Assembly: GCA_016202795.1 (NCBI GenBank)
Contig: JACQNY010000111.1
Span: forward strand, 1 to 18,792
Length of the DNA: 18,792 bases
Reading direction: 5' to 3'
Source: Candidatus Aenigmatarchaeota archaeon
GTDB taxonomy: Archaea; Aenigmatarchaeota; Aenigmatarchaeia; JACPZZ01
A program made the position numbers and the translations under genes. This document shows, in pieces, positions 1-18,792 of this stretch. The notes under the pieces were generated by a model. That model saw only the letters and a program-made list of their open reading frames with translations. It was not told the origin of the DNA and did no database searches. Every line of letters starts with the position of its first letter. The first letter of the stretch is position 1.

Positions 1-11
1 TAGGCGGGAAG

Positions 12-24
12 AAACCTTATATAC
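12..24 (+). promoter_or_regulatory. putative BRE/TATA promoter of rps26e
   Basis: 'gaaaccTTATATAc' ends about 30 nt upstream of the ATG at 53, which is the usual archaeal TATA-to-start spacing for a short or absent leader. Confidence 0.35.
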
Positions 25-52
25 ATAGCTTACAAAATTTGTTTGATAAATC

Positions 53-355
53 ATGCCTATATCATCAGCTCCCTACACTAGGAAGTATGCACACACAAAA
101 ACCAGGGGCGCGGAAACAAACGTAACCTGCGGATTCTGCGGTCGGCTGGTTCCTCGTTACAAGACATTTATCAAATACCGCGGCTTCCGCATAACAGACC
201 CTGGAATTCTAAAATCCGTGGATCCTATGTACGTTTCTGTTTACTCTCAAAAGGTCTATGCTTGTCCGAGCTGCGCCCGCCACCGCGGAATTGTCAAACC
301 CGGTAAAAGCGTACGCAAGAAACATCACCACACAATTGCAAGGCCGATGGGCTAA
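53..355 (+). CDS. rps26e: 30S ribosomal protein eS26 (S26e)
   Basis: 100 aa and basic. 'VTCGFCGRLVPRYK' and 'KVYACPSCARHRGIV' fit the eS26 zinc-ribbon pattern (CxxC ... CxSCAxH). TAA stop. Confidence 0.85.
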   Translation: MPISSAPYTRKYAHTKTRGAETNVTCGFCGRLVPRYKTFIKYRGFRITDPGILKSVDPMYVSVYSQKVYACPSCARHRGIVKPGKSVRKKHHHTIARPMG

Positions 356-419
356 ATAGCATCTGTTTTAGTTACCAGTAATTCTTAATAGCCCCCAAAC
401 CGAATATTATTCAGGTACC

Positions 420-2132
420 ATGTTTAACTTACGAGGCTCGTTGCGCAGAAAGCTTTTCAAACCTGAACAAAAGGGGCTGGTCTACGACACCGTCTACCCT
501 ATTTTCACCAAGAAGCAAAAGGCGCCTCTTGTTATAACAAGCCTGTCCGAACACGTCCACGAGATCAATATTAGTTACCCTTTGATAGACCCGTTTCTCT
601 ACGCAAACATAGCTTGGGACAAAGAGAAAAGCGAACTCGTCTACAGTGTTGTGGAGCCTTCGCTCACTGACGCGGACAGGAAGATAATAGACGAAATAAC
701 CGAAGACTTGATGGAACTGCTTGAGATCGAGTTATCAGCGATTACCAAAAAAGCCGAGGCTGTGAAATATCTGGAAGAGCACGTGAAAAGGATAATAGCC
801 GAGGCTGGGATAGACGTTCCCAAGCACAAATACGGAAAGATATTCTATTACATCTACCGTAACTTTATAGGTCTTAACGAAATAGAGCCTCTCATGAATG
901 ACCCGCGAATCGAGGACATAGGCTGCGACGGCGTGGGTGTTCCTATCTACATTGTACACAGGGTTTTTGGCTCGATAAAAACAAACATAAAATTTGACAA
1001 TCTGGAAGTTTTAAGAAACCTTGTGATTAAAATCGCTGAACGCTGCGGCCGCTATATAAGCTACGCTGAACCGATACTTGATGGAAGCTTGCCCGACGGA
1101 TCAAGGGCGCATGCCTCCTTATCATCAGACGTGACAACGCACGGCCCGACCCTGTCGATAAGAAAATTCAAGGAAGACCCGTTCTCGCCCGTGGATATAA
1201 TCGGCGTCGGAACTGCTTCCCCGGAATTGTTATCTTACCTATGGACCGCTGTAGAACATGGCTCAAGCATTCTGATCTGCGGCGGCGTTGCGACCGGCAA
1301 AACTTCTCTGTTAAACTGCCTGTCAATGTTCATAAAACCCGAGCAAAAGATAGTTACGATTGAAGACACGCGAGAATTAAGCTTGCCTCACGAAAACTGG
1401 ATACCGAGCGTTTCGCGAACAGGTTTCGGAGTTCCGACAGCAACCGGCGAAAAATACGGCGAGGTCAGCTTGTTTGATTTACTAAAAGGCTCCTTCCGTG
1501 AAAATCCGGATTACGTCATAGTGGGCGAAGTGCGGGGTAAAGAGGCCTACGTAATGTTCCAGGGAATGGCGTCAGGTCACCCGTCAATGACAACAATGCA
1601 TGCAGACTCTGTCGAAGGCGTTATCAGGCGATTAATAACCCCGCCCATAGAACTTCCGGCATCGCTTATAGAATCCCTTGACATGATCATTGTCCTGTCC
1701 CACGCCCGCGAAATCGGAAAGTCCGCAAGGCGTATAAACGAGATCGACGAGGTAGAGTCGATGGACCCGGTCACCGGGAAAGTTCACCATGTAAAAGCTT
1801 ACGCATGGGACCCGATCACTGACACGTTCCAGAAAAAAGAGGACAGCGTGCTGTTAAGGAGGATCGGATCCAAGATGGGCGTTTCCTATGAATCGTTAAT
1901 CGCCGACCTAAAACAAAAGGAAAACGTGATAAGCTGGCTTCTTGAAAAAAAGGTTTCCAAATTCGAAGATGTCGCGAACATGGTCAACCTCTATTATAAG
2001 GACAGGCACGCCCTCATGGATTGGGTGGATAAAAAAATGGAACCCTACTCGACAATCAGCAAAGAGGACATCAAAAATATGAGAACAACCGCGTCGGGCA
2101 TGAGGATTCTGGGCGAAAAAATACCCGCCTGA
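420..2132 (+). CDS. type IV filament assembly ATPase (ArlI/FlaI / PilB-type, VirB11/GspE superfamily)
   Basis: 570 aa. Walker A 'GGVATGKTSLLN', Asp/Walker B region 'PDYVIVGEVRGKEA', His-box-like 'TTMHADS'. The N-terminal domain is of the size seen in archaeal FlaI/PilB. Confidence 0.9.
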   Translation: MFNLRGSLRRKLFKPEQKGLVYDTVYPIFTKKQKAPLVITSLSEHVHEINISYPLIDPFLYANIAWDKEKSELVYSVVEPSLTDADRKIIDEITEDLMELLEIELSAITKKAEAVKYLEEHVKRIIAEAGIDVPKHKYGKIFYYIYRNFIGLNEIEPLMNDPRIEDIGCDGVGVPIYIVHRVFGSIKTNIKFDNLEVLRNLVIKIAERCGRYISYAEPILDGSLPDGSRAHASLSSDVTTHGPTLSIRKFKEDPFSPVDIIGVGTASPELLSYLWTAVEHGSSILICGGVATGKTSLLNCLSMFIKPEQKIVTIEDTRELSLPHENWIPSVSRTGFGVPTATGEKYGEVSLFDLLKGSFRENPDYVIVGEVRGKEAYVMFQGMASGHPSMTTMHADSVEGVIRRLITPPIELPASLIESLDMIIVLSHAREIGKSARRINEIDEVESMDPVTGKVHHVKAYAWDPITDTFQKKEDSVLLRRIGSKMGVSYESLIADLKQKENVISWLLEKKVSKFEDVANMVNLYYKDRHALMDWVDKKMEPYSTISKEDIKNMRTTASGMRILGEKIPA

Positions 2133-2181
2133 TCAACGAAAAATTGATTATATGGAATTACAATACTAATTAAGTGATCTG

Positions 2182-2868
2182 ATGGACCGCACAATAACCG
2201 GCATAAACGGCTTCGACGAAATGATAACGGGCGGCCTGCCTAAAAACTCTTTGACGCTTCTTACAGGCACGTGCGGCACTGGCAAAACAACCTTCTGCGC
2301 CCAATTTCTCTACAACGGCGCTACGAGATTCGGCGAGAAAGGCGTTTACATTTCGTTTGAGGAAAGCCCGGAAATAGTAAAGATGGACATGAAACAATTC
2401 GGGATGGACTTTGACGCGCTTGAAGCGGAGAGAAAAGTTATTTTCATAAAATACGACCCTTACCACATAGAGGACATATTCGACATCATAGAATCCAACG
2501 TGCGTTTAACCGGCGCAACGCGGGTTTGCATAGACTCCATATCAGCGCTCGGTCTGTATGTGCGCGACATCCCGGAACTGAGAAGAATGATATTCAACCT
2601 GGGTATGACACTTCGCAAATTAAACTGCACATCGATCATCACCTCTGAAATACCGCCCGGAGCTTCAGGAATCTCGCGCTTCGGTGTCGAGGAATTTATC
2701 AGCGACAGCGTTATAGTTTTGTATTACTTCAAGTCGGAAACAACATTCACACGCGCTATAACCATCTGGAAGATGCGTGCAACCAACCACTCTAAGAAAA
2801 TTCATCCTTACGAAATCAACGAAACAGGCTTTGTTACATATCCGCAGGAAGAGGCTGTGATGAAATAA
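2182..2868 (+). CDS. KaiC/ArlH(FlaH)-like single-domain RecA-superfamily ATPase
   Basis: 228 aa. 'GINGFDEMITGGLPKNSLTLLTGTCGTGKTTF' is the KaiC-type N-terminus plus Walker A. Also 'VYISFEES' and Walker B-like 'RVCIDSISAL'. It sits between the filament ATPase and the platform genes. Confidence 0.8.
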   Translation: MDRTITGINGFDEMITGGLPKNSLTLLTGTCGTGKTTFCAQFLYNGATRFGEKGVYISFEESPEIVKMDMKQFGMDFDALEAERKVIFIKYDPYHIEDIFDIIESNVRLTGATRVCIDSISALGLYVRDIPELRRMIFNLGMTLRKLNCTSIITSEIPPGASGISRFGVEEFISDSVIVLYYFKSETTFTRAITIWKMRATNHSKKIHPYEINETGFVTYPQEEAVMK

Positions 2869-2958
2869 CAACTCTTACGCAAGTTTTACAAGGAAACGCG
2901 TAAAAAGGGGAAATAACAATTTTAAGCAGCCGCGGATACTATAGTTATATAGATTCTG

Positions 2959-3834
2959 ATGCCCACCAAGCTGATTTCAATTGCAACAAACACCTTCGGC
3001 TGGATACCGGAAAAATTCGAAAAGGAATTGCAGCCTGTTAAAACAGGATTGGAAAAATCCGGGATGAGATACCTGCTCAAGACCTGGGTTTCCATATCCG
3101 CGGCTGTCGGTTTAGGAGCTGCGATATTTTCTCTGTTGCTGATGGGTTTTCTTTCGATCATCCTTAAAATGGAATTCGCAAACATCATGCTGTTCGCAAT
3201 ACTTCTTCCGCCGCTTTTCGGCGCGTCGGCTTTCCTTGGCATGACGTTTTATCCTTACCAGAAAGCGCTGTCAAGGAAAAGGTCAATTGACACAAACCTC
3301 CCGTTTGCGTTGAACCACATGGCCGCAATCGCGGCATCGGGCGTTCCCACATATGTAATGTTTAGCCTGCTGACCGCATTCAAGGAGTACGGCGAGATCT
3401 CAGCCGAGGCGAAAAAAATCATCCGTAACGTCGACACGTTCGGGCTGAGTATAACCAGTTCTATCCAGCAAGTGTCTGAAAGAACGCCGTCGAAAAATTT
3501 CAAGCAGCTCCTCGAAGGGATAAAATCCAGCATTGAGACCGGGGGCGATTTGAAAAAATTTCTCAGCGACCAGGCCAAAAGCTCCCTTTTCGACTACAGG
3601 ATAAAAAGGGAAAAATATATGGAGCTGCTCGCTACGTACGCGGACTTTTACACTGCAATGTTGATCGCGGCCCCGCTGTTCCTTGTTGCGATATTGACTG
3701 TCATGAACATGATAGGTGGCGCAGTTGCAGGCGCGTCAATAGAAAGCGTCATGGTTCTGGGTATTTTCGTGGCTCTTCCGCTAATGAATATAATATTTTT
3801 GGCGTTCGTCCACATCACGCAGCCTGAGGTCTAA
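2959..3834 (+). CDS. type IV filament platform protein, first T2SS-F domain half (ArlJ/FlaJ/PilC/TadB-like)
   Basis: 291 aa. N-terminal TM helices, a cytoplasmic helical T2SS-F-like domain ('LPFALNHMAAIAASGVP ... IETGGDLKKFL'), then C-terminal TM helices. The exact start is uncertain. Confidence 0.8.
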   Translation: MPTKLISIATNTFGWIPEKFEKELQPVKTGLEKSGMRYLLKTWVSISAAVGLGAAIFSLLLMGFLSIILKMEFANIMLFAILLPPLFGASAFLGMTFYPYQKALSRKRSIDTNLPFALNHMAAIAASGVPTYVMFSLLTAFKEYGEISAEAKKIIRNVDTFGLSITSSIQQVSERTPSKNFKQLLEGIKSSIETGGDLKKFLSDQAKSSLFDYRIKREKYMELLATYADFYTAMLIAAPLFLVAILTVMNMIGGAVAGASIESVMVLGIFVALPLMNIIFLAFVHITQPEV

Positions 3835-3836
3835 AT

Positions 3837-4706
3837 ATGCCGCTAAAGAAAAAAGGTCTAATAAACTGGGTATTGCGAAACAAGAAAAAAACCGCGATAA
3901 TCGGCGGCTCGCTGATAGCCGCGCTTATAGTTACCGCGATAAACTTCCTTTACTTCACGCACAACGCGACAATTTTCCAGGTTCTCGGCTCGCTTGCTGT
4001 CTTTTTGTCGTTGGGCCCCCCGTTGGCAACCAGCTATTCAGAATATTCGAGGGCAAGGGAAATAGAAAACATTTTTCCGTTGTACATAACCGATGTGGTC
4101 GACGGCGTGCGCGCGGGCATGACACTGCCGATCGCGATGAAGGCTGCCGCGAAACACGATTACGGTAAACTTAACAAGTCGGTCAGGCAGATGTCCGCGC
4201 AGATGGATTGGGGCGTGCCTTTCGATGATGTTTTGCGCGCGTTCTCCGAGTCTGCTGGCACGCCTCTGATAAAGCGTACCGTGGCAACAATAATCGAAAC
4301 CCACAGGTCTGGCGGCAATATCGTTGAGGTTTTGCAGGCCATATCGGGCGCGATATTGGAGGTGAATAAAATAAAATCCGAACGCGCCTCACACATTTAC
4401 GGACAAATGATCACAGGCTACACAATATTTTTCGTGTTTCTGGCCGTACTTATCGGCCTTCAGAAATTTTTGTTGCCGTCGCTATCCGGTCTGGGCGGCA
4501 GTCTGGAAGGCGGCCTTTCAAGCAATACTAATGCAGCCTTGTATGATTTGATGTTCGCTTCGATGATAATAATCCAGGGAACATTCTCAGGCCTGGCAAT
4601 AGGCAAAATGGCTGAAGGGTCTTTGTTCGGCGGGCTTAAACACTCCGTTGCTTTAGTGTCGATAGGCTACGGCGCATGGGTCGCGGCCGGCGCGTTTGTA
4701 GTTTAA
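3837..4706 (+). CDS. type IV filament platform protein, second T2SS-F domain half (ArlJ/FlaJ/PilC/TadC-like)
   Basis: 289 aa with the same architecture as the upstream gene ('FPLYITDVVDGVRAGMTLP ... THRSGGNIVEVL'). Its ATG lies 2 nt after the TAA of the first half. Confidence 0.8.
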   Translation: MPLKKKGLINWVLRNKKKTAIIGGSLIAALIVTAINFLYFTHNATIFQVLGSLAVFLSLGPPLATSYSEYSRAREIENIFPLYITDVVDGVRAGMTLPIAMKAAAKHDYGKLNKSVRQMSAQMDWGVPFDDVLRAFSESAGTPLIKRTVATIIETHRSGGNIVEVLQAISGAILEVNKIKSERASHIYGQMITGYTIFFVFLAVLIGLQKFLLPSLSGLGGSLEGGLSSNTNAALYDLMFASMIIIQGTFSGLAIGKMAEGSLFGGLKHSVALVSIGYGAWVAAGAFVV

Positions 4707-4733
4707 TATCCTATCGTCGGGGGAATAGCAAGA

Positions 4734-4745
4734 ATAAAATTAAAA
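4734..4745 (-). terminator. putative oligo-T terminator of the pilin operon
   Basis: The minus strand reads 'TTTTAATTTTAT' just after the pilin-1 stop. It lies in the 42-nt convergent gap facing the platform gene. Confidence 0.3.
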
Positions 4746-4748
4746 CGG

Positions 4749-5210
4749 TTACAAAAATTTTATATCTCTTGACTCTATGGTCGCGGTCGAAGCCGCATTG
4801 GAACCGCTGCAGTTATGCGGTATCCGAACTCTCGTTATCGCATTGCTGTCAACGCTTGTGTTGCTAACCGACACTGGCACGCCCGGCGCTAAACTAAGGT
4901 TGGCAGGCGCAATGATATACTCTGCGCTGCTGCCGTTGTTGAAAAGCACTATCATCTTGAAATCTCCTAATGGCACGTTACCTTGGTTAATGACCTCGGT
5001 TGAGAACCTCTTTACTGTGGAATTGTAGACTGGTGTTTCAAACGCTAACCATGCAGACGAACAGCCAACCTGTTTCGAACCTTTTTCATTAAGCGTTTGC
5101 GTTTGTGTGCGCGAATAATCGAGAACCCAGTTGCTCAATATAATTGCTACCGCCATTGTGAACGCGACCAGAAGAACCGTGGCTATCAATGGCGAAATGC
5201 CTTTTCTCAT
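4749..5210 (-). CDS. archaeal type IV pilin-like protein with class III signal peptide (pilin 1)
   Basis: I place the start at the internal ATG (aa 40 of the listed ORF), giving 'MRKG|ISPLIATVLLVAFTMAVAIILSNWV'. That is the K/R-G cleavage motif plus hydrophobic helix of the archaeal Pilin_N (DUF1628-like) type. Two Cys and five N-x-S/T sequons. Confidence 0.8.
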   Translation of the reverse strand: MRKGISPLIATVLLVAFTMAVAIILSNWVLDYSRTQTQTLNEKGSKQVGCSSAWLAFETPVYNSTVKRFSTEVINQGNVPLGDFKMIVLFNNGSSAEYIIAPANLSLAPGVPVSVSNTSVDSNAITRVRIPHNCSGSNAASTATIESRDIKFL

Positions 5211-5254
5211 ATTATTAATTGGTTTATCGGTCCAATAAATAGTTTGTTTTTTTT

Positions 5255-5752
5255 CTAAAGGCTTGTCACAGTCCCGACAACAGTATACCTGCTCTGGCAC
5301 AGGGCTGTGACGCGAACTTCGCGCCAAGTTACGCCGGAAGGGACAATCCCGCTCAATATATAATTGTTAAGTTTGACAGAAGAACCGACTGCTAAATTCC
5401 TGACCGTTGCGTCTATGTTTGGCACTGTATTATTCGTATAGGTAACGCCGTTTGCGTCTCTGACAGTAACGCCTGTAATGTTTAACGTCTCCGTACCGCT
5501 GGAATATGTTATTGTCACATTAAACCTGCTGCCGTCGTTAGTGCTGTTGCCCAGAACCGAAACGTCGTCCCTGTCAATGGAAAGCGTTGAATACGCGCAT
5601 AAAGTCTGCTGATCCCCGCGCTGCCCTATTGTTTCGGTCTGCTGCTGCGTAAAACCTGTTATCCACGTAACTATGACCGCTGCAACAGCCATGGTAAATC
5701 CTACCAGTAAAACAGAAGCGATCAACGGGTTGAGGCCTTTCGCATTTCTCAT
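5255..5752 (-). CDS. archaeal type IV pilin-like protein with class III signal peptide (pilin 2)
   Basis: 'MRNAKG|LNPLIASVLLVGFTMAVAAVIVTWITGF'. Two Cys and four sequons. Paralog of pilin 3. TAG stop. Confidence 0.85.
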   Translation of the reverse strand: MRNAKGLNPLIASVLLVGFTMAVAAVIVTWITGFTQQQTETIGQRGDQQTLCAYSTLSIDRDDVSVLGNSTNDGSRFNVTITYSSGTETLNITGVTVRDANGVTYTNNTVPNIDATVRNLAVGSSVKLNNYILSGIVPSGVTWREVRVTALCQSRYTVVGTVTSL

Positions 5753-5766
5753 TTTATATCATGAAC

Positions 5767-6243
5767 CTAGAACTTGACCGTGCCGGTAACAACGTACTGG
5801 CTCTGGCACAAACCAGTTACTTTAAACTCTGCAAGCGCGACCCCACCTGGTATAACAGCGTTATTTGTAAGGTTATAATTGATAAACTTGCGCGACTCGC
5901 CGACAGCCCAGTTCAATCCTGTCGCGCTCGACCCGAGCGGGGTAATATTCGTGTATGTGACGCCGTTTGCATCCCTTAATGTGAAGCCAGTGATATTCAA
6001 AGTTTCGGTCCCGCCGGAATATGTTACTGTAACATTGAAGTTTGTACCAGTCGCGCTGACATCGTCCCTGTCAACTGACAGAACAGAGTAACCGCACAAA
6101 ACCTGGCGCTCGCCGCGCGTGCCTATGTTGGATGTCTGCTGCTGCGTAAAACCTGTTATCCACGTAACTATTATCGCAGCTACTGCCATTGTAAACGCTA
6201 CTAAAAGAACAGACGCGATAAGCGGGGACAAGCCTTTTCTCAT
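5767..6243 (-). CDS. archaeal type IV pilin-like protein with class III signal peptide (pilin 3)
   Basis: 'MRKG|LSPLIASVLLVAFTMAVAAIIVTWITGF'. A GGAG Shine-Dalgarno ('aaaGGAGaaaaaaATG') lies upstream. Two Cys and four sequons. Confidence 0.85.
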   Translation of the reverse strand: MRKGLSPLIASVLLVAFTMAVAAIIVTWITGFTQQQTSNIGTRGERQVLCGYSVLSVDRDDVSATGTNFNVTVTYSGGTETLNITGFTLRDANGVTYTNITPLGSSATGLNWAVGESRKFINYNLTNNAVIPGGVALAEFKVTGLCQSQYVVTGTVKF

Positions 6244-6291
6244 TTTTTTCTCCTTTGATATTATTATGCCGGAATCCTATTTAAACATTGT

Positions 6292-6753
6292 TTAAACAGT
6301 TTTATCGACAAATGAATACTCGGGACAGTTCGAAACCACGCGGAATCTGGTTATATTCGAAACTCCGTTGACTATGAACGATCTTGGCTCGCCGGCCGGC
6401 AGCGTGGTGTTTTGTTTGCCTATAACGCTGTTATCCGTATCTAGGGAAATGCGGCCTATGCCGCTGCCGTTGTAAAGGAATAACGTGAAATTCTGCAGTC
6501 CGATCCTTCCGTCGTTGTTTATTATCAGTATAAGCTGGTTGGAATTCTTGTCGTATGTGTAAGTGTCAAGGCTCATTCTGGCGTAAACGCAATTGGCTTC
6601 ATTGCCTTTCGTAGTCAGCGTCGAGGTTTGCTGGGTCATGTATTGGGTAGCCCATGTAGCGAGGATGGCTGCGATTGCCATTGTAAATGATATCAACAGC
6701 ACAGAAGCGACAAGCGGTGAAACGCCTTTTCGGATATCCGCCTTATGAGCCAT
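6292..6753 (-). CDS. archaeal type IV pilin-like protein with class III signal peptide (pilin 4)
   Basis: 'MAHKADIRKG|VSPLVASVLLISFTMAIAAILATW'. Two Cys and four sequons. A TATA-like 'ATATTTAA' lies upstream on the minus strand. Confidence 0.85.
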   Translation of the reverse strand: MAHKADIRKGVSPLVASVLLISFTMAIAAILATWATQYMTQQTSTLTTKGNEANCVYARMSLDTYTYDKNSNQLILIINNDGRIGLQNFTLFLYNGSGIGRISLDTDNSVIGKQNTTLPAGEPRSFIVNGVSNITRFRVVSNCPEYSFVDKTV

Positions 6754-6796
6754 AATATAGTTTTTGCGTTTGTTTCTTAAATATGATTTTTCCTGA

Positions 6797-7117
6797 TTAA
6801 ACGTGCTTCTTGGTTATTTCTATGATCTTTGCGATGTCCCCGTCAGACAAATCAATAACATCCTTCTGGAACAGTATTTTGACCTCTTCGACCGTTTTTG
6901 GCAGGTTGTTTATTATTTTTACAATAAGGTCTTCCCTCAACTTCTCTACAAGTCGCAATTCGCTGGCTATCTTCTCATCGTCTTCCAGTTTCGAGAATTT
7001 TCTAAGGTGTTCTAAGCTCGATTTCTGCTCGTAACTTAGCTCGCCTTCCTTCTCCCTTTCCTCAAGCATCTTCTTTGCCCTCGGATAGGAAACGAATTTT
7101 TCCTCAACAATCTTCAT
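6797..7117 (-). CDS. rpoF: DNA-directed RNA polymerase subunit Rpo4 (RpoF)
   Basis: 106 aa, K/E-rich and helical. It sits immediately downstream of rpl21e with an ATGA overlap, which is the conserved archaeal rpl21e-rpoF pairing. Confidence 0.75.
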   Translation of the reverse strand: MKIVEEKFVSYPRAKKMLEEREKEGELSYEQKSSLEHLRKFSKLEDDEKIASELRLVEKLREDLIVKIINNLPKTVEEVKILFQKDVIDLSDGDIAKIIEITKKHV

Positions 7118-7398
7118 TTTCCGAGCCTCCTGATATGTTCAGGCTTTACGGCCAGCGTTTTCATTTTGTTGCCGTCCATTACGCTGACAATGTATGCGGC
7201 GCCTCTTTTGCCCGAAATCTTGCCCGCCATCCCCTTAAATCTTGGGAACGGCATGCCCTGTGCGGATGCGGAATCGGGCAGTATGACAACAATGTCACCC
7301 TGTTCAAAAGATTGCAAATATCTGGTAATAGGGGTCTTATTATGCTTCTTCAATTTCTTCCTTGTGCCCCAGCGCACGCCGTGCGATCTTGTTACCAT
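7114..7398 (-). CDS. rpl21e: 50S ribosomal protein eL21 (L21e)
   Basis: 94 aa. 'SHGVRWGTRKKL ... FEQGDIVVI ... GMPFPRFKGMAGKI' is typical of eL21. A GGTGA Shine-Dalgarno lies 6 nt upstream. Confidence 0.9.
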   Translation of the reverse strand: MVTRSHGVRWGTRKKLKKHNKTPITRYLQSFEQGDIVVILPDSASAQGMPFPRFKGMAGKISGKRGAAYIVSVMDGNKMKTLAVKPEHIRRLGK

Positions 7399-7430
7399 GT
7401 TCTCACCTGTTTATTTAGCCGATAAACATA

Positions 7431-8711
7431 TTAAACCTTGATTTTCCCTATCTCAACAACATCCAACGCTTTCACCTTTGCCCTGTTATTTATTATTCCC
7501 GTAAACGACGGCTCAGTGCGCCCGTCATCGCCTGTGACTAGCTCCTTAACGTACATACCGGCCTCTGTCTTTATCAAAAACTCAACCCGCTTCTTCGAAA
7601 TTATGCGGCCTGTTAATTTCAATACCCTCCGCTCCCGGATCAAATCCGCCCTGCGATGCGCGACCCGAACCGGCGTTCGCTGTTTTATCAGGTTTCTGAT
7701 CTTCAAAATTTTCCTGATATCCTCTTTCTTGACAGGTTTTTCAAAATCCACAATAATCCTGTACGTCTTTGTCAGCTTGGCCGCCTTTATTTTCCTCGCC
7801 GTGTCCTTGCCGCAGAACTTTACGAGCCTGACTTTGACGCGTTTGTCTTTGTTTACAATCTTCTCGATATCTTTCAGTTTTATTTTTCTTTTGACAGGAT
7901 CCTTTAATTCCATGACAAACGGCCTCCAGCCCAGGCAGCGCGCGTCGATATCTTCCCGCCCGGCGCCGTGCATGCTGCTGTTTGGCGCGCTAAAGGCACG
8001 CAGCAAAGGTTTTGCTATTATTTCTTCAACTGATGTGGGGTACATTTTGCCTGTATTTTTGCATTTTTTACACCCACTGCCATTGCAATTCCTGCACGGC
8101 CACTTCGTCTGCGGTATCCCGCGCACAAGTTTCTGGTAAAGCCCGTAAATCCAGACCTGTGAAGGTTTTATTTCGATGTTGTTTTTGTCCATATCCAACA
8201 GGACAACAATGTCCGGATTCTCAAAATCCGCTTTTTTTCCGGTTGTTTTTTCGATTAATTTTCCCAATTCCCTGTTTATCTCGGCTTTAATAGGCTCGCA
8301 ATGCTCGGCGCCGATCTCTTCCCATAAAACCTCCTCGCGGCCGGCGATATCGCCGGAAACTTTCGTCCCGACCACAAAATTTTCATACTCAAATTTGGAA
8401 AGCCTGCTCGCGGCTTTCTTAGCGACAACGCCCAGCGCATCAAAAAAATTTCCGCATATCTTGCACACCAGCTTTTGTTTTTCTTTTTTAATTTTGGAGT
8501 TTCTGAAAACGTAGCCGCTTAGGTTGGATGCATCAATTTCTATTTTCCCGTTCCCGTCCTCTGCGAACGCAAAAATATCCCTGATCGCTTTTCCTCTCGC
8601 AGCGTTTGTAGTCCCCTTGGTCAATTGGGCAAACTGGCGCCCGAGACAGTGATCGCAGATGTAGCCGTTTTTCATTATTTGTTTTGCTTTTTCCAAAATC
8701 GAAGTTGTCAT
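7431..8711 (-). CDS. pus10: tRNA pseudouridine(54/55) synthase Pus10
   Basis: 426 aa. N-terminal Zn-binding 'CDHCLGR' ... 'CKICG', a THUMP-like middle region, and a catalytic-core 'GREDIDARCLG' followed by 'YVKELV'. Confidence 0.9.
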   Translation of the reverse strand: MTTSILEKAKQIMKNGYICDHCLGRQFAQLTKGTTNAARGKAIRDIFAFAEDGNGKIEIDASNLSGYVFRNSKIKKEKQKLVCKICGNFFDALGVVAKKAASRLSKFEYENFVVGTKVSGDIAGREEVLWEEIGAEHCEPIKAEINRELGKLIEKTTGKKADFENPDIVVLLDMDKNNIEIKPSQVWIYGLYQKLVRGIPQTKWPCRNCNGSGCKKCKNTGKMYPTSVEEIIAKPLLRAFSAPNSSMHGAGREDIDARCLGWRPFVMELKDPVKRKIKLKDIEKIVNKDKRVKVRLVKFCGKDTARKIKAAKLTKTYRIIVDFEKPVKKEDIRKILKIRNLIKQRTPVRVAHRRADLIRERRVLKLTGRIISKKRVEFLIKTEAGMYVKELVTGDDGRTEPSFTGIINNRAKVKALDVVEIGKIKV

Positions 8712-9184
8712 ATCTTTTTCACGCTGACCGAATTATTTTCAATCTCAATTACCGCGCAACGCGATTTTTTATCAACGCCTAAACCTGTTGCAGAACCGGG
8801 ATTCACAAATGTTATTCCGTTTCTTTGCCAAACGTCCTGCTCGTGCGTATGCCCGTAAATTAGGATATCCGCGCCGTATCTTTTCGCTATTGCGAACAAC
8901 TGGTCTTTATCGCCTCTCGGACGCACGTCGTCGCTGTGCGTAATAACTATGTTTTTTCCTTCTATATCAATTCGTTCAATTTTCGGAAATCCCAGATGAT
9001 CCATATTTCCGCGCACAATTTTGTGCTGTTTGCCAGAGTTTTTAACAAATTCAACAATTTCTTCGCCGGTTAAATCGCCAGTGCATACTATAAAATCGCA
9101 GGCGTAAAGTTCTTTGCGTATTTCATCTGGTATTTTGCTCGTGCGGTCCGGGACATGCGAATCGCCAAAAATGCCGATCTTCAT
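8708..9184 (-). CDS. metallophosphoesterase, YfcE/MJ0936 family
   Basis: 158 aa. Motifs 'GDSH', 'GDL', 'GNMD', 'GHTH'. ATGA overlap with pus10. Confidence 0.85.
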   Translation of the reverse strand: MKIGIFGDSHVPDRTSKIPDEIRKELYACDFIVCTGDLTGEEIVEFVKNSGKQHKIVRGNMDHLGFPKIERIDIEGKNIVITHSDDVRPRGDKDQLFAIAKRYGADILIYGHTHEQDVWQRNGITFVNPGSATGLGVDKKSRCAVIEIENNSVSVKKI

Positions 9185-9190
9185 GAAAAT

Positions 9191-10513
9191 TCACATCTTC
9201 ATTCCGAACTGCTTGGCTAATTGGGCAAAGCCCCCGCGTTTAAGATTTTTTCCGCCCACCATCTTCATCATTTTTTTCGTTCGGTCGTAATGTTTTATCA
9301 GTTCTTTGATATCTTCGTCTTTTAATCCAGATCCTAATGCTATTCTCGTTATCCTCGACGCGTCGATTACAGAAGGGTCTTGCTTCTCCTTATCCGTCAT
9401 CGAATCCATCGCAATTTTCCATTTTGCCATCTGCTTTTCCTGTACTTCCAAAATTCCCTCGGGCATTTTCAATCCCGGTATCATCTGCATAACCTGCTTT
9501 AATGGTCCCATTTTTTTTATTGATTCGATCTGCTCGTAAAAATCCTGCAACGAATATTTTCCGCTCATCATATTTTCCGCGGACTTCGTCAATTCAGGAG
9601 ACTTAATTTCCTCAGCCTTCTCGATAAGGCTTTGCAAATCGCCGTAACCGATTAACCGTGAAACGAAGCGTTTCGGGTCGTATTGCTCAAAATCGTCGAC
9701 CTTCTCGCCGATACCAATGAATTTTATAGGCGCTTTGACTATGGAACAAGAGCTTAACGCCGCGCCTCCTTTTGCGGTCCCGTCCATTTTCGTCACTATG
9801 ACGCCTGTTATGCCAACTAGCTTCGCAAACTCTTCTGACTGTTTTCCTGCGACCTGGCCAATTTCGGCAGGTATGACTAAAAAAACTTCATCCGGCATTA
9901 TCGTGTCCTTCAAATTTTTAAGTTCGTTAGCCAGGTCGGCGTCCAATGCGTTGCGTCCTGCAGAATCAAAAATGATAACGTCGCGGTCAGAGAATTTTTT
10001 AATCGCCTCGCTCGCTGTTTTAGCAGCGTCGCTGCCCGAAGCGTAAGACGGAACACCGATTTGACTGCCCAGTTGTATAACCTGTTCCTGCGCAGCCGGG
10101 CGGAACGTATCGCAACCGACCAACGCCGGCTTCAGACCTTTGCGCAGGAAAAACCTGGCTAGTTTCGCAGACGTTGTTGTTTTACCCGAACCAAACAAAC
10201 CGACTAAAAGTATTTTCTGTTTTTTTAACTCTACAGAACCGGTTTCGCGGCCTAAAAAGTTAACAAGCTCGTCGTAAACGGTTTTTATCATATGTTCCTT
10301 GGCTGTAATTCCGGCTGTCGGTTTTTCGTTAAGAACCCGGTCCCGTATTTTGTTAGACAGGTTAAAAACCAATTTCACGTCAACGTCAGCCTGCAGCAAG
10401 GCGCGCTGCAGATCTCGTATAAACTCGTCTACAATAGCCTTATCAACGAATCCTTTGCCAGTAATTTTGCGCAAAGCGTTTGAAAGCGCTTCGCCCAGCT
10501 TATCCAAAACCAT
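9191..10513 (-). CDS. srp54: signal recognition particle protein SRP54
   Basis: I place the start at the ATG giving 'MVLDKLGEAL' (the listed ORF begins at an upstream TTG). G domain 'GLFGSGKTTT', 'DTFRPAA', 'TKMDG'. Met-rich M domain at the C-terminus. Confidence 0.95.
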   Translation of the reverse strand: MVLDKLGEALSNALRKITGKGFVDKAIVDEFIRDLQRALLQADVDVKLVFNLSNKIRDRVLNEKPTAGITAKEHMIKTVYDELVNFLGRETGSVELKKQKILLVGLFGSGKTTTSAKLARFFLRKGLKPALVGCDTFRPAAQEQVIQLGSQIGVPSYASGSDAAKTASEAIKKFSDRDVIIFDSAGRNALDADLANELKNLKDTIMPDEVFLVIPAEIGQVAGKQSEEFAKLVGITGVIVTKMDGTAKGGAALSSCSIVKAPIKFIGIGEKVDDFEQYDPKRFVSRLIGYGDLQSLIEKAEEIKSPELTKSAENMMSGKYSLQDFYEQIESIKKMGPLKQVMQMIPGLKMPEGILEVQEKQMAKWKIAMDSMTDKEKQDPSVIDASRITRIALGSGLKDEDIKELIKHYDRTKKMMKMVGGKNLKRGGFAQLAKQFGMKM

Positions 10514-10590
10514 GGTATCAACTATAATATGCCGTAGCAATAAAAAGCGGCTACAATGTTGCTAAAATACGTTATTTGACGATGATTAGA

Positions 10591-10598
10591 TTTATATA
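10591..10598 (+). promoter_or_regulatory. TATA box of the orphan gene at 10629
   Basis: A consensus 'TTTATATA' ends 30 nt upstream of the ATG at 10629. Confidence 0.5.
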
Positions 10599-10628
10599 TT
10601 GTAACTACTAATCAGTGGGATCGATATT

Positions 10629-11366
10629 ATGCTGAATTTGTTTAAGGATTTGTTCGGTGAAAGTGTTCTTGTAGTACAAGGTGTCGCAGAAGCCCACCCG
10701 GCCTCCATTTTAAACAACGCATTAAACGCGCTTGGTATGAAATTTGACGGTCAGCCCGAGGATGGGCCGATTGATCTAGATTATCTTAGGGAAATGGCAA
10801 AAAATGAGAGAGTTGAAAGGGCGTATTGGGATGGCTGGAAGCATCTGGTGTCGTGTTTTGCGAACGATTACAACGCCTACAAATGGGCTGCTGGGGAAAT
10901 AGAACGTGCGCAATCCATATCACTTGAGGAAAGGCGAATGGTTCAATCGCTCAGGCCGAAAACACTTTACGTAGAAGGCTGTTCTGAATTTCCGTCGTCT
11001 GTTGTTGGTCTTGTCGCTAAAAGAATGGGCTCCAACGTTGTGTGCCTTGATGAAGGTTTCGAGCCCTATCTCGAATGGCAAAAAAGCAAATTCAAAATCG
11101 ACCTTTCCTATGTTCAGAGAGGCCGTGAAGCTCATTGGTTGCAAATGGTCCGGGAAAACAAACCTCACAGAAACTCCTTGATGATAGCTGGAAGAAGTCA
11201 TTTAATAACGCCGTCACAGGAAGATATTTTGAAAAGCCCTTCAAGGCGTTACATTGGCAATTTTCCAGATTTATTGAGATGTGCAGGGATAAGGTTTTCC
11301 ATGTATGCTGATTTGAGTCAGCCTGAATTGGCTGTAAGAGCGGCGCCCGCTCTGTATCGTGCATGA
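10629..11366 (+). CDS. hypothetical protein; possibly a remote TraB/TIKI/ChaN-superfamily-like fold
   Basis: 245 aa, soluble, with its own TATA box. It is the only plus-strand gene in a minus-strand housekeeping block. 'RGREAHWLQMV' followed 22 aa later by 'MIAGRSHL' resembles the R[DE]xxM ... GxxH C-terminal motifs of that superfamily. The functional call is weak. Confidence 0.55.
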   Translation: MLNLFKDLFGESVLVVQGVAEAHPASILNNALNALGMKFDGQPEDGPIDLDYLREMAKNERVERAYWDGWKHLVSCFANDYNAYKWAAGEIERAQSISLEERRMVQSLRPKTLYVEGCSEFPSSVVGLVAKRMGSNVVCLDEGFEPYLEWQKSKFKIDLSYVQRGREAHWLQMVRENKPHRNSLMIAGRSHLITPSQEDILKSPSRRYIGNFPDLLRCAGIRFSMYADLSQPELAVRAAPALYRA

Positions 11367-11374
11367 CTTTTCGT

Positions 11375-12016
11375 CTAACTGAACAATCTCTCAACTATTT
11401 TTCCCGGATCAAACTCTTCCAAATCATCGTAGCCCTGCCCGACTCCTAAAAATAAAATCGGTTTTTTTATTGTGTGCGTCGCCGATAAAATCGCGCCGCC
11501 TTTTTCGTAAACATCCGCCTTAGTGAAAACAATCGCATCAACGCCAACAGCCTCGTCGAATTTCTTCGCCTGCTCGACGATATCGTTGCCCGTCAAACTA
11601 TCAAGAACAAGTATTTTCATTGCCGGCTTGTTAACGCGGCATACTTTTTTCAACTCGTCCATTAAATTCGCATTCACATGCGTCCTTCCTGCCGTGTCCG
11701 CTAAAACGACATCTATGTTATGCGCCGTTGCGTACTTCATCGAGTCGAATATCACGGCCGCGGAATCCGCTCCATAGCCGTGCTTGATAACCTTTATTCC
11801 AAGTCTGTCGCCGTGCGCCTGCAACTGCTCTATGCTCGCTGCTCTGAAAGAATCTCCGGCAGCGAAAACGCAGCTCATTCCTTTATTTTTTAAGTGGTTT
11901 CCGATGCGCGCCAACGTTGTTGTCTTGCCCGCGCCGTTAAATCCTATTAACAAAAAAAGCACGGGCCTGTCTTTGCTTTTTACAAAATCGACGGTGTTAA
12001 TTTTTTCCTGCGCCAA
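11375..12016 (-). CDS. ftsY: SRP receptor FtsY, NG-domain portion (frame stays open upstream to 12121)
   Basis: 'LLIGFNGAGKTTT', 'DSFRAAS', 'DTAGR', 'TKADV' are SRP-GTPase G motifs. The listed start is a TTG. The same frame stays open up to the TAG at 12122..12124 and encodes N-domain sequence there. Confidence 0.9.
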   Translation of the reverse strand: MAQEKINTVDFVKSKDRPVLFLLIGFNGAGKTTTLARIGNHLKNKGMSCVFAAGDSFRAASIEQLQAHGDRLGIKVIKHGYGADSAAVIFDSMKYATAHNIDVVLADTAGRTHVNANLMDELKKVCRVNKPAMKILVLDSLTGNDIVEQAKKFDEAVGVDAIVFTKADVYEKGGAILSATHTIKKPILFLGVGQGYDDLEEFDPGKIVERLFS

Positions 12017-12121
12017 TATGCCGGAAACGCTTTTCCTCAGAGTTTCTTTGACAATATCCTCGACTTTGGCGCGCTTTACGCTCCTGCCGGAAAGGTTTTT
12101 TTCAACATCGCCGCATATTTT

Positions 12122-12418
12122 CTAGGCGACTTCTATCGCGACGTCATTTTCCATCAAGCCGATTTTCAAGTCGTCGATAATGTTTTCTATGTCCTCGGGT
12201 TTGATTGTTACTTCGGTTATTTTCTTTGTAAATTTTTTCGTTATCTTTTCAAAAAATCCCTGATTCTTTGCATCAGATTCGCTTTCAACTTCAATGGATT
12301 CTGGTTTTATTTCTCCGGTTTTATTCAGCTCTTTGGCCGCTTCCTCCGGTTTTTTAGAAACAGCCTTTGCTATGTTGCCTATCGATTCTTTGATCTTCTT
12401 TTTCAGAAATCCGAACAT
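12122..12418 (-). CDS. ftsY: SRP receptor FtsY, N-terminal fragment (charged A-like region plus first N-domain helix), ending at an in-frame TAG
   Basis: 98 aa. K/E-rich, ending 'IENIIDDLKIGLMENDVAIEVA*'. It is in the same reading frame as 11375..12121. Confidence 0.8.
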   Translation of the reverse strand: MFGFLKKKIKESIGNIAKAVSKKPEEAAKELNKTGEIKPESIEVESESDAKNQGFFEKITKKFTKKITEVTIKPEDIENIIDDLKIGLMENDVAIEVA

Positions 12419-12445
12419 TCTATCACTCGGCAGGCTTCTAATCGC

Positions 12446-12892
12446 TTACTTTGGCCGTTCAGAATAATTCATTTCGCCGGCAAGGCTTTCTATTTCCGGC
12501 AATATGGACTGGATCTGTGCCGTTACGCTTCCCATGTCTTTCAGCAATTTCGTGTAAGATCCTTCCATTTCTTTCATTCTTTGCCCCAATATCTTTCCCG
12601 CCTCTTCTCTGTTTTCCTTGACCACTATGTCCGAGCCGATCGCTATCATTATTTCATCCACGTCGTCAATTTTTCCGTGTACAAACGTACCTGCACCAAG
12701 AGGTATTAATGCGCTGCTTCGGTGGTCGATCTCGTCCAGCGCGTTTATAGTGGCCTGTGTTTCGAGGATTGCGGATTGCATAGCCTCGGCCTGTTTGCTC
12801 ATGTTATCCAGCTGCTCTTTCAAGAACTGGTACAAAAAGTATTTCTGTTCGAGTTCTTTTTTCTTGTCTTCCAGCTTAATCGCCTTGAACAT
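12446..12892 (-). CDS. pfdA: prefoldin subunit alpha
   Basis: 148 aa. Coiled-coil, then beta-hairpin core ('ALIPLGAGTFVHGKI ... IMIAIGSDIVVE'), then coiled-coil. The position next to ftsY is conserved in archaea. Confidence 0.85.
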   Translation of the reverse strand: MFKAIKLEDKKKELEQKYFLYQFLKEQLDNMSKQAEAMQSAILETQATINALDEIDHRSSALIPLGAGTFVHGKIDDVDEIMIAIGSDIVVKENREEAGKILGQRMKEMEGSYTKLLKDMGSVTAQIQSILPEIESLAGEMNYSERPK

Positions 12893-12895
12893 TAA

Positions 12896-14323
12896 TCAGG
12901 GATAATACTTATATAACTTGGTGCCATTTTCCTCGCGGATTACCCGGAAATAAGAAGAATTTAGGCTCTTTTCAGTCACTACGTATTCGACGCCCCGCGT
13001 GATTAAGGTTTTCGCAGGGTCGTAATTTTTTCTGATTTCGTTTATCGCGTTTTTCCTGTCGTCCAGCAACCGCCTGTATTTTTCTGTGAAAACCTCCAGC
13101 TCGGATATGCGCGGGTTCATTGGGTATTTATGCGCTATCAACGCAAACCAAACCTCATAATCCCCGTCCACCAACACTAAGCTTTTCGAAGTGTCGTTAT
13201 TCCTGGCCCATTCTGCCAGGTTAGTTTGCGCTTGGTTTGGTATATCCTTGGAAACGCAGCAATTATGCAAGTTAATGGCATTTGTATAGGGGTTAAGCGC
13301 GACCAGAAACATCAAAGCCCCCAGAGCCGCAAATTTTCCAAGGCTGGTTTTTTTGGATAGATTAAAAACTCCCACGGCCGCAAGCGGCGGCGCGACAACC
13401 GCCAGCATGTCAGGAAATTTATACTGGGTCCCCGGCACATGAAAAATTGTGAATATGAATGTGAATAAAAAGGCTGCTATGGGAAAATATATTTTTTTTG
13501 TATATAGGTAAAACATTCCGGCCGTTGATAACAACAAAAGTATTGCGCCCATTCTGGAGCCTGGCATAACGCTGAAAAACATATCGCTGATTTTCTCGGC
13601 GCCCACGAAACCGGACTTATAATACCAGATCGTATTTTCCCATCTGTTGTTTATCGCATTATCGGCTATCTCCATGTATCTGGGCAACCAGACAACAGAT
13701 ATCAGAAAAGCTGCCAATACAAAGGCCGTGGCATGCTCGGATTTTATTTTCTTCCTGTCCATGAAATAATAAATCACAATCAACGCTGCCGTATACACGG
13801 CTGTAAAAGTGTGCGATAAAGCTGTTAGGCCGGAAAAGATTCCGGCGTTTATATAACTCCTTTTTGCAAGGAAATACAGAACAATAACAAGCAAGTTCAT
13901 CGACAACAATTGTGGATACTCGCCTGCGGCAAACACTTCTATCAGGCTGGCCTGGATTGCTCCGAAGAATGAGAATAAAACCGCTTCTTTTTCACCGAAA
14001 GCACGGCCGTAAATATAAAATGAAACCGGGAACAACGCGTATAAAAACAGCCCCATAAAAATCACTATTTTGTAAGTTTCAAACCCTGACGCGGATAACA
14101 GGAATGCGACCCAGTGGAAAAGCGGAGGATATGTGTACGCAACATCTGCCAACGGCTCCCACGTCCGCGGAATAAGGTTTGCAGGTATCAAGTATGTCGC
14201 TATCTCTGCATGCAATGCAGGATCGTACGTAAGAGGCAGCGGGCTTATTATTTTGTAGCCCGAAACCAGCAAATATACGGACAAAATAACCGGAACGAAA
14301 TAAGCATACTTTCTTAATTTCAC
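12896..14323 (-). CDS. polytopic membrane protein with C-terminal soluble domain; possible GT-C-fold glycosyltransferase
   Basis: 475 aa, GTG start in a GTGA overlap with the NUDIX gene. About 10 or more hydrophobic helices and a first-loop 'YDPALHAE' acidic motif reminiscent of GT-C enzymes. No WWDYG motif is present. The functional call is weak. Confidence 0.6.
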   Translation of the reverse strand: MKLRKYAYFVPVILSVYLLVSGYKIISPLPLTYDPALHAEIATYLIPANLIPRTWEPLADVAYTYPPLFHWVAFLLSASGFETYKIVIFMGLFLYALFPVSFYIYGRAFGEKEAVLFSFFGAIQASLIEVFAAGEYPQLLSMNLLVIVLYFLAKRSYINAGIFSGLTALSHTFTAVYTAALIVIYYFMDRKKIKSEHATAFVLAAFLISVVWLPRYMEIADNAINNRWENTIWYYKSGFVGAEKISDMFFSVMPGSRMGAILLLLSTAGMFYLYTKKIYFPIAAFLFTFIFTIFHVPGTQYKFPDMLAVVAPPLAAVGVFNLSKKTSLGKFAALGALMFLVALNPYTNAINLHNCCVSKDIPNQAQTNLAEWARNNDTSKSLVLVDGDYEVWFALIAHKYPMNPRISELEVFTEKYRRLLDDRKNAINEIRKNYDPAKTLITRGVEYVVTEKSLNSSYFRVIREENGTKLYKYYP

Positions 14324-14730
14324 TTTCTGGCCTCTTGTTTGAAATAATCTTTCAGAATTTTGCTGTGGTCAAAGGCGAGCTTCATGCTTCCAATTTCCTT
14401 TTCTGAGAACAAAGCCGCCTCTTCTGCGTCGTCGCCGCTTTTCAACTTCCCAGATATTTTTTTTGCCGAAAATGCTATCGCAACTCGATGTTCATTGTCA
14501 GGATTTCTTTTAGGGTCTGAATAGACTCCGATTAATCCTATCAACCTTGTTTTCAATCCTGTTTCTTCCTTCGCCTCCCGTACCGCAGCATGTTCCACTT
14601 TCTCCATGTAATTCACATGGCCGCCGGGCAGCGCCCAATAGCCCTTAAAGCCGCGCCCACGCCTCTTTATCAAAACTATTTTTCCTACTATTTCTATGAC
14701 CGCGTCGACTGTCAGTGTTGTACGCTTCAT
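14320..14730 (-). CDS. NUDIX hydrolase
   Basis: 136 aa. Nudix box 'GGHVNYMEKVEHAAVREAKEETGL' (GX5EX7REUXEEXGU). Confidence 0.9.
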   Translation of the reverse strand: MKRTTLTVDAVIEIVGKIVLIKRRGRGFKGYWALPGGHVNYMEKVEHAAVREAKEETGLKTRLIGLIGVYSDPKRNPDNEHRVAIAFSAKKISGKLKSGDDAEEAALFSEKEIGSMKLAFDHSKILKDYFKQEARK

Positions 14731-14738
14731 TTTACTGC

Positions 14739-15077
14739 CTACAAAAGTTTTATGTCACCGGTAATTTTATCTATCTTCTCGTCGGCTGCGGGTCCTATGG
14801 CCAGAGCTGTTATCGTTCCCGCGTCCAGCTGGGTCAACCCGGCATCAGCGACCAGGAAACACGGTAGTCGCATTCTTCTAGCCTTGTGGTACAAATCCCT
14901 GATAAGATTTTCGCCGGAAACTTTCAGCGCTATTTTCTTGGAACCGGCCATATTCCACGAACTCAGAACGTTCTCGTCAGCTTCCATTGCAGCTCCGATC
15001 GAAGCGTGGCAGGCCTGAGCTATTTTTTTCCCTACAGACATTTTTATGTCTGTACGGACCAGAATAACCTGTTTCAC
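14739..15077 (-). CDS. pth2: peptidyl-tRNA hydrolase Pth2 (archaeal type)
   Basis: I place the start at the GTG at 15075..15077, giving 'VKQVILVRTDIKMSVGKKIAQACHAS'. An AGGAGG lies 7 nt upstream, and the start forms a GTGA overlap with the upstream gene's stop. The C-terminal 'ALAIGP' is typical of Pth2. Confidence 0.9.
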   Translation of the reverse strand: MKQVILVRTDIKMSVGKKIAQACHASIGAAMEADENVLSSWNMAGSKKIALKVSGENLIRDLYHKARRMRLPCFLVADAGLTQLDAGTITALAIGPAADEKIDKITGDIKLL

Positions 15078-15694
15078 CTGCCCGCCTCCTTCACAGAATA
15101 CAAAATCCTCTGCATAACCGTTACGAATGACAATAAAATCAGTGATAGAACAACGTAAGATATTACCCAAGTCCCGTAATAAAACGAAATCGCAACTGAA
15201 ATTAACAATATTGAAACGCGCTCAAATCTTTCCAACAGGCCGCCCATCGATCGTAATTTATCCGCACCCGTGACGATTTTTTTGTGGTCCGCGTAAGCTC
15301 TGGTGTAAGAAGTCATTGTGCTCAGGAAAAGCAGGACCGCAAGCGCTATCTTGGAATCCAATAAAACATTTGGCAATTCGTAAAACATCAGGCCTACCAT
15401 TATAAAAGCCTCTACGAAACGGTCCGAGACGCCGTCGATGTAAGCGCCTTTTCTTGTTGTTTTTCTTGTATAACGCGCGACCGCGCCGTCGACATAGTCG
15501 ATTGCGAAGGCCGCAAAGAATAACGCCAAAGACTTCCCAAGGTCTTTATACACAGCCGAAAATGCGAATCCTGTAACAGCTAACACAAGCGATAACAATG
15601 TCCACTGGTTGGGTGTAACCGGCATTTTGGAAAATACGCTGCCCGTAATCTTTTCAACACACTCGATAAACGTGGGTCTTTTGGATTTTATCAA
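15074..15694 (-). CDS. CDP-alcohol phosphatidyltransferase (archaeal polar-lipid head-group synthase)
   Basis: 206 aa and polytopic. The signature 'DYVDGAVARYTRKTTRKGAYIDGVSDR' fits D-x2-D-G-x2-A-R-x8-G-x3-D-x3-D. TTG start 1 nt after the carS stop. Confidence 0.85.
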   Translation of the reverse strand: MIKSKRPTFIECVEKITGSVFSKMPVTPNQWTLLSLVLAVTGFAFSAVYKDLGKSLALFFAAFAIDYVDGAVARYTRKTTRKGAYIDGVSDRFVEAFIMVGLMFYELPNVLLDSKIALAVLLFLSTMTSYTRAYADHKKIVTGADKLRSMGGLLERFERVSILLISVAISFYYGTWVISYVVLSLILLSFVTVMQRILYSVKEAGR

Positions 15695-15695
15695 A

Positions 15696-16208
15696 TTACC
15701 AGGGCTCCTTTTTTGCGCCGATTTTATAGCCTATGATATTGGTCGCCAAATGCACCAAAGGCGTGATTATCACTATCAGCATTATCGTGTCCGCTCCTAT
15801 GCTGTAAATAAAAGACGCAAAAAAAATCGCGCCGGCAACAAAATCCAACTGGTCTAATAACAGGGCCGGTGAGCCGCGCTTTAACCCGAAACGGCGCTTT
15901 ACAAAGCCTCCGACAAGGTCGCCGAAAAGCGCGCCGAAGCCCAGCAACGCGCCGGATAAAGGATTCATCTGGAAGTGAAAATCCAAACTGTAAAAAATTT
16001 GCAGGAGGCTTTGCAAAAAGCCTATCACCGCTCCCAGCGCAACCCCCAAAGAAAAGCCTTCGAACGTCTTGCCTGCGCCAAAAATTGGGCGTCCGTCAAA
16101 AAAATTCCTTGAAAAATCCATCCTTAACCTGCCTCTGGCAAGCGTCGCGCCGCTATTCGCAAAATACGCAGGCAGTATCAGCCACAGCGCGCTGAAAACG
16201 TCAGACAT
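15696..16208 (-). CDS. carS: CDP-archaeol synthase (CarS, DUF46 family)
   Basis: 170 aa membrane protein. 'LPAYFANSGA', 'GAGKTFEG' and 'GDLVGGFVKRRFG' match my recollection of CarS. It is adjacent to the CDP-alcohol transferase. Confidence 0.75.
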   Translation of the reverse strand: MSDVFSALWLILPAYFANSGATLARGRLRMDFSRNFFDGRPIFGAGKTFEGFSLGVALGAVIGFLQSLLQIFYSLDFHFQMNPLSGALLGFGALFGDLVGGFVKRRFGLKRGSPALLLDQLDFVAGAIFFASFIYSIGADTIMLIVIITPLVHLATNIIGYKIGAKKEPW

Positions 16209-16240
16209 ACGATTAATAAAAACTAATCAAAATATATACT
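16209..16240. promoter_or_regulatory. divergent promoter region between carS and the DedA-like gene
   Basis: A 32-nt AT-rich gap. On the minus strand, 'TATATATTTT' lies about 20-30 nt before the carS ATG. On the plus strand, 'TTAATAAAAA' lies about 18-28 nt before the ATG at 16241. Both mRNAs would be leaderless or nearly so. Confidence 0.45.
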
Positions 16241-16726
16241 ATGGATTTTTCGGCGTTTTCGGATCTGTTGATAAGCCAGTGGGGATATCTGGGAATATTA
16301 TTTGTCCAGTTAATTAGTTCTTCGACGATTTTGTTGCCGTTGCCCGGAATCGCGGTTGTGTTCCTGTACGGCGCGGTCCTCAACCCGTTAATCGTTGGTT
16401 TGTTCGCCGCTACAGGCAGCGCCTTAGGGGAGTTAACAGGTTACGCTGTCGGTTATGGTGGCCACAAGTTGATTATCAGTAAAAACAGGGAATTTTCGAA
16501 AAAAGTGCGCTCATTGTTCCACAGGTATAACCCGTTTTTCGTGATAATGTTTTTTTCTGTTATTCCGTTTCCTTTTGATGTTGTTGGCGTTTTATGCGGA
16601 CTTTCCAAATACGACATTAAGAAGTTCTTTATAGCGACGTTTATCGGCAACTGGATAAAGCTTTCCGCTGTCGCGTTGGCAGGTTTTCATGGCCTGCCGT
16701 GGGTGTTGAAAATATTCGGCGGATGA
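16241..16726 (+). CDS. DedA/VTT (SNARE-associated) family membrane protein
   Basis: 161 aa with four or so TM helices. 'LPLPGIAVVFLYG', 'GELTGYAVGYGG' and 'FFSVIPFPFDVVGVLCG' are typical of the VTT domain. Confidence 0.75.
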   Translation: MDFSAFSDLLISQWGYLGILFVQLISSSTILLPLPGIAVVFLYGAVLNPLIVGLFAATGSALGELTGYAVGYGGHKLIISKNREFSKKVRSLFHRYNPFFVIMFFSVIPFPFDVVGVLCGLSKYDIKKFFIATFIGNWIKLSAVALAGFHGLPWVLKIFGG

Positions 16727-16737
16727 ATGGGTAGTTA

Positions 16738-16811
16738 GAAACATATGCATCGGAAAATGAAGCATACCGATACAGCATACGGTATGCTTCTAGCTGTCAA
16801 GCATATGTTTC
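16738..16811. repeat. two-tier hairpin element H1 (11-bp outer helix, 10x10 internal loop, 11-bp inner helix, 10-nt loop)
   Basis: GAAACATATGC (16738..16748) pairs perfectly with GCATATGTTTC (16801..16811). GAAGCATACCG (16759..16769) pairs perfectly with CGGTATGCTTC (16780..16790). The blocks start at 16738, 16759, 16780 and 16801, exactly 21 nt apart. Confidence 0.8.
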
Positions 16812-16820
16812 AGTTTACGA

Positions 16821-16994
16821 TGCTCCCGCCGGGATTTGAACCCGGGTTTAGAGGTGTCTGCCAAGCGTTTTTCCCAAGGTTTTTCTTTTACCCTAAGGCT
16901 TTTCTTTCAATTTAATTTCTTTCCCTCAAGGCTTTCTTTTGAAAGAAAGGCTTGTCCGCAACCTCTTGTCTTATCCAGACTGGACCACGGGAGC
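16821..16994 (-). tRNA. tRNA-Arg (anticodon GCG) with a 100-nt intron at the canonical 37/38 position
   Basis: Folded by hand. Acceptor GCUCCCG/CGGGAGC (7 Watson-Crick pairs), D arm with GG, anticodon stem AGAGG/CCUCU, loop UU-GCG-GA, T arm CCGGG-UUCAAAU-CCCGG, discriminator A. No CCA is encoded. The mature length is 74 nt. Confidence 0.9.
16856..16955 (-). other. tRNA intron bounded by a canonical bulge-helix-bulge motif
   Basis: The 4-bp central helix is U32-C35 paired with 16858..16861. The 3-nt bulges are G36-G37-A and A-C-A. A 5-bp outer helix pairs CAAGC (16954..16950) with GCUUG (16866..16862). Cleavage after the second bulge nucleotide restores a 7-nt anticodon loop. Confidence 0.85.
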
Positions 16995-17021
16995 GCCCAC
17001 AACTAGACACATAGGTTGCTA

Positions 17022-17144
17022 GAAACAGACGCATAACAGCTAGAAGCATACCGTATACTGAATAGTTTGCTAAAGCAAACTATTTGAGAAAATCCGATGA
17101 TTTTCTCAATATCGGTATGCTTCAGTTTACGATGCGTCTGTTTC
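17022..17144. repeat. two-tier hairpin element H2, homolog of H1 with an enlarged apex
   Basis: GAAACAGACGC (17022..17032) pairs perfectly with GCGTCTGTTTC (17134..17144). GAAGCATACCG (17043..17053) pairs perfectly with CGGTATGCTTC (17113..17123). The apex holds two perfect hairpins: 17061..17084 (10 bp, loop TAAA) and 17086..17107 (8 bp, loop CCGATG). Confidence 0.8.
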
Positions 17145-17172
17145 AATTTACCGATGTGTCAGTCTGGCTTGG

Positions 17173-17204
17173 TTAAACTTTCTTTAAAAAGAAAGTTTAA
17201 ATAT
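17173..17204. promoter_or_regulatory. 28-nt perfect palindrome overlapping the BRE/TATA promoter of the Zn-ribbon/ef1b genes; possible back-to-back divergent promoter
   Basis: TTAAACTTTCTTT-AA-AAAGAAAGTTTAA spans 17173..17200. On the plus strand, 'AGAAAG TTTAAATA' (BRE plus TATA) ends about 28 nt before the ATG at 17232. The mirror arm gives 'AGAAAG TTTAACCA' on the minus strand, facing the tRNA. Confidence 0.55.
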
Positions 17205-17231
17205 ATCACAGCGGATAAGTAATACGATATC

Positions 17232-17426
17232 ATGGAGCAACAGATTGAAATTAACAAAACCGACAAAAAATTATGCACAACGTGCGGGTCTGTTGTGGCT
17301 TACATCGGAACTTTCGTCGAGTTTCTGTGTCCAAACTGCAATTCAGATCTTATCAGGCGCTGCGAAAGGTGCAAAAATTTCAGCAACAAATACAAATGTT
17401 CAAAGTGTTCCTTTACAGGACCATAA
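17232..17426 (+). CDS. Zn-ribbon protein (COG2888-like, translation-associated, typically next to aEF-1beta)
   Basis: 64 aa with 'CTTCG', 'CPNC', 'CERC' and 'CSKC' pairs. It lies immediately upstream of ef1b, as in many archaea. Confidence 0.7.
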   Translation: MEQQIEINKTDKKLCTTCGSVVAYIGTFVEFLCPNCNSDLIRRCERCKNFSNKYKCSKCSFTGP

Positions 17427-17444
17427 ACAGCTAGAAGTGATTAA

Positions 17445-17702
17445 ATGGGAAATGTAATGGTAACTTTTCGTGTGATGCCCGAATCACCTGAGACGGACCT
17501 CGAAAAAATAAAGGACGCCCTTCTGAAGCTCGGATCAAAGAAAGTAGATACCGAACCTCTGGCTTTTGGTTTAAATGCGGTCATAGCATACTTCGTAGTT
17601 CCGGATGCTGAAGGCGGCACCGAAGATTTGGAAAAATCCGTAAAAAGCATAGAAGGCGTGTCCGAGGCGGAAATAACAGAAGTGAACAGGACGCTGTTCT
17701 AG
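17445..17702 (+). CDS. ef1b: translation elongation factor aEF-1 beta
   Basis: 85 aa. 'VMVTFRVMPESPETDLEKIK ... EPLAFGLNAV ... VPDAEGGTEDLEKSVKSIEGVSEAEI' matches the aEF-1beta pattern. The start could instead be the Met at codon 5. Confidence 0.9.
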   Translation: MGNVMVTFRVMPESPETDLEKIKDALLKLGSKKVDTEPLAFGLNAVIAYFVVPDAEGGTEDLEKSVKSIEGVSEAEITEVNRTLF

Positions 17703-17884
17703 GGAAACTTTACGATATTTTTGTCAGCAGGCGCCTTTAATTTTCTTCCACCCATACAAATTTTGCACCCGCGCGTGTATTTGCAGTCAGCACAAACAAT
17801 GGCATAACAGCTGTCGCAACTGAGTAGTTTAGTAACTTTACCGCAGCTCTGGCAGATTGAAGTTTTATCCATTAAAAGCCTCAC
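17699..17884 (-). CDS. small cysteine-rich zinc-finger protein (4 x CxxC)
   Basis: 61 aa with 'CQSC', 'CDSC', 'CADC' and 'CKIC'. ATGA overlap with the upstream wHTH gene. The start could be the internal Met at codon 5. Confidence 0.5.
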   Translation of the reverse strand: MRLLMDKTSICQSCGKVTKLLSCDSCYAIVCADCKYTRGCKICMGGRKLKAPADKNIVKFP

Positions 17885-18792
17885 TCCATGAATTGTACAT
17901 CCGTTACCTCTCCCTTGTGTGCCACGCCTTCCACGACTTTGGCTATAAAGTCCTTGTTTCTCATGTTTCCTTTCTCTATTCTGTCCGTATATTTCGTAAA
18001 TGCGAGTACAGCGGCATGCGTTCCCGCGGATTCCAGTCCAGCCAGCACAAGAATAAATTTGGCCTTGTCAAACGGGTTTCGTACCTTGCACACAAAACCC
18101 GCCTCGGGCTCCGAATATTCTTCCCCTGATACATCCGATATTATCCTTGTCCCGGTCTTGTTGAACCTTATCGGGAGATAGTCGTTGAATGTTTTTTGTA
18201 TCGTGTTCACATAAATCCCGCCGATGATTATCATATTATCTTTCGTGCTTTTCACGTCAAGGTCTGTGCAGCATATTTTTTCGCTCGCAAAACCGTATCG
18301 GCCAAGGACGGCTGCCACCTCCCCTGCTATATAGCCGGACCTCATCGACCGGTTAAGGCTTCCGTGAGGGATTGCGGCGCCGACAATTATCTTGCAGTTT
18401 ATGGTCTGGCTGTCAACAAATCCCTCTATCAGCCTCGGCACCTTGAAATATTCGCGAAGTTCATAATCGTGTTCAACAGGCCGGACGTAAGGCGGGACGA
18501 ACGCAAACGCGGTTTTTTTCACCGAATAAAACTCCGGCATTCCGACATGGATTTTTTTTATCCTCTCAACAAATCCGTGCTTTTCCAGAATTCTTATGTG
18601 GTAATAAATTTTTTGTTCGTGAATTCCCAATTCCTTTGAAATCTGCAGCGGATAGCTTTCCTTTTTAGCCAGCGTCTCCAGTATTTTTTTTCGTATCGGA
18701 TGTGTAAGCGCCTTTATGCCCTCGATGCCTTCTATGTTTCTTGCAGGCACGGCCGTCTTTCTCTTCCTGTCCAGTAGATAAAATGTTTCCAT
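17881..18792 (-). CDS. ArsR-type winged-helix transcriptional regulator with an uncharacterised ~200-aa C-terminal domain
   Basis: 303 aa. 'ALTHPIRKKILETLAKKESYPLQISKELGIHEQKIYYHIRILEKHGFVE' is an ArsR-like wHTH. The ATG lies on the last 3 nt of the window, so the true start could be further upstream. Confidence 0.7.
   Translation of the reverse strand: METFYLLDRKRKTAVPARNIEGIEGIKALTHPIRKKILETLAKKESYPLQISKELGIHEQKIYYHIRILEKHGFVERIKKIHVGMPEFYSVKKTAFAFVPPYVRPVEHDYELREYFKVPRLIEGFVDSQTINCKIIVGAAIPHGSLNRSMRSGYIAGEVAAVLGRYGFASEKICCTDLDVKSTKDNMIIIGGIYVNTIQKTFNDYLPIRFNKTGTRIISDVSGEEYSEPEAGFVCKVRNPFDKAKFILVLAGLESAGTHAAVLAFTKYTDRIEKGNMRNKDFIAKVVEGVAHKGEVTDVQFME

Follow-up and report, generated by a model that had tools for sequence, protein, structure and literature searches.

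The window, that is, the whole 18.8-kb stretch of DNA analysed in this work, contains a tRNA-Arg(GCG) gene bracketed by two nested hairpin elements, H1 and H2. Since the gene lies on the minus strand, H2 is located upstream and H1 downstream of it. H1 starts 11 nt past the stop codon of the plus-strand VTT-domain gene and 9-10 nt past the tRNA 3' end. The features of the locus are the following:

16738..16811, no strand assigned: H1, a two-tier member of the repeat family, with outer stem GAAACATATGC, inner stem GAAGCATACCG and a 10-nt loop
16821..16994, minus strand: tRNA-Arg(GCG) gene, identified by ARAGORN with introns allowed
17006..17160, no strand assigned: complete three-tier upstream element, whose tier 3 encloses the H2 core
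17022..17144, no strand assigned: H2 core, the long two-tier form, with outer stem GAAACAGACGC, inner stem GAAGCATACCG and a 59-nt apex
17054..17112, no strand assigned: H2 apex, with two small perfect hairpins (17061-17084 and 17084-17109)
17173..17200, no strand assigned: candidate promoter palindrome TTAAACTTTCTTTAAAAAGAAAGTTTAA, conserved in four of five aligned orthologues and partial in L046
17427..17444, plus strand: family hairpin remnant (ACAGCTAGAAG...), located in the spacer that separates the zinc-finger and EF-1beta genes

The tRNA-Arg gene comprises exon 1 (16994-16956), a 100-nt intron at the canonical position (16955-16856) and exon 2 (16855-16821). Its orthologues carry introns of 0, 74, 82, 98, 147 and 153 nt, the one lacking an intron being present in L053. 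Default ARAGORN and Rfam both missed this gene in the window. Standard tools overlook tRNA genes of this kind because of their long, hairpin-rich leaders and their long introns, so that such MAGs probably contain more tRNA genes than are counted. The neighbours of tRNA-Arg are housekeeping genes that are syntenic in eight relatives, and for this reason we rejected the idea of an element integrated at the tRNA; the sole direct repeat found in a search for an att site was a 15-mer sharing 3 nt with the tRNA, which does not qualify as one.

A previous sequence-only reading had described H1 and H2 as homologous two-tier hairpins, and every sequence detail it gave was correct on recomputation. We recovered the same block sequences and starts (16738, 16759, 16780 and 16801 in H1; 17022, 17043, 17113 and 17134 in H2), the four perfect 11-bp helices, and the 59-nt apex of H2 with its two perfect hairpins at 17061-17084 and 17084-17109. 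The two outer-stem differences between H1 and H2 (TAT versus GAC) are both compensated, and their internal-loop strands, which occupy swapped, reverse-complemented positions, are identical at 8/10 and 8/10 nucleotides. The 21-nt and 15-nt long-range inverted repeats enclosing the tRNA were also reproduced, as was the 15-mer direct repeat with its 3-nt overlap of the tRNA 3' end. The window contains four occurrences of the inner block, where 0.28 would be expected by chance; none of 200 shuffles reached four, and the H1/H2 blocks are absent from the rest of the 18.8 kb. Folding of H1 and H2 gave z = -7 to -12 relative to shuffled sequence, both strands being equally stable. What the earlier description missed was a third outer tier of H2, formed by GACACATAGG at 17006-17015 pairing with CCGATGTGTC at 17151-17160 (9/10), which ends 11 nt from the tRNA 5' end; this three-tier layout recurs in L033, L036, L014 and L022.

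Comparison with other loci revealed that these elements are built from a common unit, a hairpin of ~32 nt composed of GAARCA-N5, a 9-12 nt A/T-rich loop and N5'-TGYTTC, with conserved (T)AGYT flanks. Units nest inside one another in one to five tiers, and the recurrent composites are a 74-nt two-tier form, represented by H1, and a long form with a two-hairpin apex, represented by H2 and found also at non-tRNA sites in L009 and L024. A search using the two 6-nt anchors alone yielded 31 matches in 185 kb against 0.38 in shuffled sequence. These 31 strict copies were all intergenic or intronic, in a 185-kb sample that is biased, as 12 loci were fetched with the element itself as query. Complementarity is maintained: the five distal pairs are Watson-Crick in 149/155 cases and involve 10 different distal 5-mers, and pairing holds for 97.3% of the cells in 12 two-tier copies. 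The hairpins of the H2 apex constitute a second hairpin family, in which the base (AATAG.../TTGAGAAAA...) is conserved and the distal stem varies with compensation; copies with compensated changes occur in L009 and L024, and the tRNA-Arg leader of L052 is an array of six such hairpins.

The exact two-tier pattern was found in at least four Aenigmatarchaeota MAGs, on 12 DNA stretches, and in five metagenome contigs, and outside of these only as scattered single matches in unrelated contigs. Copies are located downstream of stop codons, within 5' UTRs, in spacers between cistrons, next to tRNAs and in the intron of a tRNA-Trp gene. In agreement with the earlier view that the hairpins belong to no known RNA family, Rfam had no match in the window and recognized only tRNA in 17 related loci, and we found no known MITE or IS end matching H1 or H2. 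When the elements are considered as MITEs, dispersed copies do exist, as that possibility demands, while the stems are compensated and no characterised family matches. Neither were target-site duplications detected at the copies, where the adjoining sequence consists of the conserved family flanks. Our literature search retrieved no description of these nested repeats. They are a previously undescribed family of nested palindromic repeats in a group of Aenigmatarchaeota (DPANN archaea).

The existence of this family changes the meaning of the H1/H2 pair. Their homology and the compensation of their stems hold, but the notion of a dedicated pair co-evolving around the tRNA does not, because each is nearer to copies elsewhere: H1 and the reverse complement of H2 share 56/64 positions, against 59/64 between H1 and a copy in another metagenome and 61/64 between H2 and a copy in another MAG. 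The covariation that had appeared specific to the pair is instead a polymorphism of the whole family; among the 12 two-tier copies, position 7 of the outer stem is UA in six and GC in four, and position 9 is CG in five and UA in five. The orientation of the central loop relative to the internal loops is also divided, six copies one way and six the other, and L009 has the two apex hairpins in the opposite order to the window. Judging from these sequence comparisons, H1 and H2 belong independently to a dispersed family and are not a device for this tRNA.

The copies elsewhere also bear on the proposal that the elements act as DNA, with GAARCA blocks phased by two helical turns and serving as sites for a protein dimer or tetramer, for instance the winged-helix regulator encoded nearby. 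This proposal drew on the exact 21-nt register and the direct-direct-inverted-inverted layout of H1 and H2, and it would be in keeping with the conservation of the 6-nt block core and flanks and with the symmetry of the elements on both strands. The register, true of H1 and H2, is confined to the two-tier subfamily, and other copies space their blocks by 17-21 nt, so that the phasing argument fails across the family. Moreover, half of each block varies freely yet complements its partner, which points to pairing and not to sequence read-out. Copies lie at many unrelated loci and even inside a tRNA intron, and in the orthologues that reach past the EF-1beta gene the position of the winged-helix gene is taken by other genes. 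We therefore consider a protein-binding array very unlikely.

At orthologous sites the hairpins are labile. At the H1 site, where the window has two tiers, L041 has one tier with the same outer stem, L051 has two tiers in the opposite orientation and with different stems, L044 has a different single hairpin, and L052 and L053 have none. At the H2 site the three tiers and apex of the window correspond to an unrelated single hairpin in L041, to the six apex-type hairpins in L052 and to no hairpin in L043, L044 and L053. The spacer between the zinc-finger and EF-1beta genes holds no tier in L043, one in L041 and L053, two in L046 and L052, and four in L044. The tRNA-Arg of close relatives thus carries no, fewer or different hairpins, and for this reason these elements are not required pre-tRNA modules, as had been suggested. 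On the other hand, the zinc-finger/EF-1beta spacer is occupied in 5/7 genomes and the junction of the VTT-domain gene and the tRNA in 4/5 genomes where both are still adjacent, the occupied sites spanning 60-86% identity of the adjacent VTT-domain protein. Such long-term occupancy is as compatible with a selected function as with persistence.

The absence of a TATA box adjoining the tRNA, pointed out in the sequence-only reading, was borne out, and beyond H2 we identified the conserved palindrome at 17173..17200, to which we attribute a putative promoter role. From its sequence, the centre of the palindrome (TTTTTAAA) is likely the TATA box for the minus-strand tRNA, and the adjoining TTTAAATATAT likely that for the plus-strand zinc-finger gene. 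In L044, the simplest relative, 10 nt separate the tRNA 5' end from the palindrome, which is centred at about -26, whereas in the window it is displaced by ~165 nt, occupied by H2 and its third tier. This difference suggests that the element at 17006..17160 is probably the 5' leader of the pre-tRNA, and the position of the palindrome beyond H2 makes a single transcript comprising H2, tRNA and H1 plausible, as had been proposed. H2 would have been acquired between the tRNA-Arg promoter and the gene, and transcription would consequently be expected to start at ~17160, and RNase P would then cut off a hairpin leader of ~166 nt. H1 sits in the short spacer that the trailer of the tRNA shares with the 3' end of the convergent VTT-domain gene.

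A different relation to transcription would be that the hairpin itself is a portable tRNA promoter, since in single-tier copies ending 10 nt from a tRNA the A/T-rich loops (ATACAGTATA, GTACGAATG and similar) are centred at about -26 and span -31 to -22, the position of a TATA box. This idea is scarcely credible. Multi-tier copies, including H2, have their loop or apex ~60-120 nt away from the tRNA, antisense transcription would result from the mirror-image copies downstream of tRNAs, and the loops lack the TTTAWA-type box that hairpin-free tRNAs and protein-coding genes of the same genomes possess. In addition, the conserved promoter palindrome is kept upstream of the hairpins.

The distance of the hairpins from the tRNAs is itself peculiar. 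In 10/20 tRNAs, or in 13/20 when multi-tier forms are included, the 5' end is preceded at 6-15 nt by the end of a hairpin, against 7.6% of random positions. Hairpin ends about 10 nt before tRNAs are not predicted by random insertion, and with such a spacing an RNA function is possible.

Accordingly, the hairpins could be functional RNA signals of punctuation or stability, marking or shielding the limits of tRNAs and cistrons by blocking exonucleases, guiding endonucleases, or acting as terminators or insulators of transcription; in that case H2 and H1 would possibly be leader and trailer modules of pre-tRNA-Arg. Besides the 10-13 of 20 tRNAs with hairpins so spaced (7.6% for random positions), many of them ending 9-11 nt before the tRNA 5' end, some hairpins start 9-10 nt after tRNA 3' ends and others lie 6-16 nt past stop codons. 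All these contexts are probably transcribed, and a canonical TATA-like box is found upstream of hairpin arrays, with none between hairpin and tRNA. Complementarity is strictly kept through many compensated variants, and some orthologous sites have long been occupied by hairpins with different compensated stems. However, both tRNA-Arg and the zinc-finger/EF-1beta operon occur without hairpins (L043, L044 and L053), the orientation relative to the transcript is variable and the loops flip. The few mismatches, counted by eye, show no clear sense-strand bias to G.U (~4-5 G.U against 2 A.C), perfect palindromes with self-complementary centres would be unusual as RNA hairpin loops, and neither a bulge-helix-bulge nor a kink-turn geometry could be drawn by hand. 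Taken together, we regard an RNA signal as possible, although doubtful.

The family is dispersed and nested, its complementarity is maintained while tiers differ between orthologous sites, and at tRNA-Arg the promoter is displaced. We favour, with moderate confidence, the explanation that it is a lineage-specific family of REP/REPIN- or MITE-like repeats persisting in spacers that are transcribed and discarded. As with the REP/REPIN or Correia-type elements of bacteria, spread or copying would take place in DNA, tiers would be gained, lost or inverted at a given site, and copies would survive in transcribed but discarded DNA, namely tRNA leaders, trailers and introns, UTRs and inter-cistron spacers, the transcribed hairpins being removed through normal end-processing. 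We infer this mobility, as target-site duplications are absent and the loci compared include no clean case of a filled and an empty site with identical flanks; ~200 kb of locus DNA yielded no mobilising enzyme. Either selection for the hairpin or arm-to-arm copying (template switching or flip-flop) may keep the arms perfect.

A bolder proposal, which we judge unlikely, is that the GAARCA hairpins are a selected RNA "punctuation" system or the first archaeal counterpart of REPIN-RAYT. In the former case, a perhaps domesticated selfish repeat of a very compact genome may bracket most tRNA genes and many cistron boundaries at ~10 nt, its hairpins directing or protecting end-maturation; in the latter, a yet-to-be-found enzyme may place hairpin copies within the loops of existing hairpins and beside the ends of tRNAs.

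REPs, REPINs and similar short palindromic repeats are viewed as a trait of bacteria, and their persistence, their function and their link to a domesticated transposase are still debated. The archaeal family described here combines three unusual properties: concentric multi-tier hairpins, fast turnover at orthologous sites with the arms kept perfect, and accumulation at a set distance from the ends of tRNAs and within tRNA introns. It therefore offers a new system for asking how such repeats spread and whether they serve RNA maturation in the ultra-small genomes of DPANN archaea.

With respect to known systems, a CRISPR array was rejected, as the blocks are inverted and nested, number two to five per arm, and are separated by conserved "spacers". 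Kink-turn and integron attC-like readings were rejected on geometry or sequence. A viral origin was likewise set aside, as the inner-hairpin scan of viral contigs returned only an unrelated palindrome in a gene of phage-like contigs of 61% G+C. The elements resemble the processing stems of archaeal rRNAs and tRNAs in that leader and trailer can pair around the tRNA, a pairing used in the predicted minimum-free-energy fold of the 449-nt putative precursor. Nevertheless, we rejected a leader-trailer stem since this pairing is trivial for any two oppositely oriented family members, local hairpins are better paired than the long-range helix, and orthologous pre-tRNAs lack the elements. A likeness to mobile tRNA introns is that tRNA introns, both at canonical and at non-canonical positions, also harbour these hairpins; by hand, no bulge-helix-bulge motif (3-nt bulge, 4-bp helix, 3-nt bulge) was found at the hairpin bases, in the 10 x 10 internal loops or in the predicted folds.

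The archaeal PATEs, derived from IS200/IS605 elements, are similar in being non-autonomous, with subterminal hairpins and without inverted terminal repeats or target duplications, and the MAGs in question also carry IS200/IS605 TnpA and TnpB genes. In contrast to the asymmetric left and right ends of PATEs, the elements of the window are symmetric palindromes, and the IS end hairpins examined (e.g. CCCCGCAC...GTGCGGGG) are unrelated to the GAARCA family. IS200/IS605 was thus rejected as the source, although a TnpA gene lies at the orthologous locus L046 and TnpB genes in L044 and L004. The Correia, NEMIS-type and other bacterial MITEs are also hairpin-forming repeats, of 70-160 nt; they exist in long and short forms differing by a central segment of ~50 nt, as do H2 and H1, are co-transcribed with neighbouring genes and can separate a gene from its promoter. 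DPANN genomes are rich in MITEs (PMC11602168). The present family differs from these elements in its modular nested architecture and, whereas a MITE has terminal inverted repeats and a target-site duplication, here the arms are inverted and the flanks are conserved family sequence. No parent IS with matching ends was found in ~200 kb, the ends of the TnpA and TnpB elements being different.

REP, BIME and REPIN sequences are bacterial repetitive extragenic palindromes, mobilised by RAYT Y1 transposases. Like these short imperfect palindromes of ~30-40 nt, our units measure 32 nt, are extragenic or intronic, and exceed expectation (31 strict copies in 185 kb against 0.38, in a biased sample). 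REPs have many copies per genome; here copies were counted in that biased sample of loci. Further likenesses are the strictly extragenic location in transcribed spacers, after stop codons and between cistrons, the clusters of variable number and both orientations at orthologous sites, and the compensated stem variation without classical terminal inverted repeats or target duplication. The differences begin with the host, which is archaeal: among the Y1 proteins of 172 archaeal genomes only the IS200 type occurs, and none of the REP-associated classes (PMC6006769). The single Y1 gene from the loci is of the ordinary IS200 type, with hairpins unrelated to the GAARCA family, and a tblastn search with its protein gave no second copy in the locus DNA, where no RAYT-like gene was found either. 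The GTAG or CGTC tag of REPs (cf. PMC3733652) is lacking, GTAG occurring by chance in a few flanks. Finally, these archaeal hairpins are nested concentrically, in up to five tiers, where the units of REPs stand side by side, and are strongly associated with the flanks and introns of tRNA genes.

The best-supported reading of H1 and H2, the two-tier hairpin elements on either side of the tRNA-Arg gene, is that they are two independent copies of a lineage-specific nested palindromic repeat family. Their description comes from direct reading of 16500-17400, a repeat finder and recomputation of every reported number.

Elements and tRNA gene in the window
16738-16811: H1, GAAACATATGC-ATCGGAAAAT-GAAGCATACCG-ATACAGCATA-CGGTATGCTTC-TAGCTGTCAA-GCATATGTTTC
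17022-17144: H2, same plan as H1, outer stem GAAACAGACGC/GCGTCTGTTTC, 59-nt apex
16821-16994, minus strand: tRNA-Arg(GCG) with a 100-nt intron at 37/38 (ARAGORN, introns allowed)

Since the tRNA, missed at this site by default ARAGORN and by Rfam, is on the minus strand, H2 lies upstream and H1 downstream of it. Two perfect hairpins fill the H2 apex, and a third tier (one more stem of the concentric nest) encloses H2, 17006-17015 pairing with 17151-17160 at 9/10 positions. As an observation the sequence-only reading was confirmed, all recomputed numbers being in agreement: we reproduced exactly the starts of the blocks (the 11-nt stem arms), the internal loops (8/10 identical, in swapped, reverse-complement positions), the long-range inverted repeats of 21 nt and 15 nt, and the 15-mer direct repeat that overlaps the tRNA by 3 nt. 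Four copies of the inner block are present in the window versus 0.28 expected, and no further occurrence of the H1/H2 blocks was found elsewhere in it.

The two-tier element is dispersed. A scan of 185,579 species, each represented by one genome, with the query GAAACANANGC-N8-12-GAAGCATACCG retrieved 12 DNA stretches from four MAGs of Aenigmatarchaeota, both arms being present in several, and 11 single matches in unrelated bacteria, about the chance expectation; a metagenome scan added five genuine contigs with the two-tier pattern. In the loci collected from relatives (numbered with L), copies were found directly 3' of stop codons (L002, L010, L022), separating promoter from start codon (L024, L040), just 5' of tRNAs (L003, L006, L014, L026, L027), on the 3' side of a tRNA (L006) and within a tRNA-Trp intron (L016). 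The long form with an H2-type two-hairpin apex also occupies non-tRNA sites (L009, L024), where the changes in the apex stems with respect to H2 are compensated.

The compensated differences between the outer stems of H1 and H2, taken earlier as covariation of a pair around the tRNA, are real but a property of the family rather than of this pair, because both differing positions are polymorphic family-wide. When 12 two-tier copies are aligned, 97.3% of cells pair; outer-stem position 7 is UA in six and GC in four, and position 9 is CG in five and UA in five. H1 is identical to the reverse complement of H2 at 56/64 arm and internal-loop positions and to a metagenome copy at 59/64, and H2 matches a copy in another MAG at 61/64. 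A census of perfect hairpins revealed many simpler relatives. An unbiased test using only two conserved 6-nt anchors (GAARCA ... TGYTTC, 17-22 nt apart) matched 31 times across 185 kb of DNA from Aenigmatarchaeota, shuffled sequence giving 0.38; of the pairs outside the search constraint, five per hairpin, 149/155 were Watson-Crick and 3 were G.U, and the distal 5-mers were of ten different kinds. Conserved (T)AGYT on both flanks of the unit hairpin makes the unit wider than its 11-bp stem.

Copies contain one to five concentric tiers (L040, L044) with inter-tier spacers of 6-10 nt; therefore the exact 21-nt register, although true of H1 and H2, is not general. Measured against the asymmetric internal loops, the central loop points one way in 6 copies and the other way in 6; window H2 and L009 have their two apex hairpins in inverted order; and the elements fold equally well on both strands. 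All this is characteristic of palindromic DNA that rearranges about its centre and not of RNA read in one sense.

The window encodes archaeal housekeeping functions (SRP54, FtsY, prefoldin, Pus10, CDP-archaeol synthase, PTH2), an HVO_2753-like zinc-finger protein, EF-1beta and a type IV pilus/archaellum cluster. The VTT-domain membrane protein encoded next to H1 has closest homologues 60-86% identical, and those with a named source all come from 'Candidatus Aenigmarchaeota/Aenigmatarchaeota' MAGs. Two further features were observed. An otherwise intact ftsY carries an in-frame TAG (12122-12124, minus strand; …DVAIEVA*KICGD versus …DVALDVAEKICGD, with Glu, in an 86%-related orthologue), for which sequencing error, a recent pseudogene and read-through are candidate explanations. 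Four paralogous genes in tandem, each of ~155-190 codons (4749-6753, minus strand) and weakly matching the archaeal flagellin / type IV pilin N-terminus, adjoin genes for a PilB-like ATPase, a KaiC-like ATPase and two T2SSF-domain membrane proteins. Eight syntenic loci of relatives were compared with the window.

H1 site, from VTT-domain gene to tRNA 3' end (in brackets, identity of the VTT-domain protein)
Window: two tiers
L041/L042 (86%): outer tier only, identical stem GAAACATATGC, 9-nt loop
L051 (83%): two tiers, opposite orientation, stems different and compensated
L044 (72%): single hairpin of different sequence, GAATCAGG/CCTGATTC
L052 (64%): no hairpin
L043, L046, L053: occupied by inserted other genes

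H2 site, from tRNA 5' end to promoter
Window: three tiers and apex
L041: single unrelated hairpin
L043, L044, L053: without family hairpin
L046: small GCATACC hairpin
L052, 4650-4830: tandem array of six small apex-type hairpins (ATAGAAAAYC-loop-GRTTTTCTAT), the tRNA-Arg leader

Spacer from zinc-finger gene to EF-1beta gene
L043: 0 tiers
Window, 17427-17444: remnant ACAGCTAGAAG
L041, L053: 1 tier
L046, L052: 2 tiers
L044: 4 tiers

Hairpin turnover in this spacer is rapid, as at the tRNA-Arg locus. Hairpins similar to the L052 leader type lie on the 3' side of the EF-1beta gene in L053. The VTT-domain gene/tRNA-Arg junction seems to be an insertion hot spot; it holds an Fe-ADH gene in L043 and, in L046 (10493-12270), an IS200/IS605 Y1 transposase gene with other foreign DNA.

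The sequence-only interpretation is supported in part: hairpins and compensation were rightly recognized. Evidence against a dedicated pre-tRNA module, and equally against an operator array, is that the elements are dispensable at orthologous loci, dispersed and nested, that they flip-flop, and that they have no fixed orientation.

Beyond H2 stands a putative promoter palindrome, TTAAACTTTCTTTAAAAAGAAAGTTTAA, conserved in four of five orthologues and partial in L046 (promoter-region alignment). The L044 copy is 10 nt away from the tRNA and its TTTTTAAA centre falls at about -26, where archaeal TATA boxes normally are, compared with ~165 nt between palindrome and tRNA in the window. As no A/T-rich box separates H2 from the tRNA in the window, the most likely transcription start of tRNA-Arg is near 17160, ~26 nt away from the centre of the palindrome and at the base where tier 3 begins, and H2 would then be a pre-tRNA leader. 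The palindrome core CTTTCTTTnnAAAGAAAG occurs twice in the window (tRNA intron, 16932-16949; promoter palindrome, 17178-17195), with both copies also present in several orthologues, and may define a third family of hairpins or else have arisen as convergent A/T-rich palindromes. The intron itself (16856-16955, minus strand) consists of three or four AAAGAAAAGCCTTAGGG-like units, imperfect and in tandem, and a palindrome CAAGCCTTTCTTT..AAAGAAAGGCTTG; its length among orthologues is 0, 74, 82, 98, 147 or 153 nt, unit number being the main source of change.

Among 20 tRNA genes in the collected loci, 10 have a simple hairpin ending 6-15 nt 5' of the tRNA, compared with 7.6% of random positions (estimated binomial probability ~5 in 10 million), and three more, the window tRNA-Arg included, are preceded by a multi-tier element, its outermost stem ending 10-11 nt 5' of the tRNA. 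A mirror-image hairpin lies 9-11 nt past the 3' end of five to seven. The conserved flanks belong to the unit, so that an abutting unit sets its stem ~10 nt off; this explains part of the 10-nt spacing, but not the preference for tRNA boundaries. In hairpin-free tRNAs a TATA-like box is found at about -30 to -23, whereas in hairpin-bearing ones it stands 25-45 nt 5' of the hairpin array, a placement which indicates that the hairpins are transcribed. Several tRNA introns, non-canonical ones included, have GACRCATAC... hairpins related to the family as their core. Several tRNA genes in these MAGs have two introns, some non-canonical (D-loop, T-loop; L016 51-175, L003 6439-6671), with a GACRCATAC-type core and CTA...AGT flanks as in the intergenic repeats. 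In L026 (2030-2163), an ORF begins directly 3' of a tRNA-Phe with upstream hairpins; we take its N-terminus (…GNVARWRDNVGRGSRVTAEVYLRRL) to resemble an archaeal integrase and, if so, that tRNA may host a separate integrated element.

The association with tRNAs, the strictly maintained pairing and the long occupancy of some sites suggest that the family may act at the RNA level, to protect ends, in processing or in termination, although the arms could also be kept perfect without selection, by arm-to-arm copying (template switching). On the best-supported reading, that of a repeat family, copies persist where DNA is transcribed and then thrown away.

No mobilising enzyme was identified in the related loci examined. 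IS200/IS605 genes are present in these MAGs, but the ends of the elements examined are unrelated to the family, and they were rejected as its source; according to a published survey, Y1 proteins in Archaea are of IS200 type only (PMC6006769). A scan of viral contigs found no virus link, and a literature search found no description of these repeats. High MITE loads have been reported for some DPANN genomes (PMC11602168). As short dispersed palindromic repeats, the family resembles REP/REPIN or Correia elements; unlike the usual repeats of this kind, it has an archaeal host, a concentric architecture and an affinity for tRNA flanks and introns.
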